Source of the DNA: Shigella phage ESh24
Sequence record: ON528734
Length of the DNA stretch: 64,000 nt
Strand: one strand, 5' to 3'
This document shows, piece after piece, positions 1 through 64,000 of the stretch (within the stretch, counting starts at the first letter, position 1; the number at the start of each line of letters is the position of its first letter). The notes under the pieces were generated by a model. The model ran no database searches. It was not told the origin of the DNA and was given only the letters and a program-made list of their open reading frames with translations. The position numbers and the translations under genes are program-made.

Positions 1-1074
1 TGTGAAAAAGCAGCTACACTTGCTAACACAAATCAGCTGAACCGTAAAATTCTTATTAACAGTCTTTACGGTGCTCTTGGTAATATTCATTTCCGTTACT
101 ATGATTTGCGAAATGCTACTGCTATCACAATTTTCGGCCAAGTTGGTATTCAGTGGATTGCTCGTAAAATTAATGAATATCTGAATAAAGTATGCGGAAC
201 TAATGGCGAAGATTTCATTGCAGCAGGTGATACTGATTCGGTATATGTTTGTGTAGATAAAGTTATTGAAAAAGTCGGTCTTGACCGATTCAAAGAGCAG
301 AACGATTTGGTTGAATTTATGAATCAGTTCGGTAAGAAAAAGATGGAACCTATGATTGATGTTGCATATCGTGAGTTATGTGATTATATGAATAACCGCG
401 AGCATCTGATGCATATGGATCGTGAAGCTATTTCTTGCCCTCCGCTTGGTTCAAAGGGTGTTGGTGGATTTTGGAAAGCGAAAAAGCGTTATGCTCTGAA
501 CGTTTATGATATGGAAGATAAGCGATTTGCTGAACCGCATCTAAAAATCATGGGTATGGAAACTCAGCAAAGTTCAACGCCTAAAGCGGTCCAAGAAGCT
601 CTTGAAGAAAGTATCCGTCGTATTCTTCAAGAAGGCGAAGAGTCTGTTCAAGAATATTATAAGAACTTTGAGAAAGAATATCGTCAACTTGACTATAAAG
701 TTATTGCTGAAGTAAAAACTGCGAACGATATAGCGAAATATGATGATAAAGGTTGGCCAGGATTTAAATGTCCGTTCCATATTCGTGGTGTGCTAACTTA
801 TCGTCGAGCTGTTAGCGGTTTAGGTGTAGCTCCAATTTTGGATGGAAATAAAGTAATGGTTCTTCCATTACGTGAAGGAAATCCATTTGGTGACAAATGC
901 ATTGCTTGGCCGTCGGGCACAGAACTTCCAAAAGAAATTCGTTCTGACGTACTGTCTTGGATTGACTACTCAACCTTGTTCCAAAAATCGTTTGTTAAAC
1001 CGCTTGCAGGCATGTGTGAATCGGCTGGTATGGACTATGAAGAAAAAGCTTCGTTAGACTTCCTGTTTGGCTGA
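1..1074 (+). CDS. 43: DNA polymerase gp43, C-terminal part (5' end outside window)
   Basis: Frame is open from position 1; translation contains KILINSLYGALG (family B polymerase motif B) and matches the recalled T4 gp43 C-terminus. Confidence 0.93.
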   Translation, partial: CEKAATLANTNQLNRKILINSLYGALGNIHFRYYDLRNATAITIFGQVGIQWIARKINEYLNKVCGTNGEDFIAAGDTDSVYVCVDKVIEKVGLDRFKEQNDLVEFMNQFGKKKMEPMIDVAYRELCDYMNNREHLMHMDREAISCPPLGSKGVGGFWKAKKRYALNVYDMEDKRFAEPHLKIMGMETQQSSTPKAVQEALEESIRRILQEGEESVQEYYKNFEKEYRQLDYKVIAEVKTANDIAKYDDKGWPGFKCPFHIRGVLTYRRAVSGLGVAPILDGNKVMVLPLREGNPFGDKCIAWPSGTELPKEIRSDVLSWIDYSTLFQKSFVKPLAGMCESAGMDYEEKASLDFLFG

Positions 1075-1087
1075 TAGAATAAATCTA

Positions 1088-1108
1088 GGGACCTCCGGGT
1101 CCCTTTTT
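1088..1108 (+). terminator. Rho-independent terminator after gene 43
   Basis: GGGACCTCCGGGTCCC hairpin followed by a T-run. Confidence 0.7.
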
Positions 1109-1190
1109 CATACAAGTAATATAAATCTATACTTAGGAAAAATAGATGATTCTGGACCCTTTGGATTCATTAAAAATTTTTCACAAAACT

Positions 1191-1221
1191 GTTTACATCC
1201 CTGTTCTTCCATGGTACTATA
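1191..1221 (+). promoter_or_regulatory. T4-type early promoter
   Basis: GTTTAC at 1191-1196, TACTAT at 1215-1220, about 18 bp apart, A/T-rich upstream. Confidence 0.6.
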
Positions 1222-1245
1222 CAACTATCAACTACTGATACAGAT

Positions 1246-1638
1246 TTGGAGAATGAAATGAAAATCACTATTTTGGTTATTGCATTAGGTCTTACTGGTT
1301 GTGTAGCTCAAGGACCGGTAGTAAATCAGTCTGATGTAGGAAAAATTGTAAATTGTTCAAGTAAATTTTATAATCCTAATGTCAAGTGTTATAAAGAAGC
1401 TCCAAAGCAAACAGTAGAACAAATGCAGGCGAATTTTGACGAAGCTATTCGTCCAGATGAATCTGCTCAAGCATATCGTAATTCGGATGTAATTACACGC
1501 GAAGAAAAAATTGAAAACTACTGCGCCGAGCTTTGGGCTAATTGGGCTAATAATTACCAATGGCGTACTGGTAAAAATGCTCCGATGGAGTATGTAGTGA
1601 ATTCTTATAATTCATGTGTAAAAAATTTGACTAAGTGA
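1246..1638 (+). CDS. Putative lipoprotein (imm.1-like position); start may be ATG 1258
   Basis: N-terminus MKITILVIALGLTGC resembles a signal peptide with lipobox; sits directly upstream of imm. Confidence 0.6.
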   Translation: MENEMKITILVIALGLTGCVAQGPVVNQSDVGKIVNCSSKFYNPNVKCYKEAPKQTVEQMQANFDEAIRPDESAQAYRNSDVITREEKIENYCAELWANWANNYQWRTGKNAPMEYVVNSYNSCVKNLTK

Positions 1639-1645
1639 GGAAAAC

Positions 1646-1897
1646 ATGGAAACTTTAGTAGCAGGTTCAATTTTTATGGTTTTAGTTTCAGGTGTGTTGG
1701 CTATTATTATATACATGCTTCCATGGTTTATCGCCTTGATGCGTGGGTCAAAATCGACAGTAGGAATCTTTTTCACATCTTTACTGTTTAACTGGTCAAT
1801 TATTGGTTGGTTTATTACATTTATTTGGTCAATTGCGGGTGAAACTAAAAAGTCTGCACAACCAAATCAGGTAATTATCATCAGAGAGAAGGAATGA
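1646..1897 (+). CDS. imm: Immunity to superinfection membrane protein Imm
   Basis: 83 aa with two hydrophobic helices; length and position between 43 and 42 match T4 imm. Confidence 0.8.
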   Translation: METLVAGSIFMVLVSGVLAIIIYMLPWFIALMRGSKSTVGIFFTSLLFNWSIIGWFITFIWSIAGETKKSAQPNQVIIIREKE

Positions 1898-2043
1898 AAA
1901 GCAAAATTATAACAGTGTTGCTTTTAATCTTGATGATTATAATAAGTATATACTATAGTGTAACGGTTCCTCTTATGATTCCAACTATTATTTTAGGTTG
2001 GGGTTTATTACTGTTACAAGTTAAATATGAATGTATCAATTGA
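1894..2043 (+). CDS. Small hydrophobic protein (49 aa)
   Basis: ATG overlaps the imm stop (ATGA); strongly hydrophobic translation. Confidence 0.45.
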   Translation: MKSKIITVLLLILMIIISIYYSVTVPLMIPTIILGWGLLLLQVKYECIN

Positions 2044-2050
2044 GGTTTAA

Positions 2051-2791
2051 ATGATTAGTGACTCTATGACAGTTGAAGAAATCCGTCTTCATTTAGGGCT
2101 TGCATTAAAAGAAAAAGATTTCGTAGTTGATAAAACTGGTGTTAAAACTATTGAAATTATTGGCGCATCATTTGTAGCAGATGAACCGTTTATTTTTGGC
2201 GCTCTTAATGATGAATACATTCAGCGTGAACTTGAATGGTATAAATCTAAGAGTTTGTTTGTTAAAGATATTCCAGGTGAAACACCAAAGATTTGGCAGC
2301 AGGTAGCATCTTCTAAAGGTGAAATTAACTCGAATTATGGTTGGGCTATCTGGTCAGAAGATAACTATGCTCAATATGACATGTGTTTAGCTGAACTTGG
2401 TCAAAATCCTGATTCTCGACGTGGTATCATGATTTATACTCGTCCATCCATGCAATTTGACTACAATAAAGATGGTATGTCAGATTTCATGTGTACTAAT
2501 ACAGTACAGTACCTGATTCGTGATAAGAAAGTCAATGCAGTAGTAAGCATGCGCTCAAATGACGTGGTCTTCGGATTCCGTAATGATTATGCATGGCAAA
2601 AATACGTATTAGATAAATTAGTATCTGATTTGAATGCAGGCGATTCAACTCGTCAGTATAAAGCAGGTTCTATTATATGGAATGTCGGAAGTCTTCATGT
2701 ATATTCTCGTCATTTTTACTTGGTTGATCATTGGTGGAATACTGGCGAAACTCATATTGTGAAAAAAGACTATAAAGGTGAGTGGAAATGA
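2051..2791 (+). CDS. 42: dCMP hydroxymethylase gp42
   Basis: 246 aa; thymidylate-synthase-like fold protein at the T4 gene 42 position. Confidence 0.9.
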   Translation: MISDSMTVEEIRLHLGLALKEKDFVVDKTGVKTIEIIGASFVADEPFIFGALNDEYIQRELEWYKSKSLFVKDIPGETPKIWQQVASSKGEINSNYGWAIWSEDNYAQYDMCLAELGQNPDSRRGIMIYTRPSMQFDYNKDGMSDFMCTNTVQYLIRDKKVNAVVSMRSNDVVFGFRNDYAWQKYVLDKLVSDLNAGDSTRQYKAGSIIWNVGSLHVYSRHFYLVDHWWNTGETHIVKKDYKGEWK

Positions 2792-3630
2792 TTCAATTCG
2801 TAATTCCAAGCTATCAACGTGTAGGGGCAGTTTCTGCCATTGATATGTTTCCGACTGATTATGAACCTCATATTGTAGTGCGTGAACACGAAGAAAAAGC
2901 TTATTATGATGCCTATGGGTCTAAAGCTAAAATTATAACTATTCCTGATGATGTAAACGGAATTGCCGGTACTCGTAAAGCAATTACTGATATGTATGCA
3001 GGTCAACGAATCTGGATGATTGACGATGATACTACTATTCGTATGAGTTCAATGCGAAAAAGAGATGACCGTCGTTGTGTAGATAAAGTCAATCAATTAA
3101 CCCGTGAACAGTTCTATGAATTGATTCAATACGTTGAAGATGCCATGGATTGCGGGTATTATCACGGTCATGCTCGGCTACCAATTTTTAAAATTACTTC
3201 ATCTTGGGGTAATTATCGTGAAAATTCATATGGATTCACGAATACATGGTATGACCTTGGAAAACTTACGACAGAACAAATTGGGTATGGAAAAATTGAT
3301 TTATGCGAAGATATGTATGCATTTCTCAATTTAATTAATCAAGGTTATCCGCATTTGGCCTTGTTCAAATATCTTGTTGTATCCGGAAAAGCACAGGCTC
3401 CTGGCGGGTGCAGTTCAATTCGTAGTAATTCTAAACATAATAGAGCGCTTGAGCAGATTAATAGAGAGTTTCCAGAGCAAGCTCGTTGGAAAACTTCTAA
3501 TATTGAAAAACGAAAATCGTTGGGTGAAGAAGATGAACCATTAAAGGTTCTTCGCATGTGTGTTTCGCGCAAAGAAAAATCAGAAGCATTTCATAAGTTT
3601 AATGCTATTCATCCGATAGCAGTTGATTAA
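2788..3630 (+). CDS. DNA glucosyltransferase, probably T2/T6-type beta-glucosyl-HMC-alpha-glucosyltransferase (not T4 beta-gt)
   Basis: ATG overlaps the gene 42 stop; 280 aa; sits at the beta-gt locus between 42 and uvsX but does not resemble the recalled 351-aa T4 beta-gt. Confidence 0.6.
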   Translation: MIQFVIPSYQRVGAVSAIDMFPTDYEPHIVVREHEEKAYYDAYGSKAKIITIPDDVNGIAGTRKAITDMYAGQRIWMIDDDTTIRMSSMRKRDDRRCVDKVNQLTREQFYELIQYVEDAMDCGYYHGHARLPIFKITSSWGNYRENSYGFTNTWYDLGKLTTEQIGYGKIDLCEDMYAFLNLINQGYPHLALFKYLVVSGKAQAPGGCSSIRSNSKHNRALEQINREFPEQARWKTSNIEKRKSLGEEDEPLKVLRMCVSRKEKSEAFHKFNAIHPIAVD

Positions 3631-3707
3631 TGCCTAAATTTATTGTGTTATAATTACTCTATCTTTAACCAGTGAGGAAAATATAATGATGCCTATGGAA
3701 AAAATGA

Positions 3708-4889
3708 ATGTCTATTGCAGATTTAAAATCCCGTTTGATTAAAGCTTCCACTTCTAAAATGACTGCTGAACTGACTACATCTAAATTCTTTAATGAAAAG
3801 GATGTAATCCGTACAAAAATCCCAATGCTTAATATTGCTATTTCTGGTGCGATTGATGGCGGTATGCAGTCTGGTTTAACTATTTTCGCAGGGCCTTCTA
3901 AACACTTTAAATCAAATATGTCTTTGACTATGGTTGCGGCATATTTGAACAAATATCCTGACGCGGTTTGTCTATTCTATGATAGTGAATTTGGTATTAC
4001 TCCAGCTTATTTGCGATCTATGGGAGTTGACCCGGAACGAGTAATTCATACACCAATCCAGTCAGTTGAACAGCTGAAAATTGATATGGTGAACCAGCTT
4101 GAAGCTATTGAGCGTGGTGAAAAAGTTATTGTATTCATCGACTCAATTGGTAATATGGCTTCCAAGAAAGAAACGGAAGATGCCTTGAATGAAAAATCTG
4201 TGGCAGATATGACTCGTGCTAAATCACTGAAGTCATTATTCCGTATTGTTACTCCTTATTTTAGTATTAAAAATATCCCATGTGTTGCGGTTAACCATAC
4301 AATTGAAACAATTGAAATGTTTAGTAAAACCGTGATGACAGGTGGTACAGGCGTAATGTATTCGGCTGATACCGTATTCATTATCGGTAAACGTCAGATT
4401 AAAGATGGTTCTGATCTTCAAGGGTATCAATTTGTTCTAAATGTAGAAAAATCTCGTACCGTTAAAGAAAAAAGTAAATTCTTTATTGATGTTAAATTTG
4501 ACGGCGGTATCGATCCTTATTCTGGATTGTTAGATATGGCTCTAGAATTAGGATTCGTGGTAAAACCTAAAAATGGTTGGTATGCTCGTGAATTTCTTGA
4601 TGAAGAAACCGGCGAGATGATTCGCGAAGAAAAATCTTGGCGTGCAAAAGATACTAATTGCACTACATTCTGGGGTCCTTTATTTAAGCATCAACCATTC
4701 CGAGATGCTATTAAACGTGCTTATCAGTTAGGTGCTATTGATAGTAATGAAATTGTTGAAGCTGAAGTTGATGAATTAATTAACTCAAAAGTTGAAAAAT
4801 TTAAATCTCCAGAAAGTAAAAGTAAATCAGCTGCTGATTTAGAAACTGACCTAGATCAGCTAAGTGATATGGAAGAATTTAATGAATAA
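3708..4889 (+). CDS. uvsX: RecA-like recombinase UvsX
   Basis: 393 aa; near-identical to recalled T4 UvsX (LKSRLIKASTSK..., Walker A GPSKHFKS). Confidence 0.95.
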   Translation: MSIADLKSRLIKASTSKMTAELTTSKFFNEKDVIRTKIPMLNIAISGAIDGGMQSGLTIFAGPSKHFKSNMSLTMVAAYLNKYPDAVCLFYDSEFGITPAYLRSMGVDPERVIHTPIQSVEQLKIDMVNQLEAIERGEKVIVFIDSIGNMASKKETEDALNEKSVADMTRAKSLKSLFRIVTPYFSIKNIPCVAVNHTIETIEMFSKTVMTGGTGVMYSADTVFIIGKRQIKDGSDLQGYQFVLNVEKSRTVKEKSKFFIDVKFDGGIDPYSGLLDMALELGFVVKPKNGWYAREFLDEETGEMIREEKSWRAKDTNCTTFWGPLFKHQPFRDAIKRAYQLGAIDSNEIVEAEVDELINSKVEKFKSPESKSKSAADLETDLDQLSDMEEFNE

Positions 4890-5226
4890 AGATGATTTAG
4901 ACTTAGATCTAGAAATTATCGATGAATCCCCCTCTTCGGAGGGGGAAGAAGAAAGAAAAGAACGTCTTTTTAATGAATCTCTTAAGATAATTAAATCTGC
5001 CATGGAAAATGTTATCCAGGAGATTGTCATTAAACTAGAAGATGGTTCTACACACATTGTGTATGTGACAAAATTAGATTGGGTTGATGGAAAAGTCGTA
5101 ATGGACTTTGCTGTTCTTGACCAAGAAAGAAAAGCTGAGTTAGCTCCTCATGTAGAAAAATGTATTACAATGCAACTACAAGATGCATTTAATAAAAGGT
5201 CAAAGAAAAAGTTTAAATTCTTTTAA
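4864..5226 (+). CDS. 40: gp40-like protein; start uncertain (4864 or 4882)
   Basis: 120-aa acidic ORF between uvsX and 41, as T4 gene 40. Confidence 0.65.
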   Translation: MIWKNLMNKDDLDLDLEIIDESPSSEGEEERKERLFNESLKIIKSAMENVIQEIVIKLEDGSTHIVYVTKLDWVDGKVVMDFAVLDQERKAELAPHVEKCITMQLQDAFNKRSKKKFKFF

Positions 5227-5235
5227 GGAGTAAGT

Positions 5236-6663
5236 GTGGTAGAAATTATTCTTTCTCATCTTATATTTGATCAAGCTTATTTTTCAAAAGTTTGGCCATA
5301 TATGGATTCAGAATATTTTGAAAGTGGTCCAGCTAAAAATACATTCAAATTAATTAAATCTCATGTTAATGAGTATCATAGCGTTCCATCTATCAATGCG
5401 TTAAATGTTGCATTAGAAAATAGTTCATTTACTGAAACAGAATATTCTGGTGTAAAAACACTTATTTCAAAACTGGCTGATTCTCCAGAAGACCACAGTT
5501 GGTTAGTAAAAGAAACAGAAAAATATGTTCAGCAAAGGGCGATGTTTAATGCTACGTCTAAAATAATCGAAATTCAAACTAATGCTGAGCTTCCTCCGGA
5601 AAAACGAAATAAGAAAATGCCGGATGTTGGTGCTATTCCTGACATCATGCGGCAAGCATTATCTATTTCATTTGATAGTTACGTTGGTCATGATTGGATG
5701 GATGACTATGAAGCACGTTGGCTATCTTATATGAATAAAGCTCGTAAAGTTCCATTTAAACTCAGAATTCTAAACAAAATTACTAAAGGCGGAGCTGAAA
5801 CAGGAACACTGAACGTTTTAATGGCTGGCGTTAACGTTGGTAAATCATTAGGACTTTGTTCATTAGCAGCAGATTATTTGCAGCTTGGTCATAACGTTCT
5901 TTATATCTCCATGGAAATGGCAGAAGAAGTCTGCGCTAAACGTATTGATGCTAATATGCTCGATGTTTCTCTTGACGATATTGATGATGGACATATTTCT
6001 TACGCTGAGTATAAAGGAAAAATGGAAAAATGGCGTGAGAAATCTACTCTCGGTCGTTTAATCGTTAAACAGTATCCTACTGGTGGAGCAGACGCTAATA
6101 CATTCAGGTCTCTCTTGAACGAATTGAAGCTCAAAAAGAATTTTGTTCCAACAATCATTATTGTCGACTATCTAGGTATTTGTAAATCTTGCCGCATTAG
6201 AGTTTATTCAGAAAATAGTTACACAACTGTTAAAGCTATTGCAGAGGAATTGCGTGCTCTGGCTGTTGAAACCGAAACTGTTCTTTGGACTGCAGCACAG
6301 GTCGGTAAACAAGCTTGGGACTCTTCTGATGTTAACATGAGCGATATTGCAGAATCTGCCGGTCTTCCAGCAACGGCTGATTTTATGCTTGCGGTCATTG
6401 AAACCGAGGAGCTAGCAGCTGCTGAACAACAACTCATTAAGCAAATCAAATCACGATATGGTGATAAGAATAAGTGGAATAAGTTTTTGATGGGTGTTCA
6501 AAAAGGAAATCAAAAATGGGTAGAAATTGAACAAGATTCTACTCCAAGTGAAGTGAGTGAGGTAGCAGGTTCACAACAGATTCAGGCTGAACAGAATCGC
6601 TATCAAAGAAACGAATCGACTCGAGCTCAGTTAGATGCTTTGGCAAATGAATTAAAATTTTAA
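5236..6663 (+). CDS. 41: Replicative DNA helicase gp41 (DnaB-like)
   Basis: 475 aa, GTG start after AAGGAG; Walker A GVNVGKS; matches T4 gp41 length. Confidence 0.95.
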   Translation: MVEIILSHLIFDQAYFSKVWPYMDSEYFESGPAKNTFKLIKSHVNEYHSVPSINALNVALENSSFTETEYSGVKTLISKLADSPEDHSWLVKETEKYVQQRAMFNATSKIIEIQTNAELPPEKRNKKMPDVGAIPDIMRQALSISFDSYVGHDWMDDYEARWLSYMNKARKVPFKLRILNKITKGGAETGTLNVLMAGVNVGKSLGLCSLAADYLQLGHNVLYISMEMAEEVCAKRIDANMLDVSLDDIDDGHISYAEYKGKMEKWREKSTLGRLIVKQYPTGGADANTFRSLLNELKLKKNFVPTIIIVDYLGICKSCRIRVYSENSYTTVKAIAEELRALAVETETVLWTAAQVGKQAWDSSDVNMSDIAESAGLPATADFMLAVIETEELAAAEQQLIKQIKSRYGDKNKWNKFLMGVQKGNQKWVEIEQDSTPSEVSEVAGSQQIQAEQNRYQRNESTRAQLDALANELKF

Positions 6664-6664
6664 T

Positions 6665-6700
6665 TTACAAGCTGACAAGACTATGGTATAGTAGTCTTGT
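6665..6700 (+). promoter_or_regulatory. Early promoter with 8-bp inverted repeat around the -10 element
   Basis: ATTTACA -35; CAAGACTA / TAGTCTTG arms flank TATGGTATAG. Confidence 0.5.
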
Positions 6701-6721
6701 TGGTTAAATGAGGAGATTGTT

Positions 6722-6904
6722 ATGGAATTGGTAAAGGTAGTTTTTATGGGGTGGTTTAAGAATGAAAGCATGTTTACTAAAGAAATCACAATGATGAAAG
6801 ATGACGTTCAATGGGCTACTACTCAATATGCTGAAGTTAATAAAGCATTAGTTAAAGCTTTCATTGATGACAAGAAAGTATGTGAAGTAGATTGCCGAGG
6901 ATAA
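6722..6904 (+). CDS. dmd: Dmd-like protein (discriminator of mRNA degradation, antitoxin against RnlA/LsoA)
   Basis: 60 aa, directly downstream of gene 41 as T4 gene 61.5 (dmd). Confidence 0.65.
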   Translation: MELVKVVFMGWFKNESMFTKEITMMKDDVQWATTQYAEVNKALVKAFIDDKKVCEVDCRG

Positions 6905-6905
6905 T

Positions 6906-7163
6906 ATGCATATTGTTTTATTTAAACCTACTTCGTATAACGTCAGGAAAAATACGCAATTCAAAGCACTTATTGCAGATACATGGGAATTGGTGTTAGA
7001 TATTCCAGCAGAAGAAAGTCCTCCATTTGGTCGAGTGGAATTTATTAAGTTTGCTGTACGTCCTACGAAGAGGCAGATTCGTCAGTGTAAAAGGTATTTT
7101 CGTAAGATCGTTAAGCTAGAAAAACAGTTTGTAACATGTGATTACACAGAAGTTTTAAAATAA
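6906..7163 (+). CDS. Hypothetical protein (61.4 position)
   Basis: 85-aa ORF in same orientation, tightly packed. Confidence 0.55.
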   Translation: MHIVLFKPTSYNVRKNTQFKALIADTWELVLDIPAEESPPFGRVEFIKFAVRPTKRQIRQCKRYFRKIVKLEKQFVTCDYTEVLK

Positions 7164-7165
7164 CT

Positions 7166-7198
7166 ATTTACTTTTGTTGGAAATTGAGATACTATATA
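7166..7198 (+). promoter_or_regulatory. Early promoter upstream of sp
   Basis: ATTTAC -35-like and TACTATAT -10-like elements. Confidence 0.45.
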
Positions 7199-7223
7199 AA
7201 CATAAACTACTGAGGAGATTATC

Positions 7224-7517
7224 ATGAAAAAATTTATCTTTGCCACAATTTTTGCTTTAGCTTCTTGTGCTGCTCAGCCTGCTATGGCAGGTTATGATAA
7301 AGATTTGTGCGAATGGTCTATGACTGCTGATCAGACTGAGGTTGAAACTCAAATTGAAGCAGATATTATGAATATCGTTGAGCGCGATCGCCCTGAAATG
7401 AAAGCTGAAGTGCAAAAACAGCTTAAGTCTGGTGGTGTAATGCAGTATAATTATGTTCTGTATTGCGATAAAAACTTTAATAATAAAAATATCATCGCTG
7501 AAGTGGTAGGTGAGTAA
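7224..7517 (+). CDS. sp: Spackle (Sp), periplasmic inhibitor of gp5 lysozyme
   Basis: 97 aa with N-terminal signal peptide MKKFIFATIFALASCAAQPAMA; matches T4 sp (61.3). Confidence 0.8.
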   Translation: MKKFIFATIFALASCAAQPAMAGYDKDLCEWSMTADQTEVETQIEADIMNIVERDRPEMKAEVQKQLKSGGVMQYNYVLYCDKNFNNKNIIAEVVGE

Positions 7518-7530
7518 TTAGAGGTTAAGT

Positions 7531-7887
7531 ATGTATAGTTCTGAATTTTCATATTTAAAAATGGAAAAAATTTCATACGATTTTATAGATGAAAAGGTTT
7601 ATTATAGTTTCCATGAACCACGTTTTAATAGTGAGGTTGGGTTTATTGTAGTAAAAGACAATTTTATTTTAAAAATATATTCAGCATTAAAGGATTTTCA
7701 TTACGAAAATATTAACCTAAAATTTAATAAAGAAAACGTTCGTAATTGCGCAGTAACAATTACAGGAAATAAAGGTACATGTGTTATGCTATCTGATGAA
7801 ATTAATGATTTGCTAAATGATGCAGAAAATATTACTGCGCCATCTATTGATGACCAAATTTTTAATGCTTTTATGAATAGAGGTTAA
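7531..7887 (+). CDS. Hypothetical protein (61.2 position)
   Basis: 118-aa ORF. Confidence 0.55.
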   Translation: MYSSEFSYLKMEKISYDFIDEKVYYSFHEPRFNSEVGFIVVKDNFILKIYSALKDFHYENINLKFNKENVRNCAVTITGNKGTCVMLSDEINDLLNDAENITAPSIDDQIFNAFMNRG

Positions 7888-7888
7888 T

Positions 7889-8053
7889 ATGAAAACATAT
7901 AAAGAATTTATCAAAGAAGATATGGTCGCTGGAGATTCAGGTGGTAATCCTGAAAATATCTCTACTGGAACAACATCAGGTGCTGTAGTAAATAAAGGTC
8001 CTGAACAGATTCCTAAAAAGAAAAAAGAGGAATCTAAAGAAAAAGAAGAGTAA
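7889..8053 (+). CDS. Hypothetical small protein (54 aa, 61.1 position)
   Basis: ATG 2 nt after the previous stop; Lys/Glu-rich C-terminus. Confidence 0.45.
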   Translation: MKTYKEFIKEDMVAGDSGGNPENISTGTTSGAVVNKGPEQIPKKKKEESKEKEE

Positions 8054-8055
8054 AA

Positions 8056-9084
8056 ATGTCATCAATACCTTGGATTGATAATGAGTTTGCATACCGTGCA
8101 TTAGCTCATTTACCTAAATTCACACAAGTAAATAATAGTTCAACTTTTAAATTGCGGTTTAGATGCCCAGTGTGTGGAGATTCAAAAACCGACCAGAATA
8201 AAGCTCGTGGATGGTATTATGGTGATAATAATGAAGGAAACATTCATTGTTATAACTGTAACTATCATGCACCAATCGGAATATATTTAAAGGAGTTTGA
8301 ACCTGATTTATATCGTGAGTATATCTTTGAAATAAGAAAAGAAAAAGGTAAAAGTCGTCCAGTAGAAAAACCTAAAGAACTTCCTAAACAACCTGAGAAG
8401 AAAATAATTAAATCTCTTCCGTCATGTGTTCGATTAGATAAACTGGCGGAAGACCATCCAATTATAAAATATGTAAAAGCTCGTTGTATTCCAAAGGATA
8501 AATGGAAATATCTTTGGTTTACAACCGAATGGCCTAAATTAGTTAATAGCATAGCACCGGGAACATATAAAAAGGAAATTTCTGAGCCTCGTCTTGTTAT
8601 TCCAATTTATAATGCTAATGGAAAAGCTGAGTCTTTTCAAGGACGTGCATTAAAGAAAGATGCTCCTCAAAAATATATCACCATCAAAGCTTATCCTGAG
8701 GCAACAAAAATCTATGGAGTCGAACGAGTTAAAGATGGTGATGTATATGTTCTAGAAGGACCTATAGATTCGCTTTTTATTGAAAATGGTATAGCTATTA
8801 CGGGTGGTCAATTAGACCTAGAAATTGTTCCATTTAAAGATAGACGTGTGTGGGTTTTAGATAATGAACCTCGTCATCCTGACACTATTAAGCGAATGAC
8901 TAAATTAGTTGATGCAGGAGAAAGGGTTATGTTTTGGGATAAATCTCCCTGGAAATCAAAAGATGTTAATGATATGATTAGAAAGGAAGGTGCAACCCCT
9001 GAACAAATTATGGAATATATGAAAAATAATATTGCCCAGGGGTTAATGGCTAAAATGCGGTTATCTAAATATGCTAAGATTTAA
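8056..9084 (+). CDS. 61: DNA primase gp61
   Basis: 342 aa; N-terminal zinc ribbon CPVCGDS...CYNC; matches T4 gp61. Confidence 0.95.
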   Translation: MSSIPWIDNEFAYRALAHLPKFTQVNNSSTFKLRFRCPVCGDSKTDQNKARGWYYGDNNEGNIHCYNCNYHAPIGIYLKEFEPDLYREYIFEIRKEKGKSRPVEKPKELPKQPEKKIIKSLPSCVRLDKLAEDHPIIKYVKARCIPKDKWKYLWFTTEWPKLVNSIAPGTYKKEISEPRLVIPIYNANGKAESFQGRALKKDAPQKYITIKAYPEATKIYGVERVKDGDVYVLEGPIDSLFIENGIAITGGQLDLEIVPFKDRRVWVLDNEPRHPDTIKRMTKLVDAGERVMFWDKSPWKSKDVNDMIRKEGATPEQIMEYMKNNIAQGLMAKMRLSKYAKI

Positions 9085-9281
9085 ATTAACCCAACTAAAG
9101 CAAATGCTAAATCTACGAATGTATCAAGAGTAACTACTGGAATACTAACGCCATGAGCAATAGCAACTGGCGATAAAACAAAATTCCAAAGTAAAATTCC
9201 TATCATAGCAGAAATAGTAAAAGCTATACGTTTCTTATTACCTTTTATGGCATTAACAAGTGCCATTAATTTTTGTACCAT
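9081..9281 (-). CDS. Small membrane protein (66 aa), convergent with gene 61
   Basis: Minus-strand ORF preceded by AAGGAGG 7 nt before its ATG; two predicted transmembrane segments. Confidence 0.45.
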   Translation of the reverse strand: MVQKLMALVNAIKGNKKRIAFTISAMIGILLWNFVLSPVAIAHGVSIPVVTLDTFVDLAFALVGLI

Positions 9282-9316
9282 ATGTCCTCCTTTAAATTAA
9301 TATTTATCATAAATTT

Positions 9317-9348
9317 GTTTACTTTCTCAGCTTGTTATGGTATTATAA
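9317..9348 (+). promoter_or_regulatory. Early promoter upstream of the 186-aa ORF and dam
   Basis: GTTTAC 9317-9322, TATTATAA 9341-9348. Confidence 0.55.
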
Positions 9349-9371
9349 AATAAATTGCTGAGGATGATATA

Positions 9372-10711
<1,340 letters not shown>

Positions 10712-10771
10712 TTGCTTACATATTCAAATGATATAATTATTTAACTTATTAATGAATTGAAAGGAAAAATA

Positions 10772-11290
10772 ATGGCTCACTTTAATGAATGTTCACAACT
10801 GATCGAAGGCGCTGATAAAGCTCAAAATGAATATTGGGATATTCTCGGTGATGAAAAAGACCCGCTGCAGGTTATGCTTGACATGCAGAAATCTTTGCAG
10901 GTTCGTTTAGCTAAAGATAAACCTGAATATAACCGTCATCCTGATGATTTGGCTACTGCAGGTGAAGTTGTTGATTGGCTGCGTAATCAGAAAGATTATA
11001 TTGACGATGAATTCCGTGAACTTCTGACTTCTCTTGGTGGTATGAGTAATGGTGAAAAAGACGCATCTGCTGTATGGAAACCTTGGAAGTCGCAGCATGG
11101 TGAACGTCGTGAAACTCTGATTACTGATTTGTCTCCACAGGACCAGTTAGAAATCAAATTCGAAATGATTGATATTCTCCATTTTGTTCTGAACATGTTT
11201 CAAGGTCTTGGTCTTACAGCAGAAGAAATCTTTAAACTTTATTATCTGAAAAATGCTGAAAATTTCGCTCGTCAAGACCGAGGTTATTAA
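10772..11290 (+). CDS. 56: dCTP pyrophosphatase gp56
   Basis: 172 aa from ATG 10772 (track ORF starts at an upstream TTG); matches T4 gp56. Confidence 0.9.
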   Translation: MAHFNECSQLIEGADKAQNEYWDILGDEKDPLQVMLDMQKSLQVRLAKDKPEYNRHPDDLATAGEVVDWLRNQKDYIDDEFRELLTSLGGMSNGEKDASAVWKPWKSQHGERRETLITDLSPQDQLEIKFEMIDILHFVLNMFQGLGLTAEEIFKLYYLKNAENFARQDRGY

Positions 11291-11320
11291 CAGCTCGTCT
11301 TAAAAGCCGCGAGAATTTAT

Positions 11321-11328
11321 TATAAATA
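11321..11328 (+). promoter_or_regulatory. Late promoter for soc
   Basis: Exact TATAAATA about 30 bp upstream of the soc ATG. Confidence 0.75.
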
Positions 11329-11358
11329 ATCATGTAATTTAAATAAAAGGAGAATTAC

Positions 11359-11604
11359 ATGGCTAGTACTCGCGGTTATGTTAATATCAAAACATTTGAG
11401 CAGAAATTAGATGGAAATAAGAAAATTGAAGGAAAGGAAATTTCAGTAGCTTTCCCTCTTTATTCTGACGTTCACAAAATTTCTGGTGCTCATTACCAGA
11501 CGTTCCCTTCAGAAAAAGCAGCATATACTACTGTATATGAAGAAAATCAGCGTACTGAATGGATTGCTGCAAACGAAGATTTGTGGAAAGTAACTGGTGG
11601 TTAA
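11359..11604 (+). CDS. soc: Small outer capsid protein Soc
   Basis: 81-aa ORF matching recalled T4 Soc. Confidence 0.9.
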   Translation: MASTRGYVNIKTFEQKLDGNKKIEGKEISVAFPLYSDVHKISGAHYQTFPSEKAAYTTVYEENQRTEWIAANEDLWKVTGG

Positions 11605-11612
11605 TAATTCAA

Positions 11613-11635
11613 GGACTCCTTCGGGAGTCCTTTTT
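11613..11635 (+). terminator. Rho-independent terminator after soc
   Basis: GGACTCC-TTCG-GGAGTCC hairpin plus T-run. Confidence 0.75.
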
Positions 11636-11701
11636 CATTTAAACGGTTTACTTTCCAAAATGAGTATGGTATAATAAAATTATCTTATAGAGGAGAGCAC
11701 T

Positions 11702-11914
11702 ATGTTAAATCGTTGGATTAAACCAAATGAAGACCTCCAGAAGGTTCTTGATAAAGCTATCTCTGATAAATGGGGTATGAAAAGCTGGGATTGCGATGTC
11801 GTTACGCATTCATTCATGATGCATGCAGATGGTTCAGTCGAGTTCAATGCTGAAATGCGATACACTGACTGGGGTGGATTTCAAAGAGTCGAATTTCAAA
11901 GAGGCTTTTTGTAA
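11702..11914 (+). CDS. Hypothetical protein (70 aa)
   Basis: ORF with GAGGAG RBS. Confidence 0.55.
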   Translation: MLNRWIKPNEDLQKVLDKAISDKWGMKSWDCDVVTHSFMMHADGSVEFNAEMRYTDWGGFQRVEFQRGFL

Positions 11915-12252
11915 TGTTTATCTTTAATTGGTTTAAAAGTTTCTTTACGGATTTTTTCTCTACGACTCCTGGGGAAGGTGTAGTTCCTATTTCAAATGAC
12001 TACCTTCCTTTAACTGTAGTTGAGTATGTTTATATGGGAGATGGAACAGTAGAAGAAGTTACTATGACTTATGAAGAAGCCCAAGAATATTATAAAAATC
12101 CTTGGCGCTGGTCAGTACCTACATCATCTAACACACAGAATACACAGTCTAGTTCTGATTCATATGATACTAATGTTCCTGTTCATGTATGGGCGGGTGA
12201 TTCATGCGGAAGTTCTTGTGATTCTGGCTGTTCATCTACATCTTGTGATTGA
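11914..12252 (+). CDS. Hypothetical protein (112 aa) with Ser/Cys-rich C-terminal tail
   Basis: Hydrophobic N-terminus; C-terminus [17 protein letters not shown]. Confidence 0.55.
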
Positions 12253-12260
12253 GGAAAATT

Positions 12261-12746
12261 ATGGAAGCGATTTTGTTTGAAATGTATATTAGCAGTAATA
12301 GCATGTCGTTTGCTAAAGATGTTCCAATTACTGTAGCCGTAATGATTGATAAGGGTTATTGTGACCCAATGTATCTCGTAGAAAATTTCGTTTCAATGCC
12401 AGTTCCAGAAGATGCTGAAATAAAACTTAAAAAGATCGGAATTATTGAAACTGTGCCAAATATTCCGTTTAGAGCAATTGAAGCATTTACTAAATCCGAA
12501 TACATTAATGTTAACACAGAAAAATATAATGATAAACCTTTATCTTTCTATTCATATGATTCAGTATATAGTTGGAAAATAGATAAAGGAAATAAATTTA
12601 TAATTGTGAGTGAAGACGCTTTATCATACTTTATTTCTTCTGTATGGAATATTTTAAATCCAAATTTGCTAAAAATTCATGAATTTGACGGTGTCCATAC
12701 TATTGTTTTAGGTAAAATAAATGAAAGCTCTCAAGAAGATTCTTGA
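12261..12746 (+). CDS. mrh: Mrh-like protein (161 aa from ATG 12261)
   Basis: GAGGAAAATT-ATG; length matches recalled T4 mrh; position between soc and modB. Confidence 0.5.
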
Positions 12747-12924
12747 ATGGTTCAATAGACCAAACTCAATGTATATTGATGATGGTTGGGTTGAACAGGC
12801 AAATAAAGAAATGCAGAATGAATCGGAAGAATGGATGAAATCAATGATTAGTGCTGAGAAAGAAAAGAAATTAGAGCGCTCAGCGCTTAAATTGATGAGA
12901 GACATCTATGGGGATAAATCGTGA
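12721..12924 (+). CDS. Hypothetical protein (67 aa)
   Basis: ORF overlapping previous gene end. Confidence 0.45.
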
Positions 12925-12932
12925 ACAAAGAT

Positions 12933-13085
12933 ATGACGTTAGAAGAGGCTAAAGCAAAAGCAAATGAAGCAATGGATTTGCTTCTTAAAATCGGCAGTAA
13001 AATGATGGAAGAAAATGAGAAATATATCCAGGAAAACAAAATTCCCGATGGTCCATTAGTAGGCAAAAGGAAATCACATGATTGA
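12933..13085 (+). CDS. Hypothetical small protein (50 aa)
   Basis: Short ORF, stop overlaps next start. Confidence 0.35.
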
Positions 13086-13548
13086 AGTAGCAAAATTATA
13101 TTCAATAGAATTTATGTCTAAAGAAGGTAAATCAGTAAATACACTTGATAAAAAATGCTCATTAATTATTCCTTTAGCAGAAAATCCGGATATTTTAATT
13201 AAAGATATAAAAGAAAGAAAATATCCAGAAAATGTTATTCTAATTATAAAGCATACTGAAGATATTTTGCAAAATACAGATTCACCATTTTCTTCTTCTG
13301 AAGCTTTAACTATTAAAGGCTATAAAAGAGCTCATGAATATGGTCTTTTTGACATGTTTGAAGACGATAAAGTTAAATTAGCGAGTCAACCTTCTAAAAG
13401 TAAAACATTCATTATTGAAGATATTAAAGATATAAATGCATTTGTTAGGATGGTCTGGGCTCATTTTGATGTTGGACTACGCTGGAGAATGTCCGAAGAA
13501 GAAAGAAAGATTGTTGAAGCTAATCGTCAATTTGGTTTTTATCGCTAG
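13078..13548 (+). CDS. Hypothetical protein (156 aa)
   Basis: ORF in the modA.2-4 region. Confidence 0.55.
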
Positions 13549-13556
13549 GAATTAAT

Positions 13557-13739
13557 ATGGATTTATTTGAGATGTTAGAAGATAATCATTCTACGAATAA
13601 CCAGAATGATTCTAGTGATTATAAGAAAGAGTACCGTATAGTATTACAGAATTATGGAATTGAAGCCCCAGATGCTCTTCTAGAAGAACTAGCTTCATAC
13701 CATCTTGACCCTCCGCCTTGGGCTCCCTGGGCAAAATAA
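13557..13739 (+). CDS. Hypothetical protein (60 aa)
   Basis: Short ORF. Confidence 0.4.
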   Translation: MDLFEMLEDNHSTNNQNDSSDYKKEYRIVLQNYGIEAPDALLEELASYHLDPPPWAPWAK

Positions 13740-13750
13740 TTCAAAAAGTT

Positions 13751-13782
13751 GTTTACTTTCCTTTCTAACGATGATATGATAG
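13751..13782 (+). promoter_or_regulatory. Early promoter upstream of modB
   Basis: GTTTAC then GATATGATAG. Confidence 0.5.
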
Positions 13783-13806
13783 CTTCTGAAGTATACGGAG
13801 GCTATC

Positions 13807-14430
13807 ATGATTATTAATCCTGCAGATGTTGAACAGTTATCTATAAAAGCTGAAAGCGTTGATTTTCAATATGATATGTATAAAAAAGTCTGTGAAAAAT
13901 TTACTGACTTTGAGCAGTCTGTTCTTTGGCAATGTATGGAAGCCAAAAAGAATGAAGCTCTTCACAGACAGTTGAATAAAATCATTAAAAAGCATTTAAC
14001 TAAATCGCCATATCAGTTATATCGTGGTATATCAAAATCGACAAAAGAGCTCATTAAAGATTTACAAGTTGGAGAAGTGTTTTCAACGAACAGAGTAGAT
14101 TCATTTACTACTAGTTTGCACACAGCATGCGGTTTTTCTTATGTTGAGTATTTCACTGAAATAATATTTCGCTTAAAAACTGATAAAGCTTTTAATTACT
14201 CTGACCATATCAGCGATATTATACTTTCTTCTCCTAATACTGAGTTTAAGTACACGTATGAAGATACTGATGGGTTAGATTCAGAAAGAACTGATAACTT
14301 AATGATGATTGTGCGTGAACAAGAATGGATGATTCCAATTGGAAAGTATAAAATAACTTCTATTTCAAAAGAAAAATTACACGATTCATTTGGAACATTT
14401 AAAGTGTATGATATTGAGGTAGTTGAATGA
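13807..14430 (+). CDS. modB: ADP-ribosyltransferase ModB
   Basis: 207 aa; paralogous to the downstream ModA; matches T4 ModB length. Confidence 0.8.
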   Translation: MIINPADVEQLSIKAESVDFQYDMYKKVCEKFTDFEQSVLWQCMEAKKNEALHRQLNKIIKKHLTKSPYQLYRGISKSTKELIKDLQVGEVFSTNRVDSFTTSLHTACGFSYVEYFTEIIFRLKTDKAFNYSDHISDIILSSPNTEFKYTYEDTDGLDSERTDNLMMIVREQEWMIPIGKYKITSISKEKLHDSFGTFKVYDIEVVE

Positions 14431-15029
14431 AATACTCAGTAATGCAATTAAAAGATTTTAAAATAAAATCAATGGATGCATCGGTGCGTGCTTCTATTCG
14501 TGAAGAATTACTTTCTGAAGGGTTTAATTTATCTGAAATTGAACTTTTAATTCATTGTATTACCAACAAACCAGATGACCATACTTGGTTAAATGAAATA
14601 ATTAAATCTCGTTTGGTTCCAAACGATAAACCTCTTTGGAGAGGTGTTCCAGCTGAGACTAAGCAGGTGTTAAATCAAGGAATTGATATTATTACATTTG
14701 ATAAAGTCGTATCAGCTTCATATGATAAAAATATAGCTCTACATTTTGCTTCCGGTTTAGAGTATAACACACAGGTTATTTTTGAATTCAAAGCTCCTAT
14801 GGTATTCAATTTCCAGGAGTATGCTATAAAAGCTCTACGCTGTAAAGAATACAATCCAAACTTTAAGTTTCCGGATAGCCATCGTTATCGTAATATGGAA
14901 TTAGTTTCAGATGAACAAGAAGTAATGATACCAGCTGGAAGTGTATTTAGAATTGCAGATAGATATGAGTATAAAAAGTATTCAACATACACTATCTATA
15001 CTCTTGATTTTGAAGGATTTAATCTATAA
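14427..15029 (+). CDS. modA: ADP-ribosyltransferase ModA
   Basis: 200 aa; matches T4 ModA length and position. Confidence 0.8.
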   Translation: MKYSVMQLKDFKIKSMDASVRASIREELLSEGFNLSEIELLIHCITNKPDDHTWLNEIIKSRLVPNDKPLWRGVPAETKQVLNQGIDIITFDKVVSASYDKNIALHFASGLEYNTQVIFEFKAPMVFNFQEYAIKALRCKEYNPNFKFPDSHRYRNMELVSDEQEVMIPAGSVFRIADRYEYKKYSTYTIYTLDFEGFNL

Positions 15030-15085
15030 TGGAAGGACTTAGATTCATTATACCACGAAAGTTTTAAAGCATTTTACATAAAGTT

Positions 15086-15118
15086 GTTTACAAGTTAAAG
15101 TAAAAATGTTATAGTATA
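15086..15118 (+). promoter_or_regulatory. Early promoter upstream of srd
   Basis: GTTTACA then TATAGTAT. Confidence 0.5.
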
Positions 15119-15151
15119 GTAGTCAAACCGTCCGTAAGATGTGAGAAAAAT

Positions 15152-15898
15152 ATGAAACTGTCTAATAATCAAATTCGTAAAATTAAACGTCGTTTAGAGC
15201 ATACTCAGGCATCTGCTAAAAGACGTTCTAAAGATTTTAACTTAGACTTCAATTACATTAAGAACATTTTAGACCAAAAAGTTTGCGCTTACTCGGGAGA
15301 ACCTTTTGATAATCGTATTGAAGGAGAGAAATTATCATTAGAACGTTTTGATAATAACATTGGATACATTAAAGGGAATGTTATTGCAGTAAAGAAAAAG
15401 TATAATACATTTCGTTCTGATTATACTTTAGAAGAGTTGATTGAAAAACGGGATTTATTTGCTTTGCGAATTGGTCGTTCATCTGCGAAAAAAGTTCATA
15501 AACTAAATTTAGATGAAAAGAAATGGGCTAAAATCAAAAAGACTTATAATCAAATTAAAGCTATACAGAAAAAACGTGAAAACCGAATTGAACACATTTC
15601 TCAGCTTTCTAAATCAAAACAAACCGCTGATATTAAATTAACTATTGTAGCACTTAAAGCTCGTATTGATGGTTCTCGTATAGCAGAAGGCGCTGAAGTT
15701 GTTAAATTGAACGTTCTTCTTAAAGGCTCGGATTGGAAAATTGTGAAAAAGTTGTCAGAAGCAGAAATGCAATATGACATGTGTGATAAAATTATTCAAG
15801 GTGTAGAGCGGTATCAAAACTTGTCTTTTATTGATAAACTTAAACTGAAAAGAGGATACCCGCTAAATTGTTCAATTTTTAAACTTATCCGAGGATAA
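15152..15898 (+). CDS. srd: Srd (sigma-like, similarity to rpoD) protein
   Basis: 248-aa basic protein at the T4 srd position between modA and dda. Confidence 0.7.
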   Translation: MKLSNNQIRKIKRRLEHTQASAKRRSKDFNLDFNYIKNILDQKVCAYSGEPFDNRIEGEKLSLERFDNNIGYIKGNVIAVKKKYNTFRSDYTLEELIEKRDLFALRIGRSSAKKVHKLNLDEKKWAKIKKTYNQIKAIQKKRENRIEHISQLSKSKQTADIKLTIVALKARIDGSRIAEGAEVVKLNVLLKGSDWKIVKKLSEAEMQYDMCDKIIQGVERYQNLSFIDKLKLKRGYPLNCSIFKLIRG

Positions 15899-15899
15899 T

Positions 15900-16211
15900 A
15901 TGGTTTATGTATATGCGATAGTGTATAGAGATAAGGATGGATTTACGGCACCAGTTCCACTTGATGAACATCGTCCTGCTGTATTTTTTGAATGGAATAT
16001 TGCTGATAAAGTATTTACCACTCTTAAAGAGCAGTATCAACTAGCTTTAGGTAAGGGAATTCCAAGATTAGTTGAGACTCCACGTAAATTTTGGTTTAAT
16101 AAAATAGAAGTTAAACATGTTAAGCCTGATGTAGACACACAAAGATTATATCAGCGAATTTTAGATACTGGGCGTATTGTTAGTATTCCAATTGCAGGGA
16201 CTTTCCGATGA
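15900..16211 (+). CDS. Hypothetical protein (dda.1 position)
   Basis: 103-aa ORF overlapping the dda start. Confidence 0.55.
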   Translation: MVYVYAIVYRDKDGFTAPVPLDEHRPAVFFEWNIADKVFTTLKEQYQLALGKGIPRLVETPRKFWFNKIEVKHVKPDVDTQRLYQRILDTGRIVSIPIAGTFR

Positions 16212-17527
16212 CATTTGATGATTTGACCGAAGGCCAGAAAAATGCCTTTAACATTGTTATGAGGGCTATTAAAGAAAAGAAACATCATGTAACTATTAAT
16301 GGACCTGCTGGTACTGGTAAGACTACTCTTACTAAGTTCATCATTGAAGCTTTAATATCTACGGGTGAAACTGGTATTATTTTAGCAGCTCCTACTCATG
16401 CAGCTAAAAAGATTCTTTCAAAACTGTCGGGGAAAGAAGCGAGTACTATTCACAGTATTCTTAAAATTAACCCAGTAACATATGAAGAAAATGTTCTTTT
16501 TGAACAGAAGGAAGTGCCAGATTTAGCTAAATGTAGGGTATTAATCTGCGACGAAGTGTCAATGTATGATAGAAAGCTATTTAAAATTCTGCTTTCAACT
16601 ATCCCGCCGTGGTGTACTATAATTGGAATAGGTGATAATAAGCAAATTAGACCTGTTGACCCAGGAGAAAACACTGCTTATATCAGTCCATTCTTTACAC
16701 ACAAAGATTTTTATCAGTGTGAACTTACTGAAGTTAAACGCAGTAATGCTCCTATTATTGATGTAGCTACTGATGTTCGCAACGGTAAGTGGATTTATGA
16801 TAAAGTTGTTGACGGTCATGGAGTACGTGGATTTACTGGTGATACCGCTTTACGTGATTTTATGGTAAATTATTTTTCAATCGTCAAATCACTAGATGAT
16901 TTGTTTGAAAATCGCGTAATGGCATTTACGAATAAATCTGTTGATAAGTTAAATAGCATTATTCGTAAAAAGATTTTTGAAACTGATAAAGATTTTATTG
17001 TCGGTGAAATTATTGTAATGCAGGAACCATTAATTAAAACATATAAAATTGATGGAAAGCCTGTATCAGAAATTATTTTTAATAACGGACAATTAGTTCG
17101 TATTATAGAAGCAGAGTATACATCAACATTTGTTAAAGCTCGTGGTGTTCCTGGAGAATATCTAATTCGTCATTGGGATTTAACAGTAGAAACTTACGGC
17201 GATGATGAATATTATCGTGAAAAGATTAAAATAATTTCATCTGATGAAGAGCTGTATAAGTTTAACTTATTTTTAGGTAAAACAGCAGAAACTTATAAGA
17301 ACTGGAATAAAGGCGGAAAAGCTCCGTGGAGTGATTTTTGGGATGCTAAATCACAGTTCAGTAAAGTGAAAGCACTTCCTGCATCAACATTCCATAAAGC
17401 GCAGGGCATGTCTGTAGACCGTGCTTTCATTTATACGCCTTGTATTCATTATGCAGATGCTGAATTGGCTCAACAACTTCTTTATGTTGGTGTTACCCGT
17501 GGTCGTTATGATGTGTTTTATGTATGA
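16208..17527 (+). CDS. dda: Dda DNA helicase (SF1B)
   Basis: 439 aa; Walker A GPAGTGKT; near-identical to recalled T4 Dda. Confidence 0.95.
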   Translation: MTFDDLTEGQKNAFNIVMRAIKEKKHHVTINGPAGTGKTTLTKFIIEALISTGETGIILAAPTHAAKKILSKLSGKEASTIHSILKINPVTYEENVLFEQKEVPDLAKCRVLICDEVSMYDRKLFKILLSTIPPWCTIIGIGDNKQIRPVDPGENTAYISPFFTHKDFYQCELTEVKRSNAPIIDVATDVRNGKWIYDKVVDGHGVRGFTGDTALRDFMVNYFSIVKSLDDLFENRVMAFTNKSVDKLNSIIRKKIFETDKDFIVGEIIVMQEPLIKTYKIDGKPVSEIIFNNGQLVRIIEAEYTSTFVKARGVPGEYLIRHWDLTVETYGDDEYYREKIKIISSDEELYKFNLFLGKTAETYKNWNKGGKAPWSDFWDAKSQFSKVKALPASTFHKAQGMSVDRAFIYTPCIHYADAELAQQLLYVGVTRGRYDVFYV

Positions 17528-17548
17528 TTAAATTTGAGGAAGCTATTC

Positions 17549-17794
17549 GTGGAAATAACTAAAGACCAGTTTTATCTACTTCAAGATAAAGTGAGCGAAA
17601 TATATGAAATAGCTTATAGTAAAAATTATAGAAATGTAAAAATTGAATCAGGCAAGTTAATGCTTCAATTGGAAGAAATTGAACGAGATTTGATTGCGTT
17701 AGAATTCTTTTGTGGTGAAGTGAAAACTGTTACAATCAGTGATTACATTTTAGGTGAAATTAGCCATCTTTATAAGGTGATTATTAATGTTTGA
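17549..17794 (+). CDS. Hypothetical protein (about 81 aa; GTG start after GAGGAA)
   Basis: ORF between dda and dexA. Confidence 0.45.
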   Translation: MEITKDQFYLLQDKVSEIYEIAYSKNYRNVKIESGKLMLQLEEIERDLIALEFFCGEVKTVTISDYILGEISHLYKVIINV

Positions 17795-18470
17795 TTTTAT
17801 TATAGATTTTGAAACAATGGGAAGTGGTGAAAAAGCAGCTGTTATTGATTTGGCTGTTATTGCCTTTGACCCTAATCCAGAGGTAGTTGAAACATTTGAT
17901 GAATTAGTTTCGCGCGGCATTAAAATCAAATTTGATTTAAAAAGCCAAAAAGGACATCGTCTTTTTACTAAAAGCACTATTGAATGGTGGAAAAATCAGT
18001 CTCCTGAAGCTCGAAAAAATATTGCACAATCAGATGAAGATGTAAGCACTATCGATGGTATTGTAAAATTTAATGATTACATCAATGCACATAACATCGA
18101 TCCCTGGAAATCTCAGGGTTGGTGCCGTGGAATGTCGTTTGATTTTCCAATTTTAGTCGATCTCATTCGCGATATTCAACGTCTTAACGGCGTTTCCGAG
18201 AATGAGCTTGATACGTTTAAGTTAGAACCTTGTAAATTCTGGAATCAGCGTGATATTCGTACCAGAATTGAAGCACTTCTCCTTGTTCGTGATATGACCA
18301 CGTGTCCTCTTCCAAAGGGAACTTTAGATGGATTCGTTGCGCATAATTCTATTCATGACTGTGCGAAAGACATTCTGATGATGAAGTATGCTTTGCGATA
18401 TGCTATGGGTCTTGAAGATGCTCCATCAGAGGAAGAGTGCGATCCTCTGTCTCTTCCAACAAAACGATAA
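17787..18470 (+). CDS. dexA: Exonuclease A (DexA), DnaQ-like 3'-5' exonuclease
   Basis: 227 aa; DEDDh motifs (IIDFETMG, HNSIHDCAKD). Confidence 0.9.
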   Translation: MFDFIIDFETMGSGEKAAVIDLAVIAFDPNPEVVETFDELVSRGIKIKFDLKSQKGHRLFTKSTIEWWKNQSPEARKNIAQSDEDVSTIDGIVKFNDYINAHNIDPWKSQGWCRGMSFDFPILVDLIRDIQRLNGVSENELDTFKLEPCKFWNQRDIRTRIEALLLVRDMTTCPLPKGTLDGFVAHNSIHDCAKDILMMKYALRYAMGLEDAPSEEECDPLSLPTKR

Positions 18471-18476
18471 AAAGTT

Positions 18477-18508
18477 GTTTACTTCCTCGGTTAGTTGTGG
18501 TATTATAA
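18477..18508 (+). promoter_or_regulatory. Early promoter
   Basis: GTTTAC 18477-18482, TATTAT 18501-18506. Confidence 0.55.
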
Positions 18509-18533
18509 CACCATAGCTACTGAGGATAATAAA

Positions 18534-19031
18534 ATGAAAATTTATCGTGTTGAATCATCGTTTAGTATTCTTGATTATGAAGATGCTATAACAATACGTC
18601 GAAATCTTTGTGTTCAAATAACGCCGTACAGGAGTATAATAGATTCATGGAGCGAAGAGTGGCTATTACACGTAGGTTATGACAGACCTAATTTTATGCA
18701 TCATAGCGATAATAAAAGAATTCCTTTACCACACGAAGATAAACTATTAGTTAAAAACGCTAATATAGTAATTAATACTAAGTTCAAGAAAGATTATGTT
18801 GGAGTAGAATATCATATTCCAGGATGGTTTATAGCTCTTTATCATTTTGCTTTCGCTAGTGAATATGATATGATGAGATGGTTCACACGAGAAGAGAGGG
18901 AAGAATTATCTTCTAAAGGATTTTATCTTGCTGTATACGAAGTTCCTGAAGATGAAGTTATCATTGGTGGGCACCAAGTAATGTTCCGCAAATCGCATGC
19001 TGAACTTGTAGATTTTATTGAAATGAGATAA
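18534..19031 (+). CDS. Hypothetical protein (motB-region; 165 aa from ATG 18534)
   Basis: ORF with GAGGA RBS after the early promoter. Confidence 0.55.
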   Translation: MKIYRVESSFSILDYEDAITIRRNLCVQITPYRSIIDSWSEEWLLHVGYDRPNFMHHSDNKRIPLPHEDKLLVKNANIVINTKFKKDYVGVEYHIPGWFIALYHFAFASEYDMMRWFTREEREELSSKGFYLAVYEVPEDEVIIGGHQVMFRKSHAELVDFIEMR

Positions 19032-19033
19032 TT

Positions 19034-19579
19034 ATGAAATTTAATTATAATCCTGAATGCATACCAAATCCGGTAGCTAAACTGATTGATTTTGATGTTG
19101 TAAGCACTTATGTATGCCCTGTTAAACCACTGGAAATTAAGGAACCTACTATGACTACCGCTATTGAAATCGGCAAAACCTACAAACTGGTTGAACCTAA
19201 AATTAAAACTAATGCCTTGATTTCTGGTCATAAAACTCTGACTGATGTTTTTGGCGAAGGCGAATTTATTGTTGAAGAATTTGCCAAAAGTGAGTGGTTT
19301 AACAAATCTTACGTCATCCACGGTCGCCGGTTAGATAATAACAAAATAAAGAAAAACCTGGTTTATGAAGATGAGTTCATCCTGTTCCAAGAAGTTGAAG
19401 AACAAGACCCTACAGACCTGTTGTGTGCTGCTGTGTCTATCCGTCGTCCTTTTGATAATCCTATCTGTGGTTGGGTAACAGACCAGTGGATTGAAGATGG
19501 TGTTGAGCTTCTGAACGTTGTCCATGCAGGAGATTTTAGTGTAGTACCTCGTAGTGCGGTGGTAGCTATTTTGAATTAA
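19034..19579 (+). CDS. Hypothetical protein (181 aa), paralog of 19657..20145
   Basis: C-terminal CGWVTDQWIEDGVELLNVV shared with the next ORF. Confidence 0.65.
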   Translation: MKFNYNPECIPNPVAKLIDFDVVSTYVCPVKPLEIKEPTMTTAIEIGKTYKLVEPKIKTNALISGHKTLTDVFGEGEFIVEEFAKSEWFNKSYVIHGRRLDNNKIKKNLVYEDEFILFQEVEEQDPTDLLCAAVSIRRPFDNPICGWVTDQWIEDGVELLNVVHAGDFSVVPRSAVVAILN

Positions 19580-19581
19580 TA

Positions 19582-19611
19582 GTTTACAAACTCTTGGGAC
19601 CAGAGTATAAT
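19582..19611 (+). promoter_or_regulatory. Early promoter
   Basis: GTTTAC 19582-19587, TATAAT 19606-19611. Confidence 0.6.
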
Positions 19612-19656
19612 GGTCCTGTGGAGTATAAAAATCTTTTTAACAAGTGAGAGATAACT

Positions 19657-20145
19657 ATGATTATTAATATTGGTGAAATTGCTCGTGTATCTGATAAATC
19701 CCGTTCTAAAGCAGCAGGAAAATTGGTCGAAATTGTAAGCATTCAGCTTAAACACGGCGTTAAAGATGAAGATTCTGAAGTAAAAGTGCGTATCATTCCT
19801 AAAGATGGAAAGTCTAAACCTCAGTTTGGTTATGTTCGTGCGAAATTTCTTGAATCTGCGTTTTTGAAAGCTGTTCCCGCTAAAGGAATTGAAACGATTG
19901 ATACTTCGCATGTAGGTGTAGACTTTAAGTGGAAACTCGGTCAAGCTATTAAGTTCATTGCTCCTTGTGAATTTAAATTTATCAAAGATGATGGAAAGGC
20001 TGCTTATACTCGCGCTATGTGTGGATACATTACCGATCAATGGGTAGAAGATGGCGTTAAGTTGTACAACGTGGTATTTTTAGGAACATACAAAGTCATT
20101 CCTGAAAGTTGGATTAAACACTATAGCAATGCTCTCTATGCATAA
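19657..20145 (+). CDS. Hypothetical protein (162 aa; possibly MotB by size), paralog of 19034..19579
   Basis: C-terminal CGYITDQWVEDGVKLYNVV; 162 aa equals T4 MotB length but identity is unverified. Confidence 0.6.
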   Translation: MIINIGEIARVSDKSRSKAAGKLVEIVSIQLKHGVKDEDSEVKVRIIPKDGKSKPQFGYVRAKFLESAFLKAVPAKGIETIDTSHVGVDFKWKLGQAIKFIAPCEFKFIKDDGKAAYTRAMCGYITDQWVEDGVKLYNVVFLGTYKVIPESWIKHYSNALYA

Positions 20146-20181
20146 AGTTTAAAATTTTTTCATAAAACTATATACATCAGT

Positions 20182-20224
20182 AGTTGATTATGGTACTATA
20201 TCAATATCAACTACTGATATAGAA
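20182..20224 (+). promoter_or_regulatory. Early promoter embedded in a 13-bp perfect inverted repeat
   Basis: ATCAGTAGTTGAT-tatggtactatatcaat-ATCAACTACTGAT. Confidence 0.5.
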
Positions 20225-20317
20225 AACAACTTGGAGAATAAAATGGATAATTCGTTAAAGGTGCTGATACTCTTCTGAAACGCATCGCTCCAATGTTCAA
20301 TTAATGAGGAAATTGTA

Positions 20318-20533
20318 ATGAAACGTAAAATTGTTCAGAACTGCACTAATGACGAATTTGAAGATGTATTATTTGATCCAGATTTGGTAGTGGTTCAAAA
20401 GGAACACACTATTAAGTTTACTCACTTGACTTCTGTTTATGTGTATGAGAAAGTCGGTGATAAACAGCCAATTTACGGTGTATTTCGTGAAATTACTGAA
20501 GACGGCACAACTTACTGGAAGGAAATTTATTAA
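20318..20533 (+). CDS. Hypothetical protein (71 aa; cef position)
   Basis: ORF with GAGGAAA RBS. Confidence 0.5.
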
Positions 20534-20952
20534 TGGCTATTAAATTTGAAGTTAATAAATGGTATCAATTTAAAAATAAACAAGCTCAAGAAAATTTTAT
20601 TAAAGACCATACTGATAACGGAATCTATGCACGACGTTTAGGTATGGAGCCTTTTAAAATTTTAGATGCTGATTATCTTGGGCGTCCTACTAAAATTATG
20701 ACATCTATAGGTGTACTCAAACGTTGTGCCGGCGGTGATATCCTTGACGAAAACTTTATCTGGCTCTCTACTAACGAAGCTGGGTTCTTTGATGAAGTTG
20801 AAAATCCATATCAGGCTGCTGAAGAACAAGAGCAGGAAGAGCAAGAACAAATAGAAGATTTCATAGAATTCCCGGTAATGAAAGTTACTATTGAAAATAA
20901 TGAACAAGCATGGTCCTTGTATCAGATGTTGAAAGCTCACTTTAAGGAATAA
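20533..20952 (+). CDS. Hypothetical protein (139 aa; goF/comC-alpha position)
   Basis: ATGG overlap with previous stop; acidic [10 protein letters not shown] stretch. Confidence 0.55.
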
Positions 20953-20954
20953 TT

Positions 20955-21131
20955 ATGCCAATGTATGATTATAAATGCCAATCCGAAGATTGCGGGCATG
21001 AATATGAAAAAATTAAAAAGATTTCTGAACGAGAAAATGATGTTTGCCCTAAATGTCATCGTTTGTCTACTCGTCGGCCTTCTGCTCCTAAGCATGTGAA
21101 TGGTGGTTTTTACGACTTACTTAAAGGGTGA
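20955..21131 (+). CDS. FmdB-like zinc-ribbon protein (58 aa)
   Basis: MPMYDYKCQSEDCGHEYE...CPKCH: two CxxC pairs in the FmdB-family arrangement. Confidence 0.55.
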   Translation: MPMYDYKCQSEDCGHEYEKIKKISERENDVCPKCHRLSTRRPSAPKHVNGGFYDLLKG

Positions 21132-21133
21132 TT

Positions 21134-21505
21134 ATGTTTAAAATCGGTAAGAAATATCGTATTCGCGAAGGCGAAGAAAAGAAATATCTAATGTCTGCTA
21201 TTTATAGGAATGGTTCTATTAATGCTGTAATATCTACAAGCGAATTTATCGTTGAAGATATGAAAGGTAATAATGTTACAATGATTAGTACAGCATCTGG
21301 AAATGATGGAAAAATTCTTCACAGTTTTCAGAGTAATGTTCTAATTTATGATGAAGAATTTGACTTCTTCGAAGAAGTTCCTGAAGATTTTGATTTTGAA
21401 TGCACCATCACTATGAAATCTGGTGACCCTCTTTCTTTTACAGTTAAAGATGAAAGAAGCCGTTTAAGAATTATTAGTCTCCTTCAAGCCATTAAATTTG
21501 AGTGA
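21134..21505 (+). CDS. Hypothetical protein (about 124 aa)
   Basis: ORF with TGATTATG overlap. Confidence 0.55.
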   Translation: MFKIGKKYRIREGEEKKYLMSAIYRNGSINAVISTSEFIVEDMKGNNVTMISTASGNDGKILHSFQSNVLIYDEEFDFFEEVPEDFDFECTITMKSGDPLSFTVKDERSRLRIISLLQAIKFE

Positions 21506-21509
21506 AATT

Positions 21510-21770
21510 ATGAAATATGTTAATCGTTCTATCGCGGCATTAGTATTAGCAGTATCTTTAGTAGGATGTACTGATGCTGATAATGCAACCAAAGTTTTGT
21601 CTTCAAGTGGTTTTACTAATATTGAAATCACTGGATACAATTGGTTCGGTTGTTCTGAAAATGATTTCCAACATACTGGATTTCGTGCTATTGGACCTAC
21701 TGGGCAGAAAGTAGAAGGAACAGTATGTTCTGGTCTGTTCTTTAAGGATTCAACTATTCGTTTTAAATAA
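21510..21770 (+). CDS. Putative lipoprotein (86 aa)
   Basis: Signal peptide with lipobox LVGC. Confidence 0.55.
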   Translation: MKYVNRSIAALVLAVSLVGCTDADNATKVLSSSGFTNIEITGYNWFGCSENDFQHTGFRAIGPTGQKVEGTVCSGLFFKDSTIRFK

Positions 21771-21790
21771 AAGGCCTTCGGGCCTTTAGC
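21771..21790 (+). terminator. Stem-loop / weak terminator
   Basis: AAGGCCTTCGGGCCTT hairpin. Confidence 0.5.
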
Positions 21791-21812
21791 TTTATGATTA
21801 CCGGAGTATAAT
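21787..21812 (+). promoter_or_regulatory. Putative MotA-dependent middle promoter for gene 39
   Basis: MotA-box-like TAGCTTTA with TATAAT 12 bp downstream. Confidence 0.4.
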
Positions 21813-21839
21813 ATTCCCGAAACCAAACGAGGATAAGTG

Positions 21840-23657
21840 ATGATTAAGAATGAAATTAAAATTCTGAGCGATATTGAACATATCAAAAAGCGTAGTGGCA
21901 TGTATATTGGCTCTTCTGCTAATGAAATGCATGAGCGCTTTCTGTTTGGTAAATGGGAAAGTGTTCAGTATGTACCTGGTCTTGTTAAGCTTATTGATGA
22001 AATTATCGATAACTCAGTAGATGAAGGTATTCGTACTAAGTTTAAATTCGCGAATAAAATTAATGTTACCATTAAAAATAATCAGGTAACAGTTGAAGAT
22101 AACGGTCGCGGTATTCCACAAGCGATGGTTAAAACACCTACCGGTGAAGAAATTCCTGGTCCAGTTGCTGCTTGGACTATTCCAAAAGCAGGTGGTAACT
22201 TTGGCGATGATAAAGAACGTGTCACCGGTGGTATGAATGGTGTTGGTTCTAGTTTGACAAACATTTTTTCTGTGATGTTTGTCGGTGAAACTGGCGATGG
22301 TCAAAATAATATTGTAGTTCGTTGTTCAAATGGCATGGAAAATAAATCATGGGAAGATATTCCTGGAAAATGGAAAGGAACTCGTGTTACTTTCATTCCA
22401 GATTTTATGTCATTTGAAACTAATGAGCTGTCCCAAGTTTATCTTGACATTACACTGGATCGTCTCCAGACGCTTGCTGTAGTTTATCCTGATATTCAAT
22501 TTACCTTTAATGGTAAAAAGGTTCAGGGCAATTTTAAGAAATATGCACGACAGTATGATGAGCATGCTATTGTTCAAGAACAAGAAAATTGTTCTATTGC
22601 GGTTGGTCGTTCACCGGATGGATTTCGTCAATTAACTTACGTGAATAACATTCATACTAAGAATGGTGGCCATCACATTGATTGTGTTATGGATGATATT
22701 TGTGAAGACCTTATTCCACAAATCAAACGTAAGTTCAAAATTGATGTCACTAAAGCACGTGTCAAAGAATGTTTGACTATCGTTATGTTTGTCCGTGATA
22801 TGAAAAACATGCGATTTGACTCTCAAACTAAAGAACGACTTACTTCTCCATTTGGCGAAATTCGTAGTCATATTCAACTTGATGCTAAAAAGATTTCACG
22901 TGCTATTTTAAATAATGAAGCAATTTTAATGCCAATTATTGAAGCTGCTTTGGCTCGTAAATTGGCGGCAGAAAAAGCAGCAGAAACTAAAGCAGCTAAA
23001 AAGGCTTCTAAAGCTAAAGTTCATAAACATATTAAAGCGAATCTTTGTGGTAAAGATGCTGACACTACATTGTTCTTAACCGAGGGTGATTCAGCTATCG
23101 GATATCTTATTGATGTTCGCGATAAAGAACTTCATGGCGGTTATCCATTGCGTGGTAAAGTTCTTAATAGCTGGGGTATGTCATATGCCGATATGCTTAA
23201 AAACAAAGAACTATTTGATATTTGCGCAATCACTGGATTGGTTCTTGGTGAAAAAGCTGAAAACTTGAATTATCATAATATTGCTATTATGACCGATGCT
23301 GACCATGATGGTCTAGGAAGCATTTATCCTTCTCTTCTTGGATTTTTTAGTAATTGGCCAGAACTGTTTGAGCAAGGAAGAATTCGCTTTGTCAAAACTC
23401 CTGTAATCATCGCTCAGGTCGGTAAAAAACAAGAATGGTTTTATACAGTCGCTGAATATGAGAGTGCCAAAGATGCTCTACCTAAACATAGCATCCGTTA
23501 TATTAAGGGACTTGGCTCTTTGGAAAAATCTGAATATCGTGAGATGATTCAGAACCCAGTATATGATGTTGTTAAACTTCCTGAGAACTGGAAAGAGCTT
23601 TTTGAAATGCTCATGGGAGATAATGCTGACCTTCGTAAAGAATGGATGAGCCAGTAG
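21840..23657 (+). CDS. 39: DNA topoisomerase II large subunit gp39, contiguous 605-aa form (gene 39/60 fusion as in T2/T6)
   Basis: 605 aa from ATG 21840; GHKL ATPase N-terminus; C-terminal part corresponds to what T4 encodes separately as gp60. Confidence 0.93.
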   Translation: MIKNEIKILSDIEHIKKRSGMYIGSSANEMHERFLFGKWESVQYVPGLVKLIDEIIDNSVDEGIRTKFKFANKINVTIKNNQVTVEDNGRGIPQAMVKTPTGEEIPGPVAAWTIPKAGGNFGDDKERVTGGMNGVGSSLTNIFSVMFVGETGDGQNNIVVRCSNGMENKSWEDIPGKWKGTRVTFIPDFMSFETNELSQVYLDITLDRLQTLAVVYPDIQFTFNGKKVQGNFKKYARQYDEHAIVQEQENCSIAVGRSPDGFRQLTYVNNIHTKNGGHHIDCVMDDICEDLIPQIKRKFKIDVTKARVKECLTIVMFVRDMKNMRFDSQTKERLTSPFGEIRSHIQLDAKKISRAILNNEAILMPIIEAALARKLAAEKAAETKAAKKASKAKVHKHIKANLCGKDADTTLFLTEGDSAIGYLIDVRDKELHGGYPLRGKVLNSWGMSYADMLKNKELFDICAITGLVLGEKAENLNYHNIAIMTDADHDGLGSIYPSLLGFFSNWPELFEQGRIRFVKTPVIIAQVGKKQEWFYTVAEYESAKDALPKHSIRYIKGLGSLEKSEYREMIQNPVYDVVKLPENWKELFEMLMGDNADLRKEWMSQ

Positions 23658-23686
23658 TTTACTTTACCACAAGGATGTGGTATAAT
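23657..23686 (+). promoter_or_regulatory. Early promoter
   Basis: GTTTAC 23657-23662, TATAAT 23681-23686. Confidence 0.55.
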
Positions 23687-23712
23687 TAATTTGGGCAAAT
23701 GAGGATATTGAA

Positions 23713-23916
23713 ATGAAATCATATAAAGTAAATTTAGAACTTTTTGATAAAGCAGTTCATCGAGAATATAGAATCATTCAACGCTTTTTCGATATGGGAG
23801 AAGCCGAAGAATTTAAAAACCGCTTTAAAGATATTAGAGATAAAATTCAATCCGACACCGCAACTAAAGATGAATTACTAGAAGTTGCTGAAGTTATTAA
23901 GCGTAATATGAATTAA
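23713..23916 (+). CDS. Hypothetical protein (rIIA.1 position)
   Basis: 67-aa ORF upstream of rIIA. Confidence 0.5.
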
Positions 23917-23926
23917 TGAGGAAATT

Positions 23927-26104
23927 ATGATTATCACCACTGAAAAAGAAACAATTCTTGGTAATGGTTCTAAATCAAAAGCATTTAGCATCACAGCATC
24001 TCCTAAAGTATTTAAAATTCTGTCATCTGATTTATATACAAACAAAATTCGCGCAGTAGTCCGTGAATTGATTACCAACATGATTGATGCCCATGCTCTC
24101 AATGGAAATCCTGAAAAATTTATCATTCAAGTTCCTGGACGTTTAGATCCACGATTTGTTTGCCGAGATTTTGGTCCAGGTATGAGTGATTTTGATATTC
24201 AGGGTGATGATAATTCTCCTGGTTTGTATAATTCATACTTCAGTTCATCTAAGGCTGAATCTAACGATTTCATTGGCGGATTTGGTTTAGGTTCTAAATC
24301 TCCGTTTAGTTATACTGATACATTTAGTATTACTTCATATCATAAAGGCGAAATTCGTGGTTATGTAGCTTACATGGATGGTGATGGTCCGCAAATTAAA
24401 CCTACATTCGTAAAAGAAATGGGTCCAGACGATAAAACTGGTATTGAAATCGTAGTTCCAGTTGAAGAAAAAGATTTTAGAAACTTTGCTTATGAAGTTT
24501 CTTATATCATGCGACCATTCAAAGATTTGGCTATCATTAATGGCCTTGACCGCGAAATTGATTATTTTCCGGATTTTGATGACTATTACGGTGTAAATCC
24601 AGAAAGATACTGGCCTGATCGCGGCGGATTATATGCTATCTATGGCGGTATTGTTTATCCTATCGATGGTGTTATTAGAGACCGTAATTGGCTAAGCATT
24701 CGCAATGAAGTGAATTACATTAAGTTTCCAATGGGTTCACTGGATATTGCTCCATCACGCGAAGCTCTTTCACTGGACGATCGCACTCGCAAAAATATTA
24801 TTGAACGAGTTAAAGAGCTTAGTGAAAAGGCATTCAATGAAGATGTAAAACGATTTAAAGAATCTACATCTCCTCGTCACACATATCGTGAATTGATGAA
24901 GATGGGGTATTCTGCTCGAGATTATATGATTAGTAATTCGGTCAAATTCACGACTAAAAATCTGTCATATAAAAAGATGCAGAGCATGTTTGAACCTGAC
25001 AGTAAGTTATGTAATGCAGGAGTTGTGTATGAAGTAAATCTTGACCCTCGACTGAAACGCATTAAGCAAAGTCATGAAACTTCAGCCGTTGCATCAAGTT
25101 ATCGTCTGTTTGGTATTAATACAACAAAAATTAATATCGTTATTGATAATATTAAAAATCGTGTTAATATTGTCCGTGGATTAGCACATGCGCTAGATGA
25201 TAGTGAATTTAATAACACTTTAAATATTCATCACAATGAGCGTCTTCTGTTTATTAATCCGGAAGTAGAATCGCAGATTGATTTACTACCTGATATTATG
25301 GCAATGTTTGAAAGTGATGAAGTTAACATTCATTATTTGTCAGAAATTGAAGCTTTAGTTAAAAGCTATATTCCAAAGGTAGTTAAAAGTAAAGCTCCTC
25401 GTCCTAAAGCTGCTACAGCATTTAAGTTTGAAATTAAAGATGGGCGTTGGGAAAAAGAGGAATTATTTACACTTACGTCAGAAGCAGATGAAATTACTGG
25501 TTATGTAGCGTATATGCATCGTTCTGATATTTTCTCTATGGATGGTACTACATCACTTTGTCATCCATCTATGAATATTTTGATTCGTATGGCTAATCTT
25601 ATTGGTATTAATGAATTTTATGTTATTCGTCCGCTTTTGCAGAAAAAGGTAAAAGAGCTTGGTCAGTGCCAATGTATTTTTGAAGCTTTACGTGATTTAT
25701 ATGTAGATGCTTTTGATGATGTAGATTATGATAAGTATGTAGGTTATTCAAGTTCAGCTCAACGATATATTGATAAAATTATCAAGTATCCTGAACTAGA
25801 TTTTATGATGAAGTACTTCAGTACAGATGAAGTTTCTGAAGAATATACACGACTTGGTAATATGGTTAGTTCATTACGCGGTGTGTATTTTAATGGTGGA
25901 AAAGATACCATCGGTCATGATATCTGGACAGTAACTAATCTCTTTGATGAATTATCACGTAATGCTTCAAAAAATAGTGATAAAATGGTTGCTGAGTTTA
26001 CCAAGAAATTCCGTATTGTTTCTGACTTCATCGGTTATCGCAGCTCTTTAAGTGATGATGAAGTTTCCCAAATCGCTAAAACTATGAAGGCCCTTGCGGC
26101 CTAA
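23927..26104 (+). CDS. rIIA: rIIA protein
   Basis: 725 aa (T4 rIIA length); GHKL/Bergerat-like motif ELITNMIDA. Confidence 0.93.
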
Positions 26105-26115
26105 TAAGGAAAATT

Positions 26116-27054
26116 ATGTACAATATTAAATGCCTGACCAAAAACGAACAAGCTGAAATTGTTAAATTGTATTCAAGCGGTAATTACACCCAACAGGAAT
26201 TGGCTGATTGGCAAGGTGTATCGGTTGATACAATCCGTCGTGTTTTGAAAAATGCTGAAGAAGTTAAACGCTCTAAAGTTACTATTAGCGGTGATATTAC
26301 AGTTAAAGTTAATAGTGATGTAGTTATTGCTCCAGTTGCTAAATCTGACATTATTTGGAATGCATCTAAAAAATTCATTTCGATTACTGTTGACGGTGTA
26401 ACTTATAACGCAACTCCTAATACTCATTCAAACTTCCAGGAAATTCTCAATCTGCTTGTAGCGGATAAGCTGGAAGAAGCGGCACAAAAAATTAATGTTC
26501 GTCGCGCTGTTGAAAAATATATTTCCGGCGATGTTCGAATTGAAGGTGGAAGCTTGTTCTATCAAAATATTGAATTGCGGTCTGGTTTGGTTGATCGTAT
26601 TCTTGACTCGATGGAAAAAGGCGAAAACTTTGAATTTTATTTTCCGTTCTTGGAAAATCTGCTGGAAAACCCAAGCCAAAAAGCGGTATCTCGACTCTTT
26701 GATTTCTTGGTAGCAAACGATATTGAAATTACAGAAGATGGTTACTTCTATGCTTGGAAAGTAGTTCGCAGCAATTACTTTGACTGTCACTCAAATACCT
26801 TTGATAACAGTCCGGGTAAAGTAGTTAAAATGCCGCGTACTCGCGTGAATGACGATGATACACAAACTTGTTCTCGTGGTCTGCATGTGTGTTCTAAATC
26901 TTATATTCGTCACTTCGGTGGTTCAACCAGCCGAGTTGTAAAAGTTAAAGTTCATCCTCGCGATGTAGTATCAATTCCGATTGATTACAACGATGCTAAA
27001 ATGCGTACCTGCCAATACGAAGTAGTTGAAGACGTTACTGAACAATTTAAATAA
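26116..27054 (+). CDS. rIIB: rIIB protein
   Basis: 312 aa, immediately downstream of rIIA. Confidence 0.93.
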   Translation: MYNIKCLTKNEQAEIVKLYSSGNYTQQELADWQGVSVDTIRRVLKNAEEVKRSKVTISGDITVKVNSDVVIAPVAKSDIIWNASKKFISITVDGVTYNATPNTHSNFQEILNLLVADKLEEAAQKINVRRAVEKYISGDVRIEGGSLFYQNIELRSGLVDRILDSMEKGENFEFYFPFLENLLENPSQKAVSRLFDFLVANDIEITEDGYFYAWKVVRSNYFDCHSNTFDNSPGKVVKMPRTRVNDDDTQTCSRGLHVCSKSYIRHFGGSTSRVVKVKVHPRDVVSIPIDYNDAKMRTCQYEVVEDVTEQFK

Positions 27055-27082
27055 GGGCTTCGGCCCTTAACTAAGGAAAATT

Positions 27083-27277
27083 ATGTTAGGTTATCAAGCA
27101 CGAGTAAAAGAAGAATACGATCAATTAATGCTCAAAATTAATGCACTGAGCAAATTTTTAGAAAGCGCAAAGTTTCTAACGGTTAGTGCAGTTGAGCAAG
27201 AACTTCTACTTTCACAGTTCATCTCAATGAAATCTTACGCAGAGTGTTTAGAAAAAAGAATTGCACAATTCAAATAA
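27083..27277 (+). CDS. Hypothetical protein (64 aa)
   Basis: ORF followed by a UUCG-loop terminator. Confidence 0.5.
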   Translation: MLGYQARVKEEYDQLMLKINALSKFLESAKFLTVSAVEQELLLSQFISMKSYAECLEKRIAQFK

Positions 27278-27282
27278 AATAA

Positions 27283-27304
27283 GGGGCTTCGGCCCTTTTG
27301 TTTT
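27283..27304 (+). terminator. Rho-independent terminator
   Basis: GGGGCTTCGGCCC hairpin plus T-run. Confidence 0.7.
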
Positions 27305-27341
27305 AAGAGAAATTATGATTCCGACATAAAGGAAAGTTTAA

Positions 27342-27899
27342 ATGCAGAAAACAAATCCGGGTTTGCAGAGACTATTTCAGATTCCGACATTTACCCTATC
27401 GAACAGTGACTTGACTAGTGAAATGAAGGTCAAAATTGCTGATACAGCAAGATACTCTTTAAAACAAAATCCAAATCAGGATAAGGCAGAAGTTATCGAA
27501 AGATGCCGTATCGCTGTGTACGCAGAGTTTTTTGTGGCAGATTGGCTAAGCGGATATGTCAATAAAGGCCAAGAAGATGTCGATGATCCGTACACATATG
27601 CATGGGATGTTTTAGCACATCCAAAATACTGTGGGCTCCGTGTAGAAGTTAAGACACATCAAACTGACTCGCGTTGGATTTCGGTAACAACGGGATGCAG
27701 CGGAGAGTATCCATATGGTTCTGGAATAAATCTAGGGCCCATTCTAAATCATCAAGTCGCTGACTGTATAATTATATTCAACACTAAAGAAATTCATCCA
27801 GGTGTCATCCAGTACACTCCGAAGTTCATCGGTGATAGAGAAGACCTTCGTAAGGTTGTAAGAAAAAGCAACTACAACGGATGGTATCTTTCCATTTAA
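27342..27899 (+). CDS. denB: Endonuclease IV (DenB)
   Basis: 185 aa (T4 EndoIV length) downstream of rIIB. Confidence 0.8.
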   Translation: MQKTNPGLQRLFQIPTFTLSNSDLTSEMKVKIADTARYSLKQNPNQDKAEVIERCRIAVYAEFFVADWLSGYVNKGQEDVDDPYTYAWDVLAHPKYCGLRVEVKTHQTDSRWISVTTGCSGEYPYGSGINLGPILNHQVADCIIIFNTKEIHPGVIQYTPKFIGDREDLRKVVRKSNYNGWYLSI

Positions 27900-27915
27900 A
27901 AAATTTCACAAAACG

Positions 27916-27947
27916 GTTTACATACCACAAGGACCGTGGTACTATAC
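27916..27947 (+). promoter_or_regulatory. Early promoter (repeat module copy)
   Basis: GTTTAC 27916-27921, TACTATAC 27940-27947. Confidence 0.55.
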
Positions 27948-27973
27948 AATTATCAACTACGGAGGAGCGGAAA

Positions 27974-28237
27974 ATGAAATTTAAATTTTATTACGCTAAA
28001 CATAAAATAACTGATGAATTCGTGTCAGTTGAATATTCTAGCGATGATGAAGGTATGATTTATACTCGCTTAGGATTATCGCATTGGGAGTCTGATACGC
28101 CTTATTTTTCAACTCCCGAAGAAATTACACGCTTAGTTAATGGTCATATGAATGACCACTGGGATGTAATTCTTTCAGATAGTCTTAAAGCGGCTATTAA
28201 TAGTAATGAAATGAAAATTGCTGAGATTGAACTATGA
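27974..28237 (+). CDS. Hypothetical protein (87 aa)
   Basis: GGAGGAG RBS then ATG. Confidence 0.5.
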   Translation: MKFKFYYAKHKITDEFVSVEYSSDDEGMIYTRLGLSHWESDTPYFSTPEEITRLVNGHMNDHWDVILSDSLKAAINSNEMKIAEIEL

Positions 28238-28320
28238 GTTCATTATGGTGGTGTTTTGTTTGGTTAATTAGTATTCCAGTAATTTGTTTAACATTTACTT
28301 TTGTGATGAGGTTATTATGA
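28234..28320 (+). CDS. Tiny hydrophobic protein (28 aa)
   Basis: ATG overlaps previous stop; one predicted transmembrane helix. Confidence 0.3.
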   Translation: MSSLWWCFVWLISIPVICLTFTFVMRLL

Positions 28321-28415
28321 AAATTATGAATTCTGTACTTATTGCTTGCGCGTGGTGGGTTGCACAGGTTTCAGCGGTAGTAGTTGGTATTCACATTTAT
28401 TACGAATATTTTTAA
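28317..28415 (+). CDS. Tiny hydrophobic protein (32 aa)
   Basis: ATGA overlap; one predicted transmembrane helix. Confidence 0.3.
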   Translation: MKIMNSVLIACAWWVAQVSAVVVGIHIYYEYF

Positions 28416-28420
28416 AAAGC

Positions 28421-28455
28421 TGTTTACAAGACTGTTCTTCCGTGGTACTATTACC
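28421..28455 (+). promoter_or_regulatory. Early promoter (repeat module copy)
   Basis: GTTTACA then GTACTATT. Confidence 0.5.
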
Positions 28456-28479
28456 CTATCAACTACGGAGGAACAGAAA

Positions 28480-28593
28480 ATGAAAAAGATTATTAAAGCT
28501 ATATGGAATGTAGTTATAATACTAATAGTTTTGAGTATATTCCCAATCGTTTTAATGATTGATGTATTAAACGCTTACTTTGGATTTATGTGA
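28480..28593 (+). CDS. Tiny hydrophobic protein (37 aa)
   Basis: GGAGGAA RBS; one predicted transmembrane helix. Confidence 0.4.
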   Translation: MKKIIKAIWNVVIILIVLSIFPIVLMIDVLNAYFGFM

Positions 28594-28600
28594 GGAAAAT

Positions 28601-28798
28601 ATGAAGCGTAAACGCAGTGCTTTTACATTTATTGAATGGTTTTTCGATAATATTTTTCCGGCTTTATTCATTTTCATGCTGATTTTTGCCTTAGGTTCAG
28701 TTGTAGTTGGAATCTATTTGATGGCGGTAGTCGGAATGGATATTCATCAAAATGGTTTAAAATCCGTAGTTGAAACAATTTGGAATGGTGTAAAATGA
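28601..28798 (+). CDS. Small membrane protein (65 aa)
   Basis: GAGGAAAA RBS; hydrophobic core. Confidence 0.45.
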   Translation: MKRKRSAFTFIEWFFDNIFPALFIFMLIFALGSVVVGIYLMAVVGMDIHQNGLKSVVETIWNGVK

Positions 28799-28905
28799 TG
28801 AATTTGTTGAGCGGTTGGTTTTATATTCTTATGTTTTACATTGGTGCAAATTTTCCATATTGGATGGGATGGTCAACAACTGCATTTGGATTTTATACTC
28901 CTTGA
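28795..28905 (+). CDS. Tiny hydrophobic protein (36 aa)
   Basis: ATGA overlap. Confidence 0.3.
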   Translation: MMNLLSGWFYILMFYIGANFPYWMGWSTTAFGFYTP

Positions 28906-28913
28906 GGTGAATT

Positions 28914-29129
28914 ATGAAAAGTTTTAAAGATGTAAAAGTTGGTGAAATTTTCTGTTTAGATAACGGTGATCAGTTAATTCGTATTTCACCTCTTAAGAGC
29001 ACTAGCGAGAAACCGACAGTTAATGCTACTTTAGCAAATAACAGTAACGAACGTTTCTGTATTGAAAGTGATACTGAAACTTATACTGTAGAAGAGTTTT
29101 GGGAATTGAGCGTCGCCTGCGACGATTAA
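28914..29129 (+). CDS. Hypothetical protein (71 aa)
   Basis: ORF with GAGG RBS. Confidence 0.5.
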   Translation: MKSFKDVKVGEIFCLDNGDQLIRISPLKSTSEKPTVNATLANNSNERFCIESDTETYTVEEFWELSVACDD

Positions 29130-29189
29130 TTTAATGGCCGTGTGTATTCATGCGGCCTTGGAGTAGAAAATAATTTAGAGGAAATTAAT

Positions 29190-29648
29190 ATGAAATACAT
29201 GACTGTTACTGATCTGAATAATGCAGGCGCTACTGTTATTGGTACAATCAAGGGCGGTGAGTGGTTTTTGGGAACTCCGCATAAAGATATTTTATCTAAA
29301 CCTGGATTTTACTTTTTAGTGAGTAAATTAGATGGTCGTCCATTTAGTAATCCATGTGTGTCTGCACGATTTTATGTGGGTAATCAGCGTTCTAAGCAAG
29401 GATTCAGCGCAGTTCTAAGTCATATTCGTCAACGCCGGTCTCAACTTGCGCGTACTATTGCAAATAACAATGTTCCATACACAGTATTTTATCTGCCTGC
29501 TTCTAAGATGAAACCTCTGACGACGGGATTTGGTAAAGGTCAGTTAGCTTTAGCGTTTACTCGTAATCATCATTCTGAGTATCAAACACTTGAAGAAATG
29601 AACCGTATGTTGGCTGATAACTTTAAATTTGTTTTACAGGCATATTAA
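29190..29648 (+). CDS. ndd: Nucleoid disruption protein Ndd
   Basis: 152 aa from ATG 29190; position and size as T4 ndd. Confidence 0.75.
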
Positions 29649-29728
29649 TGAGTAATTTCCACAACGAACACGTGATGCAGTTCTATCGTAATAATTTTAA
29701 AACTAAAGGCGTCTTCGGACGCCAGTGA
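29648..29728 (+). CDS. stp: Stp peptide (26 aa; trigger of the host PrrC anticodon nuclease)
   Basis: [26 protein letters not shown] matches recalled T4 Stp. Confidence 0.8.
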
Positions 29729-29898
29729 GGAAAATATGGTTATTCTGGTTTTTTATTGAACTTATTACGGCTATTGTCTGTTCGGTTTGCTTCTTTTTAG
29801 GCATGTGGACCCCAGGTTCAGTATTCTTAAGTTTTCTGTTTATTGCCTGGGTGCTTTCTACTTCTGTTGGCTTACTTAAGATGATTAAAAATGATTAA
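29725..29898 (+). CDS. ac: Small membrane protein (ac-like); start uncertain
   Basis: Hydrophobic ORF beginning at a GTG that overlaps the stp stop. Confidence 0.4.
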
Positions 29899-30031
29899 GA
29901 AAATCTTGGGCTATTCATTAGCCCTTGCTATTTTATTAATAGCGTTATATTATGGAGTAATGTTCGGATTAATTCAAGTCGTGCTTTTCATTTCTGATGT
30001 TATTATGGCACTACATTCACTAGTATGGTAA
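29891..30031 (+). CDS. Small membrane protein (46 aa; 52.1 position)
   Basis: Hydrophobic ORF directly upstream of gene 52. Confidence 0.4.
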   Translation: MIKKILGYSLALAILLIALYYGVMFGLIQVVLFISDVIMALHSLVW

Positions 30032-30035
30032 ATTT

Positions 30036-31364
30036 ATGCAACTGAATAATCGCGATTTAAAAAGTATCATTGATAATGAAGCATTGGCTTATGCTATGTA
30101 CACGGTTGAAAATCGTGCTATCCCAAATATGATTGACGGATTTAAGCCAGTTCAACGATTTGTTATTGCTCGAGCTCTTGATTTGGCACGAGGAAATAAA
30201 GATAAGTTTCACAAACTCGCTTCTATTGCAGGTGGTGTAGCGGACCTTGGATATCATCATGGTGAAAACTCTGCGCAAGACGCAGGTGCTTTAATGGCTA
30301 ACACTTGGAATAATAACTTTCCTCTGTTAGATGGTCAAGGAAACTTTGGTTCTCGTACCGTCCAAAAAGCAGCAGCAAGTCGTTATATTTTTGCTCGTGT
30401 AAGTAAAAATTTCTATAACGTATATAAAGATACTGAATATGCTCCGGTACATCAAGATAAAGAACACATTCCGCCTGCTTTCTATTTGCCTATTATTCCT
30501 ACTGTTCTTCTTAATGGCGTTTCCGGTATTGCAACTGGTTATGCAACTTACATTCTTCCTCATAGTGTTTCTTCTGTCAAGAAAGCTGTACTACAAGCTC
30601 TTCAAGGAAAGAAAGTAACTAAACCGAAGGTAGAATTCCCAGAATTTCGTGGTAAAGTCGTTGAAATTGATGGGCAATATGAAATTCGTGGAACATATAA
30701 GTTTACTTCACGAACTCAAATGCATATCACTGAGATTCCGTATAAGTATGATCGTGAAACTTATGTGAGTAAAATCTTAGACCCACTTGAAGATAAAGGC
30801 TTCATTACATGGGATGATGCTTGTGGTGAGCACGGCTTCGGCTTTAAAGTTAAATTCCGTAAAGAATATTCTTTGAGCGATAATGAAGAAGAACGCCATG
30901 CAAAAATTATGAAAGACTTCGGGTTGATTGAGCGTCGTTCTCAGAATATTACGGTTATTAATGAGAAAGGAAAGCTACAAGTTTACGATAACGTAGTCGA
31001 TTTAATTAAAGACTTTGTTGAAGTTCGTAAAACTTATGTCAAAAAACGAATTGATAACAAAATCAAAGAAACTGAATCAGCTTTTCGTTTAGCCTTTGCC
31101 AAGGCACATTTCATTAAGAAAGTAATTTCAGGTGAAATTGTTGTACAAGGTAAAACTCGTAAAGAACTAACCGAAGAACTTTCTAAAATTGATATGTATT
31201 CTTCTTATGTTGATAAACTAGTCGGAATGAATATTTTTCATATGACTTCCGACGAAGCAAAGAAACTTGCTGAAGAAGCAAAAGCTAAAAAAGAAGAAAA
31301 CGAATATTGGAAAACTACTGATGTAGTTACAGAATACACCAAAGATTTAGAGGAAATCAAATGA
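30036..31364 (+). CDS. 52: DNA topoisomerase II medium subunit gp52 (GyrA-like)
   Basis: 442 aa (T4 gp52 length). Confidence 0.93.
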   Translation: MQLNNRDLKSIIDNEALAYAMYTVENRAIPNMIDGFKPVQRFVIARALDLARGNKDKFHKLASIAGGVADLGYHHGENSAQDAGALMANTWNNNFPLLDGQGNFGSRTVQKAAASRYIFARVSKNFYNVYKDTEYAPVHQDKEHIPPAFYLPIIPTVLLNGVSGIATGYATYILPHSVSSVKKAVLQALQGKKVTKPKVEFPEFRGKVVEIDGQYEIRGTYKFTSRTQMHITEIPYKYDRETYVSKILDPLEDKGFITWDDACGEHGFGFKVKFRKEYSLSDNEEERHAKIMKDFGLIERRSQNITVINEKGKLQVYDNVVDLIKDFVEVRKTYVKKRIDNKIKETESAFRLAFAKAHFIKKVISGEIVVQGKTRKELTEELSKIDMYSSYVDKLVGMNIFHMTSDEAKKLAEEAKAKKEENEYWKTTDVVTEYTKDLEEIK

Positions 31365-31510
31365 GTCCATTCATAGGTATTACAAGCGCTGCATTAGTAT
31401 CTGGTAGCATTTTACTGGCGGGTTTAGGCGTTGTTCCAGCCGTAGCAGGAGGTCTTCTTGCGTTCGGAATTCAACGTGTTATCATGACAGTTATCACAGT
31501 CATGCAGTAA
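31361..31510 (+). CDS. Small membrane protein (49 aa; motA.1 position)
   Basis: ATGA overlap with gene 52; Gly/Ala-rich hydrophobic sequence. Confidence 0.45.
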   Translation: MSPFIGITSAALVSGSILLAGLGVVPAVAGGLLAFGIQRVIMTVITVMQ

Positions 31511-31515
31511 TTTTA

Positions 31516-31548
31516 GGGAGAGCCTCGGCTCTCCCTTTTTTATTTTAA
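31516..31548 (+). terminator. Rho-independent terminator
   Basis: GGGAGAGCCTCGGCTCTCCC plus T-run. Confidence 0.75.
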
Positions 31549-31566
31549 AATTTTTTTCACAAAACG

Positions 31567-31600
31567 GTTTACAACCAAAGCATACTGTGGTACTATACAA
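31567..31600 (+). promoter_or_regulatory. Early promoter for motA (repeat module copy)
   Basis: GTTTACA then GTACTATAC. Confidence 0.55.
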
Positions 31601-31637
31601 CTATCAACTACTGATACAGAATTACGGAGATTAGAAA

Positions 31638-32273
31638 ATGTCTAAAGTAACTTACATCATCAAAGCTTCTAACGATGTTCTGAATGAAAAAACTGCTGCG
31701 ATTTTAATTACTATTGCTAAGAAAGATTTCATTACAGCCGCAGAAGTTCGTGAGGTGCATCCAGATTTAGGTAACGCAGTAGTTAATAGTAATATTGGGG
31801 TGTTGATTAAAAAAGGCCTGGTGGAGAAATCTGGTGATGGATTAATCATTACTGGTGAAGCTCAGGATATTATTTCAAATGCAGCAACTTTATATGCACA
31901 AGAAAATGCTCCGGAACTGCTGAAAAAACGAGCAACTCGTAAAGCTCGCGAGATTACTTCCGATATGGAAGAAGATAAAGACTTCATGTTAAAACTTTTA
32001 GATGAAAATGGATTTATTCTTAAAAAGGTTGAAACTTACCGCAGTAACTATCTTGCTATTTTAGAAAAACGCACTCACGGAATTCGCAATTTTGAAATTA
32101 ACAATAATGGAAATATGCGAATTTTTGGATATAAAATGATGGAACATCATATTCAGAAATTTACTGATATCGGAATGTCATGTAAAATCGCTAAAAACGG
32201 TAATGTGTATCTTGACATTAAACGCTCGGCAGAAAACATTGAAGCAGTAATCACCGTAGCATCTGAACTGTGA
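31638..32273 (+). CDS. motA: MotA middle-transcription activator
   Basis: 211 aa; matches T4 MotA length and position. Confidence 0.9.
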   Translation: MSKVTYIIKASNDVLNEKTAAILITIAKKDFITAAEVREVHPDLGNAVVNSNIGVLIKKGLVEKSGDGLIITGEAQDIISNAATLYAQENAPELLKKRATRKAREITSDMEEDKDFMLKLLDENGFILKKVETYRSNYLAILEKRTHGIRNFEINNNGNMRIFGYKMMEHHIQKFTDIGMSCKIAKNGNVYLDIKRSAENIEAVITVASEL

Positions 32274-32283
32274 GGAATAAATA

Positions 32284-32613
32284 ATGAACAAGTTAGAAAT
32301 TGTTAATGAACTTCGTCGTTGTGCAGAACCCACTCAAGAGGGGTGGGACATCTGGTATCATGGAGCTTATCTTGGAACTATCGTAAAGATTAAGACTGGC
32401 AAATACATGATTATTCGTGAAAGTAAAGATGCTCCAGTAGGTATTCGCAATAATTTCATGGCAGCGATAAGTTCCTTTACGGATTCAGCTTACGAAATTT
32501 ACCTTGCTGATTATAAAGAATTCCAGGAATCTCAACCAGTTATTCGTTCAATTGGTGTTAACAAAGCTCAACAGAAAACTTTGTGGCAACGTATTAAAGG
32601 ATGGTTTAAATGA
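32284..32613 (+). CDS. Hypothetical protein (109 aa)
   Basis: ORF in the arn.1-4 region. Confidence 0.55.
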
Positions 32614-33071
32614 AAACTTTTAAAGAACGTTTAGCTCTGTTAGATAAAGCTTTGTTACGTGAGACTCCGGAAAGTCTGGCTGCTAAATTAGCTTCTTACG
32701 GCGGTGAATATACAGAACAAAATGTTTTAGATGAAGTTCCTGAAATCTGTTGGCAGACTGCATATTGGGATGAAAACCAAAAGTATCAACGACGAATTGT
32801 CTGTGCAGCCAACCGTTTTAAATTAAAAGATGGACGAACTCTTATTATTCCGGGTGCTCGTCATTATTCTAAAGATATGGCAGCAGTTTTAGATGTAGTT
32901 AAACCTCAATTAGTTACTCAACAAGTTTGTGATGATGACCAAGGGTTTATTGACCAATATAGTAATTATTGGACACGTGAAGAAGCAATGATTATTGCAA
33001 CTTACGCTGGACAAGTACGTATTGAACGTGGTGGTAGTGAAAAAGAACTTTACTCTGAGGACCTTTACTAA
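32610..33071 (+). CDS. Hypothetical protein (153 aa)
   Basis: ATGA overlap. Confidence 0.55.
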
Positions 33072-33367
33072 TGAATATTAAAAAGTTTCAAATTGATGGA
33101 ATTATGAATCAAATCCAGGCGCTGGAATATGCCAATAAAATGATGTCAACTAATTGGGGAATTTATACCAATGAACCTGCATTTCAGTTTTGTGATATGG
33201 AATTAACTAAAAAGCTCGTAGGAAAAGATTATGTATGTCCATTTAGTTCTCCAGTAAATGGAATGTTAAAACCTGCTTTACGCGATCTTTATATTGCGAT
33301 GAATGAAGAGATGATAAAAGATCTAAAACGTCAACTGAAGGTAATTCAATTTGGCCAGGGAAATTAA
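33071..33367 (+). CDS. Hypothetical protein (98 aa)
   Basis: ORF with overlapping start. Confidence 0.55.
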   Translation: MNIKKFQIDGIMNQIQALEYANKMMSTNWGIYTNEPAFQFCDMELTKKLVGKDYVCPFSSPVNGMLKPALRDLYIAMNEEMIKDLKRQLKVIQFGQGN

Positions 33368-33569
33368 TTCAAAATCCGATTATTTTAATTCTCTCAATGA
33401 TAAAGATAAAAATCTAATACGGCATTTTATTGTTGAGATGGGATATACTGACACACGTGATTTAAGAGAACATATATTTGAATGTGGTGTAGCTAAAAAG
33501 TTTTCATTCACATGCAAATGTTTGAGAGAGGTAATTCAGCACTATGAACAATTTAGTCGCAAAACATAA
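33351..33569 (+). CDS. Hypothetical protein (start unclear: TTG 33351 or internal ATG)
   Basis: ORF lacking an obvious ATG with RBS. Confidence 0.35.
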   Translation: MAREINSKSDYFNSLNDKDKNLIRHFIVEMGYTDTRDLREHIFECGVAKKFSFTCKCLREVIQHYEQFSRKT

Positions 33570-33652
33570 TTTTAATAAAGCTTCTGTCCATAAAGATAAG
33601 AAGAAAGCGTTTAAAGAATCTAATCGCAAACAGAAACATAAGGGGAAGGTCT

Positions 33653-33932
33653 ATGATTATTGATTCTCAATCTGTGGTTCAATATACAATCAAAATTGAT
33701 ATTCTAGAAAAGCTATATAAGTTTTCTACCAAATTTATACCATTCAATTGTTAATGAATTAGTTGAAGAATTACATCTTGAGAATAACGATTTCTTGATT
33801 GGAACTTATAAAGACCTCTCAAAAGCAGGATATTTTTACGTAATTCCAGCTCCAGGAAAAAGTATTGATGATATATTAAAAACTATAATGATTTACGTCC
33901 ATGATTACGAAATTGAAGATTATTTCGAATGA
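33653..33932 (+). pseudogene. Apparent frameshifted ORF (33 aa + 59 aa in +1 frame), possibly disrupted arn-like gene
   Basis: ATG with AGGGGAAGG RBS opens a 33-aa frame ending at 33754; the +1 frame continues open to 33932 with no start codon of its own; combined about 92 aa. Confidence 0.3.
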
Positions 33933-34081
33933 GTCATAATCTTGAAAAGGTAATCGAGCACAATGTAGCTCAGGAACGTGAGTCGTTCAAGGAATTCGTA
34001 GAAAAAATTTTTGAAGAAAATAACACAGACCAGTTTACAAATCAAGCGTCTGATGATATTATAACAAAGTCAACTAATTGA
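33929..34081 (+). CDS. Hypothetical acidic protein (50 aa)
   Basis: ATG overlapping the previous stop. Confidence 0.4.
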   Translation: MSHNLEKVIEHNVAQERESFKEFVEKIFEENNTDQFTNQASDDIITKSTN

Positions 34082-34093
34082 GTGGTATAGTTA

Positions 34094-34366
34094 ATGAATA
34101 AAAACATTGATACAGTTCGTGAAATTATTACTGTTGCATCTATTTTGATTAAATTTTCCAGAGAAGATATTGTTGAGAATCGTGCTAATTTTATTGCATT
34201 TCTGAATGAGATTGGAGTAACGCATGAAGGTAGAAAGTTAAATCAGAATTCATTCCGTAAAATTGTTTCTGAATTAACCCAAGAAGATAAGAAAACCCTC
34301 ATCGACGAATTCAACGAGGGTTTTGAGAGTGTATATCGATATCTAGAGATGTATACGAACAAATAA
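34094..34366 (+). CDS. asiA: Anti-sigma-70 protein AsiA
   Basis: 90 aa, MNKNIDTVREIITVASILIKF..., matches recalled T4 AsiA. Confidence 0.9.
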   Translation: MNKNIDTVREIITVASILIKFSREDIVENRANFIAFLNEIGVTHEGRKLNQNSFRKIVSELTQEDKKTLIDEFNEGFESVYRYLEMYTNK

Positions 34367-35023
34367 TTATTTAGCCCTTCCTAATATTCTGGCCGCCTGA
34401 GCACATATTGATTCAAGGCGGTCATTACTTATATGATCATTTCTATACCAGTACATGGTTATCGTTCCAGCATAGATATTATCCAAATTAAAATATGGAC
34501 AACTGTACATGTAGTTTATTTCGGGAGTAGGCTTTTTAGTTGGTAAAAAAGCAAATTTTGAGTTGGAATAATAATGACGTCCATTTAAATGAACTATATA
34601 TTCATCCATAGTTTTATCAACAGGATATCCTCCAAGTGATTTTTCACTTATTGTTGAAGGTAATTTTCCTTCATATGCTATAATATCAACAAAATAGTTT
34701 AAGTTTTTAGGGCGGAAAGAATACACCGCACTAAAGTCTGCCTCAGATGATATATGAACTATCTGGAGTTGTTCCAGGGCGACAGATTCAAAGCGTGCAT
34801 TTCTTTCCTTTTCAATAATTTCACTGTATGTTTCATACTTTGATTGCTTATAGTACTCAAAGAAACTATCTCCCCTATACCAAACAATCGCCATTATAAA
34901 CAAAAGAATTACGACAGCTACCCGGGAAGCAAGAACCTTCCCGGTAGCATTATCTTTGAACAAGCGATCTAGAACACCCAACAGAATATCAGAGGGCGAA
35001 AATGATATTCTAGGTGCTGCCAT
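34367..35023 (-). CDS. t: Holin T
   Basis: 218 aa; N-terminal transmembrane domain plus large periplasmic domain; matches T4 T. Confidence 0.93.
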   Translation of the reverse strand: MAAPRISFSPSDILLGVLDRLFKDNATGKVLASRVAVVILLFIMAIVWYRGDSFFEYYKQSKYETYSEIIEKERNARFESVALEQLQIVHISSEADFSAVYSFRPKNLNYFVDIIAYEGKLPSTISEKSLGGYPVDKTMDEYIVHLNGRHYYSNSKFAFLPTKKPTPEINYMYSCPYFNLDNIYAGTITMYWYRNDHISNDRLESICAQAARILGRAK

Positions 35024-35041
35024 AGACCCTCCTTTTAAGGA

Positions 35042-35049
35042 TATTTATA
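35042..35049 (-). promoter_or_regulatory. Late promoter for t
   Basis: TATAAATA on the minus strand about 20 bp upstream of the t start. Confidence 0.65.
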
Positions 35050-35068
35050 TGCTGAGAGGTATTACCAT

Positions 35069-35848
35069 TTAAATCCAGGAACCATAGATCGTGCCTGTTG
35101 CACCCCATGATGGCGAAGAACCGAATACCGCTCTACCTGGAGCACCACCGCCGGATCTAGATAAGTGATTACCCCATCCATCTCCACCCCGACCTCCAGC
35201 ATCACCGCCATTGCCACCGCCAAATTGACTTGTATTACCACCGCCGCCTGGACCGTCATAACTAGCATTGCCACCAGGCCAATTAACACCACCGCCACCG
35301 AGACCAAATGGTCTGCCACCGCCACCACCAGCTGTAGCATACGCGTCCCAGCTATTCTTTAACGACACTGCACCACCGCCACCGCCGCCTGATGCAATAA
35401 CGCCATAGTTCCAAATGCGGAGTCGTCCACCAATATCATTTTGGATTACGTCGCCACCATTAGTGCCTGGGCTTCCATTTACGCTACCATTACCACCTCG
35501 GCCCCACATATGAACACCACCATGAATATTCAAAGTAACATATTCGTTAGGAGTATCACCATACATGAAGAATAAAGGAACGTCTTTAGAATATGATACT
35601 AAGTTGCCTGTGATATTAAACACTATAGGAGCGCCACCGGCTTCAAAACAACGGTCACGGAACCATTGACCATTAAAGTTATGGTCTGCTCCAAGAGTGT
35701 GAATAATTTCTCTTGAACGTCCAGCGAATTGTGACATCCAAGATGGGTTCCCTAGACGTAATTCTCTAGAAGCTGCTGACATCCAACGTTGACCTGTTTC
35801 AGCCACTGCTGATGTTCCAATCCAACCAGGTATTCCTACTACTGCCAT
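35069..35848 (-). CDS. 38: Receptor-recognising adhesin gp38 (T2/T6 type)
   Basis: 259 aa with multiple Gly-rich stretches (GGGGGG) between variable segments. Confidence 0.85.
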
Positions 35849-35878
35849 AAAAACCTCCAGGGCCCGAAGGCCCTTTTA

Positions 35879-38800
35879 TTATTTTATCAATGATTTAATT
35901 AATGCTTTCAACTCAGCAATTTCAGATTTCAATTCCTTGATTTCGTCAGTATGCTCGTTGATAGTGGCAGTATTTAAACCAATAATACCGTTATAGTTCA
36001 AACGAAGCAGTCCGGTCTCTTTATCTTCAGAAACAAGTTCAGGAAATACTTTTTGAACTTCCTGGGCGATTAAACCGGCGGACGGTTTAACTTCATCAGT
36101 AACGGGGTTTTTAAGCAGATAAGTATAACCACCTAAGAGTTTAGATTTCTCTTGTGCGTTATCGATAAGCTTAATTTCCGATTTACAACGAATATCAGAA
36201 CGAATATAAACGTCGTTAACGTCAATGTTATCGCGAACATACATACCGGCGTTACAGTGGAAGTTAACGTTACTAAAGGTCTGGGCCAGCCCAGCTCGAA
36301 TACTGAATACACCTTGACCATTAGCATACATGTTGTAGATGCCATCGCTTTCCCAGACCAATCCAGTGTCATTGTCACCAATTGCTATGCATGGCGTAGA
36401 CCAAGCGGGTTCAATACCTACACCAATACCCGCCCAACCGGAAACAATTCTTCCTGGGGAAGTAAACTGCCCGTTGGCCAAAAATTGATAAACCGCTGCA
36501 GGATGTCCTTGTTCTGGTGTATTTTCAGTTGAACGAACAATTATACAACCGGTACCCCAACCTGCGGTACCTGAACGTAAAGTACCTAGCTCTACACTTG
36601 TGTTATATCCATACCCCGTTGAAGAACTTCGTCCTTTAATAATAGGATAGTACACATTCCCGTTTAATTCGCCATGTTCTACAAATATAGGAGCTTCAAG
36701 GTTATATTGTAGGCTAATCATACCTGAGTTTTGAGAGACCCATCTTGTAGCATTAACGTACATACGGTTTTCACTCATTTGAACCAAGCCAAAAGCGCTT
36801 GGGCTAAATGTAATGGCGCCAGCGTCATTCAAATCAATACCGGTTGTTGTTTTATAGTTGTAAAAAGATACTGTGTCAGATTGGCCACCTTTACCAACAA
36901 ACCAACTATTAGCACCACCAACTTCTGAACGAATATGCGAACTATTAATTGCATTAGGTGCTCTAATTACTAAAGCATCATCGGCCGCAGCAATAGTTAA
37001 TTTTCCGGTCATCGTATCGCCTTCTTTGGCAATACGAGTAGCTATTGCATCGCGAATATTTGTAATGTCTCCTGCTGAAGTAAACGTTTTCCAAATATCC
37101 GAGAAAATATTACCATTACGAGCAATAGCAGCTTCGCCACCGCCGACCAGAACGTTATCGGGAAAATTAACGGTACCATCGGCGTTAAATCTTGATGTAT
37201 GGCCTTGTGAACCATCTTCTTTGATATGGTGTAAAACAAATGTACCCGAATTAATTTCAGTACCTAAAGACCAAACAGCTTTACTGTTTAAAAACTTCTG
37301 TTTAACAATAGGATAATATTTACTTACTGCGTCATCATCGATTTCCTGGAAAATAGGAGCTGCTTGAACATATTGAATATCATAACCACCAGCGCCCGCG
37401 CCGTGACCAGTAAATTTAATATAACCGTTTGCTGCGAACGTATTGTAACTTGATTGTAAATCTGGAATAGTAACTTTACCAGTATCTAAAGCCATACTAA
37501 ACGGGCGAAGTGGACCGATATCGCCGTGTTTACCTTCACCGTAAGCAGTTGGAATAATATGAAGACTACCTTCTGAACGTCTAAAAATGGCTCCATAATC
37601 TGCGTTCCAAATACGAAGCGCATTCACTGCTCCAGATGAAATTTCACCTGTTGTGTGAACTCCTCTATCTCCAGCAGTAACACCAGATGATTCAAATGAA
37701 CCATTAACGTTCATTTCTACTTCGCCAGTAGTAAGTCTTTGAATATAGCTCATCCAGCTAGTTGCATCAGAAATTTCCATAATGTTTTTACGGATACCTC
37801 CGCTTGGATCAACAAACGTATTACCCCAAACTTTAATATCCATATTATCAACCGAGCTGTATCCTGTTGTGTTGCCTCTAAACATTAGTGTAGAAGAATT
37901 ATTTCTACCATCTATATTAACAGAACCGCCAATAACGTCAATATTACCAGGAGTAACTAACAAACCGCCGTGAGTATTAATGTTTGTAGTACCCTTACCG
38001 CGGAAATAATGATGATAATTACCACCTTGATAATATCCTAAAAGAGTTTGACCGTCGCCGTATGCGTTATTATCGTGGTATGTTACTACAGTAGCAAGAG
38101 CATAGTTTTCTGTCGGTGGCGTTGTCATAAGAATCCCATCCGGAGAATAACCCATAACCATTTTTCTAAGGCTTTGTGTTTCCGCAGGACCGTAAATGAA
38201 AGTTCTTGTTCCGTTGTTTACTGTATGAAAATATCCGTCCTGGTGCCATTTTAGCCCGGTATCATTATCACCAAGAGCAATCGAAGCAGTCCCTAATTCA
38301 GAATATCCTTTAGAGCCACCCGGAAGACCTATAGAAATAGAATGGCCTGCTTTCAATCCACCGGCCCAGTTAAACGACCAAAGATAAGTGTCTAAGCCAT
38401 CTCCGGAATACCAGGTTATTCCGTCATTAACATTAACTTCGTGGAAAATACCTGCTCCTACAGCATTTCGCATAACACGTAGGTGGTTAATAGCCGTTTC
38501 GCCTTCTGCCATTGGAGTGTTATTTGATAATGAATAGATATCATAATCGCCTGTCTTCTTCCCGTTTGTAATAACTTTGTCGGTCAGAATTTGTGGAGAC
38601 GAAATAGATTTCCATGCTGATACTTCAGGTGAAGTAAATAGGCCACTGCCTGAAAATGCATAAGTGCTTTCGCTACCAGCGGCGTAGTCTTGAACCCTGA
38701 TATTAAGTACTTGTGTAGTTAAACCATCATTAGCCGGGGCATAAATGATTCCACGTTCGCGACTATTGCCATCGAAAAAACGAACATGCGCTGTACCTGA

Positions 38801-39145
38801 ACTTTTTGTAATAAGTTCTCCGCCTTCAGTCATAATCTGCCCAGCAGCAATAATATCACGAGTTACTCGAGCAATACCAGTTAAATTAAAATTACCAGTC
38901 TGGGTGAATGTACCGTTTAAAGTATAATCACCAGTTTGGTTATAATTGCCTTTATGAATAACATTCCCGTCAATACTACCGCCTTTAGCAAAACCTAAAT
39001 CAATAATATTTCCCTGGTCATCTTTAGTAAAAAGTACACGGTCTTTTAAGTTTATAGCCAATTCACCTTCGGCTAATACTGAAGCAGCTGGACGTTGACC
39101 TGCCGTTTTGCTTCTTTTAAATTGTATTTGTTTTAAAGTAGCCAT
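35879..39145 (-). CDS. 37: Long tail fibre distal subunit gp37
   Basis: 1088 aa; position between 36 and 38. Confidence 0.9.
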   Translation of the reverse strand: MATLKQIQFKRSKTAGQRPAASVLAEGELAINLKDRVLFTKDDQGNIIDLGFAKGGSIDGNVIHKGNYNQTGDYTLNGTFTQTGNFNLTGIARVTRDIIAAGQIMTEGGELITKSSGTAHVRFFDGNSRERGIIYAPANDGLTTQVLNIRVQDYAAGSESTYAFSGSGLFTSPEVSAWKSISSPQILTDKVITNGKKTGDYDIYSLSNNTPMAEGETAINHLRVMRNAVGAGIFHEVNVNDGITWYSGDGLDTYLWSFNWAGGLKAGHSISIGLPGGSKGYSELGTASIALGDNDTGLKWHQDGYFHTVNNGTRTFIYGPAETQSLRKMVMGYSPDGILMTTPPTENYALATVVTYHDNNAYGDGQTLLGYYQGGNYHHYFRGKGTTNINTHGGLLVTPGNIDVIGGSVNIDGRNNSSTLMFRGNTTGYSSVDNMDIKVWGNTFVDPSGGIRKNIMEISDATSWMSYIQRLTTGEVEMNVNGSFESSGVTAGDRGVHTTGEISSGAVNALRIWNADYGAIFRRSEGSLHIIPTAYGEGKHGDIGPLRPFSMALDTGKVTIPDLQSSYNTFAANGYIKFTGHGAGAGGYDIQYVQAAPIFQEIDDDAVSKYYPIVKQKFLNSKAVWSLGTEINSGTFVLHHIKEDGSQGHTSRFNADGTVNFPDNVLVGGGEAAIARNGNIFSDIWKTFTSAGDITNIRDAIATRIAKEGDTMTGKLTIAAADDALVIRAPNAINSSHIRSEVGGANSWFVGKGGQSDTVSFYNYKTTTGIDLNDAGAITFSPSAFGLVQMSENRMYVNATRWVSQNSGMISLQYNLEAPIFVEHGELNGNVYYPIIKGRSSSTGYGYNTSVELGTLRSGTAGWGTGCIIVRSTENTPEQGHPAAVYQFLANGQFTSPGRIVSGWAGIGVGIEPAWSTPCIAIGDNDTGLVWESDGIYNMYANGQGVFSIRAGLAQTFSNVNFHCNAGMYVRDNIDVNDVYIRSDIRCKSEIKLIDNAQEKSKLLGGYTYLLKNPVTDEVKPSAGLIAQEVQKVFPELVSEDKETGLLRLNYNGIIGLNTATINEHTDEIKELKSEIAELKALIKSLIK

Positions 39146-39153
39146 AAGTCCTC

Positions 39154-39810
39154 TTAATAATAGCCGAAATCTTGAACAGAATCCTTAATTACGATTTGGT
39201 CAAATCGCGGAACATGCGAGGGTTGAGATGCAGGATTCTGTGAAAAAAGGTTTGGCGCAGTTAAATTTCCTGTCATAGTGTCTCCAGAGCGTAATACTCT
39301 AGAGTTTGCATTTGTTGTAACAATATTTATTGCCCCATCAACATAATCTTTTCTCGTAAGGTCATAATTATTTACTGGTGATAACGAAGTTGCGCGTATT
39401 TGTGATGCTTCAATTACACCCTTTGAGCTAATATCTCCGTTTCGTGTGTTAATTACTACAGTTCTACCTGCTGCCCCTTGTGATGATTTAAAGCCGATAC
39501 CATACCATGAAACAATATCCATATTTGTAGTATCATATGTAGCATTATCACCAGGACCGGCAAAAATACCGTTGTCACCTGACCCAGCACCAGGAACAGT
39601 CATTCCTTTATTAAAAATTACTTTATTTAAATATGTACCACCATTAGCTTTAGAAACGAAATCGTTATCAGCAGCTTGTGGTTTATTATATTCTGAATAT
39701 ATTTTAAATGATTTATAGAGTACATCGTCACCGGCTGGATTCAATGGAAAATTTCCTTGATGCCAAATGACAGAGCCTCCAGTTGTTGAACCTACTTTTA
39801 AATCAGCCAT
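39154..39810 (-). CDS. 36: Long tail fibre distal connector gp36
   Basis: 218 aa; position. Confidence 0.85.
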   Translation of the reverse strand: MADLKVGSTTGGSVIWHQGNFPLNPAGDDVLYKSFKIYSEYNKPQAADNDFVSKANGGTYLNKVIFNKGMTVPGAGSGDNGIFAGPGDNATYDTTNMDIVSWYGIGFKSSQGAAGRTVVINTRNGDISSKGVIEASQIRATSLSPVNNYDLTRKDYVDGAINIVTTNANSRVLRSGDTMTGNLTAPNLFSQNPASQPSHVPRFDQIVIKDSVQDFGYY

Positions 39811-39833
39811 TGTATGCCCCTTTATTTTAATAG

Positions 39834-39841
39834 TATTTATA
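39834..39841 (-). promoter_or_regulatory. Late promoter for gene 36
   Basis: TATAAATA on the minus strand upstream of gene 36. Confidence 0.65.
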
Positions 39842-39850
39842 AAGAAAAAG

Positions 39851-39868
39851 GGAGCCCGAAGGCTCCCT
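39851..39868 (-). terminator. Stem-loop after gene 35
   Basis: GGGAGCC-TTCG-GGCTCCC hairpin. Confidence 0.5.
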
Positions 39869-39872
39869 CAAT

Positions 39873-40988
39873 TTAAACTTCTCTAAATTCTTGCCCAAAC
39901 ACTTTACCAGTTTTAGACGATGCTTGTGTAGGAAGTACCATTATATCTGGAGGTGAAGCAGATTCGCAGATATAATTAACTCGAATGCCATTAACGCCAA
40001 ACTCTGCAGGTTTTGAAATGCCACCATTTCTTGACACTTCAGAAAAGCTTAAATTTCTCATACCGCCTTGACCCGCTTGTGCAGTTCTCTGTGCGTATAT
40101 CGTAAATCCTACTGCATTTTCAGGAACAACTACATAATCTTCCTTTAACTCCCAAGACCCAGCTTGCCCAGTAAACTCAGCTTGGGTAGAGGAAATATAT
40201 CCATTCGACGCATTATAAAAACGAATTGAAATATTAGTAGTTCCCAACGCTAATAAATCAGCATCAGCATATAGTTGTGCTTTAAGATAAAGAACATCTC
40301 CAGGAATTAAATTATAGTCAGAAAGTTTACTTATTGCAGATGCTGTAGGTAGACGTGCAATTTCGTTATTAGTTCCACCAACAGCTGACATAAATTGCTC
40401 AACGCTTTCATATGTTCTTTTAGGAAATCCTGTCGCTCCAACATCTTCTAAACTATCAAATACTACGTCTAATATAGTTTGATAGTCATCTGTGCTTTTT
40501 CTGTTACTCAGTTTAACATGCTCTAATGCGATAGCTCTTTTAGAAGAAGTGTAAAAGGCAGCATATGATACGTCAAATCTTGACAATAAAGAATCAGATG
40601 GAAAAGCAGATGTTCCTGCCGTTCTTAACCAAGATACTACTTCAGGAGGAAAATTAACCTTTCCGCTAGTTAATATGGCAACAAGTCTATTGCTTGAAAA
40701 AGAATTCATGAAACTAACAAAAGCAGCAGATGTTGTATCATTTGAAGTAGAAAAAACATATGACTTACTATCAACCAATGCTCCCGTGGAAGGGTCAAAA
40801 ACTCTTAAATGAAGACCTGCACTAAATGTTTGACTTCCTACAGGATTATCTTGAAATTTAACATAAGGCCCTGCGGTAGAAAGCGGGCAAGAACCCGCTA
40901 TACTTATTTTATATCTTACTGAATTACTTTCCGATAAAAATGGCGTTTGGACATATCCTTGTCCAAACTCTGCCATAAATTTTTCCAT
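39873..40988 (-). CDS. 35: Long tail fibre hinge protein gp35
   Basis: 371 aa; position. Confidence 0.85.
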   Translation of the reverse strand: MEKFMAEFGQGYVQTPFLSESNSVRYKISIAGSCPLSTAGPYVKFQDNPVGSQTFSAGLHLRVFDPSTGALVDSKSYVFSTSNDTTSAAFVSFMNSFSSNRLVAILTSGKVNFPPEVVSWLRTAGTSAFPSDSLLSRFDVSYAAFYTSSKRAIALEHVKLSNRKSTDDYQTILDVVFDSLEDVGATGFPKRTYESVEQFMSAVGGTNNEIARLPTASAISKLSDYNLIPGDVLYLKAQLYADADLLALGTTNISIRFYNASNGYISSTQAEFTGQAGSWELKEDYVVVPENAVGFTIYAQRTAQAGQGGMRNLSFSEVSRNGGISKPAEFGVNGIRVNYICESASPPDIMVLPTQASSKTGKVFGQEFREV

Positions 40989-40996
40989 AATACCTC

Positions 40997-43900
40997 TTAT
41001 TCAACCCATTCAAATTTAACAGTTTTATTCACTGGGTCAGGAATAATGCGAACATTACCAATTCGTAAGAAATCACGAATAGTAAGATTCCCCATTGTAG
41101 CATTATCAGATGGTAAAGCACCGATATCAGACGGTTGAGGAGGGTTACCTCCATCAAATACCTGAACAAAACTTGACCAAGAATTTTTGGTTTTCTGCCA
41201 TGTGCGGGTCCAACGAGTGGTACGCGCTTCTGGAGTTGTTGGATAAGTAATCCAATCTTGATAAAGCGAATCAAGTGTGTTACCAAACTGAGTCAGTGTA
41301 CCAGGAGATTTAACTTCTTCGCCACGTTCTAAATATGGAAGACCAGTCACTTCATTAGTTTTTTCAACCATTTTAAAATAACCTGGGAACTGGTTATAAG
41401 TAGCTGAATCGTTAATATCAATTGACCAGAATCCTACAGTATCAGATGTTGGCGCACGTGTATATAAGTCAGATGTTTTAGTACCTTGAGAACGAATTCT
41501 CGAGTTAACAGTTAAACCACCAGAATTTATAGTAGCACCTTTGGCGATGATTAAGCTTTCACCAATCGTTACTTGACCAGATGCATTATTAATAGCTAAT
41601 GGGCGTAATCCATTGAATCCACCAGTCTGATCACCCGATGCAGTAAGCATAAAATTCGTTACTGATCCATCATTGCGAACAATGAAACCATAATTTCCGT
41701 TAATAGCACGGAAAGCATTTGCGCTTCGAGAAATAATTTCACCAGTTGCAGTGACTGAATTACCAAATGTTGCTACGCCATTTGCATTCAATGTTCCTGA
41801 AGCATTAACATTTATCGGTGTTACTGTACCGTTGATATTAAATGTTATATTTCCAGCTTTATTGCGCTGAGAATAAAAATGACTAGATGTTTCATCACTA
41901 ACTTCAAATACGGTAGAACGTGTTGTATCTAATTCCCCACTAAATTGATTTCCCCACACTCTAACAGTCATCGTTTGGGCTGGGTTTGTTCCAGTTTGAG
42001 GTCCTTTCTCAAAAATCAATCGAGTTGCTGTTCCAGTATTAGAAATCGTTAGTACACTATTTGCTGTAACTGAACCACCAAACGTAGCAGTACTAGATGA
42101 TACAAGAGGGGCACTCAGATTCGTTTGTTGGGTTAAGGTTAGTGAACCATTAACCGTCTGCGCAATGTCCCTACGAATGAACTGAGATGAATCTAGACCA
42201 TCCAATAAATTACTATCAGCAGCTTTTGCTTTTAACGGTAAATAATTTGCTAATACACGGTTTAATTCGTATGGTGATACTGCATAGCTATTTTTCTCAT
42301 ACAGTTCTAAATCTTGGGTAGAACCGACTGTATCATTACCGACAAATGTAATTGAACCAGATGAAGTTTTAACAAAGCCTCTTACTGTAGTAGTAGCTGC
42401 CCAGGTAGGTTCACTCTGTACAATCCATTTTAAATTTTTTGGAGATACAGCAGTATTTGCTGACGTTCCAGTCACAGTTTCAGACTGAGTTGCAACTTTA
42501 ATAACACCTTCTTGTGCTTCAGTAGATTTAGTACCTAAAAGCTTTTTAGGAGTTATTAAAACATTATCTAATTTTCCAGCAGCAGCTTCAACTTGTGTAG
42601 CCACACGAAGTGTACCACGTTGTGTCTCATTTGCTTCAAGAATATTAAGGGTATAATGGTCCCAGAGAGTTCCTGATTCAACTAATCCAGATAGAGCAAC
42701 AACAGAAGTACGATCAGTACTATTAAATCTAGTTTTAATTTTTAATGGTGTAGAGATACGAGTATCGTCGACGCCTGCGTCGAATTCAACTTGTGTAGCA
42801 ATTTCAGCTATACCACTTAAACTTTCAGTTGCTCTACGGTCATTTAAAGTTTTAGGAGTGACTGCACGAGTATAATCAGTTCCTGTATTAACTTCAGATT
42901 GTGTAGCAATTTCAATTAATCCAATTCTTCCATCAGTTGATGTCTTTTTGTGTAACGTTTCTGGCGTTACAACAGCATTTGCCCATCCTTCTTGACTCTG
43001 TCCAGCAATTACTTCACTTTCAACTGCTAAAATTACTGCACCTTGTTGCGTTGGAGTAGCTTTATATTGATCTAAAGCTTTAGGTGAAACAACTAAATTA
43101 TTAGTGTTTTTATTATAAACGTTTGTACCATTTAATTCACGGCTAGAAGCTGGAGTAGCACCTGCAGTAGATACAAAAGTTACAATACCAGATAATGATT
43201 CAGAACCTTGACGAGCTTGAAGCTTTTTAGGAGTAATGATGGTTGTATCATCTGTTCCTGCGTTTGTTTCTTGCTGCGTAGCAATTTCAGCAACACCTCT
43301 GCGAGTTTCTGTAGCAGTTCTTTCATTCAGCTTTTTAGGAGTGATGATAATATCATCAGCAAAAGAGAATGTAGTATCCTGGTTAACTTGAGCAGTAGTT
43401 GCTATTCTTGCGATACCTCTGCGAGTTTCAGTAGCAGTACGATTAGCTAACGTTTCTGGAGTAATTGCTAATTCTTTTTGTGGAGAATTTTCTAAATCGA
43501 CATTAGCTTGAGCTTGTGTAGCTAAAGCAATTACGCCTAATCTTGCTCTAGTAGAATCATTTAAAGAGTCTACTCTTTCTACAGTTGGAACGTTTTGCTG
43601 TACAACCCAGTATTTTCCATCAGAATCTTCAATATATGCAAGCTCTAAAACTGGAACATAATTAGTTTCACCGTTAAAAACTAATTCTTGAACTGTAACC
43701 CACTCAGCTCCAGGCGGATATTCTGAGCGTTTTGGGAATTGCAGCAATTGAACTGAGGAAGCAATTTTATCTTCACCAGCAGCTTTGATTTTAACTGTTT
43801 GTCCTTTTCTCATGTAATTCATGGAAATTTTAACAGTATCACCAACAGAAATATCAGTCGGAAGCTGAAGCTCAATTGTTTGAGTTGCTCCGTTATTCGC

Positions 43901-44866
43901 ACCAAACACCATGACTTCTTCATTTGGACGAATATTAGAATTAGTTGTTATAATGCGTAAACGTGCTTTACTATCCCCGTCAAACAATCTCCACAATTTC
44001 TCATTATCATCAAACATCAAGAAACCGTCAATCGTTGTACGGCCTTCAATGGAATGAGTTCCAACTTCTTGTACTGAAGTCGTTTCATCGTATGTAGTAA
44101 CAATTGTATGATAAAGCGGATTTAGTTTATCTAAATCGACGAAATTAATAATATCGCCATGATTAGCAAATCTTGGAAGTTTAACATTAATTGGTGCAGC
44201 AGAAGTAAATCTACGTACGATAAAATCGTTGGATTGCGCTTGATAAAGACTCGCTGGAGTTACAACTGCCGCTTCTCTACTATAATCAGCAACATACATT
44301 TGCCACAGACGATTACTAAAAATTAAAACTATCTGTGACTTTGGATGAGTCATTAGTACTGAACGTACTTGTTCACCTCTAAAGTTTACAATGCTTTGTA
44401 CCGGAGCTGTAATTAAAACCTGGTTAACTCCAGGTTTTCCTCCAATATCTTGGAGAACGATAGTATCACCATCAATTGGAGAAGATGGCAAAGTAAATGT
44501 AATGTCATTACCCGCTGCGGTGTTAACTGAAATCGATTCGCCTGATTTTAATTGATAAGGTCCTGACGAAACAGTTGTCCAGTTTGCATCGGTACGTAAT
44601 GCTCTCCAGCGTCCGCTATTAAAAGCTCCTGCTGGTTTTGGAATATCATTTATAGCAGCCCAAAAGCGGTTATCATAAATGATTACAAAATCTTTTAAAT
44701 ATCCACGAGTTGGATCATATTGTTGAACTGTGTTTTCTTGAATTAAGTAATCAACGTTAACACCGTCAGTTCCTACGGTACGATCAGCTAAAGCTACGTT
44801 GATTATTTTATCGCCACCTGCGTCCAGACCATCTTCTGCTCTGAACTTTCTTTTAATCTCGGCCAT
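40997..44866 (-). CDS. 34: Long tail fibre proximal subunit gp34
   Basis: 1289 aa, identical in length to T4 gp34. Confidence 0.92.
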   Translation of the reverse strand: MAEIKRKFRAEDGLDAGGDKIINVALADRTVGTDGVNVDYLIQENTVQQYDPTRGYLKDFVIIYDNRFWAAINDIPKPAGAFNSGRWRALRTDANWTTVSSGPYQLKSGESISVNTAAGNDITFTLPSSPIDGDTIVLQDIGGKPGVNQVLITAPVQSIVNFRGEQVRSVLMTHPKSQIVLIFSNRLWQMYVADYSREAAVVTPASLYQAQSNDFIVRRFTSAAPINVKLPRFANHGDIINFVDLDKLNPLYHTIVTTYDETTSVQEVGTHSIEGRTTIDGFLMFDDNEKLWRLFDGDSKARLRIITTNSNIRPNEEVMVFGANNGATQTIELQLPTDISVGDTVKISMNYMRKGQTVKIKAAGEDKIASSVQLLQFPKRSEYPPGAEWVTVQELVFNGETNYVPVLELAYIEDSDGKYWVVQQNVPTVERVDSLNDSTRARLGVIALATQAQANVDLENSPQKELAITPETLANRTATETRRGIARIATTAQVNQDTTFSFADDIIITPKKLNERTATETRRGVAEIATQQETNAGTDDTTIITPKKLQARQGSESLSGIVTFVSTAGATPASSRELNGTNVYNKNTNNLVVSPKALDQYKATPTQQGAVILAVESEVIAGQSQEGWANAVVTPETLHKKTSTDGRIGLIEIATQSEVNTGTDYTRAVTPKTLNDRRATESLSGIAEIATQVEFDAGVDDTRISTPLKIKTRFNSTDRTSVVALSGLVESGTLWDHYTLNILEANETQRGTLRVATQVEAAAGKLDNVLITPKKLLGTKSTEAQEGVIKVATQSETVTGTSANTAVSPKNLKWIVQSEPTWAATTTVRGFVKTSSGSITFVGNDTVGSTQDLELYEKNSYAVSPYELNRVLANYLPLKAKAADSNLLDGLDSSQFIRRDIAQTVNGSLTLTQQTNLSAPLVSSSTATFGGSVTANSVLTISNTGTATRLIFEKGPQTGTNPAQTMTVRVWGNQFSGELDTTRSTVFEVSDETSSHFYSQRNKAGNITFNINGTVTPINVNASGTLNANGVATFGNSVTATGEIISRSANAFRAINGNYGFIVRNDGSVTNFMLTASGDQTGGFNGLRPLAINNASGQVTIGESLIIAKGATINSGGLTVNSRIRSQGTKTSDLYTRAPTSDTVGFWSIDINDSATYNQFPGYFKMVEKTNEVTGLPYLERGEEVKSPGTLTQFGNTLDSLYQDWITYPTTPEARTTRWTRTWQKTKNSWSSFVQVFDGGNPPQPSDIGALPSDNATMGNLTIRDFLRIGNVRIIPDPVNKTVKFEWVE

Positions 44867-44900
44867 TCTCCCGGGCTCCTATTGTGTTTTCAATAATAAG

Positions 44901-44908
44901 TATTTATA
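44901..44908 (-). promoter_or_regulatory. Late promoter for gene 34
   Basis: TATAAATA on the minus strand about 35 bp upstream of the gene 34 start. Confidence 0.7.
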
Positions 44909-44970
44909 CTTGTTTACTTTAAGATTTGGATGGTATATAATAGAAATCTCACTAATTGAACGAGGTTCAT

Positions 44971-45888
44971 ATGGATTTAGAAATGATGCTGGATGAAGAT
45001 TATAAAGAAGGAATTTGCTTTATTGACTTTAGTCAGATTGCGCTTTCAACTGCTTTAGTAAACTTCCCAGATAAAGAAAAAATTAATTTATCAATGGTTC
45101 GTCATTTGATATTGAACTCAATTAAGTTTAATGTCAAAAAAGCAAAAACGCTTGGATACACTAAAATTGTACTGTGTATTGATAACGCGAAATCTGGATA
45201 TTGGCGTCGTGATTTCGCTTATTATTATAAGAAAAACCGTGGAAAAGCACGAGAAGAATCGACTTGGGACTGGGAAGGTTATTTTGAATCCAGCCATAAA
45301 GTTATAGATGAATTGAAAACTTATATGCCATATATTGTTATGGATATTGATAAGTATGAAGCAGATGACCACATTGCTGTTCTTGTTAAAAAGTTCTCTT
45401 TAGAAGGACATAAGATTTTAATCATTTCATCGGATGGTGACTTTACACAGCTTCACAAATACCCAAATGTTAAGCAATGGTCGCCGATGCATAAGAAATG
45501 GGTTAAAATTAAAAGCGGTTCTGCTGAAATTGACTGTATGACTAAAATCCTTAAAGGCGACAAAAAGGATAACGTTGCTTCAGTTAAAGTACGATCTGAC
45601 TTTTGGTTTACTAGAGTTGAAGGTGAACGAACTCCTTCAATGAAAACTTCAATCGTTGAAGCTATTGCTAATGACCGTGAGCAAGCTAAGGTGCTTCTCA
45701 CAGAATCTGAGTATAATCGTTATAAAGAAAATTTAGTTCTAATTGATTTTGATTATATTCCTGATAATATTGCTTCAAACATTGTGAATTACTATAATTC
45801 ATATAAATTACCACCGCGTGGCAAAATTTATTCATATTTTGTAAAAGCGGGTCTTTCTAAATTAACTAATAGCATTAATGAATTTTGA
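44971..45888 (+). CDS. rnh: RNase H (5'-3' exonuclease / flap endonuclease)
   Basis: 305 aa from ATG 44971 after a GAGG RBS. Confidence 0.9.
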   Translation: MDLEMMLDEDYKEGICFIDFSQIALSTALVNFPDKEKINLSMVRHLILNSIKFNVKKAKTLGYTKIVLCIDNAKSGYWRRDFAYYYKKNRGKAREESTWDWEGYFESSHKVIDELKTYMPYIVMDIDKYEADDHIAVLVKKFSLEGHKILIISSDGDFTQLHKYPNVKQWSPMHKKWVKIKSGSAEIDCMTKILKGDKKDNVASVKVRSDFWFTRVEGERTPSMKTSIVEAIANDREQAKVLLTESEYNRYKENLVLIDFDYIPDNIASNIVNYYNSYKLPPRGKIYSYFVKAGLSKLTNSINEF

Positions 45889-45896
45889 GGTGAATA

Positions 45897-46166
45897 ATGG
45901 CTAAAAAAGAAATGGTTGAATTTGATGAAGCTATCCATGGCGAAGACTTGGCTAAATTTATTAAAGAAGCATCTGATCATAAACTGAAAATTTCCGGTTA
46001 TAATGAATTGATTAAAGATATTCGAATTCGTGCCAAAGATGAACTTGGTGTTGATGGTAAGATGTTTAATCGTTTGTTAGCTTTGTATCATAAAGATAAT
46101 CGTGATGTGTTTGAAGCTGAAACTGAAGAGGTAGTTGAACTTTATGACACAGTTTTCTCTAAATGA
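45897..46166 (+). CDS. dsbA: Double-stranded DNA binding protein DsbA
   Basis: 89 aa, position between rnh and 33. Confidence 0.8.
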   Translation: MAKKEMVEFDEAIHGEDLAKFIKEASDHKLKISGYNELIKDIRIRAKDELGVDGKMFNRLLALYHKDNRDVFEAETEEVVELYDTVFSK

Positions 46167-46482
46167 TATTCGTCCGGTCGATGAGGCCGGGCTTTCAGAA
46201 AAAGAACTTTCCCTTAAAAAGGAAAAAGATGAAATCGCAAAGCTTCTTGATCGACAAGAAAATGGATTTATTATTGAAAAGATGGTAGAAGAATTTGGAA
46301 TGAGTTATCTTGAAGCTACGACAGCATTCTTGGAAGAAAATTCTATTCCTGAAACTCAATTTGCTAAATTTATTCCTTCGGGTATAATTGAAAAAATTCA
46401 GTCAGAAGCTATTGACGAAAATCTTTTGCGTCCTTCTGTTGTTCGTTGTGAAAAAACTAATACATTAGATTTTCTACTATGA
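46144..46482 (+). CDS. 33: Late transcription co-activator gp33
   Basis: 112 aa from MTQFSLNDIRPVDE, matches recalled T4 gp33. Confidence 0.9.
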   Translation: MTQFSLNDIRPVDEAGLSEKELSLKKEKDEIAKLLDRQENGFIIEKMVEEFGMSYLEATTAFLEENSIPETQFAKFIPSGIIEKIQSEAIDENLLRPSVVRCEKTNTLDFLL

Positions 46483-47132
46483 TTAAACTCCGCATGCCTG
46501 CTGGTGGTGAAAGATACATTGATGGTAAATCAGTTTATAAATTATACTTAATGATAAAACAACATATGAATGGAAAATATGATGTTATTAAGTACAATTG
46601 GTGCATGCGGGTGTCTGATGCCGCTTATCAAAAGCGAAGGGATAAGTATTTTTTCCAGAAGTTATCAGAAAAATATAAATTAAAGGAACTTGCTTTAATC
46701 TTTATAAGCAATTTGGTTGCTAACCAAGATGCTTGGATTGGTGACATCTCTGACGCTGATGCACTTGTGTTTTATCGTGAATATATCGGACGCTTAAAGC
46801 AAATTAAATTTAAGTTTGAAGAAGATATTCGCAACATTTATTATTTTAGTAAAAAAGTTGAAGTTTCTGCTTTTAAAGAAATCTTTGAATATAATCCAAA
46901 GGTTCAATCAAGTTATATTTTTAAACTGCTTCAGTCGAATATAATTTCGTTTGAAACGTTTATCTTGCTTGATTCGTTTTTAAATATAATTGATAAACAT
47001 GATGAACAGACTGATAATTTAGTTTGGAACAATTATTCTATAAAGTTAAAGGCTTATAGAAAAATTTTAAATATTGATTCACAGAAAGCTAAAAGTGTTT
47101 TCATTGAAACTGTGAAATCTTGCAAGTATTAA
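46479..47132 (+). CDS. 59: Helicase loader gp59
   Basis: 217 aa (T4 gp59 length), upstream of 32. Confidence 0.9.
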   Translation: MIKLRMPAGGERYIDGKSVYKLYLMIKQHMNGKYDVIKYNWCMRVSDAAYQKRRDKYFFQKLSEKYKLKELALIFISNLVANQDAWIGDISDADALVFYREYIGRLKQIKFKFEEDIRNIYYFSKKVEVSAFKEIFEYNPKVQSSYIFKLLQSNIISFETFILLDSFLNIIDKHDEQTDNLVWNNYSIKLKAYRKILNIDSQKAKSVFIETVKSCKY

Positions 47133-47231
47133 TTGCTTATTATAAATAGATTATAATTATCTCACTGACCAGCTATGAGGTCATACATCGTCATAGCACC
47201 AACTGTTAATTAAATTAAAAAGGAAATAAAA
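47133..47231 (+). promoter_or_regulatory. Gene 32 control region: MotA-box middle promoter, TATAAATA late promoter, translational operator
   Basis: TTGCTTA at 47133-47139 with TATAAT 12 bp downstream; TATAAATA at 47141-47148; leader ACCAGCUAUGAGGUCAUACAUCGUCAUAGCA resembles the recalled gene 32 pseudoknot, followed by an AU-rich tract. Confidence 0.6.
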
Positions 47232-48140
47232 ATGTTTAAACGTAAATCTACTGCTGAACTCGCTGCACAAATGGCTAAACTGGCTGGAAATAAAGGTGGT
47301 TTTTCTTCTGAAGATAAAGGCGAGTGGAAACTGAAACTCGATAATGCGGGTAATGGTCAAGCAGTAATTCGTTTTCTTCCGTCTAAAAATGATGAACAAG
47401 CACCATTCGCAATTCTTGTAAATCACGGTTTCAAGAAAAATGGTAAATGGTATATTGAAAACTGTTCATCTACCCACGGTGATTACGATTCTTGTCCAGT
47501 ATGTCAGTATATCAGTAAAAATGATCTGTACAACACTGACAATAAAGAGTACAGTCTTGTTAAACGTAAAACTTCTTACTGGGCTAACATTCTTGTTGTA
47601 AAAGACCCAGCTGCTCCAGAAAACGAAGGTAAAGTATTTAAATATCGTTTCGGTAAGAAAATCTGGGATAAAATCAACGCAATGATTGCAGTTGATGTTG
47701 AAATGGGTGAAACTCCGGTTGATGTAACTTGTCCGTGGGAAGGTGCTAACTTTGTACTGAAAGTTAAACAAGTTTCTGGATTTAGTAACTACGACGAATC
47801 TAAATTCCTGAATCAATCTGCGATTCCAAACATTGATGATGAATCTTTCCAGAAAGAACTGTTCGAACAAATGGTTGACCTTTCTGAAATGACTTCTAAA
47901 GATAAATTCAAATCGTTTGAAGAACTAAGCACTAAGTTCAGTCAAGTTATGGGAACTGCTGCTATGGGTGGTGCCGCAGCAACTGCCGCTAAGAAAGCTG
48001 ATAAAGTTGCTGATGATTTGGATGCATTCAATGTTGATGACTTCAAAACAAAAACTGAAGATGATTTTATGAGCTCAAGCTCTGGCAGTTCATCTAGTGC
48101 TGATGACACGGACCTGGATGACCTTTTGAATGACCTTTAA
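47232..48140 (+). CDS. 32: Single-stranded DNA binding protein gp32
   Basis: 302 aa; zinc site C..H..C..C; acidic Ser/Asp-rich C-terminus. Confidence 0.95.
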
Positions 48141-48162
48141 TAGATTATATTACTAATTAATT

Positions 48163-48188
48163 GGGGACCCTAGAGGTCCCCTTTTTAT
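48163..48188 (+). terminator. Rho-independent terminator after gene 32
   Basis: GGGGACC-CTAGA-GGTCCCC plus T-run. Confidence 0.75.
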
Positions 48189-48211
48189 TTCAAAAATTTT
48201 TTCACAAAACG

Positions 48212-48245
48212 GTTTACATCCTTGTCCTTCCATGGTACTATACAA
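48212..48245 (+). promoter_or_regulatory. Early promoter (repeat module copy)
   Basis: GTTTACA then GTACTATAC. Confidence 0.55.
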
Positions 48246-48284
48246 CTATCGGCAATACTGCTGATGATTAAAGAGGAAAATAAT

Positions 48285-48515
48285 ATGGCTAAAGTTGATA
48301 TTGACATTGTTGATTTTGAATATATTGAAGAGATTATTCGTAATCGTTATCCTGAACTTAGTATCACAAGTATTCACGATGATCCCAATTATTGCAATTT
48401 TTCTATTGTCATTGAAGGTCCTCTTGAAGACCTCACCCGCTTTATGGCTAATGAATATTGTGATGGTATGGATTCTGAAGACGCAGAATTTTACATGGGA
48501 TTGATTGAACAATAA
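48285..48515 (+). CDS. Hypothetical acidic protein (76 aa)
   Basis: GAGGAAAATAAT-ATG. Confidence 0.5.
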
Positions 48516-48559
48516 TTATCAAGGGGCTATTACAGCCCCGTTAAAATGAGGAAAACGCA

Positions 48560-48925
48560 ATGTATATCGGTAAAAAGTATGAACTTGTTCCAAGACTTAT
48601 TGATACATTTATTAATTATCGCCCACGTTCTAATTCAGCAATAGTTAAAATTATTCAAGAAAATGGCGGATGGTTTGAAGTTAAAGAAGCTTTCTTTGTT
48701 GATGGATTTAGAGTAATAAAACACATTGAATGCGCAAATGGAAAGCATTTTTACTTTAACGTTTGTGAAGACGAATTTCATTGTTTTCGTGAGTATAAAG
48801 AACTGACTTCTGAAGAAGATGAAGTCAAAGACAAGGTTTCTGGCGTAACAAAAATTCACTGCATTGTAGACGAAAACAATGTAGATGAAATCATTGAACT
48901 TTTGCGAAAAACTTTCAAAAAGTAG
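48560..48925 (+). CDS. Hypothetical protein (121 aa)
   Basis: GAGGAAAA RBS. Confidence 0.55.
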   Translation: MYIGKKYELVPRLIDTFINYRPRSNSAIVKIIQENGGWFEVKEAFFVDGFRVIKHIECANGKHFYFNVCEDEFHCFREYKELTSEEDEVKDKVSGVTKIHCIVDENNVDEIIELLRKTFKK

Positions 48926-48958
48926 TTTACAACAGGGTAGTAGTGTGATACTATTACC
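48925..48958 (+). promoter_or_regulatory. Early promoter with imperfect inverted repeat
   Basis: GTTTACA; AGGGTAGTAGT / ACTATTACCCT arms around the -10 element. Confidence 0.5.
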
Positions 48959-48979
48959 CTATCAACTAAGGAGAATAAA

Positions 48980-49222
48980 ATGAGATTACAACGCCAGAGC
49001 ATCAAAGATTCGGAAGTTAGAGGTAAATGGTATTTTAATATCATCGGTAAAGATTCTGAACTCGTTGAAAAAGCTGAACATCTTTTACGTGATATGGGAT
49101 GGGAAGATGAATGTGATGGATGCCCTCTTTATGAGGATGGAGAAAGCGCAGGATTCTGGATTTACCATTCTGACGTCGAGCAGTTTAAAGCTGATTGGAA
49201 AATTGTGAAAAAGTCTGTTTAA
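48980..49222 (+). CDS. Hypothetical protein (80 aa)
   Basis: AAGGAGAA RBS. Confidence 0.55.
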   Translation: MRLQRQSIKDSEVRGKWYFNIIGKDSELVEKAEHLLRDMGWEDECDGCPLYEDGESAGFWIYHSDVEQFKADWKIVKKSV

Positions 49223-49232
49223 GGAAAATAAT

Positions 49233-49475
49233 ATGATTTTTGTATTTGAATTTATGAATGATGAATTCGATTATGCAATTTTTAACGCATTGCATAATCC
49301 TGATTTAAATGAATTTAATGAAATGTTTTCTGACGCTTTGAGCATGTCAGAAGAATACTGTGGAGAATGTCAACGTGTTTGTGTGACAGTTTTTGAAAAC
49401 AAAGAAAAGACTTACGAAGAATTATTCTTTGATGCTAATAAAGCCACTGAATGGTTTATTGAAAGGGGGTTTTGA
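49233..49475 (+). CDS. Hypothetical acidic protein (80 aa)
   Basis: AAGGAAAATAAT-ATG. Confidence 0.55.
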   Translation: MIFVFEFMNDEFDYAIFNALHNPDLNEFNEMFSDALSMSEEYCGECQRVCVTVFENKEKTYEELFFDANKATEWFIERGF

Positions 49476-50063
<588 letters not shown>

Positions 50064-50082
50064 AATAACGTGTGGCGGAAAT

Positions 50083-50430
50083 ATGAATTTTAATTATTAC
50101 CCTATTCTATTAGAAAAAGATGATAAGCAGCCAAAGTGGCAGGGTCCTCAGTTTATTAAAGGCGTCTATCAATTAGTAGTTCCTAAAGACAAGATTTATA
50201 GCAGTTGTTTCACTGAATCCGCCTGCAGTATTTTCGGTAATAGTTCTCCGTATTGGAATTTTGACATAAAGCTGGATAGAAATATCGATATTTGGTTGAA
50301 AGCTATGGATATTGGTAATATCACGTTTGATGAGAATAATTATCATATTATTGGTCGCTTTTCCAAACGCGGTAAAGAATTGTATTTCACACCTGAAATT
50401 GAAAGAAAATTTGATGCTAAACCGTATTGA
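50083..50430 (+). CDS. Hypothetical protein (115 aa) between frd and td
   Basis: ORF with GGCGGA RBS; no recognisable motif. Confidence 0.65.
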   Translation: MNFNYYPILLEKDDKQPKWQGPQFIKGVYQLVVPKDKIYSSCFTESACSIFGNSSPYWNFDIKLDRNIDIWLKAMDIGNITFDENNYHIIGRFSKRGKELYFTPEIERKFDAKPY

Positions 50431-50473
50431 TTATTTAGCTTCATAAAATGTATTATAATATATAAGGTACTAA

Positions 50474-51022
50474 ATGAAACAATACCAAGATTTAATTAAA
50501 GACATTTTTGAAAATGGCTATGAAACCGATGACCGAACAGGCACAGGAACAATTGCTTTGTTTGGTACTAAATTACGCTGGGATTTAACTAAAGGTTTTC
50601 CTGCAGTAACAACTAAGAAGCTCGCTTGGAACGCATGTATTGCTGAGCTTCTATGGTTTATTTCCGGTTCTACCAATGTTAATGATTTACGTCTTCGTAC
50701 TCATGGTAGTCTTATTCAAGGTAAAACTATCTGGGATGACAATTATGAAAACCAAGCTAAAGACCTAGGATATCATAGTGGTGAACTTGGTCCAATTTAT
50801 GGAAAACAGTGGCGTGATTTCGGTGGTGTGGATCAATTAGTTGAAACTATTGATCGTATTAAAAAATTACCAACTGATCGACGTCAAATCGTTTCAGCAT
50901 GGAATCCAGCTGAAATCAATCAAATGGCATTACCGCCCTGTCATATGTTCTATCAGTTTAATGTGCGTAATGGCTATTTAGATTTGCAGTGGTATCAACG
51001 ATCAGTAGATGTTTTCTTGGGT
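50474..51022 (+). CDS. td: Thymidylate synthase, exon 1
   Basis: 183 codons ending ...VDVFLG immediately before the intron. Confidence 0.9.
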
Positions 51023-52038
51023 TAATTGAGGCCTGAGTATAAGGTGACTTATACTTGTAATCTATCTAAACGGGGAACCTCTCTAGTAGACAATCCCGTG
51101 CTAAATTGTAGGACTGCCCTTTAATAAATACTTCTATATTTAAAGAGGTATTTATGAAAAGCGGAATTTATCAGATTAAAAATACTTTAAACAATAAAGT
51201 ATATGTAGGAAGTGCTAAAGATTTTAAAAAGAGATGGAAGAGGCATTTTAAAGATTTAGAAAAAGGATGCCATTCTTCTATAAAACTTCAGAGGTCTTTT
51301 AACAAACACGGTAATGTGTTTGAATGTTCTATTTTGGAAGAAATTCCATATGAGAAAGATTTGATTATTGAACGAGAAAATTTTTGGATTAAAGAGCTTA
51401 ATTCTAAAATTAATGGATACAATATTGCTGATGCAACGTTTGGTGATACATGTTCTACACATCCATTAAAAGAAGAAATTATTAAGAAACGTTCTGAAAC
51501 TGTTAAAGCTAAGATGCTTAAACTTGGACCTGATGGTCGGAAAGCTCTTTACAGTAAACCCGGAAGTAAAAACGGGCGTTGGAATCCAGAAACCCATAAG
51601 TTTTGTAAGTGCGGTGTTCGCATACAAACTTCTGCTTATACTTGTAGTAAATGCAGAAATCGTTCAGGTGAAAATAATTCATTCTTTAATCATAAGCATT
51701 CAGACATAACTAAATCTAAAATATCAGAAAAGATGAAAGGTAAAAAGCCTAGTAATATTAAAAAGATTTCATGTGATGGGGTTATTTTTGATTGTGCAGC
51801 AGATGCAGCTAGACATTTTAAAATTTCGTCTGGATTAGTTACTTATCGTGTAAAATCTGATAAATGGAATTGGTTCTACATAAATGCCTAACGACTATCC
51901 CTTTGGGGAGTAGGGTCAAGTGACTCGAAACGATAGACAACTTGCTTTAACAAGTTGGAGATATAGTCTGATCTGCATGGTGACATGTAGCTGGATATAA
52001 TTCCGGGGTAAGATTAACGACCTTATCTGAACATAATG
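51023..52038 (+). mobile_element. td group I intron (1016 nt) carrying the I-TevI gene
   Basis: 5' end TAATTGAGGCCTGAGTATAAGGTGAC... and 3' end ...CTGAACATAATG match the recalled T4 td intron; exon frames join across it. Confidence 0.85.
51154..51891 (+). CDS. I-TevI: Homing endonuclease I-TevI (GIY-YIG)
   Basis: 245 aa; GIYQIKNTLNNKVYVGSAKDFKKRWKRH GIY-YIG motif. Confidence 0.9.
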   Translation: MKSGIYQIKNTLNNKVYVGSAKDFKKRWKRHFKDLEKGCHSSIKLQRSFNKHGNVFECSILEEIPYEKDLIIERENFWIKELNSKINGYNIADATFGDTCSTHPLKEEIIKKRSETVKAKMLKLGPDGRKALYSKPGSKNGRWNPETHKFCKCGVRIQTSAYTCSKCRNRSGENNSFFNHKHSDITKSKISEKMKGKKPSNIKKISCDGVIFDCAADAARHFKISSGLVTYRVKSDKWNWFYINA

Positions 52039-52350
52039 CTACCATTTAATATTGCATCATATGCTGCGTTAGTTCATATTGTAGCTAAGATGTGTAATCT
52101 TATTCCTGGAGATTTGATATTTTCTGGCGGTAATACTCATATCTATATGAATCATGTGGAACAATGTAAAGAAATTTTACGTCGTGAACCTATGGATTTA
52201 TGCGAATTGCAATTAAAATTTCCAGATGAATTTGATGAATGGGACACAGAATCGCAGGTATTTTGGTTGAGTCAATTCGCAAAGCCGCATAATTTTGTTC
52301 TTAACAACTATGAATCACACCCTTCTATTAAAGGAAAGATGGCGGTGTAA
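52039..52350 (+). CDS. td: Thymidylate synthase, exon 2
   Basis: Begins LPFNIASYA... in frame with exon 1; combined 286 aa. Confidence 0.88.
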
Positions 52351-52370
52351 TTTTATTATTGCGAGGATAT

Positions 52371-52634
52371 ATGATTTTACGATTTAAAGATACTTCTGGT
52401 GTCGTTCTTTTTACACTTCCTAATCCAAGCGAGTTAGAAGTTCCAGGACCAAATCAGCCTATTATCATTTATGGCAAAAAATATTATACTCATAAAATGA
52501 CTCGTGAGTATTTTGATAATAAAATTTCTACAGTTAAAACTTCTTCAGATTGTTACTATGATATTACTGTTTTAACGGAAAAACAATATGACGAATTATC
52601 ACCGCGCGGGCCGTCTATGCCAGGTAGTGAATAA
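52371..52634 (+). CDS. Hypothetical protein (87 aa; nrdA.2 position)
   Basis: GAGGAT RBS then ATG. Confidence 0.5.
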
Positions 52635-52914
52635 ATATAAATCCGACTTTGATGTTAATATTCACCGTGGTACATTTTGGGGAAATTACGTCGGTAAAGA
52701 TGCTGGCAGCCGGGAGGCTGCCATTGAATTATTCAAAAAAGATTTTATACGTCGAATTAAATCCGGAGAAATAACTAAAGCACATTTAGAGCCTTTACGT
52801 GGAATGAGGCTAGGATGCACATGTAAACCAAAGCCGTGTCATGGTGATATAATAGCTCATATAGTTAACCGATTGTTTAAAGACGATTTTCAAGTTGAGG
52901 ACTTATGCAATTAA
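52588..52914 (+). CDS. Hypothetical protein with CxCx4CH motif (start uncertain: ATG 52588 or GTG 52630)
   Basis: ORF overlapping neighbours; motif [13 protein letters not shown]. Confidence 0.45.
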
Positions 52915-55169
52915 TTAATGTTATCAAAAGTAGTGGTGTTTCTCAGAGCTTTGACCCGCAAAAAATTATTAAAGTTTTATCTTGGGCAGCTGAAGGAACA
53001 TCAGTCGATCCTTATGAATTATATGAAAATATTAAATCATATCTCCGTGATGGAATGACAACTGATGATATTCAGACTATTGTCATTAAGGCCGCTGCGA
53101 ATTCTATTTCAGTTGAAGAGCCTGATTATCAATACGTAGCCGCGCGCTGTTTAATGTTTGCTCTTCGTAAGCATGTTTATGGGCAGTATGAACCACGTTC
53201 ATTTATTGACCATATTTCTTACTGTGTAAATGAAGGTAAATATGACCCTGAATTATTGTCAAAATATTCAGCAGAAGAAATTACATTTTTAGAATCAAAA
53301 ATTAAGCACGAGCGGGATATGGAATTTACTTATTCCGGGGCGATGCAATTAAAAGAAAAATATCTCGTTAAAGATAAAACTACTGGTCAAATTTATGAAA
53401 CTCCACAGTTTGCATTTATGACTATTGGAATGGCACTGCATCAAGATGAACCTGTTGATAGATTAAAACATGTTATTCGTTTTTATGAAGCAGTATCTAC
53501 TCGACAGATTTCATTGCCAACTCCTATTATGGCTGGTTGTCGTACTCCGACTCGACAGTTTAGTTCATGCGTTGTTATTGAGGCAGGTGATTCATTGAAG
53601 TCTATCAATAAGGCTTCCGCTTCAATTGTTGAATATATCTCTAAACGCGCTGGAATTGGTATTAACGTTGGTATGATTCGTGCCGAAGGTTCTAAGATTG
53701 GCATGGGTGAAGTACGCCATACCGGTGTTATTCCTTTTTGGAAACATTTTCAGACTGCTGTTAAATCATGTTCACAGGGTGGAATTCGTGGCGGCGCTGC
53801 TACTGCTTATTATCCTATTTGGCATTTGGAAGTTGAAAATCTTCTCGTTTTGAAAAATAACAAAGGTGTAGAAGAAAACCGCATTCGTCATATGGATTAT
53901 GGTGTTCAGCTGAATGATTTGATGATGGAACGTTTTGGAAAGAACGATTACATTACTTTGTTCAGTCCGCATGAAATGGGTGGCGAGCTTTATTATTCTT
54001 ATTTTAAAGATCAAGACCGTTTCCGTGAATTATACGAAGCTGCAGAAAAAGACCCTAATATTCGTAAAAAGCGTATTAAAGCCCGTGAACTGTTTGAATT
54101 GCTTATGACTGAACGCTCAGGAACAGCAAGGATTTATGTGCAGTTCATTGATAATACGAATAACTATACTCCGTTTATTCGTGAAAAGGCACCTATTCGC
54201 CAGAGTAACTTGTGCTGTGAAATTGCTATTCCAACAAATGATGTGAATAGTCCTGATGCTGAAATTGGCTTGTGTACTCTCTCTGCATTCGTACTAGATA
54301 ATTTTGACTGGCAAGACCAAGATAAAATTAATGAATTAGCAGAAGTTCAAGTTCGTGCTCTTGATAATCTTTTGGATTACCAAGGATATCCAGTTCCTGA
54401 AGCAGAAAAAGCTAAAAAGCGTCGTAACCTCGGTGTAGGTGTTACTAACTATGCAGCTTGGCTGGCAAGTAACTTTGCTTCTTATGAAGATGCTAACGAT
54501 TTAACACATGAACTATTTGAGAGATTACAGTATGGACTCATTAAAGCATCCATTAAGCTCGCCAAAGAAAAAGGACCTTGCGAATATTATTCAGACACTC
54601 GTTGGTCTCGAGGCGAATTACCTATCGACTGGTACAATAAAAAGATTGACCAAATCGCAGCTCCAAAATACGTTTGTGACTGGTCGTCGCTGCGGGAAGA
54701 CCTTAAGCTCTTTGGCATCCGTAATAGCACATTATCAGCACTTATGCCATGTGAGTCATCTTCCCAAGTTTCTAACAGTACAAACGGTATCGAGCCTCCA
54801 CGTGGACCAGTCTCTGTTAAAGAATCAAAAGAGGGCTCCTTTAATCAAGTCGTGCCCAATATTGAACATAACATAGACCTATATGATTATACATGGAAAT
54901 TAGCTAAGAAAGGTAATAAACCTTATCTTACGCAGGTAGCTATTATGCTGAAATGGGTATGTCAATCAGCTTCGGCGAATACATATTATGACCCACAGAT
55001 TTTTCCAAAAGGAAAGGTTCCAATGTCAATAATGATTGATGACCTTTTGTATTTTTGGTATTTTGGCGGAAAAAATTTCTATTATCATAATACCCGTGAT
55101 GGTTCTGGTACTGATGATTATGAAATAGAAACTCCTAAAGCTGAAGATTGTTCATCCTGTAAATTATGA
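52905..55169 (+). CDS. nrdA: Ribonucleotide reductase large subunit NrdA
   Basis: 754 aa (T4 NrdA length); N-terminal ATP-cone. Confidence 0.95.
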   Translation: MQLINVIKSSGVSQSFDPQKIIKVLSWAAEGTSVDPYELYENIKSYLRDGMTTDDIQTIVIKAAANSISVEEPDYQYVAARCLMFALRKHVYGQYEPRSFIDHISYCVNEGKYDPELLSKYSAEEITFLESKIKHERDMEFTYSGAMQLKEKYLVKDKTTGQIYETPQFAFMTIGMALHQDEPVDRLKHVIRFYEAVSTRQISLPTPIMAGCRTPTRQFSSCVVIEAGDSLKSINKASASIVEYISKRAGIGINVGMIRAEGSKIGMGEVRHTGVIPFWKHFQTAVKSCSQGGIRGGAATAYYPIWHLEVENLLVLKNNKGVEENRIRHMDYGVQLNDLMMERFGKNDYITLFSPHEMGGELYYSYFKDQDRFRELYEAAEKDPNIRKKRIKARELFELLMTERSGTARIYVQFIDNTNNYTPFIREKAPIRQSNLCCEIAIPTNDVNSPDAEIGLCTLSAFVLDNFDWQDQDKINELAEVQVRALDNLLDYQGYPVPEAEKAKKRRNLGVGVTNYAAWLASNFASYEDANDLTHELFERLQYGLIKASIKLAKEKGPCEYYSDTRWSRGELPIDWYNKKIDQIAAPKYVCDWSSLREDLKLFGIRNSTLSALMPCESSSQVSNSTNGIEPPRGPVSVKESKEGSFNQVVPNIEHNIDLYDYTWKLAKKGNKPYLTQVAIMLKWVCQSASANTYYDPQIFPKGKVPMSIMIDDLLYFWYFGGKNFYYHNTRDGSGTDDYEIETPKAEDCSSCKL

Positions 55170-55220
55170 TATAATTTGACTCATGGACGAGTCACTATCT
55201 ATTAACTAAGTGGAAAATTT

Positions 55221-55896
55221 ATGAGCACAGTTTTTAATACAAATCCAGTTGATGTTTTAAAAGAACCTATGTTTTTTGGTTCAGGTCTTGGTATTGCGCG
55301 TTATGATATTCAGCGGCATCGAGTATTTGAAGAACTTACTGAGAAGTCTTTATCATTTTTCTGGCGTCCTGAAGAAGTAAACTTAATGATGGATGCTGCG
55401 CAATTTAATAAGCTTCCTCAGTATCAGCAAAATATTTTTACTAATAACCTGAAGTATCAATCACTTTTGGATAGCATTCAGGGTCGTGCGCCATCTGCTG
55501 TACTTATGTCATTAATTTCAGACCCGAGTCTTGATACATGGGTTGCTACATGGACTTTTAGTGAAACTATTCACAGTCGTTCATATACACATATCATGCG
55601 AAATCTTTATACTGATCCATCGAAGGTATTTGATGAGATTGTATTAGATGAAGCTATTATGAAACGCGCTGAATCCATTGGACGTTATTATGATGATGTT
55701 CTGATTAAAACCCGTGAATGGGAAAATGCTAAAGAATTTGTAGAACTAGCTAAAGAATCTCCTGATGCCGACTTTCGTTTAAACAGGGCTATTAAACAAG
55801 AAGCCGAAGCTAAACGCGCTTTAATGAAATCTCTTTACCTCTGTTTACACGTTATTAATGCCTTAGAAGCTATTCGTTTTTATGTATCTTTTGCGT
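55221..55896 (+). CDS. nrdB: Ribonucleotide reductase small subunit NrdB, exon 1
   Basis: 225 codons ending ...FYVSFA followed by the intron; boundary placed by analogy, accurate to a few nt. Confidence 0.8.
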
Positions 55897-56981
55897 AAAA
55901 TGCGCCTTTAAACGGTAACGTTTATCGAAAACTCCTTTAATTGCTGGAAAGTCCTTTATAGGAAAACTAGCAGCCAAGGTTTTGCTTGCACCTTTAATTA
56001 GTATAATATGATTATACTTTTAAGAGGATGCACAATTGAACTATAGAAAAATTTGGATAGATGCTAACGGACCTATACCTAAAGATTCTGATGGAAGAAC
56101 ATACGAAATCCATCATAAAGACGGTAACCGTGAAAATAATGATTTAGATAATTTGATGTGCCTTTCTATACAGGAACATTATGATATACATTTAGCTCAA
56201 AAAGATTACCAGGCTTGTCATGCTATAAAGCTTAGAATGAAATATTCTCCTGAAGAAATTTCTGAATTAGCTTCTAAAGCCGCAAAATCTAGAGAAATCC
56301 AGATTTTTAATATCCCTGAAGTACGAGCTAAAAATATTGCCTCTATTAAATCTAAGATAGAAAATGGTACATTTCATCTTTTAGACGGTGAAATACAGCG
56401 TAAATCTAATTTAAATAGAGTTGCATTAGGTATACATAATTTTCAACAAGCTGAGCATATTGCAAAAGTTAAAGAACGCAATATTGCAGCTATAAAAGAA
56501 GGTACTCATGTATTTTGCGGTGGTAAAATGCAGTCAGAAACTCAATCAAAACGGGTAAATGACGGTTCACATCATTTCTTGTCAGAAGACCATAAGAAAA
56601 GAACATCAGCAAAAACATTAGAAATGGTTAAGAACGGGACCCATCCTGCACAAAAAGAAATCACATGTGATTTCTGCGGTCACATTGGTAAAGGTCCTGG
56701 ATTTTATCTAAAACATAATGACAGATGTAAATTAAATCCAAATAGAATTCAATTGAATTGTCCATATTGTGATAAGAAAGATTTATCACCATCAACATAT
56801 AAACGATGGCACGGCGACAATTGCAAAGCAAGGTTCAACGACTAGTCTTCGGACGTAGGGTCAAGCGACTCGAAATGGGGAGAATCCCTCTGGGATTGTG
56901 ATATAGTCTGGTCTGCATAGTAATATGTAGCAGTTCATAAGAGAACGGGTTGAGAATTAGCGAGCTCAATCGAACATAACG
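55897..56981 (+). mobile_element. nrdB group I intron (about 1085 nt) carrying a full-length I-TevIII gene
   Basis: 3' end ...TCGAACATAACG parallels the td intron 3' end; exon 2 frame resumes immediately after. Confidence 0.75.
56036..56845 (+). CDS. I-TevIII: Homing endonuclease I-TevIII (HNH), full length
   Basis: 269 aa; HNH motif EIHHKDGNRENNDLDNL; C-terminal Cys-rich zinc finger. Confidence 0.8.
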   Translation: MNYRKIWIDANGPIPKDSDGRTYEIHHKDGNRENNDLDNLMCLSIQEHYDIHLAQKDYQACHAIKLRMKYSPEEISELASKAAKSREIQIFNIPEVRAKNIASIKSKIENGTFHLLDGEIQRKSNLNRVALGIHNFQQAEHIAKVKERNIAAIKEGTHVFCGGKMQSETQSKRVNDGSHHFLSEDHKKRTSAKTLEMVKNGTHPAQKEITCDFCGHIGKGPGFYLKHNDRCKLNPNRIQLNCPYCDKKDLSPSTYKRWHGDNCKARFND

Positions 56982-57484
56982 GTACCTTTAACTTCCATAA
57001 GAACATGGAAATCATGGAAGGTAATGCCAAGATTATGAAGTTCATTGCACGCGATGAACAGCTTCACCTTAAAGGCACCCAATATATTATTCGTCAGCTT
57101 CAATCCGGTACTGATGGTGATGAATGGGTTAAAATTGCCAAAGAGTGTGAACAAGAAGCAGTTGATATTTTCATGGAAGTTAACCGCCAAGAAAAAGATT
57201 GGGCAGTTCATTTATTTAAAGATGGCGATGTTCCTGGATTAAATACAAATAGCATGTGGAGCTTTATTGATTACTTAACTGTATCTCGTATGAAACAGTG
57301 TGGTCTTCCATGCCCGATTACCGATGCTCCGGTTAAACATCCATATCCTTGGATTCGTGAATACCTTAATTCTGATAATGTTCAATCCGCGCCGCAAGAA
57401 GTAGAACTGTCATCTTATCTTGTTGCACAGATTGATAATGATGTTGATGATAAAGTTATGATGAGTTTTAAAAAATACTTTTAA
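56982..57484 (+). CDS. nrdB: Ribonucleotide reductase small subunit NrdB, exon 2
   Basis: In-frame continuation ...NMEIMEGNAKIMKFIARDEQLHL...; C-terminus matches recalled T4 NrdB. Confidence 0.8.
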
Positions 57485-57488
57485 GGAG

Positions 57489-57508
57489 TGGGCCGCAAGG
57501 CCCATTTT
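57489..57508 (+). terminator. Rho-independent terminator after nrdB
   Basis: GGGCCGCAAGGCCC plus T-run. Confidence 0.7.
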
Positions 57509-57511
57509 ATT

Positions 57512-59099
<1,588 letters not shown>

Positions 59100-59103
59100 G
59101 TTG

Positions 59104-59158
59104 TTTACAAGTCCCTCATGCTGTGTTATAGTAGTCTTACTGACATAACATGAGGACT
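59104..59158 (+). promoter_or_regulatory. Early promoter with inverted repeat
   Basis: GTTTACA; AGTCCCTCATG ... CATGAGGACT arms; TATAGT -10. Confidence 0.5.
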
Positions 59159-59160
59159 TT

Positions 59161-59667
59161 ATGATGGATTTGCAGCTTATTACTACTGAAATGGTCGTTG
59201 AAGCATACGGTGATACTACAGATGGGATTTCTGTATTTAAAGGAAATCGTCGAGTTGGATATATCACCGATCTTAAGAAAGATTTAGCTAAGCAAGTCAA
59301 GCGGAAAACGACCATTAAAGAATATCGAAATCGTCGTCTTGAGCAAGCCCGTGATATGCTTCCTGATGCGGTTGAGGAGATGAAAGTCTTTTTAGAAAAT
59401 CAACTCGCTAAGTATGAGTGCGAAGTATTCATTAATCAGACTCAACCTAATGTTCATATCAATAGCTGCAAATGCTATATCATCGTTAATCCTTTGACGG
59501 GAAAACATCGTCTTGGAATTAGTAATCCAAATCGTAGCGCATCGGATATGGCAGAAGATGTTGAGGCATGCTTTAAAATTTCTAAATCTCCGGCTGAACA
59601 CCATATTTTAATTAACGGTCTTTCTCAAGACGATATTGTAGAGGTTATTAAAACTTTATGCAATTAA
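59161..59667 (+). CDS. alc: Alc (blocks host transcription elongation on cytosine DNA)
   Basis: 168-aa ORF at the T4 alc position between rnlA and pseT. Confidence 0.7.
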   Translation: MMDLQLITTEMVVEAYGDTTDGISVFKGNRRVGYITDLKKDLAKQVKRKTTIKEYRNRRLEQARDMLPDAVEEMKVFLENQLAKYECEVFINQTQPNVHINSCKCYIIVNPLTGKHRLGISNPNRSASDMAEDVEACFKISKSPAEHHILINGLSQDDIVEVIKTLCN

Positions 59668-60011
59668 GTAATACGACAGCAGGTTTGCTATTAATTGTAA
59701 TAGCATTGGGCGGAACATCTATTATTTTAAAAAATAAGGTAGAAAGATTAGAAACATCAGTTACTGAAATTACAAAAACAGCCAATGAAAACGCTTTAGC
59801 ATTAAATAATTTGCGAATTCAGTATAATTATATTGATGCGATGAATAATAAAAATCGTGAGGCAATTGCTGCTATTGAGCGTGAAAATGAAAAACTGCGC
59901 AAAGACGCAAAGAAGGCGGATGTGGTGGCTCATAAGCCAGGATTGGTTGAAAAACAAATCAACAATTCCTTCAACAAGTTCGCAGAAGACATCCAGGACC
60001 TTTCTAAATGA
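59658..60011 (+). CDS. Hypothetical protein (117 aa)
   Basis: N-terminal transmembrane helix; coiled-coil-like remainder. Confidence 0.55.
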   Translation: MQLSNTTAGLLLIVIALGGTSIILKNKVERLETSVTEITKTANENALALNNLRIQYNYIDAMNNKNREAIAAIERENEKLRKDAKKADVVAHKPGLVEKQINNSFNKFAEDIQDLSK

Positions 60012-60307
60012 TTAAACTATCGGCAGTAATATTATCTATTGGTCTTCTAGTTGGTTGTTCTACAAAGCCTCTAGAAGTAAAGAAAGAAACAGTTCATCCT
60101 AATTGGCCTGTACAAATAAAGTCATATGATGAAGCTAAACTATCTTGGCAAGTTAAAGTTATTGATGGTAAAGCTTGGGTCGGTATGCCATTTGAAGATT
60201 CCCAGGAATTTCGTATTTGGCTTAATGATGTAAAACGATATGTACATGACCAGAAAACTATGATATGTTATTATCGTCAAGAGCTAAAAGAGGATAAATG
60301 TAAATGA
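60008..60307 (+). CDS. Putative lipoprotein (99 aa)
   Basis: Signal peptide with lipobox LVGC. Confidence 0.55.
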   Translation: MIKLSAVILSIGLLVGCSTKPLEVKKETVHPNWPVQIKSYDEAKLSWQVKVIDGKAWVGMPFEDSQEFRIWLNDVKRYVHDQKTMICYYRQELKEDKCK

Positions 60308-60530
60308 TTTCATGGCATCAATTTGAACATCTCAAAGGATTGATTTATGAATCTGAGATGGCCGCAATGATTTATGGACGCCAGATTCAACGATTAGAAT
60401 CTTTACCTCCAACTAATGATGTTTTATTAGCTCAATCTCGGGTTAATCTTAAAAATGAATATCAAAATAAGTGGGGTAAAGCATCTAAAGACCTGCATGA
60501 TTATATTCAATCATTGGTTGAGAAAAATAA

Positions 60531-60534
<4 letters not shown>
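60304..60534 (+). CDS. Hypothetical protein (76 aa)
   Basis: ATGA overlap. Confidence 0.5.
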
Positions 60535-61755
<1,221 letters not shown>

Positions 61756-61756
<1 letters not shown>

Positions 61757-61953
61757 TGGCTTTGCACCATGAAACTTGGGCTATTGTTATTGTAAATAGC
61801 GGTTTAGTTGGTACTAGTAATGGGCAATTTTGTGTATTTACTAGTGAAAATAGAGCATGGGAGGAATGTCTTAAATTAAGAGAAAAGAATCCTGATGTTG
61901 AACTAGTAGTAAAGAAAACTAAACTGCCTTTACCATGGAAAACTTATGAATAA
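61756..61953 (+). CDS. Hypothetical protein (65 aa)
   Basis: TAATG overlap with pseT. Confidence 0.45.
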
Positions 61954-62146
61954 CCTAGAAAAGATTTATCATCTTTGTGATAAAATTGAAAAAGAAAAGA
62001 AATATCTATTTTGTTTATGGCCTATTGTTGATGGAAGAGTAGGCTTAGATGTTCTTGATTATGAAACAGAAGACAGAGTAGATGGTTCAACTTTTGATAA
62101 CGCTTTAGATGTTATTGATTGGCTTGAAGAAAATTATGTGAGGTAA
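61946..62146 (+). CDS. Hypothetical acidic protein (66 aa)
   Basis: ORF. Confidence 0.5.
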   Translation: MNNLEKIYHLCDKIEKEKKYLFCLWPIVDGRVGLDVLDYETEDRVDGSTFDNALDVIDWLEENYVR

Positions 62147-62148
62147 AT

Positions 62149-62424
62149 ATGTTTCCGACTTACTCTAAAATCGTAGAAGTAGTGTTTAGCCAAATTATCG
62201 CTAATAATATGTTTGAAAAACTTGATAATGCAGCTGAGCTTCGAATCCATGCTCAAGTGACTCATGTATTGAATACTTTGCTTCCAGACCAGGTGGATTC
62301 TGTTGCCATCACGTTGTATCCAGGTTCCGCGCATATCATTGTTGTATTCGGTCTTGATGCTGAGCTAGTCATCAAAGGCGATATTCGTTTTGAATCGCAG
62401 ACAGCAGAATTCAAAGCAATTTAA
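62149..62424 (+). CDS. Hypothetical protein (91 aa)
   Basis: ORF. Confidence 0.5.
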   Translation: MFPTYSKIVEVVFSQIIANNMFEKLDNAAELRIHAQVTHVLNTLLPDQVDSVAITLYPGSAHIIVVFGLDAELVIKGDIRFESQTAEFKAI

Positions 62425-62426
62425 TA

Positions 62427-62456
62427 GTTTACTTTACGGTAGAGTTGTGATATTAT
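62427..62456 (+). promoter_or_regulatory. Early promoter
   Basis: GTTTAC 62427-62432, TATTAT 62451-62456. Confidence 0.55.
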
Positions 62457-62485
62457 AGCTCTACCAAACAAATGAGGAAAACAAA

Positions 62486-62725
62486 ATGCTGCTAAGTGAA
62501 AAACCGATTACTGTTAAAGAATTCCAAGAAAAAGTTAAGTTATTTGCACAGGAATTGGTAAATAAGGTTTCTGAACGATTTCCTGAAACATCGGTTCGTG
62601 TTATTACCGAAACTCCTCGTTCAGTATTAGTAATTGTGAATCCAGGTGATGGCGATCAAATATCGCATCTTAAACTGGATTTTGATGGATTAGTTGAAGC
62701 ACAAAGGGTGTATGGCGTACTATGA
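62486..62725 (+). CDS. Hypothetical protein (79 aa)
   Basis: GAGGAAAA RBS. Confidence 0.55.
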   Translation: MLLSEKPITVKEFQEKVKLFAQELVNKVSERFPETSVRVITETPRSVLVIVNPGDGDQISHLKLDFDGLVEAQRVYGVL

Positions 62726-63060
62726 TGAATTTAACTGATATAATTGATAATTGTCTTGAAAATGATACTGGCGATCATAGAGCGCTTGATTCTGAAACAG
62801 CACAGTTCATTAGAATAACTTTAATGAATGATACTCTGGTGAATAGTATTCATCCTTCTGTGTATGATGCTATTATTGTGACGAAGTATCCAGTTGAGCT
62901 TCACAAAAAGATGGTTGGCGCAATTTTTATTGATAAGAAAAACCGCTTTAAAGACGGGCAGAATATAATTAGTTCTATTATTAAAAGTATAACTAAACTT
63001 CGTCACGAAATTTATCGTGTTGAAACTGCTAAATCTGCTTATCTGGTGATTATGAAATGA
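62722..63060 (+). CDS. Hypothetical protein (112 aa)
   Basis: ATGA overlap. Confidence 0.55.
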   Translation: MMNLTDIIDNCLENDTGDHRALDSETAQFIRITLMNDTLVNSIHPSVYDAIIVTKYPVELHKKMVGAIFIDKKNRFKDGQNIISSIIKSITKLRHEIYRVETAKSAYLVIMK

Positions 63061-63638
63061 AAGCGAGTACAGTACTTCAAATTGCATATTTAGTATCACA
63101 AGAATCAAAATGTTGCTCCTGGAAGGTAGGAGCAGTAATTGAAAAGAATGGACGTATTATTTCTACTGGGTATAATGGTTCGCCTGCCGGTGGTGTGAAC
63201 TGCTGTGATTATGCTGCCGAGCAAGGTTGGTTGTTGAATAAACCTAAACATACTATCATTCAAGGTCATAAGCCTGAATGCGTATCATTTGGTTCAACTG
63301 ATCGCTTTGTCTTGGCGAAAGAACACCGTAGCGCTCACTCTGAATGGTCGTCTAAAAATGAAATTCATGCTGAACTAAATGCAATTTTGTTTGCTGCACG
63401 AAATGGTTCTTCTATTGAAGGTGCTACTATGTATGTAACACTTTCTCCTTGTCCAGATTGTGCAAAAGCGATAGCTCAATCTGGTATTAAAAAGCTGGTT
63501 TATTGCGAAACATACGATAAAAATAAACCTGGCTGGGATGATATTCTGCGAAATGCAGGTATTGAAGTGTTTAATGTTCCTAAGAAAAACTTGAATAAGT
63601 TAAACTGGGAAAATATCAACGAATTCTGTGGTGAATAA
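63057..63638 (+). CDS. cd: dCMP deaminase
   Basis: 193 aa; zinc-binding motifs HAE and PCPDC. Confidence 0.95.
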   Translation: MKASTVLQIAYLVSQESKCCSWKVGAVIEKNGRIISTGYNGSPAGGVNCCDYAAEQGWLLNKPKHTIIQGHKPECVSFGSTDRFVLAKEHRSAHSEWSSKNEIHAELNAILFAARNGSSIEGATMYVTLSPCPDCAKAIAQSGIKKLVYCETYDKNKPGWDDILRNAGIEVFNVPKKNLNKLNWENINEFCGE

Positions 63639-63875
63639 TGAAATTTCGTTTGGTAAAGCTCACAGCAATTAGTTCTTATTCTAATGAGAACATCTCGTTT
63701 GCTGTAGAGTATAAGAAATATTTTTTTCTCTAAATGGAAACAGTATTATAAAACTGATTGGACTAGTATTGATAGACCATATAGTTGGAAATCTGATTTA
63801 GAAAAATGCCAAAAATTACTTTCCACTCTTAAAGAACGTGGAACAACTCATATTAAAACTGTAATAGGTAAATAA
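63638..63875 (+). pseudogene. Apparent frameshifted ORF at a T7 homopolymer run
   Basis: 31-aa frame stops just after T-run 63721-63727; the +1 frame continues to 63875 with no start codon; one fewer T would give a single ORF of about 78 aa. Confidence 0.35.
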
Positions 63876-64000
63876 ATGAAACTGACAACTGAGCAGAAAG
63901 TAGCAATTCGCGAAATTTTGAAAACTAAATTGTCCATGGGTGTTTCAAACGTAGTTTTTGAAAAGTCTGATGGTACTATTCGTACTATGAAAGGTACTCG
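63876..64000 (+). CDS. Hypothetical protein, 5' part (continues past window end)
   Basis: ATG overlapping previous stop; open to the window edge. Confidence 0.5.
   Translation, partial: MKLTTEQKVAIREILKTKLSMGVSNVVFEKSDGTIRTMKGT

Follow-up and report, generated by a model that had tools for sequence, protein, structure and literature searches.

The tail-fibre locus of Shigella phage ESh24 carries, as its gene 38, a receptor-recognising adhesin of the T2 type, and the loops of this protein point to the porin OmpF as the probable receptor. ESh24 is a Tequatrovirus that was recovered from Washington DC sewage by isolation on Shigella (ON528734; PMC9686686). Its genome measures 167,086 bp (ON528734), and the stretch of 64,000 nucleotides of this record that was analysed is referred to here as the window, to which all positions apply. 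Taken as a whole, the account of a T2-type gene 38 adhesin located at the fibre tip, with OmpF as its most likely receptor, is held with good confidence. ESh24 gp38 is a typical protein, already deposited, of a family whose structure and genetics are well characterised. What is added in the present analysis is the annotation, the assignment to the OmpF class, the coordinates of five loops, and the recombination boundaries, whereas a possible effect of the loop-B variant on specificity is the sole point with any novelty. A correct annotation and an OmpF receptor prediction are thus available for a protein deposited as "hypothetical" from a Shigella phage of a therapeutic-cocktail panel. Receptor knowledge helps in combining phages with different receptors, and the practical value of the prediction is modest.

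Gene 38 and its surroundings

The open reading frame of gene 38 has exactly the extent and the 259 residues that an earlier, sequence-only reading had assigned to it; its strand, left unstated there, is the minus strand (Table 1). It starts with an ATG at 35846-35848, preceded at a spacing of 5 nt by a GGAGG Shine-Dalgarno sequence (35854-35858), and its product is an exact match to URY13098.1 of Shigella phage ESh24, labelled "hypothetical protein" in GenBank. Glycine makes up 67 of the 259 residues (26%) and 53 of the 146 residues between 114 and 259 (36%), with runs of six (154-159), five (174-178), four (184-187 and 201-204), and three (210-212 and 233-235), and several GG pairs besides. 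Across 78 homologues the glycine columns are invariant and the segments between them vary. The runs and this variation together bear out the architecture of poly-glycine stretches alternating with variable segments that had been noticed in the letters. Owing to the glycine codons, the local GC content of the gene reaches 0.57, compared with about 0.30-0.38 in the flanks. Two open reading frames in other frames, 35062-35340 (minus strand; 92 aa) and 35165-35362 (plus strand; 65 aa), were not taken as genes and are regarded as by-products of the GC-rich glycine-codon tract. Among the homologues, one cluster is labelled 'Bacillus cereus', which is probably a contamination or a mislabelling, and a 303-aa E. 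coli entry consists of a Peptidase_S74 tail fused to gp38, probably because its start was miscalled or because the spacer between gp37 and gp38 was read through.

The order of gp37 (with its Peptidase_S74 domain), gp38, and the holin t corresponds to a T2-type layout. In gp37, the sequence DVYIR/SD (the slash marks the cut) aligns with the S16 cleavage site NVS/SD, which is known from experiment, and an S16-like cleavage motif of gp37 has been discussed for the fPS phages (PMC7917993). By this alignment, gp37 is predicted to cleave itself after R982, exposing the docking tip for gp38. The gp37 cluster at 90% identity has two members only.

Transcription signals of the T4 type were also considered. 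A late promoter box follows the gp38 stop codon and precedes the holin gene, and the fPS-2 record carries a predicted late promoter annotated at the same position. The motif search revealed no box directly upstream of gene 38; the next TATAAATA box upstream is found at 39834-39841 (minus strand), which would place it before gene 36 by T4 gene order. Over the whole window the motif occurs 7 times against 9.96 expected, a count that is not above chance. Gene 38 thus lacks its own late promoter and probably shares a late transcript with genes 36 and 37.

The 30-nt spacer between gp37 and gp38 harbours a perfect hairpin with a UUCG tetraloop. Hairpins of the C(UUCG)G type occur in the intercistronic regions of T4. 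The folding energy of the spacer hairpin in its context is unexceptional (z = -1.2), and it is followed by the Shine-Dalgarno sequence rather than by a plain U-tract; its reading as a terminator was set aside on both grounds. It is treated here as an element resembling the T4-style UUCG stability hairpins.

Table 1. Features of the gene 38 region, in window coordinates
Feature	Position	Strand	Basis or remark
Gene 38, T2-type receptor-recognising adhesin, 259 aa	35069..35848	minus	ORF, Pfam, PDB matches, exact GenBank look-up
N-terminal gp37-attachment domain, codons 1-45 (approximate boundary)	35714..35848	minus	Gp38_N; conserved W9/W22/W37
Conserved beta-helix part of receptor-binding domain, codons 46-113 (approximate boundary)	35510..35713	minus	Beta strands with pLDDT 92-96; aligns to PP01 gp38 from residue 41 onward
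Glycine-rich motifs alternating with hypervariable segments (polyglycine-II sandwich and distal loops), codons 114-235	35144..35509	minus	Gly runs, invariant Gly columns, model
Loop A, residues 122-127, SVNGSP	35468..35485	minus	From PP01 loop A, W119-I124 (PMC12892980)
Loop B, residues 163-172	35333..35362	minus	K164, D168, Y170; block 161-170 with pLDDT 63, the lowest-confidence loop
Loop C, residues 186-190, GGVNW	35279..35293	minus	Identical in nearly all OmpF-class members
Loop D, residues 205-209, NTSQF	35222..35236	minus	Q208 = RB51 Q206, the OmpF/OmpW switch residue
Loop E, residues 223-231, DGWGNHLSR	35156..35182	minus	Identical in nearly all OmpF-class members
Gene 37, distal long-tail-fibre subunit, 1088 aa, trimer capped by gp38	35879..39145	minus	Pfam Peptidase_S74, Gp34_trimer, gp37_trimer; exact match URY13099.1
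gp37 intramolecular chaperone (Peptidase_S74), residues 983-1088	35882..36199	minus	Pfam domain at 983-1038
UUCG-tetraloop hairpin AGGGCC-UUCG-GGCCCU	35859..35874	minus	Lies in the gp37-gp38 spacer; the Shine-Dalgarno sequence of gp38 follows immediately
T4-type late promoter box TATAAATA	35042..35049	minus	Downstream of the gp38 stop codon, ahead of holin t
Gene t, holin	34367..35023	minus	Pfam Phage_holin_T, 4.6e-117; downstream neighbour of gene 38

Family, fold, and attachment to the fibre

Two Pfam families, and no others, pass the E-value limit of 0.01 for gp38, both at values well beyond chance. The first is GP38 (PF05268; E=8.8e-82, 274.6 bits against a cut-off of 25), which covers residues 47-259 over profile positions 1-218 of 218, and the second is Gp38_N (PF21721; E=8.1e-21, 74.2 bits) at residues 1-42; a scan against NCBIfam returned no matching family. 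Sequence matches in the PDB comprise PP01 gp38 (9v85, 5.7e-74) and, over the full length, S16 gp38 (6f45_D, 5.8e-50), with no other real match. A single-chain AlphaFold2 model built on the 78 homologues attained a mean pLDDT of 86 and a pTM of 0.79, with low confidence in the N-terminal 45 residues and in the loop-B block. Comparison of this model with the PDB by Foldseek led to the same two proteins, namely PP01 gp38 (TM 0.93, rmsd 1.2 A) and S16 gp38 (TM 0.80), and yielded nothing beyond them, all remaining matches having E >1. The assignment to the T2/T6-type adhesins made from the letters is thus upheld by Pfam, by the PDB sequence matches, and by the folds. The alignment with T2 and T6 gp38 that had been suggested as a check likewise gives identities of 53% and 65-68%, and the values for PP01, S16, and M1 are 66%, 50%, and 57%. 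W9, W22, and W37 are invariant among 10 aligned adhesins, W9 and W22 being conserved in at least 90% of the 78 sequences, and all invariant family residues of both alignments are present in ESh24 gp38. The low pLDDT of the N-terminal domain (43-76) is what would be expected of a domain that becomes ordered on gp37, while codons 114-235 are modelled with high pLDDT as neither helix nor strand. ESh24 gene 38 is therefore a member of the T2-type adhesin family, with a predicted fold composed of a beta-helix and a polyglycine-II sandwich with distal loops.

The name of the gene also belongs to a different protein. T4 gp38 is a tail-fibre assembly chaperone that is absent from the virion. Many close relatives of ESh24 gp38 in GenBank bear the label 'long tail fiber assembly chaperone/catalyst', a mislabelling by which the T4 function is given to them. 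Besides these labels, the reading of ESh24 gp38 as a gp37 assembly chaperone outside the virion could draw on the gene name and position, and on nothing further. By BLASTP, ESh24 gp38 displays no similarity to T4 gp38 (NP_049864, 183 aa, from NC_000866), the comparison giving E=0.14 with 18% identity over 60 aa, and only the adhesin families were found by Pfam; the alignment with T4-type chaperones that would have spoken against the sequence-only reading is thus not seen. Moreover, the modelled fold equals that of the PP01 and S16 adhesins, and gp37 has an intramolecular chaperone of its own. A T4-type identity is ruled out at the level of sequence and fold, and the probability left to such a role is minute.

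For the adhesin, a course of assembly and adsorption can be proposed in which several steps are borrowed from relatives. By homology, gp37 would trimerise assisted by its C-terminal chaperone domain, which would then cut itself off after R982. The exposed gp37 tip would be capped by one monomeric gp38 through its N-terminal domain with W9, W22, and W37, as suggested by the S16 structure; the 1:3 geometry of gp38 to gp37 in this capping and the cleavage of gp37 are both taken from S16. The remainder of gp38 is expected, at the level of the structure model, to fold from the conserved glycine-rich motifs as a beta-helix and polyglycine-II sandwich. The hypervariable segments, i.e., loops A-E, would protrude at the distal face and bind the extracellular loops of a porin, most likely OmpF, and adsorption would start with this reversible binding.

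Receptor loops, receptor class, and exchange of the fibre tip

The borders of the five loops were taken from the crystal structure of PP01 gp38 (PMC12892980) and mapped onto ESh24 gp38 by alignment. That the variable segments of gp38 set the receptor, as had been proposed for this gene from the letters, has support in the literature from swaps, cross-linking, and point mutants (PMC12892980; bioRxiv 10.64898/2026.04.02.716166), and the proposal can be sharpened here to an allele of the OmpF class. Across 136 sampled family members, identities to the C-terminal half of ESh24 gp38 fall into two groups, with 0.91-0.95 in the OmpF class versus at most 0.71 elsewhere, the frameshifted record of Bp7 at 0.77 being set aside. 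Over the full length, ESh24 gp38 is 95% identical to that of AlbertHofmann (Bas47), 92% to fPS-2, 90% to fPS-90, 91% to FL33, and 87% to RB51. AlbertHofmann depends on ompF, as demonstrated with a complemented knockout (PMC8594841); fPS-2 and fPS-90 use OmpF plus the LPS core (PMC7917993); FL33 uses OmpF (PMC12032242); and OmpF was assigned to RB51 by RB-TnSeq (bioRxiv 10.64898/2026.04.02.716166). Because its loops belong to an allele class in which the typed members require OmpF, ESh24 gp38 is predicted with reasonable confidence to recognise OmpF as well.

The loops themselves agree with this class to different degrees. Loops C and E are the same as in every typed OmpF phage compared. Loop D retains Q208 and has N205 where the typed phages have Y, the whole loop being that of VR5, whose receptor is untyped. 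In loop A, ESh24 and VR5 share SVNGSP versus TVNGNP in the typed phages, which amounts to two conservative changes (S/T and S/N). The residues K164, D168, and Y170 of loop B, on the other hand, were seen in none of the 135 other sampled sequences; the other OmpF-class proteins carry Q, A/P/S, and N at these positions. Loop B varies among other OmpF-class members too (AP, PA, SA, and AA), and no change of receptor is known to accompany this. When IMG/VR was scanned with a degenerate pattern for the loop-B variant KNSWDAYAT, no match was found; this null result is weak, as the control for the common variant recovered one contig only, VR5 itself.

The distinctive loop B raises the question of whether specificity has been shifted or broadened by the three changes (Q164K, A/P168D, and N170Y), towards OmpW, OmpC, LamB, or a Shigella-specific variant of the OmpF loops. 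Besides the rarity of this loop-B sequence among the sampled sequences and in IMG/VR, such a shift would be in line with the isolation of ESh24 on Shigella (PMC9686686) and with the PP01 study, according to which loop B matters for adsorption (PMC12892980). In addition, a single Q206L in loop D, reported for RB68, suffices to switch an RB51-type gp38 from OmpF to OmpW (bioRxiv 10.64898/2026.04.02.716166), so that a high identity is no guarantee of the receptor. The gp38 sequences of RB51 and RB68 in GenBank are identical, yet the preprint reports Q206L in RB68; either the stocks or the record differ. For Bp7, whose gp38 also falls into the OmpF class, use of LamB and OmpC is cited (PMC10987938). 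The class also includes FL31, which is weakly ompF-dependent, deletion of ompF causing a drop of 1 log only (PMC12032242). Against a shift stand the identity of loops C and E to those of the typed phages, the retained Q208 and VR5-type sequence of loop D, the conservative nature of the changes in loop A, the variation of loop B elsewhere in the class, which is not known to alter the receptor, and the weakness of the IMG/VR result. A changed specificity is accordingly considered unlikely for ESh24. If true, retargeting through loop B would constitute a second specificity switch in the OmpF class, parallel to Q206L. As for the Bp7 record itself, the deposited gene 38 (HQ829472) has two 1-nt deletions relative to ESh24 (at nt 669 and 735 of the gene) that leave its C-terminus frameshifted, while the conserved family sequence, including TWGATGAIYGSWL, is still encoded in the other frames. 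The record is probably erroneous at these frameshifts as a result of a sequencing artefact, which matters in view of the LamB and OmpC use cited for Bp7.

Against five class members, the dN/dS of gene 38 is 0.04-0.12 at dS 0.56-0.73, and the hypervariable half behaves likewise, which indicates that gene 38 is under constraint. DNA identities to the five lie at 83-89% versus 90-97% for the proteins; a protein identity of 97% alongside at most 89% in DNA is explained by the low dN/dS at this dS. By these comparisons, the "hypervariable" segments are strongly conserved within one receptor class.

In a sliding comparison, ESh24 and RB51 are 99-100% identical on both sides of the locus and diverge from about 38850 to about 35175. 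The divergent stretch covers most of gp37 and all of gp38 except its last ~35 codons, within which the right-hand junction falls. From 36300 to 35400, i.e., in the gp37 C-terminus and the 5' half of gp38, identity is 90-95% to VR5 and AlbertHofmann versus 48-89% to RB51, and the gp37 shaft at 36266-37078 has 81-87% protein identity to the Dhakavirus phages Bp7, LHE83, and UGJNEcP3. Judged from this pattern, a cassette of distal gp37 and nearly the whole of gp38 has been replaced in an RB51-like backbone. Furthermore, each type of gp38 N-terminal domain goes with its own type of gp37 tip, ESh24, VR5, and AlbertHofmann standing on one side and RB51 and PP01 on the other, which fits a docking interface inherited as a unit. 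Mosaicism of the fibre genes of T-even phages is already known (PMC3157838). The movement of the tip cassette and the conservation of hypervariable segments within a class are not new to the field, and the locus offers a clean example of both.

The mosaic structure, together with the label "hypothetical protein", might suggest that gene 38 is a decaying or non-functional copy and that the receptor is bound by gp37 or another fibre. However, the reading frame is intact, of full length, and equipped with a Shine-Dalgarno sequence, every invariant family residue has been kept, and dN/dS is low. Additionally, gp37 ends in a docking and cleavage motif of the T2 type and not in a T4-type receptor-binding tip. 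Loss of function is thus regarded as highly improbable, and ESh24 gp38 is considered the adhesin of this fibre.

Relation to known adhesins

The known systems that can be set beside ESh24 gp38 range from a mere namesake to close relatives. T4 gp38 shares with ESh24 gp38 its name and a location flanked by genes 37 and t, and nothing else; the sequence is unrelated, and its 183 aa contrast with 259 aa in ESh24. The gp38 proteins of T2 and T6 have the family and architecture of the ESh24 protein, with a strongly diverged beta-helix region in T2 (residues 55-100). Loops B (SLKNSY...) and E (GWGKNV...) of T2 gp38 resemble those of the OmpF class, and OmpF is also used by T2. Furthermore, T2 binds FadL and T6 binds Tsx (PMC8594841).

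S16, of the genus Gelderlandvirus, provides the structure of the gp37-gp38 tip complex (6F45). The identity of its gp38 to ESh24 gp38 includes the N-terminal attachment domain, and the intramolecular chaperone and cleavage site of its gp37 are homologous to those of ESh24. The loops differ, loop B of S16 being 5 residues shorter, and the receptor is Salmonella OmpC. The closest fold is that of PP01 gp38 (9V85), onto which the ESh24 model fits at 1.2 A over 216 aligned columns with 64% identity there. Both have the beta-helix, the PGII sandwich, and five distal loops in common (PMC12892980), whereas PP01 gp38 binds OmpC of O157 and differs from ESh24 in all five loop sequences and in the length of loop E.

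The nearest relatives are the OmpF-class proteins of Bas47, fPS-2 and fPS-90, FL33 and FL31, RB51, and VR5, with 87-97% identity to ESh24 and identical loops C and E. All of them have 259 aa and align with ESh24 without gaps, except for RB51 and FL31 at 257 aa. These phages display the same gp37-gp38-t context as ESh24. The DVYIR/SD tip is common to ESh24, VR5, and AlbertHofmann, while RB51 and the fPS phages differ from ESh24 in the N-terminal domain of gp38.

Follow-up and report, generated by a model that had tools for sequence, protein, structure and literature searches.

The nrdB gene of Shigella phage ESh24 (sequence record ON528734) is, with near certainty as judged from the sequence, interrupted by a group I intron which encodes a catalytically intact homing endonuclease, I-TevIII, and a 6-nt deletion inside this intron has removed the late promoter that lies upstream of the endonuclease reading frame. 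The window, as the whole analysed stretch of 64,000 nt is called here, is a T4-like (Tequatrovirus) segment, the final 24 kb of which are at most about 95-96% identical to their best full-length matches in the phage collection, G10400, EC128 and RB3. The genes of this region are arranged in the order nrdA (52905-55169), nrdB exon 1, the 1085-nt insert, nrdB exon 2, denA and rnlA, and the features of the split gene are compiled in Table 1.

Table 1. Features of the nrdB region of phage ESh24, in coordinates of the window
Feature	Position	Strand	Basis or remark
nrdB exon 1	55221..55896	+	ORF list, spliced translation, Pfam Ribonuc_red_sm
Predicted interval	55877..55896	+	Placed by arithmetic from the cleavage positions in Robbins et al. 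2007, PMC1865063
Group I (IA2-type) intron, 1085 nt, ends G56981	55897..56981	+	99.3-99.6% identical to the RB3 and U5 nrdB introns
Ribozyme 5' half	55893..55990	+	Helix placement, canonical pairing, covariation count
P1	55893-96 with 55902-05	+	
P2	55910-14 with 55919-23	+	
P3 5' strand	55932-37	+	
P4	55942-47 with 55967-72	+	
P5	55952-55 with 55960-63	+	
P6 5' strand	55973-75	+	
P6a 5' strand	55982-90	+	
Middle-promoter-like motif: TGCTTGC (MotA-box-like), 12-nt spacer, TATAAT at 56002-56007	55983..56007	+	Motif scan; function inferred
Shine-Dalgarno-sequestering hairpin	55988..56031	+	Upper stem 56000-07 with 56011-18, 3-nt loop
I-TevIII ORF, 269 aa, TTG start, TAG stop	56036..56845	+	
HNH domain, aa 4-48	56045-56179	+	Pfam HNH_3, E=6e-13
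Zinc finger 1, aa 211-231	56666-56728	+	
Zinc finger 2, aa 242-263	56759-56824	+	
Ribozyme 3' half	56822..56981	+	Helix placement, pairing, covariation
P6a 3' strand	56822-31	+	
P6 3' strand	56832-34	+	
P7 5' strand	56840-44	+	
P7.1	56845-54	+	
P7.2	56858-71	+	
P3 3' strand	56877-82	+	
P8	56884-96	+	
P7 3' strand	56904-08	+	
P9	56913-30	+	
P9.1	56933-46	+	
P9.2	56948-71	+	
nrdB exon 2	56982..57484	+	TAA stop 57482-57484 included

I-TevIII, an endonuclease of the HNH type, is a dimer and has zinc fingers in its dimerisation region. The protein encoded in the window has exactly the same sequence as its counterpart in Shigella phage JK45 (YP_010076315.1) and shares 268 of 269 residues with the RB3 enzyme, the exception being position 23, which is tyrosine here and aspartate in RB3. 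Cleavage is abolished in the RB3 I-TevIII mutants H26A, H27A, N39A and H48A (Robbins et al., 2007, PMC1865063), and the cysteine pairs C211/C214 and C242/C245 make up two zinc fingers required for DNA binding (PMC1865063); all eight of these catalytic and zinc-coordinating residues are present. An earlier note on this DNA had claimed a full-length 269-aa HNH endonuclease with an intact catalytic motif and an intact zinc finger, and this description stands except for the number of fingers, as two C-terminal CX2CX12-13HX3C fingers, and not one, were found. The inactivating HNH substitutions which the same note had named as counter-evidence do not occur, H26, H27, N39 and H48 being kept. Y23 as an inactivating change beside the HNH histidines was considered and rejected, because Y23 is the majority allele, found in 67 records at least 99% identical across the codon, and D23 is the minority variant of the RB3 group.

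The TTG start codon at 56036 is located 8 nt 3' of the Shine-Dalgarno sequence AAGAGG, and the same start is annotated in RB3 and JK45. An out-of-frame ATG at 56028 was rejected as the start, because it runs into a stop after three codons and abuts the Shine-Dalgarno sequence. A Pfam match to FlgM (anti-sigma-28) at residues 74-114 (56255-56377), with 26.2 bits against a cut-off of 25, was treated as spurious; the same weak match is precomputed for identical proteins elsewhere and is probably a low-complexity or helical artefact. A sequence search of the PDB gave no solved relative of I-TevIII.

The traces of ORF loss in related introns can be followed along short repeats. The I-TevIII reading frame is flanked by 7-nt direct repeats, ACAATTG, at 56032-56038 and 56817-56823, and the ORF-less introns of about 300 nt in CE1, PD112, BYEP01 and SP21535 are exact deletions between them. 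T4 shares with the window the intron, its insertion site and the architecture of late promoter and hairpin, but its intron is 598 nt long with an ORF of only 97 aa, about 490 nt having been deleted between GAAGA(A/C)CATA repeats; the alignment thereby bears out the earlier claim that I-TevIII is truncated in T4 and full-length in RB3. In the window, the end points of the T4-type deletion are the imperfect direct repeats GAAGAACATA and GAAGACCATA, at 56094-56103 and 56585-56594 respectively. The upstream repeat variant is kept by T4 and the downstream variant by FL18 and 215Ecol030PP, which suggests separate deletion events or different crossover points.

In place of AGTATAATATAAATATGATTATACT, found in RB3, T4 and JK45, the window has AGTATAATATGATTATACT, a deletion of 6 nt at 56004/56005 which takes away the only TATAAATA motif upstream of I-TevIII, the consensus of T4 late promoters (PMC10132071). 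The motif is found in RB3 at L001:2301-2308, and between 55850 and 56045 of the window no match to it exists, even if one mismatch is allowed. The deletion falls into the loop of the hairpin in which the Shine-Dalgarno sequence AAGAGG (56022-56027) is predicted to be hidden, and leaves a loop of 3 nt instead of 9; the stem is unchanged with respect to RB3, and the predicted folding energy is -17.9 kcal/mol in the window and RB3 alike, with a z-score of about -4 (-4.2). For the three intron endonucleases of T4, both middle and late internal promoters are described, and only transcripts that start inside a hairpin occluding the ribosome-binding site are translated (PMC2988022, PMC2790892, PMC3014915), with PMC2988022 mentioning the middle and late promoters of the three endonucleases in general terms only.

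In addition to the lost late promoter, a middle-promoter-like motif overlaps the hairpin, and a transcript starting from it would be devoid of the 5' arm of the hairpin. For the ORF of the nrdB intron, a functional middle promoter is said to have been described by Gott and colleagues in 1988. Positions 55988-56007, which overlap this motif, are identical to the start of exon 2 at 14 of 20 positions and represent a putative I-TevIII operator, matching one described previously (PMC2988022). A scan for sigma-70 promoters and terminators, not designed for T4 middle and late promoters, gave no excess of sites over shuffled sequence.

These signals suggest a mode of expression in which, on transcripts reading through nrdB, the endonuclease's ribosome-binding site would be hidden in the hairpin, and in RB3 and T4 transcripts starting inside the intron would lack the hairpin 5' arm and could be translated. 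With TATAAATA lost, I-TevIII of the window would be produced only from the retained middle-type promoter or by leaky translation.

Among the known systems, RB3 (Eddy and Gold, 1991; PMC1865063) has the intron at the same insertion site, with the same core, TTG start, Shine-Dalgarno sequence and hairpin stem; besides the six missing loop nucleotides and the exchange at residue 23, the window differs from it in the nrdA-nrdB spacer, which in RB3 harbours mobE and here comprises only 51 nt (55170-55220). This short spacer leaves no place for either mobE, as present in T4 and RB3, or hef, as present in U5, Lv5cm, SP21535, FL12 and FL18, and neither gene was found anywhere in the window by the ORF list and the gene map, so that the nrdB intron has no free-standing endonuclease at its disposal for mobilisation in trans. 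A short hairpin, TGACTCATGGACGAGTCA, lies inside the spacer at 55177-55194. The intron of JK45 (NC_054940.1), a Tequatrovirus intron with the Y23 allele, is base for base identical to that of the window save for the 6-nt indel, as JK45 keeps TATAAATA. In phage U5 (AY262133.2), on the other hand, the non-coding part of the intron matches at 100%, 6-nt deletion included, and the Y23 codon is common to both; U5 differs by a 2-nt frameshift and two substitutions in the ORF, by hef upstream of nrdB and by an exon 1 which is only about 91-92% identical.

The deletion allele was found elsewhere in 12 records from 11 phages of the collection, all with a frameshifted, internally deleted or absent ORF. 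Besides U5 with its frameshifted ORF, these are FL18, FL12, 215Ecol030PP and Lv5cm, with T4-like internal ORF deletions; F26, FL23 and G8, for which the matches cover only 56% of the intron; LH2 and FL44, for which the same truncation is deduced because the matches end at the truncation point; and the ORF-less SP21535. Contigs encoding the identical full-length protein have kept TATAAATA in all ten cases examined, and the window is the only case found in which an intact ORF is paired with the promoter deletion. It is carried by 3' cores of the RB3 type and of the T4 type alike, the latter distinguished by five substitutions including a compensatory pair in P9, and may thus be a recurrent slippage event or have been moved by recombination. 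Several carriers of the deletion allele possess hef upstream of nrdB, and hef could make the nrdB intron mobile in trans in the way known for MobE and the nrdB intron of T4 (PMC2790892). One metagenome scan gave no match to the deletion allele. An exact-pattern scan of IMG/VR also gave none, and as the RB3 allele, included as positive control, likewise remained without a match, this database is uninformative on the deletion allele.

A second intron with a similar strategy resides upstream of nrdB in the same window. The td gene is split by a group I intron of 1016 nt (51023-52038), the I-TevI ORF of which (51154-51891) is full-length, with 245 aa and the GIY-YIG, zinc-finger and DNA-binding domains, and the spliced thymidylate synthase has 286 aa in frame. 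As known from T4, td/I-TevI and nrdB/I-TevIII have in common a group I intron in a gene of nucleotide metabolism, an ORF looped out from P6a, an internal promoter and occlusion of the ribosome-binding site by a hairpin; they differ in the host gene and in the enzyme, I-TevI being a monomeric GIY-YIG and I-TevIII a dimeric HNH endonuclease. Upstream of I-TevI, a late-promoter-like motif, AATAAATA (51123-51130), is found with one mismatch to the consensus.

The nrdB intron of RB3 is mobile in dependence on I-TevIII, although the enzyme has a low specific activity and homing, with a plasmid donor, amounted to 4.3% per recipient (PMC1865063). Compared with RB3, exon 1 of the window is 93.9% identical in its 5' part, 96.9% in 55701-55830 and 98.5% in its last 66 nt; the value then climbs to 99.9% in the I-TevIII ORF and 100% in the 3' core of the intron, and drops to 98.4% in exon 2. 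The comparison with U5 equally gives its maximum in the intron and not in exon 1. Such a peak of identity at the intron is the footprint expected of an intron transfer with co-conversion of the flanks. The intron of the window is likely to be competent for autonomous homing, with the reservation that this competence is less certain because the late promoter is gone, and it would probably still be mobile, perhaps with a lower efficiency or a changed timing. The earlier note had anticipated a probably mobile nrdB intron alongside the td intron: the latter is indeed present with its spliced frame intact, while the mobility of the former appears weaker than claimed, given the deletion of the late promoter and the occurrence of the allele otherwise with defective ORFs.

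An unlikely though still serious alternative is that the same intron splices normally and the I-TevIII gene is effectively silent, with too little enzyme made for homing, an early stage of homing-endonuclease decay in which the deletion would be too recent for the ORF to have been damaged yet. The loss of TATAAATA would be in line with such silencing, as would the intact hairpin, which with -17.9 kcal/mol would block translation from upstream transcripts, the confinement of the allele otherwise to introns with defective ORFs, and the absence of mobE and hef for mobilisation in trans; U5, with the same non-coding intron plus a 2-nt frameshift and two substitutions in the ORF, looks like the next step of decay. 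On the other side, the MotA-box-like motif and the TATAAT element are retained at the right spacing and would give rise to a transcript without the hairpin 5' arm, and the ORF is unchanged with respect to JK45. Furthermore, promoters may decay after the death of the ORF and create the same association, and the presence of the deletion on both core types points to a perhaps recurrent or recombined event rather than to one decaying lineage. An intron that is probably still capable of homing on its own, perhaps with reduced or shifted mobility, remains the preferred reading.

Much less probable is that the missing 6 nt result from faulty sequencing or assembly and that the element is in reality an intron of the JK45/RB3 type with its late promoter. 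The site, TATAATATAAATATG, being a short AT repeat, is prone to slippage, but the identical allele is present in 12 independent records, including U5 (AY262133.2), and the alternative hairpin of U5 is already known from the literature (PMC2988022, Figure 5 legend).

With respect to the RNA, helices P1 to P9.2 could be placed on the window sequence with every pair canonical, including the pairing of T55896 with G55902 in P1, the internal guide sequence. Helices P7.1 and P7.2 between P7 and the 3' strand of P3 are the defining feature of subgroup IA2, and their presence fits this subgroup. The I-TevIII ORF extends at its 3' end, TAG stop included, into P6a, P6 and the P7 5' strand. At the gathering threshold, an Rfam scan of the whole window gave no match, and a relaxed scan gave a partial match of 34 bits to RF00028 (threshold 50), with the 5' half misaligned into the ORF; this low score is explained by the 810-nt ORF in the P6a loop, which splits the core. 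The natural ORF-less intron of phage CE1 (about 304 nt), the core of which is 100% identical to that of the window outside the hairpin loop, reaches 68.6 bits against the same threshold of 50. Both halves of the ribozyme are 100% identical to RB3, and positions 56846-56981 are 100% identical to RB3, U5 and CE1.

Covariation was assessed over 73 pairs in 14 helices and seven distinct homologous cores (window/RB3/CE1, T4, FL18, S16, HY03, DCP80 and SG1), with 99.2% of the cells paired, a value to be read with the small number of sequences (seven) in mind and with the structure having been drawn from the window's own sequence. Compensatory changes on both sides occur in eight pairs, distributed over P2, P5, P7.2 (with one), P9 and P9.2, and slid controls, in which the partners were shifted by 1-3 columns, gave no compensatory pairs. 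The nrdB introns of T4 and RB3 are known from the literature to splice. From the identity of the core to the RB3 intron, we infer autocatalytic, guanosine-dependent splicing also for the window: the intron RNA would fold, excise itself and join U55896 to G56982, thereby restoring a Cys codon and the NrdB frame.

Two matches to the intron in other phages were noted in passing. An 89-nt section of the 3' core (56891-56979) is 86.5% identical to Pseudoalteromonas phage pYD6-A (NC_020849.1:16993-17079), where it lies in an annotated 'ATPase' gene, a match which may indicate that this distant marine phage has a related, unannotated group I intron. Escherichia phage DCP80 (Gaprivervirus; L024 301-609) possesses an ORF-less intron of the nrdB type, 89.6% identical to that of the window with several compensatory changes; in its record no CDS for exon 1 is annotated upstream of the intron, and the nrdB gene of DCP80 is probably mis-annotated.

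The earlier note had placed the intron of about 1085 nt at 55897-56981, and these boundaries turned out to be exact to the base. Joining of 55221-55896 to 56982-57484 in the spliced translation gives a NrdB protein of 392 aa without interruption, in which T55896, the final base of exon 1 and first base of the split codon, is reunited with exon 2 to the Cys codon TGT and the junction reads ...FYVSFA-C-TFNFHKNMEIMEGNAK... A single Pfam match to Ribonuc_red_sm (residues 33-335 of the spliced product) spans the splice junction. T55896 is also the U expected in front of a group I 5' splice site, and G56981 is the final base of the intron. A synthetic exon junction of 90 nt is found as one contiguous piece, with 98.9% identity, in intronless phages such as RB32, RB33 and ECML-134, and by this comparison the boundaries are proven; the same 98.9% over 90 nt equally makes these stretches matching candidate target sequences of I-TevIII in intronless phages.

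That no intron exists at all, and that nrdB is split into two polypeptides with a free-standing endonuclease gene in between, as the annotation of two nrdB CDSs (with labels such as nrdB_1 and nrdB_2) plus a hypothetical protein in many records would have it, can be given practically no credence, as a group I core identical to that of the window exceeds the RF00028 threshold, the intron helices show covariation, a U precedes the 5' splice site and a G ends the intron, the junction falls inside a codon which is exactly restored on joining, and the curated records of RB3 and T4 give nrdB as a joined CDS. The correct annotation of nrdB is therefore one joined CDS, with I-TevIII within a group I intron, where many related GenBank records instead carry two nrdB fragments and a hypothetical protein. 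Downstream of exon 2, the mechanically called denA ORF (57488-57922) starts with GTG at 57488, right after the nrdB stop, and crosses a GC-rich hairpin, GGGCCGCAAGGCCC (57490-57503); the denA start annotated in RB3 and JK45 corresponds to ATG 57512 of the window (411 nt, 136 aa).

The nrdB intron with an intact I-TevIII is already known and common. The nrdB region is matched by 926 phage records; of these, 128 contain the intron, 84 of them with at least 80% of its length covered, and the carriers include phages of Escherichia, Shigella, Salmonella, Yersinia and Klebsiella; the exact I-TevIII protein is indexed in 294 blocks of a public assembly collection. The 84 records and 294 blocks make the feature an ordinary one, of little importance beyond correct annotation. 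The allele found in the window bears on the question whether promoter loss comes early in homing-endonuclease degeneration. Tentatively, and with the balance of probability rather against it, the window can be viewed as showing the onset of decay in a homing endonuclease gene, with a perfect ORF and the late promoter lost, and U5 as showing the next step. If this were true, regulatory loss would precede coding decay in this lineage, and I-TevIII would here be limited to expression at middle times or be effectively silent. The combination of an intact ORF with the promoter loss of the U5 type provides a natural test of the share of the late promoter in homing.

Follow-up and report, generated by a model that had tools for sequence, protein, structure and literature searches.

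Gene 31.2 of a T4-like Shigella phage is split by one extra T in a homopolymer run downstream of cd

The DNA analysed here (the window, 64,000 nucleotides of Shigella phage ESh24) belongs to a Tequatrovirus (T4-like) genome. It is oriented opposite to the T4 reference and is 93–98% identical to T4, RB3 and G10400 over most of its length. At its 3' end lie an intact cd gene, the two parts of an interrupted gene 31.2 and the beginning of 31.1 (Table 1). The TAA stop codon of cd (63636–63638) and the ATG of 31.2 (63638–63640) share one base, and the short ORF that opens there, MKFRLVKLTAISSYSNENISFAVEYKKYFFL, ends at a TAA (63731–63733) located directly after a run of seven T residues. The +1 frame is open from this run to a second TAA at 63873–63875 (SKWKQ...VIGK), but it holds no ATG, GTG or TTG start codon and is represented by no ORF of at least 20 aa in the ORF listing of the window. 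The initial annotation, made from the letters alone, had described a frame from 63638 that ends just past the run at 63721–63727, a startless +1 continuation of about 47 codons and a fused product of about 78 aa if one T were removed. These coordinates hold to the base; the continuation comprises 48 codons, and removal of one T from the run yields a product of exactly 78 aa.

Table 1. Features of the cd–31.2–31.1 locus, the second split gene in the window and lesions of 31.2 in other assemblies
Feature	Position	Strand	Evidence or comparison
cd, dCMP deaminase, 193 aa, intact	63057–63638	+	exact protein on many T4-like contigs with PF00383; annotated cd in T4, RB18 and RB3
Gene 31.2, 5' part (30 native codons followed by a frameshift-made Leu and TAA); 31-aa product	63638–63733	+	100% identical to T4 gp31.2 residues 1–30
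T7 homopolymer; lesion is one extra T	63721–63727	+	relatives have T6 (alignments; 18 loci)
3' part of gene 31.2, codons 31–78 and stop, +1 frame, startless	63729–63875	+	amino acids identical to RB3 gp31.2
Start of 31.1 (SH3 beta-barrel / WYL_2 protein), truncated at the end of the window	63876–64000	+	tblastn, T4 gp31.1 residues 1–41, 100% identity
arn, McrBC restriction inhibitor, split by one extra T (TTT to TTTT at 33723–33726)	33653–33932	+	92 aa in T4
31.2, T5 at the run that is T7 in the window	SRR19902444 locus 1501–1662		DNA alignment
31.2, T3 run farther downstream lengthened by two T	ERZ28657093 locus 1314–1478		DNA alignment
31.2, TGC to TGA nonsense change	SRR25011181 locus 810–980		DNA alignment

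A single gene of 237 nt and 78 aa, 31.2, fills the space between cd and 31.1 in T4, RB18, RB3, G9062 and G10400 (NC_000866 131882–132118 in T4, intact and with T6), and in the normal arrangement of the relatives the start of 31.1 abuts the stop of 31.2. All 18 orthologous loci that we fetched, taken from isolate genomes, IMG/VR contigs and 10 ENA/NCBI/Logan contigs with exactly the Cd protein of the window, carry T6 in a 237-nt gene with an intact 78-aa product. The run falls at codons 28–30, where the T6 version of the relatives reads TAT TTT TTC TCT (Y F F S). Alignments with G9062, RB18 and RB3 each contain a lone gap column inside the T run with clean flanks. The 31.2 frame of the window thus stops at 63733 after 31 aa because the run at 63721–63727 has seven T residues where relatives have six.

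Apart from this base the gene is well preserved. Once repaired, the window protein shows 100% identity to RB3 gp31.2, the two genes differing at four synonymous and no non-synonymous positions; of the unrepaired fragments, one shares 100% and the other 94% identity with T4 gp31.2. The repaired protein matches the phrog_2010 profile (E 4.7e-41, positions 1–77 of 78), and the separate fragments match profile positions 1–30 and 26–78, so the split ORF is not a chance pattern. T4 gp31.2 is NP_049827, with the UniProt-style name Y13C, and public gene calls label its homologues PF26895 Phage_T4_Y13C; our Pfam scan of the repaired protein gave no match with a Pfam copy lacking the PF26895 model. A search of 5.8 billion proteins for the family returned only six 90% clusters, and at that sensitivity the family therefore appears confined to T4-like phages. 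An AlphaFold2 model built on a three-sequence alignment was too poor for use (mean pLDDT 48.6), and our literature search found nothing relevant on gp31.2.

Across the compared loci, substitutions in 31.2 are strongly biased toward synonymous sites (pS 0.14, pN 0.021, pN/pS 0.15) and both halves of the gene are constrained. This pattern indicates that 31.2 is a real coding gene under purifying selection and, taken with the identity of the repaired protein to that of RB3, that the frameshift in the window is very recent. Like its T4 counterpart, the window gene lies between cd and 31.1 and starts in overlap with the cd stop, but in the window the frame is broken by the extra T and only the 31-aa N-terminal peptide is in frame. 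It thus has the profile match and the conserved position (overlap with the cd stop, 31.1 abutting) of the family but lacks a continuous reading frame of about 78 codons. Since the ORF ends after 31 codons with the remainder in the +1 frame, the window carries a frameshifted allele or pseudogene of 31.2 and no intact member of the family.

It might be argued that the 31-aa ORF is native to this lineage and that the open frame downstream is a coincidence. Nothing beyond the existence of the ORF speaks for such a reading, and we give it practically no credence: the +1 frame, open over 48 codons, encodes gp31.2 residues 31–78 at 100% identity with the RB3 protein, purifying selection acts on the C-terminal half in relatives (pN/pS 0.21), and none of the relatives ends at this position. 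The comparison with the T4 orthologue downstream of cd, which the initial annotation had named as a check, agrees, the T4 gene being an intact 78-aa ORF with T6. Selection on 31.2, the intact orthologues and the absence of the T7 allele from sequence collections together show that the short ORF is not native.

That absence extends over every collection searched. We used an exact-word test with a 36-mer centred on the run, which cannot seed on T6 sequence, and among 50,697 phage records it found no T7 allele, while the corresponding T6 35-mer was found in 348 (267 of them exact) and the T5 version in none. When a 601-nt window query was compared with the phage records, all 60 of the matches listed spanned 600 nt. 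Pattern scans likewise returned no T7 allele from IMG/VR (three contigs for the T6 control) or from metagenome contigs (four for the T6 control), and genome contigs gave none for T7 or for the T6 control. The exact 31-aa product is absent among 153 billion gene positions, and complete E. coli genomes contain no match for the allele. The exact gp37 of the window is not on record either, which places the source genome outside the collections searched. The T7 insertion is therefore private to the window genome among the collections searched.

We considered whether the run serves as a programmed recoding site, by transcriptional slippage or ribosomal frameshifting, or as a phase-variable tract, either of which would set the level of full-length gp31.2. 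Recoding sites are conserved, and T4-type phages use E. coli RNA polymerase. The out-of-frame arrangement of the window is not conserved, as the 348 phage records all hold the in-frame T6 and none holds T7 or T5. For ribosomal frameshifting the motif also points the wrong way: the heptamer U UUU UUU is of the −1 type, and a ribosome on the window allele would instead need a shift of +1 (or −2) to regain the native frame, and a −1 shift leads into an unrelated tail (FSLNGNSII...). The 73 nt downstream (63728–63800) are predicted to fold with an energy of −9.8 kcal/mol, which is no better than that of shuffled sequence (z −0.31). A programmed ribosomal frameshift site was rejected on all three grounds, namely conservation, direction of the slippery motif (TA T TTT TTT C) and downstream structure.

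In favour of transcriptional slippage, E. coli RNA polymerase slips detectably from runs of seven T on (Koscielniak et al. 2018, PMC6260861). GFP reporters in that study were rescued by insertion slippage at about 5% for T7 and about 10% for T8, and by deletion, which was reported only for T8, at 10%; in mRNA, insertions at a T7 tract had a frequency of 0.75% (PMC6260861). Deletion is the direction of slippage that would restore the frame of the window allele. [quoted passage not shown] 2005, PMC1088944); the run here is only 7 nt. The combination that marks programmed slippage, a long A/T run with a conserved requirement for ORF fusion, is lacking at this locus. Like the rescue systems of these two studies, the window has an A/T run, here seven T in the sense strand, just upstream of a premature stop, a geometry in which a small fraction of transcripts could return to frame. 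However, the run is at the lower limit of the host polymerase and its arrangement is shared by no relative, so that any rescue would be leakage and not programmed. Such incidental leakage to full-length gp31.2 is conceivable because E. coli RNA polymerase begins slipping at seven T.

Phase variation would be expected to leave tract-length polymorphism, and a T5 version of the same run does occur in one independent Logan assembly (SRR19902444). The phage records contain no such polymorphism, however, T6 being fixed in them. Taken together, these observations make a programmed recoding or contingency site very improbable. A related view is that the T6 run in 31.2 acts as a mutational toggle of T-even phages, to T5 in SRR19902444 and to T7 here, in which case the T7 allele would be attenuated and reversible, with a few per cent of transcripts in frame; we consider this very improbable as well. 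The initial annotation had offered homopolymer slippage as the simplest cause, whether by sequencing error, phase variation or transcriptional slippage. What stands of this proposal is that a one-T change splits a single ORF at a run that is T6 in every orthologue examined; phase variation and programmed transcriptional slippage find no support.

Lesions of 31.2 are not restricted to the window. Three of the six 90% clusters found among the 5.8 billion proteins are disrupted forms, each with a lesion of a different kind (Table 1), although these come from independent Logan and ENA assemblies and could themselves be assembly errors. Together with the window they show that 31.2 has been hit repeatedly in public data and that its T run has slipped both ways. 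This suggests that the gene is dispensable and its run prone either to slippage or to error.

Within the window, a second gene is split in a similar manner. In arn the extra T changes AAG TTT CTA to AAGTTTTCTA, which leaves a 33-aa ORF (33653–33754) with the remainder in the +1 frame to 33932. Of the relatives, 25 of 25 matches listed are one base shorter than the window at this site; in exact-word tests on phage records, the 40-mer with the extra T was found 0 times and that without it 413 times, and the exact 33-aa fragment is not on record.

We surveyed the window for further lesions by scoring indels relative to T4, RB3 and G10400 and by tblastn with 107 annotated T4 proteins. Among these 107 genes only 31.2 and arn are split at high identity and no essential gene is split; the other genes that were flagged are either mobile or variable ones that this mosaic lacks, or 31.1, which meets the window end. 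A nonsense scan with the stop-to-stop ORFs of relatives gave matches only in alternative frames that are spurious or in sequence preceding annotated starts, and the scan with annotated T4 coding sequences is the reliable one. The window contains 49 A6, 18 T6 and 3 T7 homopolymers, of which none besides the 31.2 run breaks a gene; A or T runs of at least six number 67, and those of five about 350. One of the other T7 runs is native and in frame in the RNA ligase gene rnlA (58029–58035, + strand; CGT AAG TTT TTT TAC); its length matches that in T4, RB3 and G10400, which indicates that seven-T runs are tolerated in coding sequence.

These results bear on whether the extra T exists in the phage or only in its sequence record. 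If it is an artefact of sequencing or assembly, the phage is truly T6 with an intact 31.2, a miscall survived polishing and the extra T in arn has the same cause. The T7 allele is unique among the public sequences searched, with no second independent sighting, both halves of the gene are otherwise unchanged and the repaired protein equals that of RB3, as a miscall would leave them. The private single-T insertion in arn is a typical residue of imperfect assembly, and two such private insertions across 64 kb would also fit an assembly from long reads or flow chemistry that received little polishing. Against an artefact, only two coding frames among about 100 genes are damaged despite the number of runs of five or more A or T; both lesions are insertions, and one falls in a stretch of just three T, not a typical site of homopolymer miscalls. 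The T7 of rnlA was read at the length found in all three relatives, and 31.2 lesions, including a nonsense substitution, occur in other samples. An artefact is thus a substantial possibility, to which we assign somewhat less than an even chance.

The same observations, together with the restriction of the damage to two small accessory genes, lead us to lean slightly toward a real mutation over an artefact, that is, a private and unprogrammed expansion of T6 to T7 that most likely arose by replication slippage. Streisinger-type frameshifts at homopolymer runs are classical in T4, with hotspots in rII and lysozyme. As in those cases, the window shows a one-base gain within a run of the same base in a gene of a T-even phage, so that an out-of-frame tail follows and translation stops early, but here only a single sequence shows the change, as a fixed difference, and its mutational origin is deduced. 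Strand slippage during phage DNA replication would have added one T, the lesion would have fallen in an accessory gene that is probably dispensable, and the T7 allele might persist because it imposes no cost on the propagation host. Whichever origin applies, this is a one-base frameshift or miscall of an already known kind in a known T4 accessory gene, and its biological weight is small.

A real lesion would end translation from the cd-coupled ATG after 31 aa and leave the C-terminal 48 codons silent save for rare slippage of RNA polymerase or the ribosome on U7. Translational coupling into 31.1 would probably be lost over the intervening 142-nt gap (63734–63875); as ribosomes would stop 142 nt before the 31.1 start, that gene would have to use its own AGG Shine-Dalgarno sequence. 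For annotation, 63638–63875 is best entered as a frameshifted 31.2, either as a pseudogene or as a suspected sequence error, in place of a hypothetical ORF of 31 aa with a 140-nt gap after it. With frameshifts in both 31.2 and arn, the record calls for inspection of the reads at both sites. Should both lesions prove real, the phage would lack gp31.2 and the anti-McrBC protein Arn, which could slightly affect its host range with respect to mcrBC+ hosts; 31.2 would then also be shown to be dispensable.

Some further differences from the reference phages were recorded along the window. In cd.2 (62486–62725), the T4 reference has one additional G relative to the window near the 5' end (62519), and RB3 and G10400 show no indel there; cd.2 is annotated at 76 aa in T4 and 78 aa in RB3 and measures 79 aa in the window, RB18 and G10400. 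At this site the outlier is T4. Small intergenic indels in the window comprise one additional T at 23692, the loss of one A at 50082 and the loss of 2 nt at 50460. The first differs from T4, RB3 and G10400 wherever they align, and the other two differ from RB3 and G10400, which alone cover those sites; with so few relatives, uniqueness to the window genome is not implied.

Several modules of the window are RB3/T6-like and not T4-like. The T4 genes b-gt, segA, segF, segG, mobA, mobE, 60.1, nrdB.1, dexA.1, ac and 38 have no counterpart in it. Gene 39 (21837–23657, + strand) is in one piece of 606 aa, without gene 60 and without the bypass element, and the intron of nrdB (55221–57484, + strand) carries a full-length I-TevIII ORF of 269 aa (56036–56845).
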